Source: Bacteroidota bacterium (GTDB lineage Bacteria > Bacteroidota > Ignavibacteria > Palsa-1295). Taken from it: a DNA stretch of 64,000 bases. Shown here piece by piece: positions 1 to 64,000 of this stretch. A program made the translations under genes and the position numbers. The notes below the pieces were generated by a model. It saw nothing but the letters and a program-made list of their open reading frames with translations, searched no databases and was not told where the DNA came from. The stretch lies in NCBI GenBank assembly GCA_030706385.1, contig JAUZOQ010000001.1:5575-69574 (forward strand), read 5' to 3'. The stretch's first letter is position 1, and each line of letters begins with the position of its first letter.

Positions 1-1388
1 TTGAGGAGTGCAGAGATCGATCCGATAATACTATCGGTCGTGACGCGCTTCCAACTGCTTCCATTCCATCGTGCAAGGTTACGGATATTCTGCCCGTCAA
101 GAGTTCTGAAGAGGCCTCCGACATACACACTGGTATCGCTTTCGGCAAGTAACGTCTCGACAATTCCACTAAGCCCGAGATATGGAGCCTTCCGAGTGGG
201 CACCCACAGAGAGTCTTCCCAGGAACAGAGAATGGTATATGATTCTTCGATCTGCGTTGTGCAGTAGAATTTTCCGTTAAGGAAGAACAGATTACTGACG
301 GAGGGAAGAAATTTCTGATAATTGTAATACGAATAATATTCAAGAGAATCTTGTCGTTCGAAACGATCGGACCATCCGCTTCCTGTCCATGAAACGACGG
401 AGTGTACTGCCAGCCGTCCGGCTTTTGTGAAGCTGCCTAGTAGGTGCATCATACCGCCGGCAAGGATAATAGAACTCACCGATCCAACAAGAACATCTTT
501 CGGACCTCCGAACCCGGACCACTGCTTGCCATCCCACGTGGCAATAGGGCCGATACCTTTCCCTCCGATACTATGGAACGTGCCTCCGACATAGAGCACA
601 TTGTTTTGCTTTGCAAGGGCATTCACATAGGGTGTGCTGTAGTCAGCTGGAAAATTACTGCCAAGCGAATGCCAGTCGGAATCGGCATCGCTCCACTGGG
701 CAAGAGAACTGATCAGCGAATCTCCAACTTTCTCGAAGGCTCCTCCGATAATGATGTCGCCGGATTCAATGATCACGGCATTGATCTGGCTATAGCCCCA
801 TGTATGCAGACGCTTGATCCCGCTCTTATACGTAAACCAATGATCGCCATCCCACCGTGCTATTCCTCCCAATCGTTGTCCGTTCGAAGAATCGAACCCG
901 CCGATAACGATGGGTTTGCCGTGATTCGGATAGAGCTTGGTGATCGATACTTCGGAGAATGTCGTATCGTTGGAGTGGGCGAAGAGCGGAGGAATTCCTA
1001 AGCTGACCCAATCGGTGCCGTTCCATCGCGCAATTCCGTTTATGGTATCGCTGCTTAGCCGTTGAAAAACTCCCCGTGCATAAAGGCCGGTAGAATCGGC
1101 GGCGAGAAGCCATGAAGTGCCGACTACGCGCTCGACCGTCGGAATCCAGGCCGAGCCATTCCATCGAGGAAAGGTATTGGTCGAAATACTATCCTCAAGC
1201 GATTCGTATCCGCCGCCGGTATAGATATCACCGGTTGGACTGAGAACAATATTGCCAACATATCCCGGAGGATAAAATCGTGCGTCCCAATTTTCATTTC
1301 CTTGAATCGTTTGGGAATATGCCGCCACCCATAGTGCTCCGCAACTGAGAGCTACGATAAATAAAGAGCGGATGACGAAGTTGCGCAT
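1..1388 (-). CDS. secreted repeat (beta-propeller-like) protein; N-terminus in window, C-terminus beyond the window edge
   Basis: Hand translation of the minus strand from ATG at 1386-1388 gives MRNFVIRSLFIVALSCGALWVAAYSQ (signal peptide), then repeated ~50-aa units with recurring ARWNG/ARWDG...W and (Y/I)(V/I)GG motifs. The frame stays open to position 1; segments at 601-660 and 1141-1200 were checked and hold. It is absent from the ORF track because it runs off the window edge. The plus-strand ORFs 1..267 and 444..1001 are antisense to it. Confidence 0.55.
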   Translation of the reverse strand, partial: MRNFVIRSLFIVALSCGALWVAAYSQTIQGNENWDARFYPPGYVGNIVLSPTGDIYTGGGYESLEDSISTNTFPRWNGSAWIPTVERVVGTSWLLAADSTGLYARGVFQRLSSDTINGIARWNGTDWVSLGIPPLFAHSNDTTFSEVSITKLYPNHGKPIVIGGFDSSNGQRLGGIARWDGDHWFTYKSGIKRLHTWGYSQINAVIIESGDIIIGGAFEKVGDSLISSLAQWSDADSDWHSLGSNFPADYSTPYVNALAKQNNVLYVGGTFHSIGGKGIGPIATWDGKQWSGFGGPKDVLVGSVSSIILAGGMMHLLGSFTKAGRLAVHSVVSWTGSGWSDRFERQDSLEYYSYYNYQKFLPSVSNLFFLNGKFYCTTQIEESYTILCSWEDSLWVPTRKAPYLGLSGIVETLLAESDTSVYVGGLFRTLDGQNIRNLARWNGSSWKRVTTDSIIGSISALL

Positions 1389-1533
1389 AGCGGCACGAAT
1401 AGTATCTTTATCGAACACTAAATCTACGAAATTCCTGGGGCGAATACAAGTCAATAATTATTGCCCGATCCGGATGGCTTTTGCCGGAACGGAATCCCGT
1501 TCTTTTTTCTTACTTCGGTTAGGCAAATCTAAC

Positions 1534-3819
1534 ATGCAGAAGTCTTTCATGCGGAGTGTCCTGGCTATGGCATCGGTGCTGATTCTTCAGCACGGAGGAA
1601 CGACGCTATACGCTCAACAAGGGCATGGTTATGCGTCCTTTCTCCCCAATAGCAAGATCCACTATATCGGCGAACTCGATACCCTGGGCGAGTTCACATG
1701 TTCAGGCTCTAGCTGCCAATTTACTTCTTTCTATCAGGGAAGATCCGGAAAATTTACCTACGTATATCCATACGGCTATTCGGGAAAGGAAATCCGTGGC
1801 TATGTTATGTATACGCCGACAAGTCTGGAAACTGTCTTTGATACCGTAACCTTTCATGCTTATAGTCAATATGATGGTTCGGGTTGCCAATACGGTGACA
1901 TAGAATGGAACCTAACGGCATTCGGAAGCGGCGCAAGCGATTCTGTTTTTTTTATGAGGCCGACCTACCAAAATATTTCGATCCGAAGCGACAGTCTTCT
2001 TCCCCAATGGGATCAGCATTTTCAAATATCATTTGATAATAATACATCTGTTCCGACAATGATAAAGGGATGGAGAATTAATGAAAATACCGGCTCGTAT
2101 ACCTTGCAGGCATTCGTGAATAATAAACCGGTGGATTCCTATCTCGCCAAGGCTCACGAGCGCCTGATTCCGATTGACTTCCTGGTCACCTTCAAGCACG
2201 GACCGATCTACCAGGATACTGTTCGGCATGCCATATTCGAGGCGACGATCACTCGGAACGGACGCGATTCGATATGCCGCTCGCTTCTCGATCTGAGCAT
2301 CAGCAAAGCGCCGTACACATTTCGCTCCATGATCAGCGAGAACTCCGTGTACTTCACGAATAACCCCGGAACGTCCGATTCCGAGATCATCACGATCAAT
2401 CTCGATCCTGCGACAACAGCTCATACGTTCGGAATCCTCTCGCATCCGTTTTCCTTGCGCGAAGTAAAGACGAGTGACTCGACGACTGCTGTAATCATTA
2501 CTTGTCATCCAAGAACCGGCGGAAAGTACGCTCAGAAATTACGGATCGAATTCACAAAACCAGATTTCAATGGCGATCCGCGTATCGATAGTCTTTTTAT
2601 TTCGCTTCATTCCGATGCCAACTGGCTATACGATGAGCCATTCTGGGAGCCGGCTACATTGACAAGGCGTGCCGAGGCATTATATAGCACAGAGATCGGA
2701 AACATCTTCACATGGACGGGAAAGCAGCTCTATCATTCGGGTGATGCCGGATCATCGTGGGTGAATATGCCCACTCCGGATTCGGCAAATTATGGATTTG
2801 CAATCGGTAAGAATGGGGATCTGTACAGGATCAATGCGTACCGTCAACTGTGCAAGTCCGCAGATGATGGATTGACGTGGACCTTTCCTTCTGTTCCGAC
2901 TTTCTGGATGAACTGCTATCCGACCGGCTACGTGAATTTAGATATCTTTGCTTTTGCCATCACATCCGATGCCCTCTATGTCTCGGCATCAAAGTTCGTA
3001 TCCTATCGCTGCGGAAGGTCCATGGTCAGCGGTGGAGGGCAAGGCACCTACCAACAACTCAACGGTGGAAACCAATGGCAAGGCATAAGCGATGCCTGCA
3101 GCCGAATATGTCTCGATTCTGCAGAGAATATCGTTTTGATCACCAACAACTCTATATACTATCCTGCACTCAGTCATCGTTGGTCTGCGCCTGATTCGAT
3201 CACGGCATTTGCCGTCGATACGTGGGGCAACTATATCGTCGGAACACAAGAGAGTGGCATGTATCGCTCCAGCGATAACGGGTACTCGTGGCTTCAGATC
3301 TCCACTGCTCCGGAAATACGAGCAATTGCTGCTTCCCCTTCGGGAGAGCTTTTCTATTGCTCTTACGGAAATGGCGTCTTCCATTCAACAGACGACGGCA
3401 AGACATGGGAAGGGCTGAACGGAGGACTGACGACAAATACTGTGAACGACATTATTGCCGTTCCGGGAGAGCCGCTCTATCTTGCAACTGACGAGGAATG
3501 GGTCGTGCGATCGAAATGGATCGTACCTCTGAAGGATGCTGTACGAAAAGCTCCAAGCGCAGAGAACATAACATTCGATATATCTCCTAATCCCGTTCAT
3601 TCGAACATTACTATATCTTACAAACTTCCCGAGTTCATTTCCGGAGATCTTTCACTTCATGATGTTCTGGGAAATGAAGTTGCCGTTTGTCTTGGCACGC
3701 AGAACGTGCATGGTGAAGGCTCGCTTTCTATCGATCTATCCTCTCTGCCGGCAGGCATCTATTTTTTCAGGCTGCAGACGAATGCCGGAGTAATTACGAA
3801 GAAAATTATTCGCTACTAA
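1534..3819 (+). CDS. BNR/Asp-box repeat protein with T9SS C-terminal sorting domain
   Basis: The most plausible start is ATG 1534 ([29 protein letters not shown] signal peptide), in frame with track ORF 1372..3819. There are multiple S-x-D-x-G-x-(T/S)-W BNR motifs ([43 protein letters not shown]). The C-terminal ~80 aa ([14 protein letters not shown]...GIYFFRLQT) is a typical Por_Secre_tail domain. Confidence 0.7.
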
Positions 3820-3844
3820 GAGCATAGGCCAGTCCGTCGTATTT

Positions 3845-6001
3845 TTGCACTCTATGACTCTTAAAACCGGCATTTTTCTCGTCGTACTTGCAGCAGCTTT
3901 CGGCGGTATCACCTATAATAGCAGGCGGCTGCTGGATTTCCTGCGGATCGGAAAGTGGACCGATCGCTTCGATAACGTCTACGAGCGGCTGCGCCGGACT
4001 TTTGTGATCGCCATCGGGCAATCGAAGATCATGCGCGATCCTGTTGCCGGCCCGATCCATGCTTTTATCTTCTGGGGATTTCTCGTTCTGATCTTCGCTG
4101 TGATCGAATCCATCGGCGAAGGGCTTTTCGGCCGATTCTCTCTTTCCTTCCTTGGCGGAGTCTATTCAGTCATTACTGTTTCACAAGATATTTTTATCGG
4201 GCTGATCGTCATATCGGTAGTCATCGCCTTATGGCGCCGTCTTGTGACGAAAGTGAAACGGCTGCAAGGCGATGAACATGAGAAGGCCGACGCGCAGCTC
4301 ATTCTTTATACGATTGCCGTTATCGTCGTTGCTCTTCTCATCACCAATGCAACTCGCATTGCAACGGGTGGAATCTATCCTCATGAAGTCCGGCCGCTGG
4401 CAAGTTTTTTTGCCGGGTTCATGTGCAACTGCAACAAGACTCTGGCATGGTATGAAGGATTCTGGTGGGTGCATATCGTCGCCGTCCTTGGCTTCATGAA
4501 TTACCTTCCGTACTCGAAGCATCTGCATGTGATGACGAGCATTCCGAATGTCTATCTATCGGATCTGCGCAGGAAGAATTATTTGAAGCCGATCGATTTT
4601 GCCGATGAGTCGCTCGCGCAATATGGCGTCAAAGATATCGAAGATATGACATGGAAGCAATTGCTCGATGGCGATACGTGCACGCATTGTGGAAGATGCA
4701 CATCGGTTTGTCCTGCGAATATCACGGGCAAGGTTCTCGATCCGAGATGGATCATTATTGCCACCCATCAACGGATGCTCGATAAGGCGCCGTACAAGGT
4801 TGCTGCCGGAGCGTACGGATTCGAATCGTGGGAAGATGCGATGTCCGGCAAGAATACGCAGCCCGCAGCGCTTAGCACCCCACTCACTACACCGGGCACA
4901 TTGCTTGGCATGCGGCCGCGCCTGACTGAAGAGCAGGTTGCAAGTAAGAATTTTATCGGTGATTACATTCCGCAGGAAATGCTCTGGCAATGCACGACGT
5001 GCCAGGCCTGCATGACGGAATGCCCGGTTTCGATCGAGCATGTCGATGAGATCGTCGATCTGCGCCGGAATTTAGTAATGATGGAAGCAAGCTTCCCGCC
5101 GGAGCTTCAATCGGCATTCAGCTCGATGGAAAATAATTATTCGCCCTGGGCATTCAGCCCCAGCGAACGAGCCGATTGGGCCGAAGGCATGGGCATCGAG
5201 ACAATGGCAGAATATTCAAACTCCGCTGAATCCCGACAATCGACAATCGACGATCGACAATCGACTCCAAAAGAAGAACTTCTTCTTTTCTGGGTTGGCT
5301 GCGCAGGCTCCTTCGATGCACGAGCAAAGAAGATCACGCAGGCATTCGCCGAACTCATGCAGATCGCAAAGATCAATTTCAAGATCCTTGGCACGGAAGA
5401 GAAATGCACGGGCGATCCGGCTCGGAGAATGGGCAATGAGTATCTTGCCCAGACTCTGATGAAGGATAATATCGAAACACTGAACCGCTACAACATCAAG
5501 AAGATCGTCACAACCTGCCCGCATTGCTTTAACGCGATCAAGAATGAATGGGGTGATTTCGGAGGGCATTATGAAGTTGTCCATCATACCGATTTCGTTG
5601 CCGACCTGCTCACGAAAGGTGAACTCGTTGTTTCCAACGATCTGCACGAGCGCGTGACCTATCACGATTCCTGCTACCTCGGAAGATCGAACGGCATTTA
5701 CGATGCTCCGCGCGCATCGCTGGAAGCGATACCGGGACTGGAGATCGTCGAAATGGAGCGGTCGAAATCGAAGGGGCTTTGCTGCGGCGCCGGCGGAGGC
5801 CAGATGTGGATGGAAGAAAAGGAAGGCAAACGCATTAACATCGAGCGTACGGAAGAGGCTCTTGCAACAGATGCAAAGACGATCGCCTCTGCATGTCCAT
5901 ACTGCATGACGATGATGACAGATGGGGTCAAAGCTAAACACGAAGCCGATAATGTGCGCGTGCGCGATATAGCAGAGATCGTGCTGGAAGCAGTCCGCTA
6001 A
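3845..6001 (+). CDS. membrane-anchored Fe-S oxidoreductase: polytopic NarI-like N-terminal domain fused to HdrD/GlpC-like 2x[4Fe-4S] ferredoxin + 2x CCG domains
   Basis: The N-terminal ~240 aa is hydrophobic with several TM segments and conserved His. Two ferredoxin motifs follow ([12 protein letters not shown] and [12 protein letters not shown]). Two cysteine-rich CCG-type regions are present (WVGCAGSFD...TTCPHC and CCGAGGG...CPYC). This architecture matches heterodisulfide-reductase-D/GlpC-like proteins fused to a quinol-interacting membrane anchor. Confidence 0.7.
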
Positions 6002-6012
6002 GCTTTACGATC

Positions 6013-6432
6013 ATGACGACAGACTTTCTCTACAACTTCATCTCCGGCTATAAGCTTGCCGTTCTCTCTTCCGTATCGGCCGATAATTTTCCGCAGTCTG
6101 CTCTCATCGGTTTTGCAGTCGCTCCCGATCTGCGTATAATTTTCGATACCGTTACCGATTCCAGGAAGTACCAAAATTTGATCGCCAATCCCTCGGCCTC
6201 TCTTGTCATTGGTTGGAAGGATGAACGAACGGTGCAGATCGAAGGAAGGGCCTACATTCCAAAGGGCGAGGAGCTTGAAGAACTGAAGAGAATTTATTAC
6301 CGGGCCTATCCCGATGGCTGGCAGCGCGCTGCTTCATGGCCGAACCTTGCATATTTTTGTGTGAGGCCGGAATGGATTCGCTATAGCGATTACAATACCG
6401 ATCCTCCCATGATCTCGGAGATCCGTCTTTAA
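6013..6432 (+). CDS. pyridoxamine 5'-phosphate oxidase-like FMN-binding split-barrel family protein
   Basis: 139-aa product starting 12 nt after the Fe-S oxidoreductase stop. Size and pattern (SALIGFAV...IIFDT...) are consistent with the PNPOx-like/general stress protein 26 fold. This is a family-level call only. Confidence 0.45.
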   Translation: MTTDFLYNFISGYKLAVLSSVSADNFPQSALIGFAVAPDLRIIFDTVTDSRKYQNLIANPSASLVIGWKDERTVQIEGRAYIPKGEELEELKRIYYRAYPDGWQRAASWPNLAYFCVRPEWIRYSDYNTDPPMISEIRL

Positions 6433-6524
6433 ATGATTAACTATTTCTCATTGAAAATAGTAAACAATTCCTGCCGAAATTGCGTCTGTACTATAGTATT
6501 CAATTTCCCTAGTTTGGACGTAAC

Positions 6525-6887
6525 ATGAAGACATCATATTTTTCAGTTGCCCTTTTAGCTCTCGTAGTATTTGCATCCGGCTGCGGACCATCCCTCGAAC
6601 AGAGACGCGAGGAGATCGATAAAAGCATGAAAAGCTGGATCGGCAAATCCGAGAATGAACTCGTCGCACGATGGGGAGTACCATCGAAGACTTACAAGAC
6701 TAACGACGGTACGCGCGAACTTACCTACATCTATAAGCATACATCAAGCTCGCCGGGATATAGCTGGGTTGATTACTGGGGAAATGTTCATTACTCACAT
6801 CCCGTCCGGCATCAAAAAACAACGGAACGCAGTTTTACGGTCGATCAGACAGGGACGATCGTGGACTACCATTGGGAGGGATTCTAA
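6525..6887 (+). CDS. small lipoprotein of unknown function
   Basis: N-terminal signal peptide with lipobox (VVFASGC), 120 aa, no recognisable catalytic motif. Confidence 0.5.
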   Translation: MKTSYFSVALLALVVFASGCGPSLEQRREEIDKSMKSWIGKSENELVARWGVPSKTYKTNDGTRELTYIYKHTSSSPGYSWVDYWGNVHYSHPVRHQKTTERSFTVDQTGTIVDYHWEGF

Positions 6888-6957
6888 GAGCTAATTATTT
6901 CACTTCTTTTTCAGTTGTAAAGGGGAATAGAAATATTCTCCTTTTTCATTTCCACCA

Positions 6958-7353
6958 ATGAACAAAGACTTTAGTAAAGAAGAACTTCGCTCACGGCTCA
7001 CGCCGGAGCAATATTACGTTACGCAGGAAAAGGGCACGGAGCGTGCATTTACCGGTGCGTACTGGGATAACCACGAGCACGGAGTCTATCATTGTATCGT
7101 CTGCGACACGCCGCTGTTCGAATCGGAAACGAAGTTTGACTCGGGTTGCGGCTGGCCAAGTTTCTACAAGCCTACGAAAGACGTCGTTGTCAAAGAATCC
7201 AGCGACCTTGCTTTCGGGATGCTGCGGACGGAGATCACTTGCGCAAATTGCGGCGCTCACTTAGGACATGTTTTCGATGACGGTCCTGCTCCTACAGGAC
7301 TGAGGTATTGTATCAACTCTGCATCGTTGAAGTTCGTACCCGATGGCAACTGA
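6958..7353 (+). CDS. msrB: peptide-methionine (R)-S-oxide reductase
   Basis: Full-length MsrB: two CxxC zinc motifs ([25 protein letters not shown]), the catalytic RYCINSASL region and typical ~130 aa size. Confidence 0.9.
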
Positions 7354-8305
7354 ACCGAAAAAGCAGCCGGTGCAAGTGCCGGAGTTGGGATATGGTACTC
7401 GTGCAAGCACGGGGCATCAACGCCTTGTTAATCCTGACGGCTCATTCAATGTGCGCAAGAAAGGGACACGGAAGGTACATATTTCCGATGTCTACCATGC
7501 GCTTATCTCTCTGGGATGGTGGAAGTTCTTCGGAATTGTGTTCGGCTCATTCGTCCTTCTGAATTTTATTTTTGCCGGCATTTATTATTTCCTTGGTGCT
7601 GAAAATCTCGCCGGCGTCATCGGTAAAACTTCATCGGAGAAATTCTGGGAATGTTTTTTCTTCAGCTCTCAGACACTTACAACGCTCGGTTACGGAAGGA
7701 TCAGCCCCGTCGGTGCAGCCTCAAGTACGGTTGCGGCCATTGAATCGATGGTCGGCTTGCTTTCCTTTGCACTCTCAACCAGCCTGCTCTGGGGACGTTT
7801 CTCCAGGCCGACTGCGAAAGTGATCTACTCTCAGAATGCCCTCATCGCACCATATCGCGGATTTTCGGCTCTTATGTTTCGTGCAGTCAACGGAGGAAGA
7901 TCGCGACTGATCGAGATCCAAGCCGATGTTACTATGGCCCGCACAGAGAAGATCGAGAACCTGCAGCAGCGAAGATTTTACCGCCTCAAACTGGAGATAA
8001 GCAGTATCAGTGTGCTCCCTACGAGTTGGACGATCGTTCATCCGATCGACGAAGAATCTCCGATGGCCGGAAGGTTGCAGCAAGAGATCAATGACGAGGA
8101 CACGGAGGTATTGGTGATGCTTAAGGCATTTGACGAGACGTACTCGCAGACAGTGTATTCACGAACATCCTATAAATATCATCAAATCGTCCACGGTGGG
8201 AAATTTTTGCCGATGGTCGAAGATGATCCTGATGGTGTTATCGTACTTGATATGGATAAACTGGATTCGTATCAGAATGTGACCCTTCCGCCGAATTCCA
8301 ATTGA
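7343..8305 (+). CDS. KirBac-type inward-rectifier potassium channel
   Basis: Two TM helices flank a pore loop carrying the K+ selectivity filter TTLGYG ([14 protein letters not shown]). The long C-terminal cytoplasmic domain is typical of the Kir/KirBac family. The start overlaps the msrB stop by 11 nt. Confidence 0.75.
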
Positions 8306-8318
8306 GAGCTTTCCCTTT

Positions 8319-8978
8319 TTACATCATTCGGACTACTTCATCGACTAATTTTTTCACACCTTCAAAAACTTCATTGATCGGCGCATCGCCATACATATAG
8401 GCGGGAGTCGTCACAAGATTATTATTCGAATCGATGTGGATCTCGTTCGGCCTAGTTACAAAATGCGTATGTCCGAGCTTCCGCATCTCTTCCGCTTCGC
8501 CGCCTTCGGCACCAAGGGTGAGTTCGAGTTTTTTTCCTTTGAGAGCAAGTCCAATGAGCGCAGGGGCTATACAGATAGCACCTATCGGCCTGCCATCGCC
8601 ATGCATTGCGGTGATCTCATTGTGCAGTTCTTTGTATATAACCGAACCTGATGCGCCATCGGCGGCGAAGGTGCAGAGATTTTTCGCAACACCAAATCCG
8701 CCCGGCATGATGAGGGCGTCATAATCGTGATCGGGTAATTCAGAAAGCGGCGCAATCTTGCCGCGTGCAATTCGTGCCGCTTCGACGAGCATGTTGCGCG
8801 TATCGCCCGTAGCTTTATGAGAGTAATGATTCATTACTACCGGTTGGGGCTCATCGGGCGCAAAGATCTTTACTTTCAGATCATGCTGCGAAAGAGCCCA
8901 AAGTGTGGCAACGGATTCCCGTATCTCCGCGCCATCCAAATATCCGCATCCGGATAAAATTACTGCAATGGTTTTCAT
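8319..8978 (-). CDS. elbB: DJ-1/PfpI-family glyoxalase ElbB-like protein
   Basis: 219 aa, MKTIAVILSGCGYLDGAEI... with the conserved nucleophile-elbow Cys (AICIAPAL) of the ElbB/DJ-1 class I glutamine amidotransferase-like fold. Confidence 0.75.
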   Translation of the reverse strand: MKTIAVILSGCGYLDGAEIRESVATLWALSQHDLKVKIFAPDEPQPVVMNHYSHKATGDTRNMLVEAARIARGKIAPLSELPDHDYDALIMPGGFGVAKNLCTFAADGASGSVIYKELHNEITAMHGDGRPIGAICIAPALIGLALKGKKLELTLGAEGGEAEEMRKLGHTHFVTRPNEIHIDSNNNLVTTPAYMYGDAPINEVFEGVKKLVDEVVRMM

Positions 8979-9065
8979 TGTGGGAAAATAGCATTATGCT
9001 GAACACAAAAATACTATATATCCCAACTGCAACTGAGAATTCGATACAGAAATCAGATCGCGAAC

Positions 9066-9112
9066 GCAAACAAATAATGCCGGCTTCAAGCGAGGCCGGC
9101 ATTATTCTTCTC
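9066..9112 (-). terminator. palindromic hairpin terminator downstream of the phosphoesterase gene (bidirectional)
   Basis: TGCCGGCttcaagcgagGCCGGCA hairpin at 9078-9101, flanked by a U-rich tract on either strand (ttattcttctctc on plus, ttatttgtttg on minus). Confidence 0.4.
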
Positions 9113-9149
9113 TCTCTTGTACTCTTCGGTTAGTGAAGAGCGCTTGTTA

Positions 9150-10565
9150 TTATTCCCACTTTAATGCATTCGTGAAAGGATCGGCTGCTGCATCACGCGT
9201 GCCGAGCGGGGTGAGGCCCCAACGTTTTTCGATGAAGGAAAGGATCGATTCGGTTTCGTACTGCGTATGATCGATCCCTTTGTTTGCGAACGGAGAGATG
9301 ATAATTCCCGGAACGCGCGAACCTGGTCCCCAACGATCGATCACGGGAGGCGCAACGTGGTCCCAGAATCCGCCGTGTTCATCATAGGTGATGATCACAA
9401 CACAATCCTTCCACACTGAACTTGCCTTGATTCTCTTGACCAGATCTACTAAGTACGTATCGCCGGTGAGTACATCGGTATAACCCGGATGTTCGTTGTC
9501 AATTCCGTATGGCTTCAGAAATGTGACAGCCGGAAGTGTTCCGTTTGCAAGAGCAATATTGAAATCGGCTTCATCTTTCAAATGCTCTGCCTTTGCCTGT
9601 GTCCCATCGGCATAATTCGCAAAAAAGGCGAATGGCTGATGATGGAATTGGAAGAGCGGGCCCGGATGCCCTGCGAGGGCGTCGTTCCACCCGCCGGAAT
9701 ACCATGCCCACGTAATGCCTTTATCACTGAGTTTATCTCCGATGGTTGGAAAGGTTAGATTCGGAATTAAAGTCGCAGGATTTGCCGTGCTCGGATGAGG
9801 GTTATTGACCGTAAAGGATGTATTGACGACGTAGTAATCGGGTGTCAGATTTTTATCGACGATCGGATTACCTTTGGCATCAAGCACGGAAACCATACTT
9901 GAAGGGGCGCCGGTCCAGCGCGGTGTTTGCGCTGAGATCAACCAGATGTGGTTCAGGAATGAACCGCCGAATGCGCTGTGGAAAAAATTATCGCATAACG
10001 TGTAGTCCTTAATATCGGATAAGAGTGCATTCATCGGAAGTTGCGCAGTATGGTAGTAGCCCATGGAAAGCCCTTTCGCATCGCTGATCGCTGCAAAGTG
10101 ATCCATTTTCCCGCCATCGATTTGATTTTGTTCCTGGTAGAACTTATGCACGAGGTCCCGCGTAGTTTGGCCGATCGGCTTCAATGTTCCGATATCAAAC
10201 GGAGCATTCGGGAGCACCGGGATCGGAACAAAGCTTGGGTCTGACCACGGAAGTGTTGCATACGGAGTACCGGTAGCCGTATCGATCTGTGTATACTGAA
10301 GCGGAGTTGCATTCGCTAATCCGTTCGCTCCGGGAAACTCCCCGTAGAGATTGTCGAAGCTATGGTTTTCCATGTAAATGACAATAACATGGTCAACCTT
10401 ATTGATCCCTTTGTTATCGTGATTTTCCTTGTTAATTCCTGCGGGGTTGGAGTTGAGCAGCGATGAATCTTTCGAGCAGCCTGAAACGATATTTAGCGCT
10501 GCGATAAGGCAAACGAATACTGCGAAAGAACGCAGTGGGTGAAGATGTTTGTATGTCGTGTTCAT
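9150..10565 (-). CDS. phosphoesterase-family lipoprotein (AcpA acid phosphatase / non-haemolytic phospholipase C family)
   Basis: Signal peptide plus lipobox (NIVSGCS). Hallmark IYMENHSFDNLYG motif of the PLC/AcpA phosphoesterase family. C-terminal DHV...PGSRVP region, 471 aa. Confidence 0.75.
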   Translation of the reverse strand: MNTTYKHLHPLRSFAVFVCLIAALNIVSGCSKDSSLLNSNPAGINKENHDNKGINKVDHVIVIYMENHSFDNLYGEFPGANGLANATPLQYTQIDTATGTPYATLPWSDPSFVPIPVLPNAPFDIGTLKPIGQTTRDLVHKFYQEQNQIDGGKMDHFAAISDAKGLSMGYYHTAQLPMNALLSDIKDYTLCDNFFHSAFGGSFLNHIWLISAQTPRWTGAPSSMVSVLDAKGNPIVDKNLTPDYYVVNTSFTVNNPHPSTANPATLIPNLTFPTIGDKLSDKGITWAWYSGGWNDALAGHPGPLFQFHHQPFAFFANYADGTQAKAEHLKDEADFNIALANGTLPAVTFLKPYGIDNEHPGYTDVLTGDTYLVDLVKRIKASSVWKDCVVIITYDEHGGFWDHVAPPVIDRWGPGSRVPGIIISPFANKGIDHTQYETESILSFIEKRWGLTPLGTRDAAADPFTNALKWE

Positions 10566-10772
10566 AATACTATTTAGTTGTTAATGAAATCTGAAAGGCA
10601 AAACTAGCCGATCAATATCAATGGAGAATTATCGCATTATTTTCTTATCGTCAAGAGAATTCCGGACCATGGGCCTGCATATTAATTACATAATAATTTG
10701 GAGATGTGGGGAAGCATCCTTCCCTTCATGGTGTTTTTTTTCTTCCTATTCCATAAGAACCATCATAAAAAC

Positions 10773-11849
10773 ATGACACAAGAGCAAGAGCAATTCTTAC
10801 AAAAACTTATCGAATGTCCCGGACCATCGAACTATGAGGAGAACGTCCAGAAACTCTGGCGCAGCGAAGTCTCTCCGCTCGTGCCCGAGATTACGATCGA
10901 TCCTCACGGGAATAACGTCGCAACGTTAAAGGGCTCACAGAATATTTCCATCCTCATTGTCGGCCATGCCGATGAGATCGGGCTTATCGTTCGCTACATC
11001 AATAGCGACGGATTTATCTATGTATCGAAAGTCGGCGGAGTCGATCCTGCAATACTTCCTTCCCACAGGGTGAGGATCTTATCATCGAAGACGGGCAAGA
11101 CCGTTCATGGAGTCATAGGCAGAACAGCACCGCATCAATCGAATCCCGATGAGAAGGAAAAGAAGATCACGTACTCCGATATCTGGATCGATATCGGCGC
11201 AAAGGATAAGGCCGAAGCGGAGTCGCTTGTAGGGATAGGTGATGTCGCTATCTATGGCGAGGGCTACCAGCGCCTGAGTGGCACGCGCGCCACTGCACGG
11301 TGTTTCGACAATCGCATCGGCATCTACATCGTGGCAGAAGTCCTGAAGAATCTTTCGAAAAGGAAACAAGAGCTGAAGGCGACTGTCTTCGGAGTAAGTT
11401 CGATCCAGGAAGAGACGGGAGTCTGGGGAGCAGGCAGGGCAGGGTATGCGCTGAATCCGACCCTTGCAATCGCTCTCGATGTTACTCCTTCGACTGACTC
11501 TCCCGGAATCTCCAAAGCATTATGGGGAGAGGTGAATGTTTCGAAAGGCGCAGTATTCAATAAAGGAATCCGCAGCAACAGGAAGATCACGCAGCTCTTT
11601 GTAGAAACTGCCGAGAAGCACAAGATCCCGTACCAGATCGAAGTTGATAACGGCCATACTTCTACCGATGCCGATCCCATCAGCCAGCAGCGCGCAGGAA
11701 TTCCCATCGGAGTTCTGAGTCCTGCAACACGGTACCTGCATTCATCATGCGAAATTCTCGATCTTGACGATCTCGATCATTGCGTGAATCTTTTGACGGA
11801 ATTCATCTTGAATCTCAATGATAAGATGGATTTTCGTAATGGAATGTAA
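10773..11849 (+). CDS. M42 family metallopeptidase (glutamyl aminopeptidase/FrvX-like)
   Basis: Start chosen at ATG 10773 (MTQEQEQFLQKLIE); the upstream part of the track ORF is a hydrophobic artefact. The metal-binding motif IVGHADEIGL matches M42/M20-type peptidases, and the overall length fits. Confidence 0.8.
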   Translation: MTQEQEQFLQKLIECPGPSNYEENVQKLWRSEVSPLVPEITIDPHGNNVATLKGSQNISILIVGHADEIGLIVRYINSDGFIYVSKVGGVDPAILPSHRVRILSSKTGKTVHGVIGRTAPHQSNPDEKEKKITYSDIWIDIGAKDKAEAESLVGIGDVAIYGEGYQRLSGTRATARCFDNRIGIYIVAEVLKNLSKRKQELKATVFGVSSIQEETGVWGAGRAGYALNPTLAIALDVTPSTDSPGISKALWGEVNVSKGAVFNKGIRSNRKITQLFVETAEKHKIPYQIEVDNGHTSTDADPISQQRAGIPIGVLSPATRYLHSSCEILDLDDLDHCVNLLTEFILNLNDKMDFRNGM

Positions 11850-11916
11850 ATGATCTGTTCTTGGCAATAGATCAGGTGCTGAAAATGTTAGTCATTCTTC
11901 ACGAACGATCATCACA

Positions 11917-12303
11917 ATGAAACGAAATCATTTTCTGATCATCACGGCACTTCTTGCCTGGGCATTCGGATTAATGTTTGTTCTGGCACCGGATGCTCTT
12001 GTCAATAATCTCGCTGCTTCCTCACCTGCTGGGTGGAGCAACCTTTCCCTGAACTTAGCAGCAATGTTCTTTGCCGTCGGTTTCATCAATCTCTTCTCCA
12101 GCGGTGACCCCGGCTCGAAAGCACTGAAAGCAGTGATGATGGGTAATATTCTTCTTCATCTTGCCAGCGAAGGATTCGATATCTATAATTACTCCAAAGG
12201 TTATGTGGAGATCTCCAGTATCATGACGGGATCGATCGTTCATATCGCCTTGCTCATCGGATTCATTAACTATCTGGTCAAGATTCCGAAAACACAAAGT
12301 TGA
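11917..12303 (+). CDS. small polytopic membrane protein (3-4 TM), unknown function
   Basis: 128 aa, hydrophobic throughout. Its stop TGA 12301-12303 overlaps the TTG start (12300) of the downstream multicopper oxidase, suggesting co-translation. Confidence 0.45.
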   Translation: MKRNHFLIITALLAWAFGLMFVLAPDALVNNLAASSPAGWSNLSLNLAAMFFAVGFINLFSSGDPGSKALKAVMMGNILLHLASEGFDIYNYSKGYVEISSIMTGSIVHIALLIGFINYLVKIPKTQS

Positions 12304-13991
12304 AACGCAGATCGTTCTTAAAAAGTATTGCCGGAGCGGGAGCCTTCGCCGCGTTGAGCACAAGGCTTCAGCCTCTTTTGGCGAAGCCTGTAGCGGTACA
12401 GAGTCCTCTTGCGCTCAATCCACTTCGGATACCTCAAGTCATCACCGGAGGAAAGCTCAGCGTTGCGCAAACGACGTTTAAGATCTTCCCCGATACCGAT
12501 GCTACTGTTTTTTCGATCAATAATTCGATTCCGGGCCCGACGATCAAATTGAAAAAGGGTGACACGTTCACAGCGAAAATTACAAACAATCTGGCCGAAG
12601 AGACGGTCATCCATTGGCATGGGCTTCATGTCCGCGCAGCAATGGATGGCCATCCGAAGAATGCGATCGCTCCGGGAAGTTCGTTTGATGTTAACTATCC
12701 GATCATTCAGCGAGCCGGCACATTCTTCTATCACTCGCACGCGAACATGAAAACCGCTCGGCAAACCTATCTTGGAATGTCGGGCTGTTTCATAATCGAA
12801 GATGACGAAGAGCTTGCACTTGGTTTACCTTCGGGCGAGTTCGATATTCCGCTTCTTATCCAGGACAAACGATTCGATTCGGGCAAGCAGCTTGAATATG
12901 ATCCGAAGGATTCCGATATGCTTGGCGGTTGGCTCGGAGATACTATCCTCGTGAATGGCACTCCGAATGCCTTTCTTACGGTAGCGCAAACCATGTATCG
13001 GTTTCGTCTCATCAATGGATCGAATGCTCGCGTTTACAAGATCGCCCTCGCCGGAGGAGGATCATTCACCATCATTGGCAACGACGGAGGCCTTTTGGAG
13101 AAACCTGTTGTTGCAAGCTCGGCCATGCTTGCTCCTGCTGAACGGCTGGATATCGTCATTGACTTCTCTTCGCAACCGTTCGGAACGGCCTTTTCGCTTC
13201 AGAGCCTCGCTTTTTCATTCGGAGGTTCGGCAGGATCGGGAAGTGTGCCGCAAGGAGCAGCGCTCGATCTGTTGCAGTTTCAGATCGATAGAACCGGAAC
13301 CCCGGGAAACCCCCTGCCCAGTGTACTCTCGACCATAACGAAATATGATATTGCTGATTCTGTTCGAACGCGCACCTACGAGCTTAATAGTAGTATCTCC
13401 GGACATTACATTAATTTCAAGAACTACGATCTCAATACGATCGATCAGCATGTGAAGTTCGGAGATCTGGAACAGTGGTCCTTTATTAATGAAAGCGAGC
13501 AGATCCATCCCATGCACGTCCATGGCACGCAATTTCAAGTTCTCGATCGGGATGGAAGTCCGCCCGAAGCGTATGAGATGGGTTGGAAGGATGTTATTCG
13601 TCTCGATTCCAGCGGCCGAGTCAACGTGTTGGTACGCTTCGCCGAGTATACGGGAGTCTATCTTGTCCATTGCCATAACCTTGAGCATGAAGATATGGGA
13701 ATGATGGCAAATTTCCAGGTAGAGTCAACCGGAGGAGTCAGCGAAGAAGAAGCTGCTCTTGGAGCGTTGACGATAACTCCGAATCCTGCAAGTGTGCGTG
13801 CGACTTTGAGCTTCCCTCCACTAGCACGTGAATCTCTCCTTCAAATTACGGATGACAAGGGTGCTCTTCAATTTAGCACCATGCTTCCGCCTGAGTTCGA
13901 AAGCTACGAGCTTGTCACATCGCATTTTGCTGCCGGATCGTATTTCGTTTCTATCGGAGGGCGGAGGGCGAAACTCGTGATCGTGCATTGA
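12300..13991 (+). CDS. multicopper oxidase (laccase/CueO-like) with Tat signal peptide and T9SS C-terminal sorting domain
   Basis: Twin-arginine motif at the N-terminus (MKRRSFLKSIAGAGAFAALS). Four copper-binding His clusters (HWHGLHV, FFYHSHANM, HPMHVHG, HCHNLEHEDMGMM). The C-terminal ~75 aa (LTITPNPASVRATLSFP...SYFVSIGG) resembles Por_Secre_tail. Confidence 0.85.
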   Translation: MKRRSFLKSIAGAGAFAALSTRLQPLLAKPVAVQSPLALNPLRIPQVITGGKLSVAQTTFKIFPDTDATVFSINNSIPGPTIKLKKGDTFTAKITNNLAEETVIHWHGLHVRAAMDGHPKNAIAPGSSFDVNYPIIQRAGTFFYHSHANMKTARQTYLGMSGCFIIEDDEELALGLPSGEFDIPLLIQDKRFDSGKQLEYDPKDSDMLGGWLGDTILVNGTPNAFLTVAQTMYRFRLINGSNARVYKIALAGGGSFTIIGNDGGLLEKPVVASSAMLAPAERLDIVIDFSSQPFGTAFSLQSLAFSFGGSAGSGSVPQGAALDLLQFQIDRTGTPGNPLPSVLSTITKYDIADSVRTRTYELNSSISGHYINFKNYDLNTIDQHVKFGDLEQWSFINESEQIHPMHVHGTQFQVLDRDGSPPEAYEMGWKDVIRLDSSGRVNVLVRFAEYTGVYLVHCHNLEHEDMGMMANFQVESTGGVSEEEAALGALTITPNPASVRATLSFPPLARESLLQITDDKGALQFSTMLPPEFESYELVTSHFAAGSYFVSIGGRRAKLVIVH

Positions 13992-14001
13992 AGATAATGT
14001 G

Positions 14002-14050
14002 AAGCCTCTGCCACAGGATTGCAGCAGAGGCTTACTGGTTGTTGTCCTTC
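14002..14050. terminator. bidirectional hairpin terminator between convergent genes
   Basis: Perfect 10-bp stem AAGCCTCTGC...GCAGAGGCTT (14002-14033) with a 12-nt loop, followed by a U-rich tract. It lies between the multicopper-oxidase stop (13991) and the stop of the minus-strand gene at 14058. Confidence 0.5.
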
Positions 14051-14057
14051 TATAGTA

Positions 14058-14648
14058 TTAACGGGAGAAAAGGAAATCACCGCTTGCGCCTGCATGGCAA
14101 GTTGCGCATTGTGCTTGCAGCCTTCCGCGCAAGCTGGTTTTTGTCAGATCCGGCGCAGTTGAAGTCGATGTATCAGCCGGAAGCAATCCGAAGGGATGAG
14201 CTTTGTAATCCGTTGTAGCATTGTAGGGTATCTTAATGTATTCCCAATCATTGCCTGCTGGATAGTATCCTGCTTCCCTCTTGACCATGACGACGAAGTT
14301 AATGACGCTATCGCGCTTCGGGTAGGAGGTTGAGGAGATGTAATATGCCTTACGGATGAAGATATCGCCTTCGCTTACTGAGGTTGATTTCGTAATACTT
14401 GCGAAGAGATCGCGCAGCTTATGCTTTACGGTCAATGTGTCGTTGACGGCTGTGAAGGCATTGGAAGCATCGTCTCCGGTAATTCCGGAATCGAGCCTCA
14501 TGGTCACATTATCCAATTCAGCTTGCGTGATGGTGCCTGTCCGGGGAGTCGTGCTTGTCGAATCGCTCTTGCATCCGGCTGCGAAAATTATCACCGCTGC
14601 TAGCAGAACAAGCGAAATAAAGATAGGTAGAATGGTTTTTGGGTTCAT
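14058..14648 (-). CDS. haem-c lipoprotein, cytochrome P460 / cytochrome c'-beta-like family (paralogue 1)
   Basis: Signal peptide plus lipobox (IIFAAGC), 196 aa, with a single CXXCH motif close to the C-terminus (QCATCHAGASGDFLF). This placement and the following hydrophobic DFxF tail recall the cytochrome P460/c'-beta family. Shares a DWEY core with the neighbouring paralogue. Confidence 0.5.
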   Translation of the reverse strand: MNPKTILPIFISLVLLAAVIIFAAGCKSDSTSTTPRTGTITQAELDNVTMRLDSGITGDDASNAFTAVNDTLTVKHKLRDLFASITKSTSVSEGDIFIRKAYYISSTSYPKRDSVINFVVMVKREAGYYPAGNDWEYIKIPYNATTDYKAHPFGLLPADTSTSTAPDLTKTSLRGRLQAQCATCHAGASGDFLFSR

Positions 14649-14729
14649 TGAAGTATCGGTTTTTTAGTGAAAAGATAAAGGTGTCCTCTGCGATCGGTGA
14701 CCGCAAAAAAAACGTATCGGTACAGATGA

Positions 14730-15353
14730 TTATTTATCTAAGAAGAGAAAACCCATGAAGTTTCTCTTTGCATGGCAAGTGCCGCAGTGATCGAGTAGTT
14801 TTCCGCGCGCAACCGGAGCCATTGATGTATCGGCGATATTATCTGCCAATGTCATGGTTGGCAGAATACCGTTGGGATGTATTGAAGTATCGACCGATGC
14901 ATCGATCTTCATATTCACGTATTCCCAGTCTCCGCCATCGGGAAAATACCCGGAGCAATGCTTGATCATTAGCATTACCTTCGTAAGCGTTCGCTGATCG
15001 CGGTGATTCGTATCCGGAATTGCATACGACCTTCTGACATAGATCGCCCCGGTTCCGACCGAATCATTCCGCGCAATGAGATTCTCAAAGACATCTCTCG
15101 ATAGGTACTTTGTAGTCATCGTATCATGACTCTTAAAAAACAGGCTATCGAATGTATCGCCGATTATGCCCGATTTTACATTGAACTCCGAGGCCTTATC
15201 GAGATCGGCCTGCGTCAAGGTATAGTCTGTACAATCTGGAGTTACAGCATTCTGCTCCTTCTTACAGGCATTCAGGCCGAGACCCGAAATGACCAGGAGC
15301 ATTATGCAGAGCCCTACCTTTCTTTCAAATCCGTTAATCGTATAGTTCTTCAT
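14730..15353 (-). CDS. haem-c lipoprotein, cytochrome P460 / cytochrome c'-beta-like family (paralogue 2)
   Basis: Start chosen at ATG 15351-15353 (MKNYTING...LGLNAC lipobox); track ORF 14730..15434 extends further upstream. C-terminal CGTCHAKRNFMGFLF and the GGDWEYVNMKI core are shared with the gene at 14058..14648, making these tandem paralogues. Confidence 0.5.
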   Translation of the reverse strand: MKNYTINGFERKVGLCIMLLVISGLGLNACKKEQNAVTPDCTDYTLTQADLDKASEFNVKSGIIGDTFDSLFFKSHDTMTTKYLSRDVFENLIARNDSVGTGAIYVRRSYAIPDTNHRDQRTLTKVMLMIKHCSGYFPDGGDWEYVNMKIDASVDTSIHPNGILPTMTLADNIADTSMAPVARGKLLDHCGTCHAKRNFMGFLFLDK

Positions 15354-15515
15354 AATGGGGAATAAAAAACGTACAACAACCGTATAGAATACCCATACAT
15401 CTTGTATGTAGTACAAAGTTAGCACATTCAGCATCCGGCTCCAAATTCAATTTATGAGGATTCTTACGATGAAATTTGGCTCCCGCGCGAAGGTATTTAT
15501 GTGTAAGTTTGCATC

Positions 15516-16937
15516 ATGAATTACTTTTTCCAGCTATTGGCATCCCTGGATGAGAGTGAGATCTCAATGCTGGACCTCGCCCGGTACACTCCTACGGAGC
15601 GAAAGATCTACCTCTTCCTGCGCGATCGGATCGGAACTGCCGAAGATCCGGCCGAAGAAGCAACATCATCACTTGCCATTAGTCATAATACCTATTACAA
15701 GAATTGCTCTCTCCTCTTACGAAAAGCCTATGAGACCATTGAGCCGCGAGGAGGACTAGATCTCTTGCACTTTCTGATGAAAAAGAAATTCCTGGTAGCT
15801 GCAGGAATGCGAGAACTTGCTAAGATCGAACGGACAGATGTCCCAGAAATGACTCCCAAAGAAAAGGAGAATTTTTATTTCGCAGTCTTCCACCTACTTC
15901 GCAGCGTTGAGAAGATCGAGATTCCGATGGCCGATTTCCGGAAGTATGGTAAAAAGTGGCTTGCTTCGCGGGTAGAGCCCGATGCTGACGATCCGGTTGC
16001 AATAAAAATCTATCTTGAGCAGCGACAATTCACCAAAGACCTGCGACAAACGACAAAGCGATTCTCTGAAAATTATGTCGGGAAATATCTTGCCTTACTA
16101 AAGGGATATGAAAAGGCTCTTTCTAAAAGTAAGAATGCCTTTGCTCACTTTAACCTTCACACTGCTTATTACAATTATTACTATAATACGCATTCGACGC
16201 CTGAATGCATGAAGCCTCACCTGAAAGCCCTTCTGCACTGGCTTCCAAAGGAGATTGAGAAGGTATTCCCATGGGTTAGACCAGCGCGTGAGCTTGATGA
16301 AGGCACGATCTATGCAATGACCGGAGAGTATGAGAAAGCATTCGAGTTCTACACATCCCATTTTAACGATGGCATCGCTCAGCATGTCTCGATTCGCGTG
16401 CCGAAAGATTACTGCATTTCAGCACTCTATACGGACCATCATGAAACAGCCGAGAAGCTGATCTACAGGATCCATAAGAAAGACATCGAGAAACCCCTGG
16501 AGAACTCTCGCACATCCGTTGCTGCAGAAATGTGGCTGGCATTTCTCTATCTCAATTGGGCAAAATATGAGCTTGTTATTCCTCATCTAAGCAATGCCCT
16601 GCGCAGAAACCGGAAAGGAAGTTATTCTCGCTATAATGAATCGATCCTGCGAGCACTGGAAATTTGTTTCTATTTTCTTACCAAGGACTGGGACTATACC
16701 GAACAGCTGATAACTCGTAATCGACAGTGGCTGCGCCGCAATGAATTCCGGGATCCTAATTCTGAAGAGGTAGTATTCAATGATATCGCCAAAGGGTATC
16801 TGGATCAGATGTTCGAAGGAAAAGCTCCGAATAAAGATCTCGAACAAAAAAAGAACGAGCTTTTCAGAACTGAAGTCAGCGGCTTGATAGGTAAATTCCT
16901 CGATAAGATGAAAGTACTCGCTGCGAGTTCGAAATGA
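15516..16937 (+). CDS. hypothetical alpha-helical protein, possible transcriptional regulator (N-terminal HTH-like segment + TPR-like helical domain)
   Basis: 473 aa, no signal peptide. The N-terminal LDLARYTPTERKIYLFLRDRIG loosely resembles a LuxR/sigma-region-4-type HTH. The rest is predicted helical and rich in W/Y/K. It is divergent from the P460-like pair. No catalytic motif recognised. Confidence 0.4.
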   Translation: MNYFFQLLASLDESEISMLDLARYTPTERKIYLFLRDRIGTAEDPAEEATSSLAISHNTYYKNCSLLLRKAYETIEPRGGLDLLHFLMKKKFLVAAGMRELAKIERTDVPEMTPKEKENFYFAVFHLLRSVEKIEIPMADFRKYGKKWLASRVEPDADDPVAIKIYLEQRQFTKDLRQTTKRFSENYVGKYLALLKGYEKALSKSKNAFAHFNLHTAYYNYYYNTHSTPECMKPHLKALLHWLPKEIEKVFPWVRPARELDEGTIYAMTGEYEKAFEFYTSHFNDGIAQHVSIRVPKDYCISALYTDHHETAEKLIYRIHKKDIEKPLENSRTSVAAEMWLAFLYLNWAKYELVIPHLSNALRRNRKGSYSRYNESILRALEICFYFLTKDWDYTEQLITRNRQWLRRNEFRDPNSEEVVFNDIAKGYLDQMFEGKAPNKDLEQKKNELFRTEVSGLIGKFLDKMKVLAASSK

Positions 16938-16950
16938 GCCGGAGATAATC

Positions 16951-17793
16951 CTACTTCACGATACCTTGAAGCCACAGGATCAGTACTAACCCGCCGAAGA
17001 CGATCCGATAAATCCCAAATCCCGTAAAACTATGGCTGCGCACATATTTGATCAGCCAGCGAACGACAACAAGGGCGGAGATAAAAGCAACTAAGAATCC
17101 AATTGCGAGGATCGACATCATGTCGCTTGAAAGGATATCGCGATGTTTGAAGAGATCATAGATCGTTGCTGCGATCATGATCGGAAAGCTCAGAAGGAAG
17201 CTGAATTCCGTTGCAGCAGTCCGCGTCATACCTCCGGACATACCACCGATGATCGTTGCTCCCGAGCGTGAGACGCCGGGAATAAGAGAAACCACTTGAG
17301 AAAATCCAACGATGAGTGCATCCTTCATCGTCATCGTCTTGATCTCCGTCTTCTGGCGATGAACACTGATAAAACTTTCAACATAGACGATAATGATGCC
17401 TCCGATTATGAGACTGATCGAGACCGTTAGCGGAGAAAAGAGATATTTCGTAATCGTAGAGTGAAAGAGAAATCCGACAACTGCTGCCGGTAAGAATGCA
17501 ATGAAGAGATGGGTCCGCAGCCTCCCTGGTCCCGATTTTGGATCCTTCGCATTCAGAGCCAACCAGAGATCCCGTTTATAGATATAACCAACTGCCAGAA
17601 TTGCTCCGAGTTGAATGACGATTTCGAATAATTCGGCCTTATCCGCACTCTGCAGGGCTTCCTTAAATTGGAGAAAGTGATCGGCAATGATGAGATGTCC
17701 AGTCGAGGAAACGGGGATGAATTCAGTCAGTCCTTCGATGACTCCGAGAATGATCGAGAGCAGCCAGAGCGGTAATGCCATGATTTGTAGCAA
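16951..17793 (-). CDS. uppP: undecaprenyl-diphosphate phosphatase
   Basis: Conserved UppP/BacA motifs (EGLTEFIPVSSTGH; PGVSRSGATI), 8-TM topology, 280 aa. Confidence 0.9.
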   Translation of the reverse strand: MLQIMALPLWLLSIILGVIEGLTEFIPVSSTGHLIIADHFLQFKEALQSADKAELFEIVIQLGAILAVGYIYKRDLWLALNAKDPKSGPGRLRTHLFIAFLPAAVVGFLFHSTITKYLFSPLTVSISLIIGGIIIVYVESFISVHRQKTEIKTMTMKDALIVGFSQVVSLIPGVSRSGATIIGGMSGGMTRTAATEFSFLLSFPIMIAATIYDLFKHRDILSSDMMSILAIGFLVAFISALVVVRWLIKYVRSHSFTGFGIYRIVFGGLVLILWLQGIVK

Positions 17794-17951
17794 TGTGAAA
17801 GTACAAAGTTACGGAATTGAGGCTCAGGGCGCATAGTTTGGGCTTCGAATGGAGAATGCTCATGCAATTTTCTAAACCTTCTCACCGGGTTCGGCGTTTG
17901 TACCGTGCTAAAAATTTCTCTCTCTTTTAAAGAAAGAACAAGATATCATTC

Positions 17952-19784
17952 ATGAATTCCTCGCGCTCGACGACAATAGCCATAGTGCTCATCCTGATCA
18001 TTGTATTCGGCTGGCTGATCCTGAACCAACCGAAACAGAAACCTCAGGCTCCCAAACCTGCTCCGACAGCAGTCGATTCTTCCCAGATCAAGGCAGCCGC
18101 ACCGGTTATTGCGCAGACGAAAGCCGTAGAGCACTCGACCGTTTTTCCGATCGATAGCAATGAATCGAACCAGGTCATCAATATCGAAACACCGCTTGTT
18201 TCAGCAGCGATCTCGGGCAAGGGCGGAAATGTCATCAGCTGGGTTCTGAAGAATTACAAAACGCATGATAAGAAGCCACTCGAACTCGTCGATCAATCTC
18301 CAAACGGGCATTCCGGAGATATCAATCTTCGATTTGTTGCTTCCGATGGCAAGACTGCCAGCACGAAAGATATGGCATTCCGTTTTACGGATTCGTCATC
18401 TCACCGGATCGGCGAAAAGGATTCACTTACTCTGACTGCTATCTGCCGCATCGATTCTGGAGCCTCGATCATTAAGACCTATCATTTCCACGGTGACGAC
18501 TACACCATCGGAATCGATTATCATCTTGTTGGTTTGCAGGGCAAAGTTTCGGGGTATAAATACGGTCTCGTTGTCGATAATGCGCTTCCCTATACAGAAG
18601 CTTCGAGCAATAACGAATCGACTACGGCCAAAGCATTTGCCGGCTTGAAAGCCGGTACCGAAGATATCGATGCGAGCAAGATCGGAGAACCAGTTCGGAA
18701 ATCTTACAATGGAGATCCCGATTTTGTCGCTTCTCGTACGCAATATTTTCTCCAGGCAATGATTCCGGTTTCTCCGAGGCCTGTCGGCACCGATATTACC
18801 GGGCTTGCACGCACAGCTCCCGATGGCGGAAGGATCGAAGAATATAATCTTTCAGTATCCATTCCTATTTCATCGGCCGGTAACGATTCTCTATCGGCGC
18901 GTTATTATCTCGGACCGCTAGAATACAAGCGCTTATCGAACATGACTCCTGCACTCGATAGGACGATGGATTTCGGTTGGAGCTTTCTTGTGCGTCCGAT
19001 CAGCACGTACTTGATGATGCCTCTCTTTATGTTTTTGCATTCCTTCATTTTCAATTGGGGACTCGTCATTATTGTATTCTCCATCGTCGTAAAATCGGTC
19101 ACCTATCCTTTTTCGAGGGGGCAGATGAATTCGATGCGCAAGATGCAGGCGCTGCAACCGAAGATCACGCAGATCAAAGAGGATTATAAAGACGATCAGA
19201 AAAAACAGCAGGAAGAGACATTTAAGATGTACCGGACCTACGGAGTCAACCCTGCCGGAGGCTGTTTGCCTCTTCTCTTGCAGATGCCGATCCTCTTCTC
19301 CCTGTATGCAGTTCTCAGAAATGTTATTGAATTGCGTCAAGCGCCGTTTTTCTCATGGATACAAGATTTATCCGTGCCGGATGGGCTCTTCAAGTTCGGA
19401 ACGAGCATTCCGATCATTGGCAATCAGCTTTCGGGATTAACTCTGCTCATGGGAATTACGATGGTGATTCAATCGGCTCTGACAACGACCGATCCGCGTC
19501 AGAAGAAGATGGCATACATTATGCCGATCATGTTTACGTTCTTATTTAATAATTTGCCTTCCGGAGTTGCGCTCTATTATTTCATGTTCAACATTTTCGG
19601 TATTGCGCAACAATACTACAATAAGAAATTCCTTCCGCCTTTGGATCTCGAGCAGATGAAAGCTACGGCCAGCACAAAGAAGGGCTTCATGTCGCGTATG
19701 CAGGATCTCGAAAAGAATGCACGCCAAACGCGCCAGGCTAACATGGCCGGACAGCTTCCCGGCAAGAAAAAGAAAAAGAGATAA
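17952..19784 (+). CDS. yidC: membrane protein insertase YidC
   Basis: N-terminal TM, a large periplasmic domain, and the conserved C-terminal 5-TM core (NWGLVIIVFSIVVKSVTYP...GGCLPLLLQMPILFSLY) ending in a K-rich tail. Confidence 0.9.
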   Translation: MNSSRSTTIAIVLILIIVFGWLILNQPKQKPQAPKPAPTAVDSSQIKAAAPVIAQTKAVEHSTVFPIDSNESNQVINIETPLVSAAISGKGGNVISWVLKNYKTHDKKPLELVDQSPNGHSGDINLRFVASDGKTASTKDMAFRFTDSSSHRIGEKDSLTLTAICRIDSGASIIKTYHFHGDDYTIGIDYHLVGLQGKVSGYKYGLVVDNALPYTEASSNNESTTAKAFAGLKAGTEDIDASKIGEPVRKSYNGDPDFVASRTQYFLQAMIPVSPRPVGTDITGLARTAPDGGRIEEYNLSVSIPISSAGNDSLSARYYLGPLEYKRLSNMTPALDRTMDFGWSFLVRPISTYLMMPLFMFLHSFIFNWGLVIIVFSIVVKSVTYPFSRGQMNSMRKMQALQPKITQIKEDYKDDQKKQQEETFKMYRTYGVNPAGGCLPLLLQMPILFSLYAVLRNVIELRQAPFFSWIQDLSVPDGLFKFGTSIPIIGNQLSGLTLLMGITMVIQSALTTTDPRQKKMAYIMPIMFTFLFNNLPSGVALYYFMFNIFGIAQQYYNKKFLPPLDLEQMKATASTKKGFMSRMQDLEKNARQTRQANMAGQLPGKKKKKR

Positions 19785-19788
19785 GTAG

Positions 19789-19887
19789 CTGAACCTTGAT
19801 TTTAGGAGATTGTTAGGGTTTACGGGATTTTGATCCGTAATGATCAAGCATACCCGCCGCTAATTATTTCTCACAATCAAGGTTCAG
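19789..19887 (+). promoter_or_regulatory. structured inverted-repeat leader between yidC and mnmE
   Basis: Perfect 13-bp inverted repeat CTGAACCTTGATT (19789-19801) / AATCAAGGTTCAG (19875-19887), bracketing an internal hairpin TACGGgattttgatCCGTA (~19821-19838). The right arm contains the AAGGT Shine-Dalgarno-like sequence 4 nt upstream of the mnmE ATG. Confidence 0.35.
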
Positions 19888-19890
19888 AGA

Positions 19891-21186
19891 ATGTCTCTTG
19901 CCACGCTTCACGATACGATCTATGCTCTTTCAACACCTCCGGGCAAGAGTGCGATCGCCGTTATGCGAATCACAGGCCGTGATGCGATAAAAATATCTTC
20001 GAAGTGTATCAGCGATCCGGAAAGACTTTTCAGCACACGAGGCGGAGATTCGATCTATACCAATATCACCGATGAAAAAGGCAACCATGTTGACGATGTG
20101 ATCATCACGGTTTTTCGCGCGCCGCACTCCTACACCGGAGAGGATCTCATTGAGATTCATACGCATGGGTCTGTGCTGATCGTAGATCTTTTGCAGAACC
20201 TTCTCCAGTCAAGCGGGGCGCGGCTTGCAGAGCCGGGAGAGTTTTCACGCAGAGCCTATATGCATGGGAAGATCACGCTCGAAGAGCTTGAAGTGCTGAC
20301 TCTTCGGATCGATGCTTCAAGCGAGCGAGCCTTATCGAAAGTCGAATCACTTGTCGCAAGAAAATACGAGAAGCTCCGGAATATCTATGATGTTCTTATC
20401 GGCCTGCTTGCACAGGTAAATGCTCAAATTGATTTTGGTGAATCCGATCACGTACAGATCGAAGGACTCGAAGATCAGATCAAAGTCGCACGCACTTCCC
20501 TTCAAGAGTATATTGACCAGGCTTCAAGCAGATCTGCGAATAAAGGCTATTACTCCGTGGCGCTGGTCGGTCCGCCGAATGTTGGCAAGAGCAGCCTCTT
20601 CAATTCCCTTCTGCGCTATGAGCGATCTATCGTCAGTGAAGTGCCTGGTACGACGCGTGATTACCTTGAAGCATATCTTATCATAGATGGATTTCGAGTG
20701 AAGCTTATCGATACTGCCGGGCTTCGTGAAGCTCAGGAAGAAATTGAGTCGAAAGGAATTGCACTCGGCAAATCGGTTACGGAAGAATCTGATCTTACGT
20801 TGCGAATCACCGATCCCGAGAGTCGCGACGTCATCCCGCAGAATGGTGAAATTCTAGTTCATAATAAAGCTGATCTCGATCACTTCCAGAAAAAAATATT
20901 TGTTTCTGCAAAAACCGGAGAAGGGCTGCAGGAGCTTACGAATTTTCTGAAAGAGAAATTGGTAAGTCTGGATTCTCAATTTTCCTCCTACTCTGTCTCT
21001 GACTCCGAACGAAGCCTTATCAAGGAAGTGTTAAGAATCCTCGAAAATGTTGCCGAATTCGATGACGTCACCTTGCTTGCAGAGAATATCCGACGGAGTT
21101 CGGAAATCCTTGCTTCGCTCTTAGGACAGAACATCGGAGAAGACAGCCTGAACCATATATTCTTAAAAATGTGCATAGGAAAATAG
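19891..21186 (+). CDS. mnmE: tRNA modification GTPase MnmE (TrmE)
   Basis: N-terminal [15 protein letters not shown] domain, the G-domain P-loop [14 protein letters not shown] with DTAG, and the C-terminal CIGK motif. Confidence 0.9.
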
Positions 21187-21220
21187 CTATTTCATAGATT
21201 ATAGCTATAGCCCTAAATAT

Positions 21221-21233
21221 TTCCACGTGGAAC
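21221..21233. repeat. palindrome TTCCACGTGGAAC (copy 1, overlapping the mnmG start codon)
   Basis: Exact palindromic core CCACGTGG flanked by TT/AA. The same 13-mer recurs at 23065-23078 immediately after the mnmG stop. Confidence 0.6.
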
Positions 21234-23062
21234 GATTATTCGCAAATATCATCGTTATCGGAGGCGGTCATGCCGGGATAGAGGCAGCTGCTTCGGCACA
21301 TCGGATGGGCCTGAAAGTCAGGCTTTTATCTCTGCGCGCCGATAAGGTCGGTGAGTTATCCTGCAACCCAGCTATCGGTGGAACAGCAAAGGGCCAGGTA
21401 GTGAAGGAGATCGATGCGCTCGGCGGTTTGATGGGTGAAATTGCTGATGAATGCACCTTGCATTTCCGTATGCTGAATAAGTCCAAAGGTCCTGCTATTT
21501 GGTCTCCGAGAGCGCAAGTATCGAGATCCCTTTATCCCGTTGTCGCTCAGCGGAAGCTGCGGGAGTTGGATCCGGAGATCATTGTAGAAGCAAGAGTTGA
21601 AAAGGTTTGGATAGAGGCTGGCAAGATTCGAGGTGTTGTTCTTTCAGATGGAACAAAGCTAAGTGCTAATGCCGTGATTATCTCTGCCGGGACATTTCTC
21701 AATGGAGTAATGCATACCGGTCTTGACAAGACGATCGGAGGCAGATTCGGTGAAGAGCCTACTTCTCTAAGGACAGAGCCCGAGGGAGCTTTATCGCTCC
21801 AGACGCATAGGCTGAAAACCGGGACACCGCCAAGGATATCGCTCAAGAGCATCAATCTTGATAATCTCGAAATTCAGCCGGGCGATACCGATCTTATTCC
21901 ATTCTCCTTGAGAACTCAGACAAAACCCAAGAATAAGATCCATTGCTATATTACCTATACTTCGGAGGTAACTCATGCCGAGTTAGCCAAAGGGTTTGAG
22001 GATTCTCCGATGTTCAGTGGGCGAATTCAGGGGAAGGGGCCGCGCTACTGCCCTTCGATCGAAGATAAAGTCACACGTTTCCCCGAGAAGACTCAGCATC
22101 ATATTTTCCTGGAGCCTGAGGAAGAAGATGGAGATGTCGTCTATGTCAATGGCTTTTCTACAAGCCTTCCCGCCGATATTCAACTCCAGGCGCTGAAGAC
22201 CATTCCGGGACTCGAGAACGTTGAAATGCTCCGGCCTGGATATGCTGTCGAATACGATTATTTCCCGGCCTACCAGCTGTACCATACTCTTGAGAGCAAG
22301 TATGTCGAAGGGCTTTATTTCGCCGGCCAGGTAAATGGCACTTCAGGCTATGAAGAAGCCGCAGCTCAAGGATTGGTTGCCGGAGTCAATGCAGCTGCAA
22401 AGATCAAGGGCATGCCGGAGTTTATTGTTGCAAGGGATGAAGGCTATATCGGAGTTCTTGTCGATGATCTCATTAATAAGATTCAGGAAGAGCCCTATCG
22501 GCTCTTCACTTCTAGCGCCGAGTATAGGTTGATCCTCAGGCAGGATAATGCCGATCTTCGACTAACACAGAAGGCACTTGATTATGGTCTTATTAATTCT
22601 GAAGAGTATAACCGGGTTCAGGAAAAGAAAATCCTTCTTGACAAGCTTCTCACCTGGACCGAGACGGAGAAGATCACTATCTCGACCAACCCCCTAGTTC
22701 GTCAGACTGCTCGAGCATACATGGTCAGCGGCGGCAATGGAATTGAAGAGCTTCTAAGAGGCACGGCATTTCCATCGGAGTTCACAGCGATGGTATCGGA
22801 GAATACTGAACTTCTTCAACTTGCCAATACTGAGATAAAATACGAAGGCTATATCAAGCAGCATCGGCAACAGATCGAGAGATTCCGATCGAGTGAGCTG
22901 CGAACTATCCCTAAGAATTTTTTATTCAATAACTTGCGGGCACTCAGTACCGAAGCACGGGAGGTATTTGAGAAAGTGAGACCGGAAACTATCGGCCAGG
23001 CATCAAGGCTTCCAGGCGTTGCACCCACCGATATTTCGATTCTCATGGGTGCGTTAAAGTAA
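21227..23062 (+). CDS. mnmG: tRNA uridine 5-carboxymethylaminomethyl modification enzyme MnmG (GidA)
   Basis: FAD-binding N-terminus [14 protein letters not shown], conserved MnmG core ([32 protein letters not shown]), 611 aa. The track start is GTG 21227 inside the palindrome. Confidence 0.92.
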
Positions 23063-23064
23063 TT

Positions 23065-23078
23065 GTTCCACGTGGAAC
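23065..23078. repeat. palindrome GTTCCACGTGGAAC (copy 2, between mnmG and murQ)
   Basis: Perfect 14-bp palindrome 3 nt after the mnmG stop, sharing 13/13 with the copy at 21221-21233. Confidence 0.6.
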
Positions 23079-23120
23079 ACGCATTTTATCTATATTATTC
23101 ACATTTTTCTTAATTCTTTT

Positions 23121-24035
23121 GTGGCTATTAATACTCTTTTTGCCGAATTGGGCAACTTAACGACGGAGCAGCGCAATTCTAACTCCATGAATTTAGATAG
23201 CATGTCGGTCAAGTCGATACTTGAGCTGATCAATGACGAAGATGCGAAGGTTGCCTCCGTAGTCCGGAATGAAATTCCCCACATAGAAAAGGTCGTTGAG
23301 AAGCTGGTGATCCTATTGAAAAATGGTGGCCGACTGTTTTATGTAGGCGCAGGAACAAGCGGGCGCATGGGAGTCATCGATGCTGCTGAGTGTCCTCCAA
23401 CGTTCGGAACACCCGTAGCAATGATTCAAGCTCTGATCGCCGGGGGAAACGAAGCCGTCTTCCGTTCGCAAGAAGGAGCAGAGGATAAGGAAGATCGCGG
23501 AGCCCTGGAAGTTGCGTTGCAGCGCGTTTCTCCGAAGGATATGGTCATCGGCATCGCTGCAAGCAAGCGAACGCCGTTTGTTCTCGGAGCGCTCAAGAAA
23601 ACATTCGAATTGAAGTCCACGGCCGTTCTCATCACGACCAATCCTCGCGAGACGATCGATAGCAGTTATCTTTTTGAATCGATCTGTCCTGTCGTCGGTC
23701 CTGAAGTATTAATGGGTTCGACGCGGATGAAATCGGCAATAGCACAGAAGATGATCTTAACGATGATCACAACGACGACGATGGTCCGTCTCGGAAAAGT
23801 GTATGAGAACATGATGGTCGATCTCCAACTCACGAACCAGAAACTCACGGAGCGAGCAAAGAAAATAATCATGCTGGCAACTTCATGCTCGTACGAGGAA
23901 GCAGCTGAAGTTCTGAAGTCATCGGGCAATCATGTCAAGACTGCCATCGTCATGAAAAAACTCGGACTCAATGCCATCGAAGCAAAAAAGAAAGTAGAGG
24001 AGGCCGAAGGATTTGTGAGAAGAGCAATTTCCTAG
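23121..24035 (+). CDS. murQ: N-acetylmuramic acid 6-phosphate etherase
   Basis: SIS-domain protein with MurQ hallmarks (FYVGAGTSGRMGVIDAAECPPTFG; ...GSTRMKSAIAQKMILTM), ~300 aa. Confidence 0.85.
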   Translation: MAINTLFAELGNLTTEQRNSNSMNLDSMSVKSILELINDEDAKVASVVRNEIPHIEKVVEKLVILLKNGGRLFYVGAGTSGRMGVIDAAECPPTFGTPVAMIQALIAGGNEAVFRSQEGAEDKEDRGALEVALQRVSPKDMVIGIAASKRTPFVLGALKKTFELKSTAVLITTNPRETIDSSYLFESICPVVGPEVLMGSTRMKSAIAQKMILTMITTTTMVRLGKVYENMMVDLQLTNQKLTERAKKIIMLATSCSYEEAAEVLKSSGNHVKTAIVMKKLGLNAIEAKKKVEEAEGFVRRAIS

Positions 24036-24213
24036 GCTCTTACGAAAACGTAGTATAGGCTCAATGTTAATTAGGGTTCGACAACTCCCATAAGTTGCTT
24101 GTTCACCAGTTATGATAATAACTAGAAGTTTGGCGAAATCGAAAGCTCCTACAACTAGCATTTATCGCATTAACTTCTTAAATAATAACGGAAGGTCACT
24201 ACCTTAACTTACC

Positions 24214-25434
24214 ATGAGGATTAATTGCAAGCTGTTCGTTATTTGTGCCGTAATAGCATTCTCTATGCCTGCTTCAGCACAAGACAAGATGCAAGATTTC
24301 CTGAATAGCTGCAATTCCACCATAAACGGAATATACAGTGGGTCCATTTCATATTCTATCACTACAAAACACTTTCTAAATAACGTATTCAGAGATTCCA
24401 AGAATCAATTGCTGTTCAGCTACCGAACAAATGTACCCGATAGCATGAGTTTTGTTTTGAAGAAAGAGAATGGCGACATAATTCTTTATGACTATAAACA
24501 CTATTCCGTTTACTTAGCAAACCAGAAGAAGATCATAGAATCTAGTCCTTCATGGCATCAGGTAAGAACGCAGGTGCGGATGGAATTATGTCCGCTTGTA
24601 ACTCGAACCGAAAACGTTTTTCGATCTATCGGAGATTCGGCCCATCTCATCTACCGGACTTTTCGCGACACATCTATTGAAGGGAAGGAGTATTATGTAG
24701 TAAACCTTATCCGCAAGGAGGAATTAATGGCCGGCGGTAGTATTGCAGATAGTTCGTCAATTAGATCCTCACGGTTTGTCTTCGACGCTCGTACCAAACT
24801 ACCCCATAGTTTTCAAGAATCAGTCAGTTGGAGAAAGGATAGCCAATACACGGTAATTCGTTTCGATTCTATTTCCTCGGTGAACTCCATTTCGTCTGAT
24901 AAGCTCTTGAGTCATATTCATTCGTTGCGCGATAGTTTAAAGTCTCTGAAGGATATTGTGATTGAAGAAAAAAGTAACAAACCTCCAAAAGCGAAAGAAC
25001 TACTAAAAAATGATACCTATGCTTATAATGTACGGTTCATTACGCCAGAAAGTGATACGATGCATTTGGCAAATGTTGACTCCAAATTGACCTTGCTAGA
25101 ATTTTGGTACATAACCTGTTTTCCTTGCCAACTTCAAATACCACTACTTAACAGAATCGATCAAAAATATAAGAATAAAGGACTGATGATAATTGCTTTG
25201 GACCCGTTCGATGACGTCCGATCTGAGAGAATGCATGAACATATTACAAAAAACCAAATAGGCTACCAAGTTGCCTCCGTGTCAAAATTAATCGCAGAAC
25301 AAAAGTTTAATGTAGATGCGTACCCGGCTTTATATCTACTAGACAAAGATAAGAAGGTAATTTTTTCCAATGTTGGGTATGGTGAAAATTTAGAACAAAC
25401 ACTCGAGGATATTATTGAACAGAATCTCCGATGA
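24214..25434 (+). CDS. secreted TlpA-like thiol:disulfide oxidoreductase with N-terminal extracytoplasmic domain
   Basis: Signal peptide (MRINCKLFVICAVIAFSMPASAQ). The C-terminal thioredoxin fold carries the CxxC-type active site FWYITCFPCQ and AhpC/TSA-TlpA-like spacing. The gene and its upstream intergenic region are markedly AT-richer than their neighbours. Confidence 0.6.
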   Translation: MRINCKLFVICAVIAFSMPASAQDKMQDFLNSCNSTINGIYSGSISYSITTKHFLNNVFRDSKNQLLFSYRTNVPDSMSFVLKKENGDIILYDYKHYSVYLANQKKIIESSPSWHQVRTQVRMELCPLVTRTENVFRSIGDSAHLIYRTFRDTSIEGKEYYVVNLIRKEELMAGGSIADSSSIRSSRFVFDARTKLPHSFQESVSWRKDSQYTVIRFDSISSVNSISSDKLLSHIHSLRDSLKSLKDIVIEEKSNKPPKAKELLKNDTYAYNVRFITPESDTMHLANVDSKLTLLEFWYITCFPCQLQIPLLNRIDQKYKNKGLMIIALDPFDDVRSERMHEHITKNQIGYQVASVSKLIAEQKFNVDAYPALYLLDKDKKVIFSNVGYGENLEQTLEDIIEQNLR

Positions 25435-25548
25435 AGTTGCATCTAAAACTAAGGCTTTTGCCACTTGATCGCTAGACACTGAAAACGTCTCCGCCTGTAT
25501 TTGCTCACTCCCTTCTTCGTATCTTTGCCTTCCAGACTTTAATATTGC

Positions 25549-26454
25549 ATGGGAGAAATCTTACAACAGCTTGTTAACGGCATCTCGCTTGGCGCTATCT
25601 ATGCCTTGATCGCACTTGGCTATACGATGATCTATGGCGTGCTTCGCTTCATCAATTTTGCGCACGGCGATGTCTTTATGGTTGGCTCCTTCGTAGCTTA
25701 CTATACTGCAACGGCTGTGAGCAAATTTTTTCCTGTTGGAAGCGTGCCTGCAGCCATTATCATCTTTCTTGTATCGATGGTATTCTGTGCAGTGCTCGGA
25801 GCAACGATCGAGTTTCTTGCCTACCGTCCATTGCGCATTCGTCCGAAGCTGACGGTTCTCATTACGGCGATCGGCGTTTCTCTTTTTCTCGAATATCTTT
25901 CGCAGCTTTTATTCGGCGCTACGCCTCGCGGATTTCCGGAGATCATCTCGAACGCTCCGTTCTATAAATCGAAGCTGGTTACGATCAATACGGTTCAGAC
26001 TGTCGTCATCATCACGTCTTTATCGCTCATGCTTGTGCTTCGCCTTGTCGTCATGAAGACAAAGATCGGAACGGCAATGCGCGCCGTGAGCTTTAACCAG
26101 CAGGCTGCAAGCCTCATGGGAATCAATATCTCGAGCGTCATCACCTTCACGTTCATGATCGGCAGCGCTCTTGCTGCAGCAGGTGGTGTGCTTTATGGCG
26201 CTCAATATCCGAGCATCGATCCGCTGATGGGAATCATGCCGGGCCTGAAAGCATTCGTAGCCGCAGTACTCGGTGGGATTGGAAATATTCCTGGTGCTGC
26301 TATCGGGGGATTTATCATTGGAACAGTTGAGACTTTTATTGCAGGTACATTCCTATCTACATACCGAGATGCCATCGTCTTTGCCATTCTGATCGGAATC
26401 CTGATCTTTAAGCCAAGCGGCATCATGGGTAAGTACGAAGCAGAGAAAGTATAA
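25549..26454 (+). CDS. livH: branched-chain amino acid ABC transporter permease (LivH-type)
   Basis: ~300-aa 8-10 TM permease with a typical LivH N-terminus (ILQQLVNGISLGAIYALIALGYTMIYGVLRFINFAHGD). Confidence 0.85.
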   Translation: MGEILQQLVNGISLGAIYALIALGYTMIYGVLRFINFAHGDVFMVGSFVAYYTATAVSKFFPVGSVPAAIIIFLVSMVFCAVLGATIEFLAYRPLRIRPKLTVLITAIGVSLFLEYLSQLLFGATPRGFPEIISNAPFYKSKLVTINTVQTVVIITSLSLMLVLRLVVMKTKIGTAMRAVSFNQQAASLMGINISSVITFTFMIGSALAAAGGVLYGAQYPSIDPLMGIMPGLKAFVAAVLGGIGNIPGAAIGGFIIGTVETFIAGTFLSTYRDAIVFAILIGILIFKPSGIMGKYEAEKV

Positions 26455-26459
26455 TACAC

Positions 26460-27437
26460 ATGAAACCGCAATTCACTTTTCTTCTTGTCTTCGCCGCATT
26501 GGCCGCCCTGTCGTTCACGATGGGCGCAGTCGATCCGTATTATTTGACGGTGATCATCTTCATCGGCATTAATATTACGATGGCAACAAGCCTTAACCTG
26601 ATCAATGGCTTTACCGGTCAGTTCTCTCTTGGCCATGCGGGCTTCATGGGAGTCGGTGCCTATATCGCTGCCATCATCTCGACGTATCTAACGACTCATG
26701 GAATGTCATCCGATGGCGTATCCGGAATTCTCGTACTTGCAGCATCCCTTCTCGGCGGCGGACTCTTTGCCGCATTAACAGGCCTTGCAGTGGGCATTCC
26801 AAGTTTGCGGCTAAAAGGCGACTATCTCGCCATCGTTACACTTGGCTTCAACGAGATCATCCGTGTTATTATTCAGAACGTGGATTTCAAGATCGCCGGT
26901 ACACATTACGTTGGGGGCGCCAGAGGTTTTGCAGTGCCTCAGCTATCGACATTTCTCTGGGTCTATGGAATAGCTCTTGTCGTTGTCTACTTCGTCGAGA
27001 ATGTCATTCACTCGACTTATGGCCGCGGCTTCCTGGCTGTGCGTGACGATGAAGTTGCTGCAGAGGCAATGGGAATCAATTCTACGAGATTCAAGGTGAA
27101 AGCATTCGTTATCGGAGCATTTTTCGCCGGCATTGGCGGAGGATTATTCGCACACTATATTCAGTACATCACTCCGGATAATTTTACCTTCCTCAAATCC
27201 ATCGAGATCGTCGTCATGGTCATATTAGGCGGAATGGGCTCGACATATGGAGTAATACTTGCTGCCATCATTCTCACGATCTTGCCGGAAGCACTGCGCG
27301 AATTCTCGGATTACCGAATGATCATTTACTCCTTGCTCCTCATCATTCTGATGATCTCTCGCCCGCAAGGGCTCTTTGGAAATGCCTCGATCAAGAAATT
27401 CTTGGCAAAATGGAAAACCGGAACGGCAACAAATTAG
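26460..27437 (+). CDS. livM: branched-chain amino acid ABC transporter permease (LivM-type)
   Basis: Immediately follows livH. LivM-like polytopic permease (NLINGFTGQFSLGHAGFMGVGAYIAA). Confidence 0.85.
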   Translation: MKPQFTFLLVFAALAALSFTMGAVDPYYLTVIIFIGINITMATSLNLINGFTGQFSLGHAGFMGVGAYIAAIISTYLTTHGMSSDGVSGILVLAASLLGGGLFAALTGLAVGIPSLRLKGDYLAIVTLGFNEIIRVIIQNVDFKIAGTHYVGGARGFAVPQLSTFLWVYGIALVVVYFVENVIHSTYGRGFLAVRDDEVAAEAMGINSTRFKVKAFVIGAFFAGIGGGLFAHYIQYITPDNFTFLKSIEIVVMVILGGMGSTYGVILAAIILTILPEALREFSDYRMIIYSLLLIILMISRPQGLFGNASIKKFLAKWKTGTATN

Positions 27438-27449
27438 CAGGAGAGAACT

Positions 27450-27968
27450 ATGGATAGATTATTCTCTCCCTGGAGAAGCAAGTACATCGAGTCATTCAAG
27501 ATCCACGACCTCAAGAAGCAGGAAGCCGAATGCGTATTCTGCTCTGCGCTGAAAAGCAATGATGATAAAGATAGACTGGTCATCCACCGTGGAAAGCTTG
27601 CCTTCGTCATTATGAATCTCTATCCCTACAATAGCGGCCACCTCATGGTTGTGCCCAATAGACATACGGCGGAATTCCACTCACTCACCGATGCCGAGAA
27701 TGCCGAATGCATGTCTTTGCTTCAAACAGCGCAGAAGGCCCTCATCGAACTTTCCCGCCCGCATGGATATAATATCGGCATGAATTTGGGCAAGGCCGGC
27801 GGCGCCGGAATCGACGACCATCTTCATTGGCATCTTGTACCACGCTGGAATGGCGACACGAATTTTATGCCGATTCTGGCCGATATCAAAATGGTCTCCG
27901 AAGATATGGATAGGCAGTGGGAAGGTCTGAAAAAGTTTTTTTCGGCAAATTTGAGTGCCGGTGCGTAA
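27450..27968 (+). CDS. HIT-family nucleotide hydrolase/transferase
   Basis: Histidine-triad motif HLHWHLVPR with upstream NSGHLMVVP, 172 aa. Confidence 0.8.
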   Translation: MDRLFSPWRSKYIESFKIHDLKKQEAECVFCSALKSNDDKDRLVIHRGKLAFVIMNLYPYNSGHLMVVPNRHTAEFHSLTDAENAECMSLLQTAQKALIELSRPHGYNIGMNLGKAGGAGIDDHLHWHLVPRWNGDTNFMPILADIKMVSEDMDRQWEGLKKFFSANLSAGA

Positions 27969-28015
27969 CTTTTGGGCTGTATAGGGGGTTATTTAAGAAA
28001 GACTTTTTCTATCCG

Positions 28016-28819
28016 ATGCCTATGAAATATCTGATACTTCTTATTCTCACTTCCCCCCTATTCCTATTATCACAGAAAGCCGAAGCCTTCGGCCAGATCG
28101 ATTCCGTTTATGCAGATTCTATCTATGCCGATATTGCCATCAGCATTACTAATCCTACGGCGGCTCTGAAGAAGCCGGATCATAATTATGCTCAGCTAAC
28201 AGGCATTGGCCCTACGATGGATATTGCATTCAAGAAGCCACGCAGCTCGAAGATCCAGAATATCAAGGCCAACTCAAAGATCCTTATCTGGGGAAAGAAG
28301 GATCCTGCTGCCGATAGCTCCGCGGCAAAGGTCACACTCTGGTTCGATGATGGAAGTGGAATCGCATATAATACCGGTGCGACGCCAGTGTATTTTGATG
28401 ATACCCTGAAAGTGATTAACGTCGATGGGAGAGATTATACATATATCGAGGTAAGCCTTGCCCAGAACGAAGCAGGCAAGGGCGCAACAAGTTTCTTTAT
28501 CGATGCCATTGCCGTAGTCGAAGATACGACAACTCCACTTGCAGTCAGGACTGCGCCGAGCATGGTGAATGCCATCTCTTCATATCCGAATCCATTTTTT
28601 GCTTCGACGACGATACACTTTGAGCTTGAAACAGAAGGTGATATCGAGCTTGCCGTCGTCGATGGACTCGGCAGAGAAGTTGACCATGTGAATGCCGGAT
28701 ATCTGCAACAGGGCTCGCACGAGATTCCTTTAGCCATCAAGTCGCCGGGCTTCTATTTCGTACGGGTACTCATGAATGGGCAACCTGTCGGAAATCCTCT
28801 GAAGATCAATTCGAGGTAA
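28016..28819 (+). CDS. secreted hypothetical protein with T9SS C-terminal sorting domain
   Basis: Start placed at ATG 28016/28022 (MPMKYLILLILTSPLFLLSQKAEA signal peptide); the track ORF start at 27917 overlaps the HIT gene. C-terminal SSYPNPFFASTTIHFEL...GFYFVRVLMNGQ is a typical Por_Secre_tail. Confidence 0.65.
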   Translation: MPMKYLILLILTSPLFLLSQKAEAFGQIDSVYADSIYADIAISITNPTAALKKPDHNYAQLTGIGPTMDIAFKKPRSSKIQNIKANSKILIWGKKDPAADSSAAKVTLWFDDGSGIAYNTGATPVYFDDTLKVINVDGRDYTYIEVSLAQNEAGKGATSFFIDAIAVVEDTTTPLAVRTAPSMVNAISSYPNPFFASTTIHFELETEGDIELAVVDGLGREVDHVNAGYLQQGSHEIPLAIKSPGFYFVRVLMNGQPVGNPLKINSR

Positions 28820-28821
28820 GG

Positions 28822-29040
28822 GTGACGCTCAAAGACATTCTGCCCAGGCTCGTAGTCATTATCATATTCGCTACCGGAGCAATATTTGCCTATATCGAAA
28901 GCATCTACATGCGCGATCATGCAGCATCGCTTGGAGAGAAAGGAAGTTCGGTAGCGACGTGGATGTGGATCTATCGTATTCTTGCCATGGCTCTTGCGCT
29001 GGCATCATCATACATCGCCGGAGGCTATTGGAGGCGTTGA
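28822..29040 (+). CDS. small 2-TM membrane protein (hypothetical)
   Basis: 72 aa, two hydrophobic helices, starts 3 nt after the preceding stop. No homology basis. Confidence 0.3.
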   Translation: MTLKDILPRLVVIIIFATGAIFAYIESIYMRDHAASLGEKGSSVATWMWIYRILAMALALASSYIAGGYWRR

Positions 29041-29070
29041 GTTTTCTAATTGAACCGTTAACTCATTCTT

Positions 29071-29421
29071 ATGAAACCGTTATTCGTTTTTCTTTGCGCG
29101 ATCGTGCTTTTCGGTTGCTCCGATAATACGACAACCTATACCGTTCACGAACAAGTTATCACTCCGCGTACGTTAACCTTCGCACATTCGGATGCGATGA
29201 AGACATTATCGATCACTCATACCTGCACCTGCCCGTTCAGCTGGAATATTAATGTGCTTACTTCGACGCAGGTGTTGAAGGATACGAGTGGATACGGAGA
29301 TAACACACAAGTACCGATCTCAATTGATCGCTCGAAGCTCACTGCCGATACTTTGCATTCGATGCTTGAAATTGCATCGAGCTACGGAAGAGATACGATT
29401 ACCGTGACTGTTCTGAAATAA
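29071..29421 (+). CDS. small lipoprotein, unknown function
   Basis: Signal peptide plus lipobox (VLFGCSDNTT), 116 aa. Confidence 0.45.
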   Translation: MKPLFVFLCAIVLFGCSDNTTTYTVHEQVITPRTLTFAHSDAMKTLSITHTCTCPFSWNINVLTSTQVLKDTSGYGDNTQVPISIDRSKLTADTLHSMLEIASSYGRDTITVTVLK

Positions 29422-29493
29422 CCCTCCATTTACGCAAGCGTATTCCTTTCGCTGATCTGAACGGACCCGATCGTTTTCTTAGAGAAGACAAAG

Positions 29494-29526
29494 AAAAAGC
29501 CCCGGAACATGTTCCGGGGCTTTTTA
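29494..29526. terminator. bidirectional rho-independent terminator
   Basis: aaaaaGCCCCGGAACATGTTCCGGGGCttttt: a perfect GC-rich palindromic stem flanked by A5 and T5, between convergent genes (29071..29421 plus, 29550..29804 minus). Confidence 0.7.
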
Positions 29527-29549
29527 CAAAAAGTGAAAGAAGAGAAGAA

Positions 29550-29804
29550 TTATTTGCTTTTCTTCTCGCCTTCTTTTTTCATCTTGTCAGCGTCCTTCTT
29601 CATCTGATCAGCATCCTTCTTCTGCTGTTCACCCTTAACCGAATCCACAGGAACCGGAGTAGGAGCAGGTGTAGGAGCCGGAGCAGGAGCAGGAGTCATC
29701 ATTGAATCTGCGGGCTTGACTTCTTCAGCCTTCTTGCCACAGGAGATCACGCTAAACGACATTGCCGTAAAAGCACCAAGCACAAATAGATTACGAAGCC
29801 TCAT
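29550..29804 (-). CDS. small secreted Pro/Ala-rich, Lys-rich lipoprotein
   Basis: Signal peptide plus lipobox (FSVISCGKK), a PAPAPAPTPAPTPVP linker, and C-terminal KKDADQMKKDADKMKKEGEKKSK repeats. Confidence 0.5.
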   Translation of the reverse strand: MRLRNLFVLGAFTAMSFSVISCGKKAEEVKPADSMMTPAPAPAPTPAPTPVPVDSVKGEQQKKDADQMKKDADKMKKEGEKKSK

Positions 29805-30075
29805 TGAATTACCTCTTAAATAAGTGAATAATGAAAAAAACAGCTATACTCTAACCCCTGCCGAGCACATATTCCGGCCGACGACCCGAGTACAACTTCC
29901 AGTTAAATAAACAACCTGACTACAAATATACTAAATTCAAGCGCTCTATTACAAAATTCCGTCCAAAAGCGTTTCCCGAATAAGTTCGCCCCGGCACCCC
30001 TAATTGCCATCACCTTCGAGCCTTAATCGAAAAGAATTGAACTCTCGGCAGTAATCGCGGCGTTCTCTCCCAACT

Positions 30076-31539
30076 ATGTCACTGCAAATCTATAATACGC
30101 TCACTCGAAGCAAGGAAGAATTCGTCCCTCTCGTCCCGGAACGGGTCGGAATGTATGTCTGTGGAATGACGGTCTATTCCGACGCTCACATTGGCAGCGG
30201 CAAGAGTTATGTCTCTTTTGACATCGTTCGTAGATATCTCCAATTCCTTGGGTACCATGTAACCTTCGTTCAGAATGTCACGGATGTCGGACACATGACG
30301 GATAATGACGAAGATCAGGGTGTCGATAAACTGGTTAAGAAAGGTGCAGAGATCAAACAGCACCCAATGCAAATTGCTGAAACATTCACCAGACGCACCT
30401 CCGAAGATCTTGCGAGACTGAATATCTTGCCTCCCGATATCATGCCTCGGGCTACCGGCCACATAATCGAGCAGATCGAGATCATAAAAGATTTGATTGC
30501 CAAAGGTTATGCCTATGAGATCAATGGCAGCGTCTACTTCGATGTTACCAAAGATAAGGAGTACGGTAAACTTTCAGGCAGAAACACTGAGGATCAGGAA
30601 ACCTCCGGGAGGGTTGAATCACGTAGCGAAAAGCGCAACCCGCAAGATTTCGCCCTCTGGAAGAAAGCCGAAAAAGGCCATATCCTTCGCTGGCCTTCAC
30701 CATGGGGAGAGGGCTTCCCCGGCTGGCACATTGAGTGCTCGGCCATGAGCATGAAGTATCTTGGCGAAACCTTCGATATCCATGGCGGCGGTCTGGAGAA
30801 TCAATTTCCGCATCATGAATGCGAGATAGCGCAAAGCGAATGCTCTACCGGCAAACCATTTGTCAGGTACTGGATGCACAATAATATGGTGACCGTGGAC
30901 GGTCAGAAGATGGGTAAGTCGCTTGGCAACTCCAGTTATTTGCGCGATATTTTTATGGAGTTCGATCCGATGACCGTGCGGTACTATCTTCTGCAATCGC
31001 ACTACCGTTCAACCACAGAATATAAGAAGGATGCCATTGCCGCCGCAGGAGTCGGATATGCCAAGTTGCTTTCGACATTCCGCCGGCTCGCAGAAAGCCT
31101 TCCGAACCAGGAATTCGTGCATCTTACCCAGCAAGAACTTGTACATCCTCTTGTACGCCAATTCCTTCAGGAGATGGACGACGATTTCAATACTCCGAAA
31201 GCTATAGCAGTACTCTATGACTTGGCTAAGGAAACTAACGCTTTGCTCACAGGTCCAAGCCCTGAGAGTTCGAAGCTGGCTGAATTTTATCATATCTGGA
31301 TGGCTCTTGCAGGAAACATCCTTGGCATCCTGCCTCAGTCAGGCAACCAGTTGGATTCGGCAGATTCGAAAAGCATGGAAGATGTCGTCGCTTCTCTCAT
31401 GACTCAGATCATCTCCTGGCGCAAGTCTGCACGGGAACGCAAGGATTTTGCCCTCAGTGATGCTATTCGGGATGATCTCACTGCTGCGGGCATCGTTCTG
31501 GAAGACTCGAAGGAAGGGACAAAATGGAGCTTACGGTGA
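30076..31539 (+). CDS. cysS: cysteine--tRNA ligase
   Basis: Class I aaRS motifs: HIGH-type ([12 protein letters not shown]) and KMGKSLGN (KMSKS), a zinc/cysteine-binding Cys (MYVCGMTVY), the WHIECS motif, 487 aa. Confidence 0.95.
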
Positions 31540-31662
31540 GTCATATAGCTGCCAATTTGTCAGATTTTTGAAACTTTTCCCTTCCGATTCGTATTTACAG
31601 TAGCCGTTTTTGAAGGTATATTCATCATTTAATTTTTTCACATTCAGAGAGGAATCTTACTC

Positions 31663-32193
31663 ATGGTTTCAATAAAGAAACTTTCCATAGTTGCCCTTGC
31701 CGTTATCGGCATGTTATCGCTTGCTTCCGTGAACTCGTTTGCTCAGAAAATGGGCATTGTTGACGGGCAGAAAGTGCTTGATAGCTATAGCGAGTATCAG
31801 ACTGCTTCGAACAAGCTCAATGGCATTATCAAATCTTGGCAGGATACTTTGTCGATGATGAACAAGGCACTTCAGGATAAATTTGACAGCTACCAGAAGA
31901 TCCTCGAGACAATGTCGAAGGAAGCTAAAGAAAAGGCAGATAACGAGTTGAAGAAAATGCAGTCCGATATCCAGAATTACAACGTTCAGAAATCGGATCA
32001 ACAGAATGGCGAGATCGTTAAGGTCCGCAAGGATATCATGGAGCCCATCGTCAAGAACGTCAAAGACGCCATCAATGCCGTCGCGAAAAAGAAGAAACTT
32101 GATATCGTACTTGATAAGACGCAAGTCGCTTATGTGAATGAGAGTGGAGTCACCGATATCACCAACGATGTCGAAAGCGCGCTGAAAAAATAA
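31663..32193 (+). CDS. OmpH/Skp-family periplasmic chaperone
   Basis: Signal peptide, ~170 aa, coiled-coil-rich K/E/Q sequence typical of Skp. It sits upstream of lpxD, as in many Gram-negatives. Confidence 0.75.
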   Translation: MVSIKKLSIVALAVIGMLSLASVNSFAQKMGIVDGQKVLDSYSEYQTASNKLNGIIKSWQDTLSMMNKALQDKFDSYQKILETMSKEAKEKADNELKKMQSDIQNYNVQKSDQQNGEIVKVRKDIMEPIVKNVKDAINAVAKKKKLDIVLDKTQVAYVNESGVTDITNDVESALKK

Positions 32194-32242
32194 TCGGTGC
32201 AGTTCTTCGCCCCCATACATTTTCGGGGCACAATTTATAGGC

Positions 32243-32281
32243 GCGTTTGCTTTATTAATGAAGCAAACGCGTTTTTGTTTT
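32243..32281 (+). terminator. rho-independent terminator after first skp paralogue
   Basis: GCGTTTGCTTtattaatgAAGCAAACGC (10-bp perfect stem) followed by gtttttgtttt. Confidence 0.65.
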
Positions 32282-32431
32282 CCGGCACGACCACTGGCTG
32301 TGGCCCAAGTTCGACTAATTGAACTACTCGCAGTATCTTATCGCCAATAATCGATTGACCGGAAGTGGATGGCATTTTACGGAATTGCCCGGACCGCCTA
32401 TGTGTCGTATGTATATAGATATGGAATAGAT

Positions 32432-33109
32432 ATGAAAAGAGTTTTCTTACTGTGCTTCATCGTAATCCTCTACGTAGGAACGACTGCCTCCTATGCGCAG
32501 ATGCGCATCGCATATATCGACGCAACAAAGATCTTGAAACGGATGCCCGAAGCCGTCGACGCTGAATCCCGGCTTGATCAACTCGTCAATCAGTGGAATA
32601 AGGATATCGGCGATATGGAGGCCGATCTCAAACGAAAAAGAGATGACTATGACCGAAAGAGGCTGATCATGACCGATGCCGAGCGATCTGCTGTCGAAAT
32701 GGATGTTACCGACTTGAAGAAGCGGATCGATCAATTCAGGCAAGAAAAGTATGGAACAGGTGGAGAGCTTTATAAACAGCAGGCAGAACTTATGAAACCG
32801 GCTTATGACAAATTGAACAAAGCGCTGGAAGAGGTAGCAGTTGAGGGTAAATATGATTTTGTATTCGATAGGAGTTCGAATGATCATTCCATCCTTTATA
32901 CGAATGCAAAGTTCGACCTCTCGATTCCTGTTGCAAAAAAGTTGGGGTTGGAAACGAACGATATTTTTAATGTCCCGTTGCTCAATACTCCTCTGAACAA
33001 TAACAAGTCGAATCCAAACCAACAGCAGACACCTCCGCCGAAGGTGCAACAAGGTCAGCCCATCCCTCCAGGTTCGGTACCGGGAAGCGAAGGCCCGATC
33101 AAACACTAA
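32432..33109 (+). CDS. OmpH/Skp-family periplasmic chaperone (second paralogue) with Pro/Gln-rich tail
   Basis: Start at ATG 32432 ([23 protein letters not shown]). Coiled-coil Skp-like body and a C-terminal low-complexity [22 protein letters not shown] tail. Lies immediately upstream of lpxD. Confidence 0.7.
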
Positions 33110-33122
33110 TCTCACTCCTGGA

Positions 33123-34121
33123 ATGACTATTCGCGAGCTTGCAGCATATTTAAATGCCACCTCCGTAGAGAATGCTTCGGACACAGAGGAAATTTCACAT
33201 GCAGCGACGATCTCAGAGGCAGGTCCGGGATCGGTTACTTTCATCGCGAATCCACTCTACGAAAAATTTATCCTTACGACGGATGCGACTGCTGTCATCG
33301 TCGCAACTTCCTTCGCGCTTCCAAGCGAAACAACAACGACCAAGAAGCTGCCAGCTCTTATCCGAACTGATGATCCCTACGGAGCTTTCTCCAAAACACT
33401 GGCTCTTTTTAATACCAGACCAAGTATTTTTCCACAGCCGATCCATCCGAGTGCTGTCGTAAGCGAAGATGCTCAGATCGCTTCCTCGGCTAAGATCGGA
33501 CCTCTGTGTTTTGTGGGAAGCGGCGTAACCATCGGAGAGGGATCGGTCATCCACCCGGGCTCAATTATATATGATGGTACAGTCATCGGAAATAATGTTG
33601 TCATAGGCGCCGGTTCAGTCATTGGATTCGATGGTTTCGGCTATGCTCCCGGTGCGGCGGGACAATTTCATAAAATTCCCCAGATCGGGAATGTCATAAT
33701 TGAAGATAACGTAGAAATTGGAGCTCTCTGTACTATAGATAGAGCGACGGTAAGCCATACCATCATTCGCCGTGGTGCCAAGCTTGACAATCTTATCCAC
33801 ATTGCTCATAATGTAGAGATCGGAGAAAATACGATGATTGCCGCGCAAACTGGAATTTCAGGTTCGGCGCGGATTGGTAAAAGGAATCAGATCGCAGGGC
33901 AGGTTGGTTTAATTGGTCACATAGATACGGCTGACGATGTAATTATTATTGCTCAATCAGGCGTCTCCAAATCGATCACGAAAGCAGGCACTTACTTCGG
34001 AGCTCCGGCAAAAGAATTCCGAACTGCACTCAGGCAGGAAGGCGCCTTGCGCCAACTGCCGGAACTCATTGAACGCGTAAAAGAATTAGAAGAACAACTG
34101 CGAAAGCTTGGTACTAATTGA
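33123..34121 (+). CDS. lpxD: UDP-3-O-(3-hydroxyacyl)glucosamine N-acyltransferase
   Basis: N-terminal LpxD domain followed by left-handed beta-helix hexapeptide repeats (IGxxVxIGxGxVI...) and a C-terminal helix, 332 aa. Confidence 0.9.
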
Positions 34122-34165
34122 TCTAACTATTTCAGTAAACTACTTTCCGCCAAAGAACACTTGAT

Positions 34166-34969
34166 ATGCCATCAGCAACGACTTTCGAGTATCAGACGCT
34201 AAAATATTCTATCGATTCCTCCGTGGCGACGATCAGTATAGATCGTCCTGAGAAGTTGAATGCATTAAGCTCCGCTGTCCTTGATGATCTCAGGCATTTA
34301 GTAACCGATCTTCGCGTGCGCGAAGATGTTCGTGTTGTTGTGATAACCGGTTCAGGAGAAAAGGCATTTGTTGCTGGCGCAGATATTGCCGAACTTGCTG
34401 CCCTTAATGATAGTGAAGAAGGTAGAGAGTTCGCTCAAAACGGCCAGGCCGTCTTCAGTCTTATTGAATCATCGCCAAAACCCTTCATTGCTGCAGTCAA
34501 CGGATTCGCGCTTGGAGGCGGTTGCGAATTGGCGTTAGCATGTCATATCAGGATCTGTTCCGAGAATGCAAAGTTCGGTCAGCCTGAGGTGAATCTCGGG
34601 ATCATCCCCGGTTATGGCGGCACGCAACGGCTCACGCGTGTGCTTGGGCGAACCTTGGCTACCGATCTTATTCTAACAGGCCGTCAGATGGATTCCCGGG
34701 AGGCGCTCGAGCAGGGACTGGTTGCACGGGTTGTCCCTCAGTCTGAATTGTTGGCACTTGCCAAAACCATGGCGGTAACGATTGCTTCAAAAGCTCCGAT
34801 GGCTATCAGCTCAGCTTTGGAATGTATTGTCGAAGGAATAGATGAATCTATTGAAGAAGGTTTGGGTCGAGAAGCCGAACGCTTCGGCCAACTTACAACC
34901 TCTTCCGACTTTCACGAAGGTACTTCTGCGTTTCTCCAAAAACGAAAACCGGATTTTCAAGGCAAGTAA
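34166..34969 (+). CDS. enoyl-CoA hydratase/isomerase (crotonase) family protein
   Basis: Crotonase signatures VITGSGEKAFVAGADI and AAVNGFALGGGCELALACHIRI, 267 aa. Confidence 0.85.
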   Translation: MPSATTFEYQTLKYSIDSSVATISIDRPEKLNALSSAVLDDLRHLVTDLRVREDVRVVVITGSGEKAFVAGADIAELAALNDSEEGREFAQNGQAVFSLIESSPKPFIAAVNGFALGGGCELALACHIRICSENAKFGQPEVNLGIIPGYGGTQRLTRVLGRTLATDLILTGRQMDSREALEQGLVARVVPQSELLALAKTMAVTIASKAPMAISSALECIVEGIDESIEEGLGREAERFGQLTTSSDFHEGTSAFLQKRKPDFQGK

Positions 34970-35008
34970 TCGCCGGTCGATTTTTTTGAGTACAGCTATT
35001 TTCTACTT

Positions 35009-36139
35009 ATGACTCCGACGGAACTCGAGGCATATTATGCAATCTATCTTTCAGATAATATCGGATCGCAGCGATTATTAGGATTGCGCGATTATTTTGG
35101 GAATGCAGAAATTGCTCTATCGGCAACTGCATCACAACTACATAAGGCTCCAGGTTTTGGAAAAGTTGTCACCGCTGATTTTCTCGCGTCCAGATCCAAA
35201 GCGCTCCTAACAGCAAGAAAACATCTTAGTAATCTTCCTGAGAATGTGCATGTCGTCACCTATTACGACGCTGAATATCCCGATCACCTCAAGTCCATCT
35301 TCCAACCTCCGGCTTTGCTCTTTGTTTGCGGAAATGTTGACCTGCTCGAAGCGGAGCGGAATCTTGCCATCATCGGCTCACGGAAGATGACCGATTATGG
35401 CAAACGCGTTACCAAAGAGCTCTGCAGCGAATTTGCAAAACATGATGTGGTAATCACCAGCGGTTTTGCAAGCGGAATCGATACGTGTGCTCATGAGTCT
35501 ATCTTCGATGCAGGTGGCAAGACTGTTGCTGTACTTGGCTCCGGAATTGATGTGATCTACCCAACAGGAAATAAAGCTCTTGCCAAACGACTTGTTAATT
35601 CCGGCCGGGCCGCAATCGTAAGTGAACTTCCTATAGGTACTCCGCCGGAGGCGAAGAATTTTCCGTGGCGCAATCGTATTGTAAGCGGGCTCTCCAAGGC
35701 CAGCGTAATAATTGAGAGCGAAGAGAAAGGTGGATCTATGATAACGGCCAGTCTGGCACTAGATCAAGGACGGGATATTTTTGCCCTTCCCGGTGATATT
35801 CCGCGCCCCATGAGCCGGGGTCCGAATCAGCTAATCTTCGAAAGCCGAGCAAGACTATTCCGGAATGCAACGGATATACTCGAAGTGCTCAATTGGGTTG
35901 AGAAACCGGAAGTCAATCTGAAAAGTCTAAAGCGCCAAGCATCGCATAGACCGGAGTTAAGTGTTGCCGAGAAGAAGATCGTAGGAATACTCGACCAATC
36001 CGGGGGTGCCCTACATATTGATGAGTTAGCCGAACGCTCTGAGATGAATGTTCAGGATCTTCTCGTTCGCCTCCTCGAGTTAGAGCTCAAAGACATCGTC
36101 CGTCAGATGGCCGGAAAGAACTTTTCCACGATTTTCTAG
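35009..36139 (+). CDS. dprA: DNA processing protein DprA (Smf)
   Basis: Rossmann-like DprA core (IIGSRKMTDYGK...SGFASGIDTCAHE...VAVLGSGIDVIYP...ALPGDI), a helical N-terminal domain, and a C-terminal winged-helix-like extension. Confidence 0.85.
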   Translation: MTPTELEAYYAIYLSDNIGSQRLLGLRDYFGNAEIALSATASQLHKAPGFGKVVTADFLASRSKALLTARKHLSNLPENVHVVTYYDAEYPDHLKSIFQPPALLFVCGNVDLLEAERNLAIIGSRKMTDYGKRVTKELCSEFAKHDVVITSGFASGIDTCAHESIFDAGGKTVAVLGSGIDVIYPTGNKALAKRLVNSGRAAIVSELPIGTPPEAKNFPWRNRIVSGLSKASVIIESEEKGGSMITASLALDQGRDIFALPGDIPRPMSRGPNQLIFESRARLFRNATDILEVLNWVEKPEVNLKSLKRQASHRPELSVAEKKIVGILDQSGGALHIDELAERSEMNVQDLLVRLLELELKDIVRQMAGKNFSTIF

Positions 36140-36400
36140 AATTATTTGAAAATAGTTTGTAACCTTTTGCAACCTCAGTTGTCTTTTAAAGGTGGGGGTG
36201 CAGTTTTTTTAGTATTTTAGTGGCTCAAAGTTTGGCACCAGGGACAGATTTTGCTGAATTCGTGTCATTTTCGCCATATTTGAACTAACGGGATGTATTT
36301 TCGCTCTTTAGGGAGGTCTAAAGATCGAGGTATGAGTTCGTGTTTTTTCTATGAAATCATTGCATTCTTTCTTGTTATTAAACTTAAATCAACCAATACG

Positions 36401-39400
36401 ATGAAAAATCGGATACTCTCTTTCGCATTTCTTGCGCTTGTGGGTTTGATGCTCTTCGGGGCAAAGGATTCATATGCGCAGGGTAACCGCCGCGGTGAGC
36501 CGAACGTCCTATCTACTGGCTATTATGTCGTAGATTCGGATGATAATGCTCCTTTGCCATGGCGCCCCAACTATTTCTTTATTGATACGCAATTCCAGAC
36601 CTTCAGCTGGTATCGTATCAAGAGTGGAGCACGCCAGTTCTTCCCAGGCGATAGGCCGTTCCACTTCTTCTATCGTCCTGACCAGATCACGACTCCGGCT
36701 ACGATGGATACGACCGACAATTGCTTAGCAGGTCCTATCCCGATCGGATTCACATTCAACTTCTATTCGGATAACTGTGACAGCTTGTTCATTTCTTCGA
36801 ACGGCTACATTGGTTTCGCTCCGCGCGCTAATGCACTGATGTATTGCAGTAATGCGAACCCCGATCTGAAAAATAATATCGGTGGAAGTTCGATTTATTC
36901 TGCGATCTGCGCATTATTTGCTGATAATGATTTCAGAGCTAGCGGCGATACTTCGAAAGTATACATCCGTACGAGCCCCAGTCAGGATTCTTTCTTTGTA
37001 AATTATTATAACCTTCGTATCCGTCCTTCCTCTCCGAACGGAGTTGAAAGCGGAACAGGTCGTGATAACTTATTTATTAAGAAATTGCAGATCGTTTTTA
37101 CACGCCAAGACTCGAGCATCCAGATCAACTATGGTCCATTCTCCGGAACGATCCTTGGATTCCCGCCGGTCCCGGCTTATCGTGTATTCCAACGTAACTC
37201 TACGATCGGCGTCATCAATACGGCAAGGACAGAAGCAACTTCCGTTAACTACGGAACGCATACCGGTAAGGGGCGTTGGGATGCTGTCAACATTACTTGC
37301 CGCGCTTGTAACAAGGATTTCCGGCAGGCAGGGCAATGGGCTGTCAAATTCAAACGTTGGCACAATGTTGTTCGAGCGATCTCCGTGGATTTCCCGCCGA
37401 GAAACTATGAAGTCTGCTTGAGTACCAGTCTTTCTCCGAAAGCTACGTTCCAAAATGTTGATATCAACAACACGCAGAGCTTCAAGGTCAAATTCCAGAT
37501 CCGTAACGTCGTAACCGGTACTGCAGTATACGGACGTACGTTCTGCGTTCAGAATTTGGGACCCGGATTAAAGTACGCCACGGTCAATGGAGACTTCACG
37601 CCGTATTCAACCAATCCGAACATTCTTAACGAGCTCGGAACGTTCAATGCTTGCGCAGTCGCTACTACATATGATTGCAATGACAATTATATTGGAGACG
37701 TGTGGCCGTTCGACGATACAGTTTGTATCCAGATCTTTGGCATTCGTACTACTGCTCTTCCCTTTAATGATCCTTCGGATAACTACAGCTCAACGCAAAA
37801 GGGACCGATTCCGGATCAGACAAAGTGGGTTTCCATCGGCGCACAGGTTGCTGATGGTGATGCCGTTACCTTTGATCCTCCCCCGCCGAGATATGAAGAC
37901 GCATCTGGTGGTGTGGGACAAGATGGTATGAAAGATCCGGTTGTCCATATCGATCGTCAGGATATCGATGGTAATCCGTACGCAGGTACAAAAACGGGCG
38001 ATACTCTTGTATCTTTCCCATTCAATCTCCTCGGACAAACAAAGGCTTCTCTAGCTTTCAGCTATCAGAGAACGGGTAATTACCAGTTCCCATGGCTTTG
38101 GGATGCTCAGACCCTTGTCGGTCCGGAGAAAACAATGTTGTACGCCAACGGAAGCGTCGCACGTGCCGGTGACTCTCTTATTATCGAATTCAAGAGACCC
38201 ACTGCTCCTGCCTGTAACCCTTCTCCCAGCGATTGGCTCCAGGTTGGACAGATCGATGGCGGTAACGATTTCGAATTCCAGAAATTTGCAATTCGTCTCG
38301 ATAAGTTCACGACGCCGACATTCAATTATTTCTCGAACAATTTCCGCTTCCGCCTTCGCTTGAAAGCGAAAGATGACGGCGCATACCCGCCTGATGACGA
38401 CGCAGATGATTTCTACGTTGATAATCTTTCGTTGCAAGTTCCGCGTAAGCCCGAGATCGAAGTCATGTGGGTACGTGTAGTCACACCGTACACCCACATT
38501 CCGCCTTCGCAGGCTGTATCTCTTCCGGTCTATGTACATGTTGCCAATAATTCAACCGATGTGGCAGTTGCATTCCCGATCAGAGTACAGATTCTCGATC
38601 AAAATGGAAACACGCTCTACTGGGCTATCGAAACAGTCACGTCCTTACGTGGCGGCACAGATTCTACCATCTTAATGCCGAACTGGAATGCTCAGAATGC
38701 AACCACCGGTGGTCAGTTCATCGTACATGCCTTCCTTGCTTCGAGTTCATATGACTCGTATACCCAGGATAACGGCACATTCACAAAATTCTGGCTTGAT
38801 GTCGGCGCAGCCGGTGATCCTCCGGAATTTGCATTGGATGACGGTTCAAACGATTGGCCGGGCTTGGTCCAGGTCACCGGAGCAGGTATCGGATTTAACA
38901 ACAACTCGGGTAGCTTCGCAATGAAGTTCCGCTTGTCGGTTAAAGATACGCTTTATGGTGCACGTATATTCTTCTCAAATGGTAACCAATCACCGGATGC
39001 TCTCAGGATCTCCGTCCTAAAGGGAAGCCCGAATAGCGGTGTTCCGACTTGCGACACCGTTGGTGGTGGTATCTTAGAAGATGTTCGCAGAGGACAGCTT
39101 TTCAATCAATTCTGGCCTTATTACTTCCCGACACCGATCGTGCTTCCGGGTGGTAGCGGTTCAGGATCAGCTCAAGGCGTCTACTGGATATCGGTTGGTC
39201 AGCTTTCGCTGGACAATATGTTCATGGGTGCTGACATCTCCAAGGGTGGTGCGCGAATTGTTGTAACCGATCCGCTTACTCCGGTCTTCCAGCCGATGTA
39301 TAACGATAAGTACGGTACCAACTACGCGGCAAACAATAACTTCGGAGATGTATCAACATCTTACGCAATCGAGCGTACAGCTTCAAGCTGCGATTGGTCT

Positions 39401-40162
39401 TTCTGGATGCCTCCGAATGGCTTCTGGCCGGTCAATTGCGCGATCGCAGGCGGGTACAGACTCTTCTGGTGTACCAATCCTTGCAATCCTTGCGGCGATG
39501 GATTCTTTAAGCCATTCTATTGGAATGATGCCGGCGGTTACACGCCTATGATCCGTGCAATGGTTAGCACAAGCGGAATGTTGCCGGTTAACCTGCTCTA
39601 TCTCAACGGTAAAGCAGTCAACGGTGCCGCTCTCTTATCATGGGCAACTGCTCAGGAAAAGAATAACCAGGGCTTCTTCGTCGAGCGTCGCATTGCTAAC
39701 CAGCAGGACGGCTTCTTCGAGAAGATCGCATTCGTCGATGGTAAGATCAATTCCAACGTTCAGAACGGTTACGTTTACAATGACCGTAACGTGTCTCCGG
39801 GAACATATACCTATCGTTTGATCCAGATGGATCTCGATGGCGCTCAGCACATTTCCAATACGGTAAATGTGACAATCGGTTCTCCGGATGCATACGTACT
39901 CGAACAGAACTATCCGAATCCTTGCACGACAACGTCGATCAACTTCTCGTTGCCGATCGCAGGACCGACCAGACTCGTTGTTTACAACTCGCTTGGTCAG
40001 GCAGTTCGTACTCTTGTTGATGGAAACGTCGGCCAAGGTACGCACACTGTGAAGTTCGACGGAAAAGATGATGCAGGTAATGAACTCGCTTCCGGAAACT
40101 ATATCTATAGACTCCAGAGCGCAGACTTCACTGCAACACGTAAGATGACTCTTACAAAGTAA
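36401..40162 (+). CDS. giant (~1250 aa) secreted cysteine-rich protein with T9SS C-terminal sorting domain; function unknown
   Basis: Start at ATG 36401 (MKNRILSFAFLALVGLMLFGAKDSYAQ signal peptide), in frame with track ORF 36293..40162. No catalytic motif recognised. Many Cys pairs, Gly/Asn/Thr-rich beta-type sequence. C-terminal NYPNPCTTTSINFSLP...NYIYRLQSADF is Por_Secre_tail. Confidence 0.75.
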   Translation: MKNRILSFAFLALVGLMLFGAKDSYAQGNRRGEPNVLSTGYYVVDSDDNAPLPWRPNYFFIDTQFQTFSWYRIKSGARQFFPGDRPFHFFYRPDQITTPATMDTTDNCLAGPIPIGFTFNFYSDNCDSLFISSNGYIGFAPRANALMYCSNANPDLKNNIGGSSIYSAICALFADNDFRASGDTSKVYIRTSPSQDSFFVNYYNLRIRPSSPNGVESGTGRDNLFIKKLQIVFTRQDSSIQINYGPFSGTILGFPPVPAYRVFQRNSTIGVINTARTEATSVNYGTHTGKGRWDAVNITCRACNKDFRQAGQWAVKFKRWHNVVRAISVDFPPRNYEVCLSTSLSPKATFQNVDINNTQSFKVKFQIRNVVTGTAVYGRTFCVQNLGPGLKYATVNGDFTPYSTNPNILNELGTFNACAVATTYDCNDNYIGDVWPFDDTVCIQIFGIRTTALPFNDPSDNYSSTQKGPIPDQTKWVSIGAQVADGDAVTFDPPPPRYEDASGGVGQDGMKDPVVHIDRQDIDGNPYAGTKTGDTLVSFPFNLLGQTKASLAFSYQRTGNYQFPWLWDAQTLVGPEKTMLYANGSVARAGDSLIIEFKRPTAPACNPSPSDWLQVGQIDGGNDFEFQKFAIRLDKFTTPTFNYFSNNFRFRLRLKAKDDGAYPPDDDADDFYVDNLSLQVPRKPEIEVMWVRVVTPYTHIPPSQAVSLPVYVHVANNSTDVAVAFPIRVQILDQNGNTLYWAIETVTSLRGGTDSTILMPNWNAQNATTGGQFIVHAFLASSSYDSYTQDNGTFTKFWLDVGAAGDPPEFALDDGSNDWPGLVQVTGAGIGFNNNSGSFAMKFRLSVKDTLYGARIFFSNGNQSPDALRISVLKGSPNSGVPTCDTVGGGILEDVRRGQLFNQFWPYYFPTPIVLPGGSGSGSAQGVYWISVGQLSLDNMFMGADISKGGARIVVTDPLTPVFQPMYNDKYGTNYAANNNFGDVSTSYAIERTASSCDWSFWMPPNGFWPVNCAIAGGYRLFWCTNPCNPCGDGFFKPFYWNDAGGYTPMIRAMVSTSGMLPVNLLYLNGKAVNGAALLSWATAQEKNNQGFFVERRIANQQDGFFEKIAFVDGKINSNVQNGYVYNDRNVSPGTYTYRLIQMDLDGAQHISNTVNVTIGSPDAYVLEQNYPNPCTTTSINFSLPIAGPTRLVVYNSLGQAVRTLVDGNVGQGTHTVKFDGKDDAGNELASGNYIYRLQSADFTATRKMTLTK

Positions 40163-40183
40163 TCGTTAATTCGATTTCTTTTC

Positions 40184-40220
40184 GAACCCCTGTCTTGAGA
40201 AAGGCAGGGGTTCTTTTTTA
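40184..40220 (+). terminator. rho-independent terminator after giant T9SS cargo gene
   Basis: GAACCCCTGtcttgagaaaggCAGGGGTTC followed by tttttt. Confidence 0.7.
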
Positions 40221-40294
40221 AGATCAACTTAATGCGGCGCGTGAGTAACAACTTCGAGAGTTGTTCGTAACTTGCATTTTAATCGTGATCGTCT

Positions 40295-41368
40295 ATGAAA
40301 ACATCCTACCACACATCGTGGCTCTCGATTCTGTTTGCAATAGTACTTTCAGCCACAAGCTCTAATGCACAGTACGGAGCCGGAGGTGTCCACCTGCCAA
40401 TGGAGAGTCAAAAGGCTTCTGTAACTCAAACAATCGGTCTAACCGACATAACGGTTACCTACCACCGTCCAGCCGTCAGGGGGAGGAAGATCTGGGGTGA
40501 CCTCGTCCCGTATAACAATGGCATACCTATTCCCTGGCGCGGAGGAGCTAATGAAAATACTACGATCTCTTTCACCAACGATGTGACGGTCGAAGGGAAG
40601 CCTCTGCATTCGGGGACCTATGGGTTACATTTTATCCCGGGAGAAAAGGAATGGATCGTTATATTTTCTACAAATTCCACTTCGTGGGGAAGTTTTTCAT
40701 ACGATCAGAAGGAAGATGCTCTTCGCGTCACAGTAAAACCACAGCCTGTTGAATTCGAAGAATATTTGACATATGAATTCGTCAGTCCGCAACCAAATAA
40801 GGTTCTGGCACAGTTGCGGTGGGAAAAACTCGCAGTCGGATTCACTATCGAAGTGCCGACGCATGATGTCGTGCTAGCGAGCATTCGTAAAGAGCTTCGC
40901 AACACGCCCGGTTTCACATGGAAGAGTTATGACGACGCCGCATCGTACTGTGCAGATGAGAATTTCAATTTCGATGAGGCTATTCAATGGGCCAAACGAT
41001 CAATATCGATCGAGGAGAATTTCGACAATCTCGCCACACTCTCAACCCTTCAGCGCAAAACAGGTCACGAAGAGGAAGCTTCCAAAACAATGGAGAGGGC
41101 TATGCTCATCGCCAAACCGATGGAACTCCAAGGCTATGGCCGAAGCCTGCTCAGAGAAAAGAAAGTGGATGAAGCGATGAAGATCTTCGAATATAATTTA
41201 AAAAAGAATCCCGATACGTGGTTTGTATATGCAGGAATGGCCAGAGGTTATGAAGCGAAAGGCGATCTGAAGAAGGCAATTGAAAATATGAAGATCGCGC
41301 TTGAAAAGGCTCCTGACGCTTCGAAGCCAGGGATCAAGGCCGCGATCAAGCAATGGGAAGAGAAATAA
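40295..41368 (+). CDS. secreted DUF2911-like protein with C-terminal TPR repeats
   Basis: Signal peptide. The N-terminal ~170 aa resembles DUF2911 proteins common in Bacteroidota (VTYHRPAVRGRKIWGDLVPY...GTYGLHFIPGEKEWIVIFS). The C-terminal helical TPR-like repeats include a GMARGYEAKGDLKKAIE segment. Confidence 0.5.
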   Translation: MKTSYHTSWLSILFAIVLSATSSNAQYGAGGVHLPMESQKASVTQTIGLTDITVTYHRPAVRGRKIWGDLVPYNNGIPIPWRGGANENTTISFTNDVTVEGKPLHSGTYGLHFIPGEKEWIVIFSTNSTSWGSFSYDQKEDALRVTVKPQPVEFEEYLTYEFVSPQPNKVLAQLRWEKLAVGFTIEVPTHDVVLASIRKELRNTPGFTWKSYDDAASYCADENFNFDEAIQWAKRSISIEENFDNLATLSTLQRKTGHEEEASKTMERAMLIAKPMELQGYGRSLLREKKVDEAMKIFEYNLKKNPDTWFVYAGMARGYEAKGDLKKAIENMKIALEKAPDASKPGIKAAIKQWEEK

Positions 41369-41412
41369 GACTATGCTAGTCTCATGCTCGATGGCTGTCT
41401 CCGGTGACTCAG

Positions 41413-42225
41413 TTAGTGACTGATAATGCCCCTATCTGAACGCCGGATAAAATCAACAATGCGTTGGACCTCAGGAATGTTCAGCTCGGGTTCAGACTCA
41501 ATGCTGCTGATGCCATCGGCAACATTTAATCCATTGTAGTAAACAAACTTATACGCTTTTCTTATCGCATCGATCTTCTCGACTGAAAATCCGCGACGTT
41601 CTAAGCCGATTCTATTGATCCCACCAAATCTCGCCGGTTGATCTCCAATCAGAGAGTAAGGCGGAATATCCTTCGTGATCATCAGCCCGCCTCCCACCAT
41701 GGAGTATCCGCCAACAAGGGAGAACTGATGTAATCCTGTGAGACCGCCGATGATTGCATAAGATTCAACTGTTACATGCCCACCAAGTTGTGCAGCATTA
41801 GAGAGAATTACACTATCTCCAACAAGGCAATCGTGTGCAACATGGGCATATGCCATCACAAGGCAATTCTTGCCAACCCTCGTATGGCCGTCGTGCGTAC
41901 CAGCCGCATAACTGCCGGAATGAACAGTAGCACGATGAATTGTCGCAAATTCGCGGATTGTTGTTCCATCTCCGATCTCAGCAAACGTCTCCTCACTACC
42001 TTTGAACTTTAGGTCTTGCGGCGTATTTGCGATCACTGCCGAATGATGAATAGTACAATTCGCGCCGATCCTGGCTCCGTTAGCGATGAACGCATGGTGA
42101 TGAATCGCGGTATTATCGCCGATAGTGACATTGCCTTCAATAATAGCATAAGGTCCAACGGTAACATCTTTGCCGAAAGAAGCTTTTGGATCGATAATAG
42201 CCGTCGGATGGATCTGGATTGGCAT
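41413..42225 (-). CDS. lpxA: acyl-ACP--UDP-N-acetylglucosamine O-acyltransferase
   Basis: Hexapeptide-repeat beta-helix with the LpxA N-terminus (IHPTAIIDPKASFGKDVTVGPYAIIEGNVTIGDNT) and a C-terminal helical domain, 270 aa. Confidence 0.9.
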   Translation of the reverse strand: MPIQIHPTAIIDPKASFGKDVTVGPYAIIEGNVTIGDNTAIHHHAFIANGARIGANCTIHHSAVIANTPQDLKFKGSEETFAEIGDGTTIREFATIHRATVHSGSYAAGTHDGHTRVGKNCLVMAYAHVAHDCLVGDSVILSNAAQLGGHVTVESYAIIGGLTGLHQFSLVGGYSMVGGGLMITKDIPPYSLIGDQPARFGGINRIGLERRGFSVEKIDAIRKAYKFVYYNGLNVADGISSIESEPELNIPEVQRIVDFIRRSDRGIISH

Positions 42226-43634
42226 TATTGGGCTGCCTCCTTTTCGACTATTGCAGCCATCAGCTCGGCTTCGGCCACAAGCTGCCCGTCCACGAAGGCC
42301 TGGCCAGCCAGTTGGAAAGACTTGCCCCGATTGCGAAGAAGCTTTACCTCAAAAATCAATTGGTCTCCGGGGATCACAGGTTTTCGAAATTTCGCTTTGT
42401 CGATCGCCATAAAAAGTACGAGTTTCTTCTCAGGTTCTGTCATAGAACCGAGCATGAGCATTCCTCCGGTTTGAGCCATCGCTTCAAGAATGAGTACTCC
42501 CGGCATGACAGGTTTACCGGGGAAATGCCCTTGAAAGAATGGCTCATTGTACGTCACGTTCTTCAATCCGATGATGCGTTCGGCACCGGGTTCGAGGTGC
42601 ATCTCTAAGATCCGATCGACTAAGAGCATTGGATAGCGATGCGGCATTGCCTGTTCGATTGCATTTATGTCGAAGACTGCAGAACCGGGAGAATATTTCT
42701 TCATCTTCGATTTCTTTGCAAGCAAAGCCCTGAGTTTTCGGGCAAACTCTACATTTGATGCATGGCCTGGCCGGGCAGCGAGGATCTGCGCTTGGAGAGG
42801 TGCGCCAACCAGAGCGAGATCACCAAGAAGATCGAGTAATTTATGCCGAGCGGGTTCGTTCTTGAACCGAAGAGGTTTGTTGTTCAATGTCCCATGCTTG
42901 CCGAGTATGACCGACCCTTCGATATGAAGTTTCTTCGTGAAGCGATCGAGCTCTTCTTTCGTAGGATCTCCATCGACAATCACAATAGCATTATCGAGAC
43001 TTCCTCCCTTGATCAGGCCTTGCTCTCGGAGCATCTCAACTTCCCGCAAAAAACAAAATGTACGCGCAGGCGCAAAATCCTTGACGAATTCCTTCTCCAA
43101 AGAAAATAGGCCAGTGTGCTGGCTTCCCAAAGCAGGGTTATTATAATCGACCATCACCGTCATTCGGTAATCATCCTTCAACGGCAGCGCTACGATCTCA
43201 ACACCCTTCGCTTCGTTGGAATAAGAAATCGTGCTATCGATCACAAGGTAGGTTCGCTGAATCTGCTGCTCCTCGAAGCCCGATTCCAGAAGAGTATTAA
43301 CATACGGCTCGGAACTGCCATCGCCGATCGGAGGCTCGTTAGCCGTCAATTCGATCCGGACATTATCGATCTCGAGTCCGACAACGGCTGCCAGGACATG
43401 CTCGACTGTATGAACGCTGGCACCATCATTAGAGAGAGTCGTACCACGCGAAATATCACTGACAAAATCAACGACTGCTGGAATTTCCGGTGTGTTTTTT
43501 AGGTCTCGCCGGAGAAAACGTATCCCATAATTTTCGGGCGCAGGATGGAATTCGATCGAACTCGAATTACCGGTATGAAGCCCGACCCCTTCAAGCTTTG
43601 TGATCGATTTTACAGTTCGCTGGTTAATGCGCAT
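42225..43634 (-). CDS. lpxC: bifunctional UDP-3-O-acyl-GlcNAc deacetylase / 3-hydroxyacyl-ACP dehydratase (LpxC-FabZ fusion)
   Basis: N-terminal LpxC (KLEGVGLHTGNSSSIEFHPAPENYGIRF...) fused to a C-terminal FabZ hot-dog domain (HFPGKPVMPGVLILEAMAQTGG). The fusion is typical of Bacteroidota/Chlorobi-type genomes. Its start overlaps the lpxA stop. Confidence 0.9.
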   Translation of the reverse strand: MRINQRTVKSITKLEGVGLHTGNSSSIEFHPAPENYGIRFLRRDLKNTPEIPAVVDFVSDISRGTTLSNDGASVHTVEHVLAAVVGLEIDNVRIELTANEPPIGDGSSEPYVNTLLESGFEEQQIQRTYLVIDSTISYSNEAKGVEIVALPLKDDYRMTVMVDYNNPALGSQHTGLFSLEKEFVKDFAPARTFCFLREVEMLREQGLIKGGSLDNAIVIVDGDPTKEELDRFTKKLHIEGSVILGKHGTLNNKPLRFKNEPARHKLLDLLGDLALVGAPLQAQILAARPGHASNVEFARKLRALLAKKSKMKKYSPGSAVFDINAIEQAMPHRYPMLLVDRILEMHLEPGAERIIGLKNVTYNEPFFQGHFPGKPVMPGVLILEAMAQTGGMLMLGSMTEPEKKLVLFMAIDKAKFRKPVIPGDQLIFEVKLLRNRGKSFQLAGQAFVDGQLVAEAELMAAIVEKEAAQ

Positions 43635-43841
43635 AGTCGTTCTTACAAAAATACAGCTTCTTTAGTCGCGCCATGAAACACATTTTCGAGCATTTCCATT
43701 AGCGTCGAAGTAAAGAAATCTCCTCGCTCATTGAGATGCGGAAATTCCCATATATTTGATATTTTCTCGGTTTTCCGTAATTTTGCTTATCTTTGTTAGG
43801 CAGAATAGGTGCTTTTGCCTCGAATTAGACGATAAAGAGCC

Positions 43842-44597
43842 ATGCGTTTAGACTATAAGATTTCAGCCATCGTTCTCTTAGCTGTTCTAGCACTCGTTGC
43901 CGGCTGCCGGCCTTCGCAGCAGACGCGGCGGAATAATGCAGCGAATTCGCGCTCGAATCCCTCTTCCCAGACCTCTGCACGGTCAATGGATTCTCTTTAC
44001 ATGGTGCAGGATAAACTGTTGACGATCATTGATACTATGAGCAGCATCGTCGCTCAGGACAGATCGCGAATCCGAGAACTTGAAATTGAAGTATCGAAAC
44101 TGAGGAGTCAATTGGATCAACAGCGAGTGATGGGGAGTAATGTTCCGCCTCCTTCCCCGCAGAATTATACTGCTCCTGCTCCTGCACAAAGCAGCAGTCA
44201 ACCCGTTCAGCAGCCCACTACGTACCCGCAGAACGACAAGTATACTGATGCTCTAAAATCCTTCAATGACGGAAAGTATATGGATGCCCTGACGGCCTTC
44301 GACGGATTGTCCAGAAGCGATGCTTCCTCACCCTATGCGTCCAACTATCTTTACTGGAAAGGAGAATCTCTTTATGCCCTAGGCCAGTATGACGAAGCGA
44401 TTCGCACCTTCCATGATGTTCTGAATAAATACCCTGAGTCATCAAAAGCCGATGATGCAGAGTTTAAGATCGGTTCTTCATACGAAAAACTCGGAGATAA
44501 GACAAATGCTCGAAGTGCGTACAATCGATTGATATTGAGCTTTCCCGAAAGTGAGTATAAGGCACGGGCTGAAACCCGATTGAACAAACTCAAATAA
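43842..44597 (+). CDS. YbgF/CpoB-like TPR lipoprotein with Pro/Gln-rich linker
   Basis: Signal peptide plus lipobox (LVAGC), a coiled-coil segment, the low-complexity linker PPPSPQNYTAPAPAQSSSQPVQQP, and C-terminal TPR repeats (YLYWKGESLYALGQYDEAIRTF...) as in the Tol-Pal-associated CpoB. Confidence 0.55.
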   Translation: MRLDYKISAIVLLAVLALVAGCRPSQQTRRNNAANSRSNPSSQTSARSMDSLYMVQDKLLTIIDTMSSIVAQDRSRIRELEIEVSKLRSQLDQQRVMGSNVPPPSPQNYTAPAPAQSSSQPVQQPTTYPQNDKYTDALKSFNDGKYMDALTAFDGLSRSDASSPYASNYLYWKGESLYALGQYDEAIRTFHDVLNKYPESSKADDAEFKIGSSYEKLGDKTNARSAYNRLILSFPESEYKARAETRLNKLK

Positions 44598-44628
44598 TTG
44601 CCGCTAGCAACAAGATTTTTTCACTACA

Positions 44629-45468
44629 ATGAAATTGCAGAAAATGAAAACGAACTATGCGATAGCAATTCTCCTGCTTTCAAGCATTCTGCTTGTTTAC
44701 TCAGATTCCAATGCCCAAACGGGCGATGTCATCGATCCGAATACCGATCAATCTCTGCCGACACTTTTAAGCTTGAAACTTTCCGGCGGCTATGGTATTG
44801 GCCGGGCAAGGCAAGATCTTGGCAGCAATGGTACCAATCCGGTATGGTGGAGTGCAGGTCAGGGTGTGAAAATGGATCTTGCACTGGATATCCCGTTACT
44901 TCCGATCGAAGTGATCAATTCCGATGGCGATGAAAATGAACCGCAACGATTCTCGATTGTGGGATTAGAGATGGAATTAGGCACCGGGTACCATATTTCT
45001 ACCGGAGGAGTCTGGACTTCAGGATCTGAGACCACAACTCCAACCTATACCTATGTACCCGTGACATTGGGATTCAATGCACGTGCTACTTTTGGAGCAG
45101 GAATGCCTTCCGTGTATATCGGTGCTGGTGGCGGTGTACATCTAAAGGCAATTTATGAAGATAACACTTCCATCGCAAATTCAAGCACTGCTATCAAGAA
45201 AACATACGATCCACCTATACCATTTGAACTTTATGGATTGATGGGTTTGGAAATTCCTTTGATGTATTCAACCGACGATGGTAATAGCATGCTTGATCTC
45301 TTCGTTCAGGCAAGACTAACGGAGGTTACTAATTATATCTATAAGTATACCGTTACAACGACGACTCCCACGACAATTACCAATGGAGTAGTTATCGCAG
45401 GGAATGGATTCGGCCAGACGGCGTCGAATGCTGCTTTCTCGATCGGACTAAAATATAACCTCTATTAA
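44629..45468 (+). CDS. outer-membrane beta-barrel protein (porin-like), unknown function
   Basis: Signal peptide (alternative ATG at 44644), an alternating hydrophobic beta-strand pattern rich in G/T/Y, and an aromatic C-terminus (...GLKYNLY) typical of OMP barrels. Confidence 0.5.
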   Translation: MKLQKMKTNYAIAILLLSSILLVYSDSNAQTGDVIDPNTDQSLPTLLSLKLSGGYGIGRARQDLGSNGTNPVWWSAGQGVKMDLALDIPLLPIEVINSDGDENEPQRFSIVGLEMELGTGYHISTGGVWTSGSETTTPTYTYVPVTLGFNARATFGAGMPSVYIGAGGGVHLKAIYEDNTSIANSSTAIKKTYDPPIPFELYGLMGLEIPLMYSTDDGNSMLDLFVQARLTEVTNYIYKYTVTTTTPTTITNGVVIAGNGFGQTASNAAFSIGLKYNLY

Positions 45469-45484
45469 GAAAGGGAGTTCTCTT

Positions 45485-46135
45485 ATGAAAATGACAAAAA
45501 TATTTCTTGCTCTCCTTTTGCTCTCATCGCTGGTATTATTGGATTCCTGCAGATCGCGGGCAACGAAAAATCGAAACACTGCGAAGAATAGATCAACGCA
45601 GACCGCTCCCGGTACGGCCGGGCCCTCAGCTCAGCAGGTAATGTCAAGAGCGGACACGGTATTATCCAAAGTCTCTGCGATGTCGGCAGAGCAAATTGAT
45701 ATTCCAAAGGTCAGCGGTGAAGATTATCCGCGAACTCCGTGGGGTTCAAGCTATATACCGAAACCTGACCTGACGGCATATACGACGTTCGAAACAGGAC
45801 TTGCAAACTTTAATAGTGGAGAGTACGATAAGGCTCTCGGCGCATTCTCACAGATCGTCGTCAGTGGCAGGCCAGCGGAGCTTGTTCCAAATTCTTATTA
45901 TTGGATGGGCGAATGCTACTATGCGATGCAGCGGTATGCCGATGCTCTTCCCTATTTTGAATATACTACCAAAGAGGGACCTACCTTCAAGCGAGAGGGT
46001 GCATTCTACAAGCTTTCCCGCTGTAACTATAGCATGGGCAATACGCAGGCAGCAGGAATGTGGTACGAGCGGCTCATGACAGATTATCCCAAATCCAGCT
46101 ATGGACCGAAATTGCGAAAGTTAGGAATACGCTAA
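45485..46135 (+). CDS. YbgF/CpoB-like TPR lipoprotein (paralogue of 43842..44597)
   Basis: Lipobox LLDSC. The TPR region aligns with the upstream paralogue (YTTFETGLANFNSGEYDKALGAFSQIV versus YTDALKSFNDGKYMDALTAFDGL; YYWMGECYYAMQRY versus LYWKGESLYALGQY). Confidence 0.55.
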   Translation: MKMTKIFLALLLLSSLVLLDSCRSRATKNRNTAKNRSTQTAPGTAGPSAQQVMSRADTVLSKVSAMSAEQIDIPKVSGEDYPRTPWGSSYIPKPDLTAYTTFETGLANFNSGEYDKALGAFSQIVVSGRPAELVPNSYYWMGECYYAMQRYADALPYFEYTTKEGPTFKREGAFYKLSRCNYSMGNTQAAGMWYERLMTDYPKSSYGPKLRKLGIR

Positions 46136-46318
46136 GTTATTTTTCCGGGATTGGTTGCAAAAGAACCCATCCCGGAACAAGGATTAAATCCGAGGTGTGG
46201 TCGCTTATCCTCGCTCCCGCTGAGAGGAAGCTGGCAAAAAAACGCCGGAATGAAATACCCCGTCTCAAAGTTCTTTTAACCTCTGATTTTCTCTTTAACA
46301 GACCACATATCAAATCGT

Positions 46319-47521
46319 ATGAAATTAAGACATTCGCTTGCAGCCATCTTCACTTTCCTTCTCCTTGCGACATTTCTCACGGCCTGCAAGAAGGAAGGGG
46401 GCGCATCAGGCAATGAGATCCTCATCGGCGAATACGCTTCGATAAACGGGCAAAACGCAACATTCGGCAGATCGTCGCATAACGGAACCGTCCTCGCCAT
46501 TGATGAGATCAATACCGGCGGTGGAATTCTTGGCAAGCAGATCAAGCTCATGAGCGAAGATGATAATTCCAAACAGGAAGAAGCAACCTCTGCAGTTCAG
46601 AAGCTGATCAATCATGATAAGGTTGTAGCTCTACTTGGTGAAGTCGCATCCAGCCGCTCGCGTGCAGGAGGACAGATTGCGCAACAGGCGAAGATCCCCA
46701 TGATTTCTCCGGCTTCGACGAATGAAGAAGTCACGCGGATCGGCGATTATATCTTCCGCATCTGTTTTATCGATCCTTTCCAAGGAGAAGCATTGGCCAA
46801 TTTCTCCATGAAGACACTGCATGCAACGCGGGCTGCAATTTTGCTGGACACAAAACAGGATTATTCTATAGGACTTGCAAATTCTTTCCGCGAGACGATG
46901 CGAAAGAATGGTGGCGCAATTGTAAGTGAACAAGCGTATTCATCTGGAGATAAAGATTTTCGTGCAGCACTTACATCGATCAGAGCATCGAATCCTGATG
47001 TAATTTTTATTCCAGGATACTATAGTGAGGTATCGCTCATCGTTCGACAGGCTCGCGAACTCGGTATCACCTGCCCTCTTGTCGGTGGAGATGGATGGGA
47101 TTCCTCCGAGCTTACCAAAGGTGCTGAAAAGGAATTTAACGGCACATACTTCTCCAATCACTTTTCAACAGAAGATCCCGATCCTGCAGTACAGAATTTC
47201 ATTAAGAAATACAAGGCAAAATATAGTAACGATCCGGATGCTATGTCAGCGCTTGGTTATGATGCGGCTAACATTCTTGCCGATGCTATTAAACGTGCAG
47301 GAAGTACTGATGCAAAAAAACTTCGCGACGCTATTGCGGCGACAAAAGATTTCGCCGGTGTCACAGGATCAATCACGATCAATGCCGAAAGAAATGCTCT
47401 TAAACCGCTAACGATCCTTCAAATAGTCGACGGCAAATACCACTTCGCACAACGCATCAGTGCTAGCGGCGAACCAATGACGGAATTCAAACCTATGAGC
47501 GCACCAGCTCCGGCAAAATAA
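46319..47521 (+). CDS. ABC transporter substrate-binding protein, branched-chain amino acid (Leu/Ile/Val-binding, type I PBP) family
   Basis: Lipoprotein-type signal (LTAC). Family core ILIGEYASINGQNATFG...ALLGEVASSRS...IPMISPASTNEEVT...IPGYYSEVSLIVRQAR, 400 aa. Confidence 0.8.
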   Translation: MKLRHSLAAIFTFLLLATFLTACKKEGGASGNEILIGEYASINGQNATFGRSSHNGTVLAIDEINTGGGILGKQIKLMSEDDNSKQEEATSAVQKLINHDKVVALLGEVASSRSRAGGQIAQQAKIPMISPASTNEEVTRIGDYIFRICFIDPFQGEALANFSMKTLHATRAAILLDTKQDYSIGLANSFRETMRKNGGAIVSEQAYSSGDKDFRAALTSIRASNPDVIFIPGYYSEVSLIVRQARELGITCPLVGGDGWDSSELTKGAEKEFNGTYFSNHFSTEDPDPAVQNFIKKYKAKYSNDPDAMSALGYDAANILADAIKRAGSTDAKKLRDAIAATKDFAGVTGSITINAERNALKPLTILQIVDGKYHFAQRISASGEPMTEFKPMSAPAPAK

Positions 47522-47530
47522 TAGCCATCG

Positions 47531-48706
47531 ATGGATGCTTTTTATAGCTCCCGATGCATATGTGTTGCTCTGGTGGTCCTGACTTTGATTCGATCGGGAT
47601 TTGCCCAGCAAGATGATATTCTTATTGGTGAGTTCGCATCGCTGACAGGCTCTACTGCTGTATTTGGTCAGTCTGCGCATGACGGAATTCAGCTTGCCAT
47701 CGAGGAAGCCAATGCCAGAGGCGGCGTACTTCATAAGCAAATCAAACTTATCACTGAAGATGACCAGTCGAAGTCCGAGGATGCAGTTAGCGTCGTTAAT
47801 AAGCTAATTTCTCATGATCATGTAGTTGCGTTGCTTGGCGAAGTTGCCTCAAGTCGGACTTTCGCTGGGGGCGCCGTAGCACAGATTTCAAAAATTCCGA
47901 TGATCTCCCCTGCCTCTACAAATGCAGGAGTTCTGGAAATTGGAGATTTTGTTTTCCGGGCTTGTTTCAATGATGCGTTTCAAGGAACTGCAATGGCGGC
48001 ATTTGCTGCCAAGAGTCTGCACGCAAAGAAAGCAGTCGTCCTGACTGATGTCAGACAAGACTATTGCATGACTCTAGCGAATTCATTCAGTGCTGCATTT
48101 AGCGAAGATGGCTGTGAAATTGTTAGTCAACAAGCATATTCTTCCGGTGATCGCGATTTCAGTCAGATAATTAAATCCATTGAGCACTCCCACCCCGACG
48201 TGATCTATATTCCCGGATATTATGACGACGTTTCGCTTTTTGTTCGTCAGGTACGGGACCATGGTCTTATGACCCCAATTCTGGGCGGAGATGGGTGGGA
48301 TTCGCCTGAGCTTACACGAGGATTGGAAAAAGCATTCAACAATACTTATTTTTCAAACCACTTTGCACCTGATGACCCGAATGAACGAGTACAGACATTT
48401 GTAACTAACTACAAAAAAAGATTCGGACAGGAACCTACTTCCATTGCGGCTTTGGGCTATGATGCCGCAGGTATCCTCATCGATGCCATTAGTCGTGCAA
48501 AAGGCACGGATTCAATATCGGTTCGGAATTCCATTTCTTCTACCAAGGATTTCTCGGGAGTAACCGGGACTATCACGATCGATCAGAATCGTAATTCAAA
48601 AAAGCCGCTGACTATTCTCCGGATAGTCGATGGGAAAAATGTATTCGCACAGAATATTAGCGCCGCTGCTCGGCCAGTTGGCAAATACAAACTTCCAGAG
48701 CGATAA
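47531..48706 (+). CDS. ABC transporter substrate-binding protein, Leu/Ile/Val-binding family (tandem paralogue)
   Basis: Roughly half identical to the preceding gene over its whole length, by eye (ILIGEFASLTGSTAVFG...ALLGEVASSRT...IPMISPASTNAGV...). Confidence 0.8.
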   Translation: MDAFYSSRCICVALVVLTLIRSGFAQQDDILIGEFASLTGSTAVFGQSAHDGIQLAIEEANARGGVLHKQIKLITEDDQSKSEDAVSVVNKLISHDHVVALLGEVASSRTFAGGAVAQISKIPMISPASTNAGVLEIGDFVFRACFNDAFQGTAMAAFAAKSLHAKKAVVLTDVRQDYCMTLANSFSAAFSEDGCEIVSQQAYSSGDRDFSQIIKSIEHSHPDVIYIPGYYDDVSLFVRQVRDHGLMTPILGGDGWDSPELTRGLEKAFNNTYFSNHFAPDDPNERVQTFVTNYKKRFGQEPTSIAALGYDAAGILIDAISRAKGTDSISVRNSISSTKDFSGVTGTITIDQNRNSKKPLTILRIVDGKNVFAQNISAAARPVGKYKLPER

Positions 48707-48833
48707 GCTCGTCAGCCCCGTCGATACAGGTCTCCATAATATTCTTCCAAGTGTTCGCTTGATCCTTATCAATTGAAATATAAGGACTTATAGGTTCTTG
48801 TCCCACTACCCTATAAGAAAAAAACAAAAATAG

Positions 48834-49009
48834 TTTGGATTCACGCAAAAATGTCGTATATTTGTACCCATAAAGTGGGGTATGGTGGGGACATCTACTG
48901 TTTTTAGGTAAGTAGTGGCTTAGAGTGAGGGGGCAAAGATACTCTGAGCACGGCTTGTGGGGTGTTCCCATCCCCGCTTTTTTTGAAGCTGGAGGCGAAA
49001 AGCTAAAAT
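48834..49009 (+). promoter_or_regulatory. mraZ/dcw upstream control region: candidate promoters and MraZ-box-like GTGGGG direct repeats
   Basis: A Bacteroidota-style promoter candidate: TTTG (48834-48837), 19 nt, TAtaTTTG (48857-48864). GTGGGG direct repeats at 48875-48880 and 48885-48890 (exact 10-bp periodicity), and a third at 48957-48962. A sigma70-like TTGAAG-15 nt-TAAAAT at 48983-49009. A weak GGGG...CCCC hairpin followed by T7 at ~48957-48982. Confidence 0.4.
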
Positions 49010-49054
49010 GATGTGTGTTTTCGCTTTTTAGCTCTGACCTAAAAGCTTGAATCA

Positions 49055-49513
49055 ATGTCATCTTTCAAAGGAAGCGATACATATTCGGTTGATGCAAAAG
49101 GACGTGTCAGCATACCGTCCAAAATGCGCCGGAATATTAGCGCCGATGCGCGCTCAACGTTCGTTCTGACGCGTGGTCTCGAAAAATGCCTTTATGCTTA
49201 CCCACTCGATGAGTGGAAGAAACTAGAGACAAGCATTCAATCACTTCAGCAATCGAGCGATCAAGACCGGTTCTATATGAGGATGCTGATGCAGTGGAGT
49301 GAAGAGCTAGTGCTTGATAGCCAATACCGACTCCTAATACCTCATAGTTTGCTCGAATTTGCCGAAATTAAGAAGGAAGTGTATTTCATAGGAGTACTTG
49401 ATCACATCGAACTATGGAATCCGGCGAACTTCAAACGGTATATCGAGTCCATGAAGCAGAGCTACGAAAACGTAGCGGAGCAGGTGCTGGGAATGAAGGG
49501 TGACGAAGCCTAG
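49055..49513 (+). CDS. mraZ: transcriptional regulator MraZ
   Basis: Two tandem MraZ/SpoVT-AbrB-like halves (SVDAKGRVSIPSKMR...; ...DSQYRLLIPHSLLEFA), 152 aa, first gene of the dcw cluster. Confidence 0.9.
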   Translation: MSSFKGSDTYSVDAKGRVSIPSKMRRNISADARSTFVLTRGLEKCLYAYPLDEWKKLETSIQSLQQSSDQDRFYMRMLMQWSEELVLDSQYRLLIPHSLLEFAEIKKEVYFIGVLDHIELWNPANFKRYIESMKQSYENVAEQVLGMKGDEA

Positions 49514-50480
49514 CGAAAAGGTCAGTTCATTGAAAACAAAGCTACGAGAGCATGATTATCATATCCCTGTTCTCGCCGAAGAGGCAGTCGAAGCACTGGA
49601 CCTCAGAGCTGGAGCCACCTATGTGGACGCCACTCTCGGTGGGGGCGGGTATGCAGAATTAATCTTGGAGCGTCTACATGACGGAAGACTCTATGGCTTC
49701 GATACCGATCCGCAGGCAATGACTTATGCCACGGAACGGCTCAAACGCTTTGGTAATCGCTTCACCCTTGTTGCGGAGAATTTTTCTCATCTCAAGGAAG
49801 CACTCACAGCAAACCACGTAACTAGTATTAACGGAATTGTTTATGATCTCGGCGTCTCAAGCCGGCAATTGGATACAACAAGTGTCGGCTTAAGCTACCG
49901 GTTCGATGCACCGCTTGATATGCGTCTGGATCCGAGGCTAAGAAGAAATGCCGCTGATATTATCTCTACGGCGAGCATTGAAGAGTTGAAAACGATTTTC
50001 GGGACTTTCGGAGAAGAGCCGATGAGCGGGAGGATCGCTCGCTGGATCGTCGAAGAAAGAAAAAAGAAGCCGATTCGAACGACTTTTGACTTGGCCAAAG
50101 TCGCAGTACAGGGCATTCGTGAAGATAAAAGGAATGCAACACTTTCGAGAATCTTCCAGGCTTTACGAATCAAAGTAAATGACGAACTGGGCAGCCTCGA
50201 ACGATCCCTTGAACAGGCGCTTGAGCTGCTCGAGAAGAATGGACGGATCGTCGTTGTCAGCTATCACTCGCTTGAGGATCGGATCGTGAAAGATTTCTTC
50301 TTCGCACATGCAAAGCCAAAAGTTGAAACTGGCTCACTTGAATCGCTGAAGCAAAGTATTGATGAAGAGAAAGCGCAATTGAAGCTAATCACGAAGAAGC
50401 CAATTGTGGCTTCAGAAGAGGAAGTGGCAGCAAATCCTCGTGCTCGTAGCGCAAAGATGAGAGTTGCAGAAAAGAAGTAA
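49500..50480 (+). CDS. rsmH: 16S rRNA (cytosine1402-N4)-methyltransferase
   Basis: RsmH/MraW motifs (HIPVLAEEAVEAL; YVDATLGGGGYAE; GIVYDLGVSSRQLD; VVSYHSLEDRIVK). GTG start overlaps the mraZ stop. Confidence 0.9.
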   Translation: MTKPSEKVSSLKTKLREHDYHIPVLAEEAVEALDLRAGATYVDATLGGGGYAELILERLHDGRLYGFDTDPQAMTYATERLKRFGNRFTLVAENFSHLKEALTANHVTSINGIVYDLGVSSRQLDTTSVGLSYRFDAPLDMRLDPRLRRNAADIISTASIEELKTIFGTFGEEPMSGRIARWIVEERKKKPIRTTFDLAKVAVQGIREDKRNATLSRIFQALRIKVNDELGSLERSLEQALELLEKNGRIVVVSYHSLEDRIVKDFFFAHAKPKVETGSLESLKQSIDEEKAQLKLITKKPIVASEEEVAANPRARSAKMRVAEKK

Positions 50481-50508
50481 ACGAATTTGCGAGAACCCAT
50501 GACAGGGG

Positions 50509-50575
50509 ACGAAGCAATCTGAAAAACATGAGAAGGTTAGGTTAAGTACTCTGGCGTTTTAGATTGCTTCGTGTC
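50509..50575 (+). promoter_or_regulatory. long inverted repeat (stem-loop) in rsmH-ftsL intergenic region
   Basis: GACGAAGCAATCTGAAAAAC (50509-50527) pairs with GTTTTAGATTGCTTCGTGTC (50556-50575), about 17 bp with one bulge, enclosing a ~28-nt loop. Confidence 0.35.
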
Positions 50576-50611
50576 TCGCAATAGGAATATTACTCTACAC
50601 TCGATCGCCCA

Positions 50612-51061
50612 ATGACACATATCGCTTTTACACCCCGCTTGAAAGCAACTCCTTCACGAGGAGCATTAGGTGTAAAATCCGATCTCTATGAACCACAACG
50701 ACACCTCGAAATCCCGGATCCCGAATTCGTAGATTCTGAAAAGGACACGTTCGAGAGAAAAAAACCCAAGGGAGAGACTCTTGAAAAAGTCGTTAAGCGA
50801 ATCCCTACCTTTTATGTCATTATCTTCTTCAGCGTTTTCACAGCTTGTGCAGTGCTGATCATCTGGAATACTCTTCAAGTCAACCGTTTGACGTACGATA
50901 AATCCAGATTGGAAGGAAAAATCGAACAGACGAAACAACGGATTATCAAACTCAAAGCTCAGGAAATGCAGCTATCTGCACCGGAAAGAATACGCGAAAT
51001 AGCAAAGGGAAAATTCGGAATGCAGGAAGCCAATGGCATTGATGAATTCACGATTCAATAA
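50612..51061 (+). CDS. ftsL: cell division protein FtsL-like
   Basis: Position between rsmH and ftsI; a single TM (VIIFFSVFTACAVLIIW) followed by coiled-coil/leucine-zipper-like periplasmic sequence, 149 aa. The exact start is uncertain. Confidence 0.6.
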   Translation: MTHIAFTPRLKATPSRGALGVKSDLYEPQRHLEIPDPEFVDSEKDTFERKKPKGETLEKVVKRIPTFYVIIFFSVFTACAVLIIWNTLQVNRLTYDKSRLEGKIEQTKQRIIKLKAQEMQLSAPERIREIAKGKFGMQEANGIDEFTIQ

Positions 51062-51087
51062 TTCGAATTAGGGAGAAAACACGAACC

Positions 51088-53499
51088 GTGCGTTCGTACG
51101 AAAAAGGTTATAGCACAGCTTCCCCGCTCGAACGCCCAACAGGCGTTAGGACTCCCTCATCTTTCGCAAGAGAACGGTCATCCGAAACCGAACAGGAATA
51201 TAGGGCTCCTGGACGTAATCGAACCCAACCAGACTCCCATCCGCGATACGGACCTCAGGCAGAATCAGCTGTATCCATGCCCAAAGGCAAACAATGGCAT
51301 CAGCGCTGGATCGAAAGATTTTTTGCTTCGCCGGCTACAAAGGATCCGATGTCTTCCAATGGAAGGCTCTATATTGTTCTTGCCGTGTTTCTCATTGGAT
51401 TTTGTGCTGTTATTGGAAAATTATTTAAGGTTCAAGTCATCGAGCACGAAGCACTAAGCGAACAGGCCGCAAGCCAGTACCAAATGCAAGTTACTGTTCC
51501 GGCCAGACGCGGAGTACTACGAGATCGTAATGGTGTGATACTTGCCAGCAACGCCTTTGTTGTGAAGTTTGCATTTGATCCGGAGGAAATAAAAAATAAA
51601 ACGGCAGTCGCAGCTGCATTCAGTTCGGTTTTCGGTAAGCCAAAAGAGTACTATGAAGGCTTCTTAAAAGATACTTCCCGACATTACATCGTCGTCGAAC
51701 GTGAAGTACCGCAAGAGATCGCTGCAAAACTCGATGGGATCAAGGAGCGCGGAGTAATGCGTGAAACTGATGAGCGCAGACACTATGCGTTCGGAACAAA
51801 AGGGTCGCACATCCTGGGATTCGCTAGCAAAGATGGACGAGGCCTCGCAGGTCTCGAACTATACTACGACAAAATGCTACGTGGAACCGATGGCGTCAGC
51901 ATTATGCAACGCGACGGCAAAGGCTTCCGCAGGCCTGATGTAGACTATGATCAGGTCCCTCCGACAAACGGTGACGACCTGACACTCACGATCGACGAGG
52001 GTCTGCAGGCAGTGACGGAGAATGCCCTGAGGGCCGGAGTCGAACGGGCAAATGCTGAAGCAGGGATTGCAATCGTACTGAATCCTAGAACGGGAGAGAT
52101 TCTCTCCCTGGCAAACATGCCGGACTTTAATCCAAATGATTTTTTTTCCGCATCGAACGATATGCTTCGTAATCGAGCGATCACCGATGCCTTCGAACCG
52201 GGCTCAACGATGAAAGTTCTAACTGCAGCGATTGCATTGAACGAAGGAGCATGGAAACCGGAGGATAAGATCGATGCACAAGGCGGCACGTGGGTGATCG
52301 AGGGGGGTGCAAAAATAAAAGATACCCACGAGTACGGAGTTTTGACCTTTCGGCAGGCACTTGAGAAATCAAGCAATGTCTGTTTCGCTAAGATCTCCGA
52401 CAAACTTGAGCGCAGAAGATTCTATAAATACATGCGCGATTTTGGAATGAGCGTTCTATCGGGAATTGATCTGCCGGGAGAGATCAAAGGAAGTCTGCAT
52501 AAGCCCGACAAATGGAGTGTTAATTCCAAGCGATATGTCGCCTTCGGTTACGAAATGACGGCAACACCGATCCAATTGGCAATGGCTTATGCAACGATAG
52601 CGAATTTTGGTGTAATGATGAAACCATACATCATTTCGAAGCGCACGAATATCAAGGGCGAGGTAACAGAAATTCATCCGCAAGAGATTCGCAGAGTAGT
52701 CAGTGAAGAAAGCGCGAAGACATTGATCGACATCATGCGAGGAGTTGTCGATTCGGGCACCGGTACTTCAACAAAGATCAAGGGAATCCACATTGCCGGG
52801 AAAACAGGAACGGCGCAACAATATGTGGGCGGACATTATTCGAAGGAACATTATACTTCCAGTTTCATTGGGTTCTTTCCTGCTGAGAAGCCCGAGTATG
52901 AGATTCTCGTGATCATGCGCTCACCGAAGAACGGATACTATGGAGGCACTGTAAGCGCTCCGGTATTCAAAGAGATCGCAATGTCTATCCTGGAGCAAAG
53001 TGGAAAACTGGCACCGGATGCCAGAGCTCAGATGCCGCTGGCATCAACAACGCCTGCAATCGAGGAAGGTGGCGCGATCGAGATCGAAGGGACGATTCTG
53101 CGACCCCGGGAGCGGGACGATGATCGAGAGATGCCTGATGTGCGTGGATTAACGCAAGATGTTGCCAGATCGACATTGGCCGCACAAGGATTTATTGTAC
53201 TCAAAAGCGCTCAGAACGGAATCGTTGAGCGTGCAACAAGATTTGGTGGTGATTCTGTACGCTTCATTCTTCGTGCACCGGCACTAGATGAGGAGACCGA
53301 GAAACCAAAAGGTGAAAGCCAATTGGTCGAAGTCCCCGATTTCAGGCATATGCCGATGGCTCGAGCAATGAAATTCGGTGCAGCTAGTAATGTTCGTATC
53401 CGGCTGATCGGAGAAGGCAATGTGGAAAAACAATTGCCTGAACCGGGTGCGAAAGTAGATGCAAAGAATCCTATCGTTACGCTCTTCGGCGATGAATAG
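51088..53499 (+). CDS. ftsI: peptidoglycan D,D-transpeptidase FtsI (class B PBP) with two C-terminal PASTA domains
   Basis: TM anchor (LYIVLAVFLIGFCAVIGKLF), dimerisation domain, transpeptidase motifs STMK (FEPGSTMKVL), SSN (KSSNVCF) and KTGT (GKTGTAQ). Two C-terminal PASTA-like repeats (MPDVRGLTQDVARSTLAAQGF...; VPDFRHMPMARAMKFGAASNVRIRL...). The first ~85 aa of the track ORF (R/S/P-rich) may be upstream of the true start (alternative ATG ~51349). Confidence 0.85.
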   Translation: MRSYEKGYSTASPLERPTGVRTPSSFARERSSETEQEYRAPGRNRTQPDSHPRYGPQAESAVSMPKGKQWHQRWIERFFASPATKDPMSSNGRLYIVLAVFLIGFCAVIGKLFKVQVIEHEALSEQAASQYQMQVTVPARRGVLRDRNGVILASNAFVVKFAFDPEEIKNKTAVAAAFSSVFGKPKEYYEGFLKDTSRHYIVVEREVPQEIAAKLDGIKERGVMRETDERRHYAFGTKGSHILGFASKDGRGLAGLELYYDKMLRGTDGVSIMQRDGKGFRRPDVDYDQVPPTNGDDLTLTIDEGLQAVTENALRAGVERANAEAGIAIVLNPRTGEILSLANMPDFNPNDFFSASNDMLRNRAITDAFEPGSTMKVLTAAIALNEGAWKPEDKIDAQGGTWVIEGGAKIKDTHEYGVLTFRQALEKSSNVCFAKISDKLERRRFYKYMRDFGMSVLSGIDLPGEIKGSLHKPDKWSVNSKRYVAFGYEMTATPIQLAMAYATIANFGVMMKPYIISKRTNIKGEVTEIHPQEIRRVVSEESAKTLIDIMRGVVDSGTGTSTKIKGIHIAGKTGTAQQYVGGHYSKEHYTSSFIGFFPAEKPEYEILVIMRSPKNGYYGGTVSAPVFKEIAMSILEQSGKLAPDARAQMPLASTTPAIEEGGAIEIEGTILRPRERDDDREMPDVRGLTQDVARSTLAAQGFIVLKSAQNGIVERATRFGGDSVRFILRAPALDEETEKPKGESQLVEVPDFRHMPMARAMKFGAASNVRIRLIGEGNVEKQLPEPGAKVDAKNPIVTLFGDE

Positions 53500-53634
53500 A
53501 ATATTGTTTTCTCTGGATGCAGAATAATCGTATATTGCAGCCAAAGAAAACTACCACACTATGATCGCGCCAAAGTTATACCGGATTAACGAATTTTTTC
53601 GGAGCATCCGTGCAAAAGCAATGTTCTTTGACAA

Positions 53635-55200
53635 ATGAAATTCAGTGAGCTCACGCGGCAACGAGAGATCGGTATCCTCGCCTATCAAGGCTTGAAGGAT
53701 GCCGATCTCTCCGACCCGCAATACGATTCAAGACTCGTCAAACCGGGTTCGACATTCTTCGCAATAAAGGGTTTTGCCACCGACGGACATTCCTTCATCA
53801 AGGACGCAATCAAAAAAGGAGCAAGAACGATCGTTCTGGAAGACGGTTCGTCCTTCAGCGAAGAAGATGCCCGGGTACACAACGTTAACCGACTTTTGGT
53901 TGCCAATTCCCGGATAGCTCTTTCCATCATTTCAGAAGATGTGTTTGGATCACCTTCACGCAAGCTGAGGCTTATAGGGGTCACAGGCACGAATGGAAAG
54001 ACGACAACGACAAATTTGATCAAACAGCTGCTGGAATTGCGCGGGGAAACATGCGGTCTTATTGGCACACTGGGTGTGTTTATCGACAAACGATTTATTC
54101 CTGGCACCCACACGACACCAGAATCAAGAGATATATCGGAGCTTCTTGCCAGAATGCTAAAGGAGGGAGTAACAACCTGCGTTATGGAAGTCAGTTCACA
54201 TTCCATTGTCCTTGAGCGAATATCAGCGCTCGATTTCGATATAGGGGTCTTTACAAATCTAACACAAGATCACCTGGATTTTCATCATTCCATGGAAAGC
54301 TATGCTGCAGCAAAGCAGAAATTTTTCACAGGTTTGCGTGAAACAGCGGTAGCAATAACGAATTCAGGAAGCCCGCATGGAGAGTTCATGACGGAGCATA
54401 CCATAGCGAACGCTCATTCCTATGGAATTGATGATGGCTCGAAGTTCGGTAATGCCGATCTGGTGGCCTCGGACGTTGCCTACTCGCTGCGCGGAACGAA
54501 ATTCACCGTCAAAAAAAGGTATTCTGATGAACAAACAATATTTGACAGTAAGCTCGTTGGAAAATTTAATGTCGAGAATATACTTGCGGCAGCTTCGGCT
54601 CTCTACTTCGGCGTCGAGGGGTTTTCGCTCGAAGTACTTTCCAAAGCGATACCGCAATTACAACCGGTGCGGGGGCGGTTCGAGCAGATAGAACTTCCGA
54701 ATGGTGCTCTCGCCATTATTGATTACGCCCACACCCCAGACGCTCTTCAGAATGTCCTGGTTACGATTCGGGCACTTGATCCGAGCACAAAAGTGACAAC
54801 CGTGTTTGGATGTGGTGGAGATCGCGACCGTTTGAAAAGGCCGCTCATGGGTGCAATAGCAGAAACCCTGTCAGATCGGATAATTATCACGAATGATAAT
54901 CCAAGAACGGAAGACTCTCACAGTATCGCACACGAGATACTGGAGGGAATATCACTTTCTAAGAGAACGGGCGCAATAATAATTTTGGATCGGAAAGAAG
55001 CTATTCTGACAGCACTCGATTCAGCCGTGATAAACGAGGTAATTCTCATCGCAGGGAAAGGTCATGAAGATTATCAGATCATCGGAGACAAGAAGATCCA
55101 CTTTAACGATCGTGAAGTGGTTGAGGAATGGATTCATAATAGAATATCGAACCCGGGTAGCACAAGTAACGAAGAACCAATGAAATTGAAGAAATCATGA
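53635..55200 (+). CDS. murE: UDP-N-acetylmuramoyl-L-alanyl-D-glutamate--2,6-diaminopimelate ligase
   Basis: Mur ligase P-loop GVTGTNGKTTTT and the DNPR motif (ITNDNPRTED) diagnostic of meso-DAP-adding MurE, 521 aa. Confidence 0.92.
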   Translation: MKFSELTRQREIGILAYQGLKDADLSDPQYDSRLVKPGSTFFAIKGFATDGHSFIKDAIKKGARTIVLEDGSSFSEEDARVHNVNRLLVANSRIALSIISEDVFGSPSRKLRLIGVTGTNGKTTTTNLIKQLLELRGETCGLIGTLGVFIDKRFIPGTHTTPESRDISELLARMLKEGVTTCVMEVSSHSIVLERISALDFDIGVFTNLTQDHLDFHHSMESYAAAKQKFFTGLRETAVAITNSGSPHGEFMTEHTIANAHSYGIDDGSKFGNADLVASDVAYSLRGTKFTVKKRYSDEQTIFDSKLVGKFNVENILAAASALYFGVEGFSLEVLSKAIPQLQPVRGRFEQIELPNGALAIIDYAHTPDALQNVLVTIRALDPSTKVTTVFGCGGDRDRLKRPLMGAIAETLSDRIIITNDNPRTEDSHSIAHEILEGISLSKRTGAIIILDRKEAILTALDSAVINEVILIAGKGHEDYQIIGDKKIHFNDREVVEEWIHNRISNPGSTSNEEPMKLKKS

Positions 55201-56594
55201 GACTTACCTTAGGGGAGATCCACGGCATCAAACATCTCCGGGCTATTGGTTTTACTCAGCATTCACTTTCGGCAGCTATTCATGATGTATCCACAGACTC
55301 ACGATTAGTCAAAAAGCGCGATCTCTTTGTCGCACTTCGGGGTGAAAAATACGATGGTCATGTATTTCTTAAAGCTGCGGAAGAAAAGGGGGCAATTGCA
55401 GCCGTAGTTGATGAGAAATGGTTCAAAGACCAAACGCCAAAACATCGAAAGTTTAGCATTCCGCTTCTTGTCGTTAGAAGTACTCTGGATGCGTATGGCG
55501 ATATCGCTCATCTCTACAGGAGCAAGTTTAACATTCCTGTTATCCTTATTGCCGGTTCTAATGGCAAAACAACTACGAAGGAAGTTCTTAGTCATGTCTT
55601 AGGGTCATCGTTCAATGTCTTGAAAACTGAGGCGAACTTCAATAATCAGGTTGGACTGCCGAAGATGCTTCTCCGGCTACGGCCGAAACATCAGATCGCA
55701 GTTCTTGAGATTGGGACCAATCATCCCGGAGAGATTGCTTGGCTGACAAAAGTTGCTGAACCGACGCACGGCTTTATTACGAATATCGGAAGAGAACATC
55801 TTGAGTTTTTCAATAATGTTCGTGGAGTTGCTCACGAGGAGTTGGCTCTGTTCAGATTCCTAGCGCAAAAGAAGGGATTTGTATTCATCAATACAGACGA
55901 TACTTTCCTGGCTCCTCAAACGAGGCTCTTCAGTGGAAGAAATATTTCTTTTGGGAGTACCGCACATGCCGATGTTACTGCTTTATCGGAAGGTTATACG
56001 AAAGATACGCGGTTAGGAGTAAGAGTGCAGATTGGCACGAGAGGTTTTCTCTGCAAGACATACATCATCGCGGATTACGCTCCATCACTGATTGCCGGTG
56101 TAACATCGGTTGCTACGTATTTTGGAATGACGCCTTCAACAATCAAGAACGCGATCGAGAGTTACAAACCGACTGCCAAACGTATGGAGATCGTCACCCT
56201 CCGAAGCGGGTCGACTGCAATCAACGATTGCTACAATGCGAATCCGGAATCGTTCTTGGCAGCTCTTGAAACGTTGAAGCGAATTCCCGCACGTGGAAAG
56301 AAGTATGTTATTGCAGGTGACATGTTCGAACTAGGTAACACGTCGGTGCGCGAGCATAAATTGCTAGGCAAAACGATGGCAATGTATAAATTCGATGGGT
56401 ATTATTTTACCGGTGCTGCCATGAAACAGGCCTTTGCTGCACTTGTGAATTCCAATACGAAACTTTCCGCATCCTACGAATCGACAAAAATGGATATCGC
56501 AAACGCTGTTCGGTCGGTTCTTAAAAGAGGAGATGTGATTCTTGTCAAAGGATCAAGGGGAATGAAAATGGAGACCATCATCGAGCAGCTTTGA
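55197..56594 (+). CDS. murF: UDP-N-acetylmuramoyl-tripeptide--D-alanyl-D-alanine ligase
   Basis: Mur ligase P-loop IAGSNGKTTTKE, MurF order and size (465 aa); overlaps the murE stop. Confidence 0.9.
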   Translation: MRLTLGEIHGIKHLRAIGFTQHSLSAAIHDVSTDSRLVKKRDLFVALRGEKYDGHVFLKAAEEKGAIAAVVDEKWFKDQTPKHRKFSIPLLVVRSTLDAYGDIAHLYRSKFNIPVILIAGSNGKTTTKEVLSHVLGSSFNVLKTEANFNNQVGLPKMLLRLRPKHQIAVLEIGTNHPGEIAWLTKVAEPTHGFITNIGREHLEFFNNVRGVAHEELALFRFLAQKKGFVFINTDDTFLAPQTRLFSGRNISFGSTAHADVTALSEGYTKDTRLGVRVQIGTRGFLCKTYIIADYAPSLIAGVTSVATYFGMTPSTIKNAIESYKPTAKRMEIVTLRSGSTAINDCYNANPESFLAALETLKRIPARGKKYVIAGDMFELGNTSVREHKLLGKTMAMYKFDGYYFTGAAMKQAFAALVNSNTKLSASYESTKMDIANAVRSVLKRGDVILVKGSRGMKMETIIEQL

Positions 56595-56660
56595 GTTATG
56601 AATAATGAGTTTTGAATACTTGTAGAATTCATAATTCACAACTCATCATTCAAGACACAC

Positions 56661-57776
56661 ATGCTGTACTACTTATTCAACTGGATCAACCGCACATTTT
56701 CGCCTCCGGGCGGTGAGCTTATCCGGTATATTACTTTTCGCTCGGCCGTTGCTGCGCTTTCAGCATTAGCCATCAGTTTCTTTGTCGGCCCGCGGATCAT
56801 CAGGCGTTTGAAAGAACTTCAGGTAAGCGAACAGGGAAAAGTAGAAGCTCCGAAAGCCCATCTCTCGAAAGCGGGAACGCCGATGATGGGAGGACTTATC
56901 ATCCTGATCGCCTCCTTGGGACCTACGTTACTCTGGGCCGACATTGGAAATCTCTTTATCGTTCTGATCTTCCTCGCAACTTTGATTCTCGGTGGGATCG
57001 GATTCATGGATGACTATTTAAAAGTTGTTAAGAAGAAAAAAAAGGGACTGATCGCGCGCTACAAACTCGCCGGACAGGTCGCAGTTGGATTGATAGTGGG
57101 ACTATCGATCATGCTCTCTCCGCATCTGTTTCCCGATATCGCAACTGCGACGACCATGCCATTCTTTAAGAATCTTGTTTTTGACTTTGGCAAATGGCTC
57201 TATATTCCGTTTGTGATCTTTGTTATCACTGCAACGTCGAATGCTGTCAATCTAACTGATGGTCTCGATGGGCTTGCGGCGGGCACCGTCTCGATCGCCT
57301 TTATCGGAATTATGGCGATCGCCTACTTCACCGGAAACTTGCAGTTGAGTGAATACCTGAATATTCCTTATCTAAAAGGAGCGGGTGAGCTAACCGTTTT
57401 TTGCGCGGCGCTTGTGGGAGCGTCGCTCGGATTCCTGTGGTTCAATGCCTACCCGGCGCAAGTGTTCATGGGCGATACAGGTTCACTTGCGCTGGGCGGC
57501 GCCATGGGAACAATGATGGTTCTGGTAAAAAAGGAATTCGTCTTGCCGATCATCGGTGGCATCTTTTTCATCGAGTCTCTATCGGTCATCTCACAGACCC
57601 TCTTCTTCAAATTTACAAGAAAACGATTCGGCGAAGGAAGGCGCATCTTCAAAATGGCTCCGCTCCATCATCATTTTGAACTGACCGGCTGGGCTGAACC
57701 GAAGATCGTCACCCGGGCATACATCGTAGCGATATTGCTTGCCATTCTAACTCTCGCTACTTTCAAGGTGCGGTAG
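56661..57776 (+). CDS. mraY: phospho-N-acetylmuramoyl-pentapeptide transferase
   Basis: Polytopic. Conserved MraY motifs (GTPMMGG; NAVNLTDGLDGLAAG; PAQVFMGDTGSLALGG; HHHFE). Confidence 0.93.
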   Translation: MLYYLFNWINRTFSPPGGELIRYITFRSAVAALSALAISFFVGPRIIRRLKELQVSEQGKVEAPKAHLSKAGTPMMGGLIILIASLGPTLLWADIGNLFIVLIFLATLILGGIGFMDDYLKVVKKKKKGLIARYKLAGQVAVGLIVGLSIMLSPHLFPDIATATTMPFFKNLVFDFGKWLYIPFVIFVITATSNAVNLTDGLDGLAAGTVSIAFIGIMAIAYFTGNLQLSEYLNIPYLKGAGELTVFCAALVGASLGFLWFNAYPAQVFMGDTGSLALGGAMGTMMVLVKKEFVLPIIGGIFFIESLSVISQTLFFKFTRKRFGEGRRIFKMAPLHHHFELTGWAEPKIVTRAYIVAILLAILTLATFKVR

Positions 57777-57794
57777 TGTTATTAGAGAAGAGTC

Positions 57795-58748
57795 ATGAAG
57801 AACCTCTTTCTTATTCTCACTCTCGTTTGTATGCTTCCTAGTGTTGGAAGCGCACAGCGGCTAAAGCTTGATGTTGCATATATTATAGAGGGACAGTTCA
57901 CCGATTCGATTGTAGACATCGAAGCGCATATCGTAACCTTCGATCGTGGGAGGCCTGGCCCTATTAAAAGTGATTGGATCGACCATGTCAAGGCAAAAGT
58001 CATTTCGCAAAACGATGATGAAACAAGCTGCGTATCCTTTACCTTGGGCGAATATAAACCTTTACCTGATAATGGGCTGGACGTGCCATGGCTGAAGATA
58101 TACATAAATAATACTTCAGTCTATTCCGATTTGAGTGGTAAGGATTATGCATCAAGCATAGGAATAAAGTATCTTTGTCGTGAAGTGAGAGTAAATAAAG
58201 CTCTCTTTAATCACTATGACTTTTTCGATCGACCTGTGAATGCGGATACGCTTCCCGGACTAAGAATTCGCATACAAAATCTTTTGCAGCCGAAGGAAAT
58301 GCTCCTTGAGTATTTGGTAACAGGAGCATTTCAGAGTACAGATATAAATGTTGATGCAGTGATTGTTGATGCATATGGAAAGATACTTTGGAGAGAAGAT
58401 GGCATTGTTGGCAAAGTTGAATACTATCCCCAAGATATCACGCGTAAATGGGTCACGTTTCTCTTAGGTAAGAGCAAAGCACTTCCCTCTATCATTTTTG
58501 AAGAAAATAATATATTCAGCACTGATAGTTCAAATCTCTATCTACAGATATTTATCGAGAAACACATTTTGCATAGTCATTTGAAACCCCGAAACGATTA
58601 TCCTGACTCCATCATGGGTAAATATTCCCTTGAAGAACTTGGAGGCAATACTCTAAACTGGGTCGGCGTCAATGGATATTTTTCTGAGCCGCGCTCTTCA
58701 CCAAACGGAGTTTTGATATGCATCCGGAATAGATCATGGATCGAATAA
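57795..58748 (+). CDS. low-GC secreted hypothetical protein inserted between mraY and murD
   Basis: Signal peptide MKNLFLILTLVCMLPSVGSAQ, 317 aa, no recognisable motif. By eye its nucleotide composition is clearly AT-richer (~40% GC) than the flanking mraY/murD (~50%). Confidence 0.6.
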   Translation: MKNLFLILTLVCMLPSVGSAQRLKLDVAYIIEGQFTDSIVDIEAHIVTFDRGRPGPIKSDWIDHVKAKVISQNDDETSCVSFTLGEYKPLPDNGLDVPWLKIYINNTSVYSDLSGKDYASSIGIKYLCREVRVNKALFNHYDFFDRPVNADTLPGLRIRIQNLLQPKEMLLEYLVTGAFQSTDINVDAVIVDAYGKILWREDGIVGKVEYYPQDITRKWVTFLLGKSKALPSIIFEENNIFSTDSSNLYLQIFIEKHILHSHLKPRNDYPDSIMGKYSLEELGGNTLNWVGVNGYFSEPRSSPNGVLICIRNRSWIE

Positions 58749-58782
58749 CCTAATTTCATTCAAATACCAATCATAGTAATCT

Positions 58783-60132
58783 ATGCAGACACGCGGCAAA
58801 CGCTTCACCGTTCTTGGAGCGGGGAAGTCGGGTCTGGCAAGCGTGAGGCTCCTGCTGAAGCATCGCGCAAAGGTATTCGTCTCTGACTCACAAAAAGCTT
58901 CGAAGGCTGCCGATGCTAAGAAAGAGCTTGAAGAACTCGGCGTTCCTTTTGAATTTGGAGCGAACTCCCACAAAGTTCTGGAATCTGATACGATAATTAT
59001 TAGCCCGGGAGTTCCTCTTGGCATTCCCATTCTTGAACTTGCACGAACAAAACATATTCCCATCATTGGTGAGATCGAACTTGCTTCTGGATTTGCAGAA
59101 GCGCCTATCGTGGCCATCACAGGCACGAACGGCAAAACCACTACGACAACACTTACCGGCGAGATATTCAAAGATGCTGGGTGGGGCGTAGTCGTTGCCG
59201 GCAATATCGGAACAGCATTTGCCGACGTAGTCGAACAAACCGTCGGAGAGAAAGCAGTGAATGTTCTTGAAGTCTCGAGCTTCCAGCTTGATGCCATAAA
59301 AGAATTTCGACCAAAAGTAGCTGCATTGCTTAATATCACGCCAGATCATCTCGATAGATATAAGAATTACGAAGCCTACATTCAATCGAAGTTTCGGATT
59401 GCGGAAAATCAGAAGGGGCATGATATTTTCATCTATAATCATGATGATGAAGTTGTTCGCAATTTTGCCGAGACGGTAAATGTCAGAACGCTGGGGTTTT
59501 CAATCACGGACACTCTGAAGCAAGGGGCATTCCTCAACGATGGAATGCTCGTCATTCGGTTCGGCAGAGAACGCGAAGAAGTGATCGACCCTCAGAAGAT
59601 CGGCATCCCTGGTCCGCATAACCTCATGAATGCGATGGCGGCTGTCCTGATCGCCAAATCACTTGGAGTAGAATACGAAAGCATCCGAAAAACGCTTGTG
59701 AACTTCAAAGGCGTCGAACATCGCATCGAATTTGTCCGCGAATTCAAAGGCGTGAAGTATTACAATGACTCGAAAGCGACGAATGTCGATTCAGTCAAAT
59801 ATGCGCTGCAAAGTTTCAAAGAACCTATCGTTCTGATTGCCGGCGGAAAGGATAAGGGAAATGATTACTCTGCGATCAAAGAACTTATACAAAAGCATGT
59901 GAAAGCAATTATTACAGTCGGCGATGGAGCAAAGAATATTGAAAAAGCCTTCAAAGGCATTGTTCCGATCCATCCTGCCGACTACTCAATGGAAAAAGCT
60001 GTTGAGATTGCAGCTTCATCAGCCGATAGAGGTGATGTTGTTCTTCTCTCCCCTGCTTGTGCAAGCTTCGATATGTTCGATAACTACGAGCATCGGGGCA
60101 AAGTATTCAAAGATATTGTTAACTCGTTATAA
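58783..60132 (+). CDS. murD: UDP-N-acetylmuramoylalanine--D-glutamate ligase
   Basis: N-terminal Rossmann (FTVLGAGKSGLASVRLL) and Mur ligase P-loop ITGTNGKTTTTTL, 449 aa. Confidence 0.92.
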   Translation: MQTRGKRFTVLGAGKSGLASVRLLLKHRAKVFVSDSQKASKAADAKKELEELGVPFEFGANSHKVLESDTIIISPGVPLGIPILELARTKHIPIIGEIELASGFAEAPIVAITGTNGKTTTTTLTGEIFKDAGWGVVVAGNIGTAFADVVEQTVGEKAVNVLEVSSFQLDAIKEFRPKVAALLNITPDHLDRYKNYEAYIQSKFRIAENQKGHDIFIYNHDDEVVRNFAETVNVRTLGFSITDTLKQGAFLNDGMLVIRFGREREEVIDPQKIGIPGPHNLMNAMAAVLIAKSLGVEYESIRKTLVNFKGVEHRIEFVREFKGVKYYNDSKATNVDSVKYALQSFKEPIVLIAGGKDKGNDYSAIKELIQKHVKAIITVGDGAKNIEKAFKGIVPIHPADYSMEKAVEIAASSADRGDVVLLSPACASFDMFDNYEHRGKVFKDIVNSL

Positions 60133-60135
60133 GCC

Positions 60136-61272
60136 ATGAAACCACGCAAGACTGCAGATATCAGTCTCTTCCTGACCGTTACGGGCTTGCTGCTGGCTTC
60201 ACTTGCATTCGTCTACACGGCAAGCGCCTCGTTCAGCGTCGCCAAAACGGCAACAAGCGAAGGTATGCTCTTTAAACATGCCACAAAAGTGATCCTTGCA
60301 ATTATAGCCATGCTTGCATTCACAAAGATCGATTACCACAAGTACCAGTCTCATACAAAATGGCTGATGCTACTTGCAATCGCGTTCTTAGGCGCGGTTT
60401 TGGTGATCGGACATACTGAGCTTGGCGCAAAACGGTGGCTGCCATTAGGCCCATTTTCTTTTCAGCCGTCGGAATTTGTGAAGATCGCCCTTGTCCTTCA
60501 TATTGCATCTCTTTGTGCGGCGAAAAAGGAATTCATCGGGGATTTCAAACGCTCATTTCTGCCGATGATGATCTGGACTGGAGTTGCGGCAGTTCTGATT
60601 GCCAGGCAGCCTAACATGTCCAATGCAGCAGTACTGATGCTTCTTACCTTCGGTATCATGTTTGTAGCTCAGATGCCGATAAAGTATATGATGAGCACAG
60701 GCATGATTGCTATCCTTGGAGGTGGGATCTACCTTATGACTGCATGGTATCGCGTTCAGAGGATTCTTGCGTTCATGGGCCATGACAATGAGCATACTTC
60801 AAGGATCGGTTATCAGACGACACAGGCGATGATCGCTTTGGGAAACGGAGGCCTCTTCGGTGTAGGTATTGGACAATCGAGGCAAAGGGATTTCTACCTT
60901 CCGGAATCATATGGCGATTTTATCTACTCTGTTATTGGAGAAGAGTATGGATTCATCGGAGCGGCATTCCTTCTGATCATCTTCGCCTTTATCATCATTC
61001 GCGGAATTCAGATCGCTAAACATGCCCCTGACCCATTTGGGAGGTATGTGGCGTTCGGGATTACTATCATGCTTGGAGTCAACGCTTTGATCAATGCACT
61101 TGTTAATTCAGGGCTTATGCCTGTGACGGGTTTACCGATGCCATTCGTAAGTTACGGCGGCACAAGCATGATCTTCAGCGCTGCAGCCGTTGGAATCTTG
61201 CTCAATATTTCAAAGTACACGGAGACTCTTCCAAATCCGAAAAAGATCAGGCCATCTCTTCGCTTCTCGTAA
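60136..61272 (+). CDS. ftsW: peptidoglycan glycosyltransferase FtsW (SEDS family)
   Basis: 10-TM SEDS protein with the conserved C-terminal PxTGLPMPFVSYGGTSM motif. Confidence 0.9.
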   Translation: MKPRKTADISLFLTVTGLLLASLAFVYTASASFSVAKTATSEGMLFKHATKVILAIIAMLAFTKIDYHKYQSHTKWLMLLAIAFLGAVLVIGHTELGAKRWLPLGPFSFQPSEFVKIALVLHIASLCAAKKEFIGDFKRSFLPMMIWTGVAAVLIARQPNMSNAAVLMLLTFGIMFVAQMPIKYMMSTGMIAILGGGIYLMTAWYRVQRILAFMGHDNEHTSRIGYQTTQAMIALGNGGLFGVGIGQSRQRDFYLPESYGDFIYSVIGEEYGFIGAAFLLIIFAFIIIRGIQIAKHAPDPFGRYVAFGITIMLGVNALINALVNSGLMPVTGLPMPFVSYGGTSMIFSAAAVGILLNISKYTETLPNPKKIRPSLRFS

Positions 61273-62375
61273 TGATACAGAAGACCATCGTAATAGCTTC
61301 AGGCGGAACAGGGGGGCATTTGTACCCGACAATAGCTGTCGCTGAAGAGCTCAGAGATTCTCACCCCGAGATCAGAGTCGTCTTCGTTGGCACTTCAAAT
61401 CGTATTGAAGCTCGCGAAGTACCGAAAGCAGGATTTGAATTTCGACCGATTGAGATCAATGCTCCCGGGAAATCGCTCGTACATCTGCTAAAATTTCCAG
61501 TCCAGTATCAACGGGCCTATCGCCGATCACAAAAGATTCTACGCGAACTCAATGCAGGGGCTTTTTTGGGAGGTGGTGCATACCTGAGTGTTCCAGTTGC
61601 TTTTGCGGCGAAACGACAACGGATTCCGATCGCCATTTTGGAGATCAATGCAATTGCAGGAAGAGCGAATAAAGTAATCGCCGGAAGTGCAGACAAAATT
61701 TTCCTAAGTTATCCGGAAGCCTCGGTCGAATTTGCGAAGGTGCCGAGTACTAGGATTCAAATTATAGGTACTCCTGTACGTAAATTGCTAGAGAGGGGAT
61801 CTGTCGATCAAACTTCTGCAAGAATTCATTTCGGTCTCGATCCCGCAAAAAAGACCTTACTCGTATTTGGAGGTTCACTTGGAGCTCGTTCGCTTAACGA
61901 AGCAATGAGACGATCCATTAACCTCTTCTTGGACAGCAAGATGAATGTCATTTGGCAGACCGGGTCATCGGAAAGAATTTCCGAGATCGAAAGCAGTTAT
62001 TCGAATGCGGCCAATCTGGTAGTCAAAGAATTTATTTCTGAGATGCCAAGTGCCTATGCTGCCGCCGATCTGGTCGTAGCACGCGCAGGTGCATCAACCC
62101 TTGCCGAACTTGCTACTCTCGGTAAGCCTGCTATCCTGGTGCCCTACCCGCTCGCAGTCAAGAATCATCAGGAGATTAACGCCAGAGCCTACGAATCTAG
62201 CGGTGCTGCGATGATCATTCGAGATTCTGAACTTCCATCGAGGCTTGAGGCATCGGTACTTGAACTCATGCACAATGATGCCCGAAGAGCGGCCATGTCC
62301 GAAAAAATGCGGTCTCGGGAGAACATTACTGCCAGAAATGTTGTAGCAGAGTGGTTAGTACATCATTGTATTTAA
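61272..62375 (+). CDS. murG: UDP-N-acetylglucosamine--N-acetylmuramyl-(pentapeptide) pyrophosphoryl-undecaprenol N-acetylglucosamine transferase
   Basis: GT28 motifs (SGGTGGHLYPTIAVAEEL; GGSLGARSLN; AELATLGKPAILVPYP), 367 aa. Confidence 0.9.
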   Translation: MIQKTIVIASGGTGGHLYPTIAVAEELRDSHPEIRVVFVGTSNRIEAREVPKAGFEFRPIEINAPGKSLVHLLKFPVQYQRAYRRSQKILRELNAGAFLGGGAYLSVPVAFAAKRQRIPIAILEINAIAGRANKVIAGSADKIFLSYPEASVEFAKVPSTRIQIIGTPVRKLLERGSVDQTSARIHFGLDPAKKTLLVFGGSLGARSLNEAMRRSINLFLDSKMNVIWQTGSSERISEIESSYSNAANLVVKEFISEMPSAYAAADLVVARAGASTLAELATLGKPAILVPYPLAVKNHQEINARAYESSGAAMIIRDSELPSRLEASVLELMHNDARRAAMSEKMRSRENITARNVVAEWLVHHCI

Positions 62376-62389
62376 CGATCCGATGGCAA

Positions 62390-62887
62390 ATGGACGAAGC
62401 GCACAATACTTTTAAGTATAACTACAGATTTCTCTATCAATCGATAGCGGTTTATGCGACGACTTTGGCATCGTATATTCTGGTGCGAGGATTGCTCATC
62501 GAAAAAGAATTTGCACAAATCTTTCGTGATCCCGTCGTCTACCTTCTCTGCGCCATAATTATTTTCTCTTCAATGGCTGTCATCTATAATGCTGCAATGA
62601 GGCGTCGGATCGAGATTGCCAAAGATAAGATCTATTTGCGAGGTGCGCTTAGGGAAGTTACTATCGATATTGCAAGCGTGCGAAATATCCGCATAGGGAT
62701 CGAGCATCAGAGAGGTTTCATACCGAATACTCGAATTATCAAGATCCATCTAAAGGATCGACGCAGACCTGCATGGATCCGCACCTACAATTTTGAGCGC
62801 AGTGAAGAATTGTATCAAGCCATAAAGAAATGGGGTGGTGACCTTCTTTTAGTCCGGCCGCATCGCAAAAGGAGACGAAGTGCCTAA
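62390..62887 (+). CDS. small membrane protein with bacterial PH-like (DUF304/YdbS-like) C-terminal domain, inserted between murG and murC
   Basis: Two TM helices (SIAVYATTLASYILVRGLL; VVYLLCAIIIFSSMAVIYNAAM) followed by a basic beta-rich ~90-aa domain resembling bPH_2/DUF304. The nucleotide stretch looks AT-richer than its neighbours. ATG 62390 chosen; the track ORF starts at GTG 62351 overlapping murG. Its stop overlaps the murC GTG start. Confidence 0.45.
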   Translation: MDEAHNTFKYNYRFLYQSIAVYATTLASYILVRGLLIEKEFAQIFRDPVVYLLCAIIIFSSMAVIYNAAMRRRIEIAKDKIYLRGALREVTIDIASVRNIRIGIEHQRGFIPNTRIIKIHLKDRRRPAWIRTYNFERSEELYQAIKKWGGDLLLVRPHRKRRRSA

Positions 62888-64000
62888 GGTACATTTCATC
62901 GGTATCGGAGGTGCAGGTATGAGCGGGTTGGCCGAAATTCTTCTTGAGAGAGGAGTATCGGTTTCCGGAAGTGATCTTGCCGAGTCCGAGAAGACGAAGG
63001 AGCTCAGAAAACTCGGTGCCACGATTTATCTGGGACATAAGGCGGAGAATATTTCGGCAGATACCTCCACGGTTGTCTATACCTCTGCCGTCAAAGCGGC
63101 TCATAATATTGAGCTCGAAGTTGCCCAACGGCGGGGAATACGAGCGATCCGCCGGGCAGAGTTTCTGGCAGACCTCACCAAGGATCACAAACTCATTGCA
63201 GTTGCAGGGACTCATGGCAAAACGACGACGACAGCGATGATCGCTCACGTACTTCTTGAAGCCGGCCTCGATCCCTTCGTCTCTGTCGGAGCACGAATCA
63301 AAGAGTTGGGAATGAAGAACGCCCGATCGGGTGATGGTCATCTTGCAGTGGTGGAAGCGGATGAATATGACAGAAGTTTCCTAGCGCTCTCTCCCTTTAT
63401 AGCTGTCTTAACAACTCTTGAAGAGGAACATCTAGATATTTATAAGGATATTCAGGACTTACAAGATTCATTTATTGCATTCGCAAATCGATCTTCTCAA
63501 CCATCTGAGCAAGGATTTGCGATCATTAACATTGATGAAGTGCCTCTACGGGAAATCCTTGCACGTTTGAATAAGCGTATCGTGACGTTCGGGATCAGAT
63601 CATTGGAAGCAAAATATCGGGCCTCCGAGATCAACGCAGACGGCTTGGGAACACAGAGTATTATCCATCGTGGGGCCGATAGGTTAGGAGAACTGATACT
63701 TCAGATTCCCGGAAAGCATAATGTACAGAATGCATTAGCAGCTATCGCCGTTGCAGAAGTCTTAGCGATTCCATTTGAGATCGTACGAAAAGCACTTGCA
63801 TTTTTTGTCGGAGCAGAACGGAGAAGTCAGATCATCGGTCAAGAGGCAGGTATTTTAGTCATCGATGACTACGCTCATCATCCAACCGAGATTCGAGCTA
63901 CCCTTTCTGCGCTTCGCTCCGGGTATCCGGGCCGCAGACTCATCGCCATTTTCCAGCCTCATACATATTCTCGGACACGAGATTTCGCGAAGGAGTTTGC
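62880..64000 (+). CDS. murC: UDP-N-acetylmuramate--L-alanine ligase (3' end beyond window)
   Basis: GTG start at 62880 (VPKVHFIGIGGAGMSGLAEIL). Mur ligase P-loop AVAGTHGKTTTTAMIAHVL and the DDYAHHP motif. The frame is open to the window end. Confidence 0.9.
   Translation, partial: MPKVHFIGIGGAGMSGLAEILLERGVSVSGSDLAESEKTKELRKLGATIYLGHKAENISADTSTVVYTSAVKAAHNIELEVAQRRGIRAIRRAEFLADLTKDHKLIAVAGTHGKTTTTAMIAHVLLEAGLDPFVSVGARIKELGMKNARSGDGHLAVVEADEYDRSFLALSPFIAVLTTLEEEHLDIYKDIQDLQDSFIAFANRSSQPSEQGFAIINIDEVPLREILARLNKRIVTFGIRSLEAKYRASEINADGLGTQSIIHRGADRLGELILQIPGKHNVQNALAAIAVAEVLAIPFEIVRKALAFFVGAERRSQIIGQEAGILVIDDYAHHPTEIRATLSALRSGYPGRRLIAIFQPHTYSRTRDFAKEF

Follow-up and report, generated by a model that had tools for sequence, protein, structure and literature searches.

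A lineage-restricted gene at the variable mraY-murD junction of a Kapabacteria division and cell-wall cluster

Gene X within the division and cell-wall cluster

The gene order of the dcw cluster, which comprises genes for division and cell-wall synthesis, is regarded as among the most rigid in bacteria. The stretch of DNA analyzed here (the window, 64,000 nt) stems from a Kapabacteria MAG and harbors a complete cluster on the plus strand in the order mraZ, rsmH, ftsL, ftsI, murE, murF, mraY, X, murD, ftsW, murG, a small uncharacterized ORF, and murC. The gene designated X (57795–58748, plus strand) starts with ATG, encodes 317 aa, and is the sole ORF of an insert of about 1 kb that separates the two core genes mraY and murD. 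Its left conserved flank, mraY (56661–57776, plus strand, 371 aa), was assigned by a Pfam match to Glycos_transf_4 at 3.8e-37, and its right conserved flank, murD (58783–60132, plus strand, 449 aa), by the Pfam families MurD_N, Mur_ligase_M, and Mur_ligase_C. The spacer between mraY and X (57777–57794) has a length of 18 nt and the sequence TGTTATTAGAGAAGAGTC; the spacer between X and murD (58749–58782) is AT-rich and has a length of 34 nt. The arrangement given in a preliminary description of this DNA, a 317-aa ORF between mraY and murD in the same orientation and with short gaps, was thus confirmed.

Identical mraY-X-murD junctions were present in two further independent assemblies of the same population, L001 (GCA_030706185.1) and L002 (GCA_030706725.1), which matched the window with 99.94% identity over 7.5 and 13.3 kb. 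All three assemblies of this population therefore carry X, and because the same junction recurs in L001 and L002 we concluded that X is not an assembly artefact. Sites resembling promoters or terminators did not occur above chance around X, including both spacers. No att-like direct or inverted repeats flanked X, no duplicated fragments of mraY or murD were found in the mraY-murD gap of the window, and no Rfam family matched between 56000 and 60500. Neither a mobility gene (integrase, transposase) nor a recombination scar was detected beside X in the window.

Three other ORFs of the cluster deserve mention. The ftsI ORF of the window (51088–53499, plus strand) reads as 803 aa from an upstream GTG, while the deposited annotation gives 740 aa; the extra N-terminal stretch of about 60 residues is polar and probably untranslated. 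The ORF between murG and murC (62351–62887, plus strand) encodes a protein of about 165–178 aa with predicted membrane segments that belongs to no Pfam or NCBIfam family. It was kept in place in all fetched Kapabacteria loci (163–176 aa) and, unlike X, looks like a lineage-wide extra component of the dcw cluster. An ORF of about 370 aa without a Pfam match lies between murC and murB, just past the right end of the window (L001:13652–14773). It is also present in L083–L086 and represents a second conserved uncharacterized gene of the Kapabacteria dcw cluster.

The base composition of X differed from that of its neighbors. The GC content was 0.403 for X, 0.492 for mraY, and 0.461 for murD, and the GC content at third codon positions (GC3) was 0.381, 0.570, and 0.458, respectively. 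For the 48 ORFs of the window the mean GC was 0.475 (sd 0.025) and the mean GC3 was 0.496 (sd 0.054); X ranked last of this set in GC3 and second to last in GC. A sliding GC profile showed a dip to 0.38–0.415 that was confined to positions 57800–58800 and matched the ORF. When codons were resampled from the usage of the window at the amino-acid composition of X, a GC3 of 0.492 ± 0.027 was expected, so that the observed value had a z of -4.2. These values confirmed that X has a higher AT content than its neighbors, which had first been judged by eye. The deviation from the flanks in GC and GC3 was not accompanied by an unusual codon usage as a whole, since the codon-usage distance of X (Karlin B) was unexceptional (rank 20 of 48, p = 0.13). 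The non-ORF DNA of the window had a GC content of 0.446, above that of X. Another low-GC ORF of the window (24214–25434, plus strand, 406 aa, GC 0.386, GC3 0.398) encodes a protein with a C-terminal TlpA/ResA-like thioredoxin domain. Low GC is also common in native genes that evolve fast or are weakly expressed. Because of this, and because the overall codon usage of X is ordinary, a foreign origin of X is unproven.

Export signal, domains and relatives of protein X

The N-terminus of X (residues 1–20, 57795–57854, MKNLFLILTLVCMLPSVGSA) was predicted to be a Sec signal peptide. Lysine K2 precedes the only strongly hydrophobic segment of the protein, residues 4–14 (LFLILTLVCML, Kyte-Doolittle 3.11 in an 11-residue window), and the core is followed by PSVGSA|Q. 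By inspection this resembles a substrate of signal peptidase I, in which a positive residue near the N-terminus, a hydrophobic core of 10–15 aa, and small residues before the cleavage site are expected. Judged from these residues, X is probably exported by the Sec system and cleaved near A20/Q21, in agreement with the earlier designation as a signal-peptide protein. We also considered X as a bacterial lipoprotein. This was rejected by comparison with the lipobox pattern, [LVI][ASTVI][GAS]C, with which the signal peptide of a lipoprotein ends: the sole N-terminal cysteine (C12) follows T-L-V, the valine at -1 does not fit a lipobox, and the hydrophobic core runs past C12. The protein was likewise rejected as cargo of a type IX secretion system (T9SS), as it has no match to PF18962 (Por_Secre_tail).

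The remainder of X is an internal tandem duplication of two copies of about 145 aa, which share 28–29% identity over 127 aa (BLASTP, E = 9e-4). Copy 1 (residues 21–165, 57855–58289) is beta-rich, and copy 2 comprises residues 166–317 and, with the stop codon, positions 58290–58748. Both were delimited by BLASTP of one copy against the other and by an alignment of four copies, two from X and two from its only relative described below; this alignment contained 32 invariant columns. An AlphaFold2 model of the X domain was all-beta at low confidence (pLDDT 55.8, pTM 0.57), and a Foldseek search with this low-confidence model returned nothing significant (E 0.11 or weaker, TM up to 0.38). Surface proteins with tandem Ig-like beta-sandwiches, such as those with ester-bond adhesin repeats, macroglobulin-like or CBM21-like domains, provide a general comparison, but X has neither sequence similarity nor a significant structural match to them. 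We infer that X is a non-enzymatic, Ig-like beta-sandwich protein of the envelope, located in the periplasm or outer membrane and acting in binding, adhesion or shielding.

No family was assigned to X by searches in Pfam (at E up to 1), NCBIfam, PHROGs, PADLOC, and PDB sequences, in line with the earlier statement that the protein has no recognizable domain. A phmmer search against 1.84 billion cluster representatives identified a single relative, the metagenomic protein P0002, and a word-indexed search of 5.8 billion proteins returned X itself and P0002 alone. P0002, which is encoded on a 1,167-nt JGI contig from sample 3300050046, is 76% identical to X over 305 aa without any gap. Nothing was found with X by tblastn against phages and plasmids or by scans of viral and metagenome contigs. 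A profile search with the four-domain alignment also returned nothing, but missed X itself as well, so this negative result is unreliable. An anti-phage defense function or a phage origin of X was dismissed, as there was no PADLOC, PHROG, phage or viral match. X was also compared with the OMP_b-brl family (PF13505) and rejected as such a barrel (no Pfam match at E up to 1, hhalign probability 0.3%). The Pfam, NCBIfam, and PDB comparisons thus revealed no homology of X to a known dcw protein.

When the X DNA was allowed to diverge neutrally in simulations to the amino-acid divergence seen in P0002, only 1.6% of the runs remained free of stop codons. The 72 replacements that distinguish X from P0002 were more conservative than random single-base changes (p = 0.017). 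The rarity of a stop-free frame under neutrality, the conservative replacements and the conserved duplication argue for X being a real gene under purifying selection. Since the internal duplication has diverged so far, a recent de novo origin of X is disfavored.

The mraY-murD junction in Kapabacteria and other bacteria

The MurD sequences nearest to that of the window were annotated as Kapabacteria (Candidatus Kapaibacterium), with identities graded from 86% down to 67%. We compared the cluster in nine related Kapabacteria lineages; the MurD identities given in the following refer to the window. The order murE-murF-mraY...murD-ftsW-murG-ORF-murC and the short spacers were kept in all related loci, and the mraY-murD junction alone differed. 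The MraY proteins of these loci were 84–93% identical to that of the window, and the first 29 nt of murD were near-identical throughout the clade. MurF was 60–74% identical among the compared genomes, which thus represent different species, so that the differences at the junction reflect repeated gain, loss or replacement over long times and not rapid turnover among strains.

A 265-aa lipoprotein was encoded at the junction of L083 (MurD 86%), and a 264-aa lipoprotein with 67% identity to it at that of L093. In L087 (MurD 86%) a palindromic element of 240 nt came first, then 79 nt duplicated from the 3' end of mraY, and finally a gene for a 250-aa lipoprotein that was 27% identical to the L083 type. 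L096 (MurD 83%) carried both lipoprotein types and, between them, a 44-nt duplicate of the murD 5' end followed by the same palindromic element. The junction of L084 (MurD 85%) contained genes for a 142-aa membrane protein and a 174-aa ORF product, and that of L085 (MurD 84%) an antisense gene for a PSII_BNR (BNR/Ycf48-like) protein with a C-terminal T9SS sorting domain (Por_Secre_tail). The junction was empty in the P0015 contig (MurD 83%), L086 (81%), L092, L089 (77%), L090 (70%), and L091 (67%), where the spacers had lengths of 21–85 nt. The empty P0015 site is nested among filled ones, its MurD being 89% identical to that of L087. Altogether, the mraY-murD junction showed at least five distinct cargo states in addition to empty sites. 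Every insert was AT-rich, with a GC content of 0.33–0.42 versus 0.44–0.49 in the flanks. Identity rankings by MraY and by MurD disagreed for L087.

X was absent from the mraY-murD junction in all nine related lineages and in 75 more distant genomes. BLASTP and hhalign showed X to be unrelated to the other cargos, and no DNA similarity was found among the inserts of the relatives. Paralogs of X or of the lipoproteins did not occur elsewhere in the fetched DNA of the related loci, and a conserved insertion point could not be read from the short, diverged spacers. The comparison of synteny thus showed X to be lineage-specific at this junction. Our literature search turned up neither an account of a variable mraY-murD slot nor one of how the dcw cluster is organized in Kapabacteria.

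The commonest occupant of the slot was the lipoprotein, found in four of the nine related lineages (L083, L087, L093, L096). Its genes lie at L083:4191–4988, L093:1677–2471, L096:3173–3988, L087:1389–2141, and L096:2090–2851. The proteins have 250–271 aa, a lipobox cysteine, a conserved P-x-Y-x-PNK motif, and a C-terminal VSRF or YRR/YRN. This family was previously unnamed and has no Pfam match. Its members are only 27–67% identical where MraY is 86–92% identical, and thus outpace their flanks.

The palindromic element of about 240 nt in the mraY-murD slot is near-perfect. It is located at L087:1058–1300 (the same in L088 and L094) and at L096:2904–3145 (the same in L095). The L087 and L096 copies are 73% identical and have the terminal inverted repeats CGCCCTTTCAGGGC / GCCCTGAAAGGGCG. 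The RNA was predicted to fold with -126 kcal/mol (z = -12.5), and the element gave a sub-threshold Rfam match to Acido-Lenti-1 (30.1 bits versus a gathering score of 37). The element is absent from the window, and the relatives that carry it showed no mobility gene. Two of the empty spacers, L090:3916–4000 and L091:3937–4000, are GC-rich, REP-like palindromes, e.g., GGGCGCATGGTAATGCGCCC ... GGGCGCATTGCCATGCGCCCC.

In 75 other genomes in which both genes were found, the mraY-murD gap was shorter than 250 nt in 69 and had at least 500 nt in six. The high conservation of the mraY-murD adjacency, from which the preliminary description had started, therefore holds broadly but not absolutely. Ignavibacteriales carried a gene for an OMP_b-brl outer-membrane protein of about 215 aa at the junction (L003:7134–7799, L005:7134–7772, L006:7137–7790). 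The three proteins were 64–74% identical to one another, and the gene was missing from the junction in the Ignavibacteriaceae genome L004 and the Kryptoniota genome L010. A homology of the Kapabacteria slot lipoprotein to this outer-membrane protein was rejected on comparison. In Nitrospirota, including a Thermodesulfovibrio MAG, the junction contained a gene for a Peptidase_S11 D,D-carboxypeptidase with a lysine-rich C-terminal tail (L046:7080–8198, L067:7087–8229). In the Melioribacter-like L008 and L009 the dcw cluster seems to be broken after mraY; a gene resembling those for TonB-dependent receptors follows on the opposite strand, and there is no murD within 6 kb. The Ignavibacteriales and Nitrospirota cases demonstrate that the junction can host genes, even one for a genuine peptidoglycan enzyme. 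Like X, these occupants encode exported envelope proteins and are co-oriented between mraY and murD. They are conserved in their clades and belong to known families, whereas X is represented by two known sequences without a detectable relationship to them.

Origin and possible role of X

The unusual feature of this locus, which the preliminary description had not recognized, is the mraY-murD site rather than X alone. X is not an ancestral component of the dcw cluster. In our view, mraY and murD probably bracket a hotspot of insertion and replacement in a genus- or family-level clade of Kapabacteria, and X is likely a lineage-restricted accessory cassette that occupies it. The proposal of an insertion could have failed on composition, on the presence of X in a broad clade, or on homology to a known dcw protein; the composition differed from the flanks, and neither of the other two was found. 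The suggested horizontal acquisition of X was supported in so far as X is a lineage-specific, compositionally deviant insertion, but its foreign origin was not proven and no donor was found.

The cassette would have arrived by recombination, most likely by double homologous recombination anchored in the conserved 3' end of mraY and 5' end of murD, and palindromic elements like those seen in the relatives may have helped an insertion of this type. This mechanism is deduced from the relatives, since X itself is bordered by neither a scar nor an att site nor a mobility gene. There is precedent for such a site: many hotspots of horizontal gene transfer located between core genes are free of mobile elements, and their content diversifies through recombination in the core genes on either side (Oliveira et al. 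2017, PMC5635113). The minimal mobile elements of Neisseria (Saunders & Snyder 2002, described in PMC3787668) are a further example. The Kapabacteria slot shares with these systems the variable content between the same two conserved genes, the deviant composition of the cargo, and the lack of an integrase or transposase. An exchange by way of the flanks, as in such hotspots, is plausible in view of the mraY 3' and murD 5' duplicates in L087 and L096 and of the partly incongruent MraY and MurD identities. Unlike these systems, the slot interrupts a division/cell-wall operon at a pair of essential genes that most bacteria keep side by side. The cargo genes mostly run in the same direction as the operon, set off by spacers of some tens of bases, and our comparison was made between species and not between strains.

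The co-orientation, the short spacers, and the lack of promoter or terminator sites above chance are compatible with co-transcription of X in the dcw operon. Transcription of X would start at the dcw promoter(s) and read through into the gene, as spacers of 18 and 34 nt leave no room for signals of its own. The antisense cargo of L085 and the strong spacer hairpins of L087, L090, and L091 hint at a separate promoter for murD in this clade, which is speculation. Such a promoter would explain the tolerance of the junction to insertions.

Because sister lineages carry unrelated cargo or nothing at all, the occupant of the junction is dispensable and interchangeable among them, and X is most probably dispensable for peptidoglycan synthesis. 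The alternative offered in the preliminary description, that X is a passenger gene, fits such an occupant, while its other suggestion, a new modulator that influences peptidoglycan synthesis from the periplasm, is not supported. Such a modulator would be specific to the species, act on peptidoglycan synthesis or division in the periplasm, and have been recruited into the dcw operon to be produced in step with MraY and MurD. The co-oriented position with very short spacers, the apparent export of X, and the presence of a true peptidoglycan enzyme at the same junction in another phylum (the D,D-carboxypeptidase of Nitrospirota) would suit this role. However, X has no similarity to peptidoglycan-related families, its family has two known members, and the relatives function with unrelated cargo or with an empty junction, so that we regard a modulator as unlikely. 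A gene inside an essential operon could still gain a division-linked role in the species of the window. Somewhat harder to accept is that X is not a replacement but an old, fast-evolving resident of the slot, an extremely diverged ortholog of the lipoprotein in L083, L087, L093, and L096. The lipoprotein is the most frequent occupant and evolves far faster than its flanks, and both proteins are exported and beta-rich. Against common descent, an hhalign comparison of X/P0002 with the lipoprotein alignment gave a probability of 0.3% and BLASTP gave nothing; moreover, X combines a Sec-type signal with two tandem domains, while the lipoprotein has a lipobox cysteine, a single domain, and a C-terminal aromatic residue. 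We therefore consider this relationship quite improbable.

Birth of X de novo or by local expansion of the mraY-murD spacer, without any transfer, would account for the failure to find a donor or a homolog outside the lineage and for the AT-rich composition, which is typical of non-coding DNA. Yet the two copies are about 29% identical and still share 32 invariant positions with those of P0002, indicating a long history as a folded protein; the empty spacers of the relatives have only 21–85 nt; and the non-ORF DNA of the window is richer in GC than X. Such a birth is very improbable. The view that X is non-functional, being an ORF that arose by chance or what is left of a decaying inserted element, draws on its orphan status, its low GC, and the poor structure prediction, but is scarcely credible. 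An open frame of 317 codons at about 40% GC is very improbable by chance, the frame is kept without gaps in the 76%-identical P0002 although neutral simulations rarely stayed open, and both the conservative substitutions and the conserved internal duplication argue for function.

A bolder extension of the cassette explanation is that the junction serves as an expression slot. Interchangeable cassettes for envelope proteins, such as X, the fast-evolving lipoproteins, and the T9SS protein, would be recombined in at the ultra-conserved flanks and ride on dcw transcription, which would couple a variable surface or periplasmic repertoire to wall growth, and X would found a new fold family that interacts with the growing envelope. 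At present we regard this as unlikely.

The mraY-murD slot of Kapabacteria is mostly loaded with fast-evolving envelope proteins, and X is one orphan of this cargo pool. As an orphan two-domain family of an uncultured organism, X itself has limited practical importance for now. The wider meaning lies in the junction: one dcw junction of one lineage has tolerated that unrelated genes, most of them encoding envelope proteins, were repeatedly inserted, replaced, and lost. The slot therefore cautions against assigning function through guilt by association when a gene lies within a conserved operon. As a natural system, it also allows one to ask how essential operons bear foreign cargo, with regard to read-through, internal promoters, and palindromic elements.
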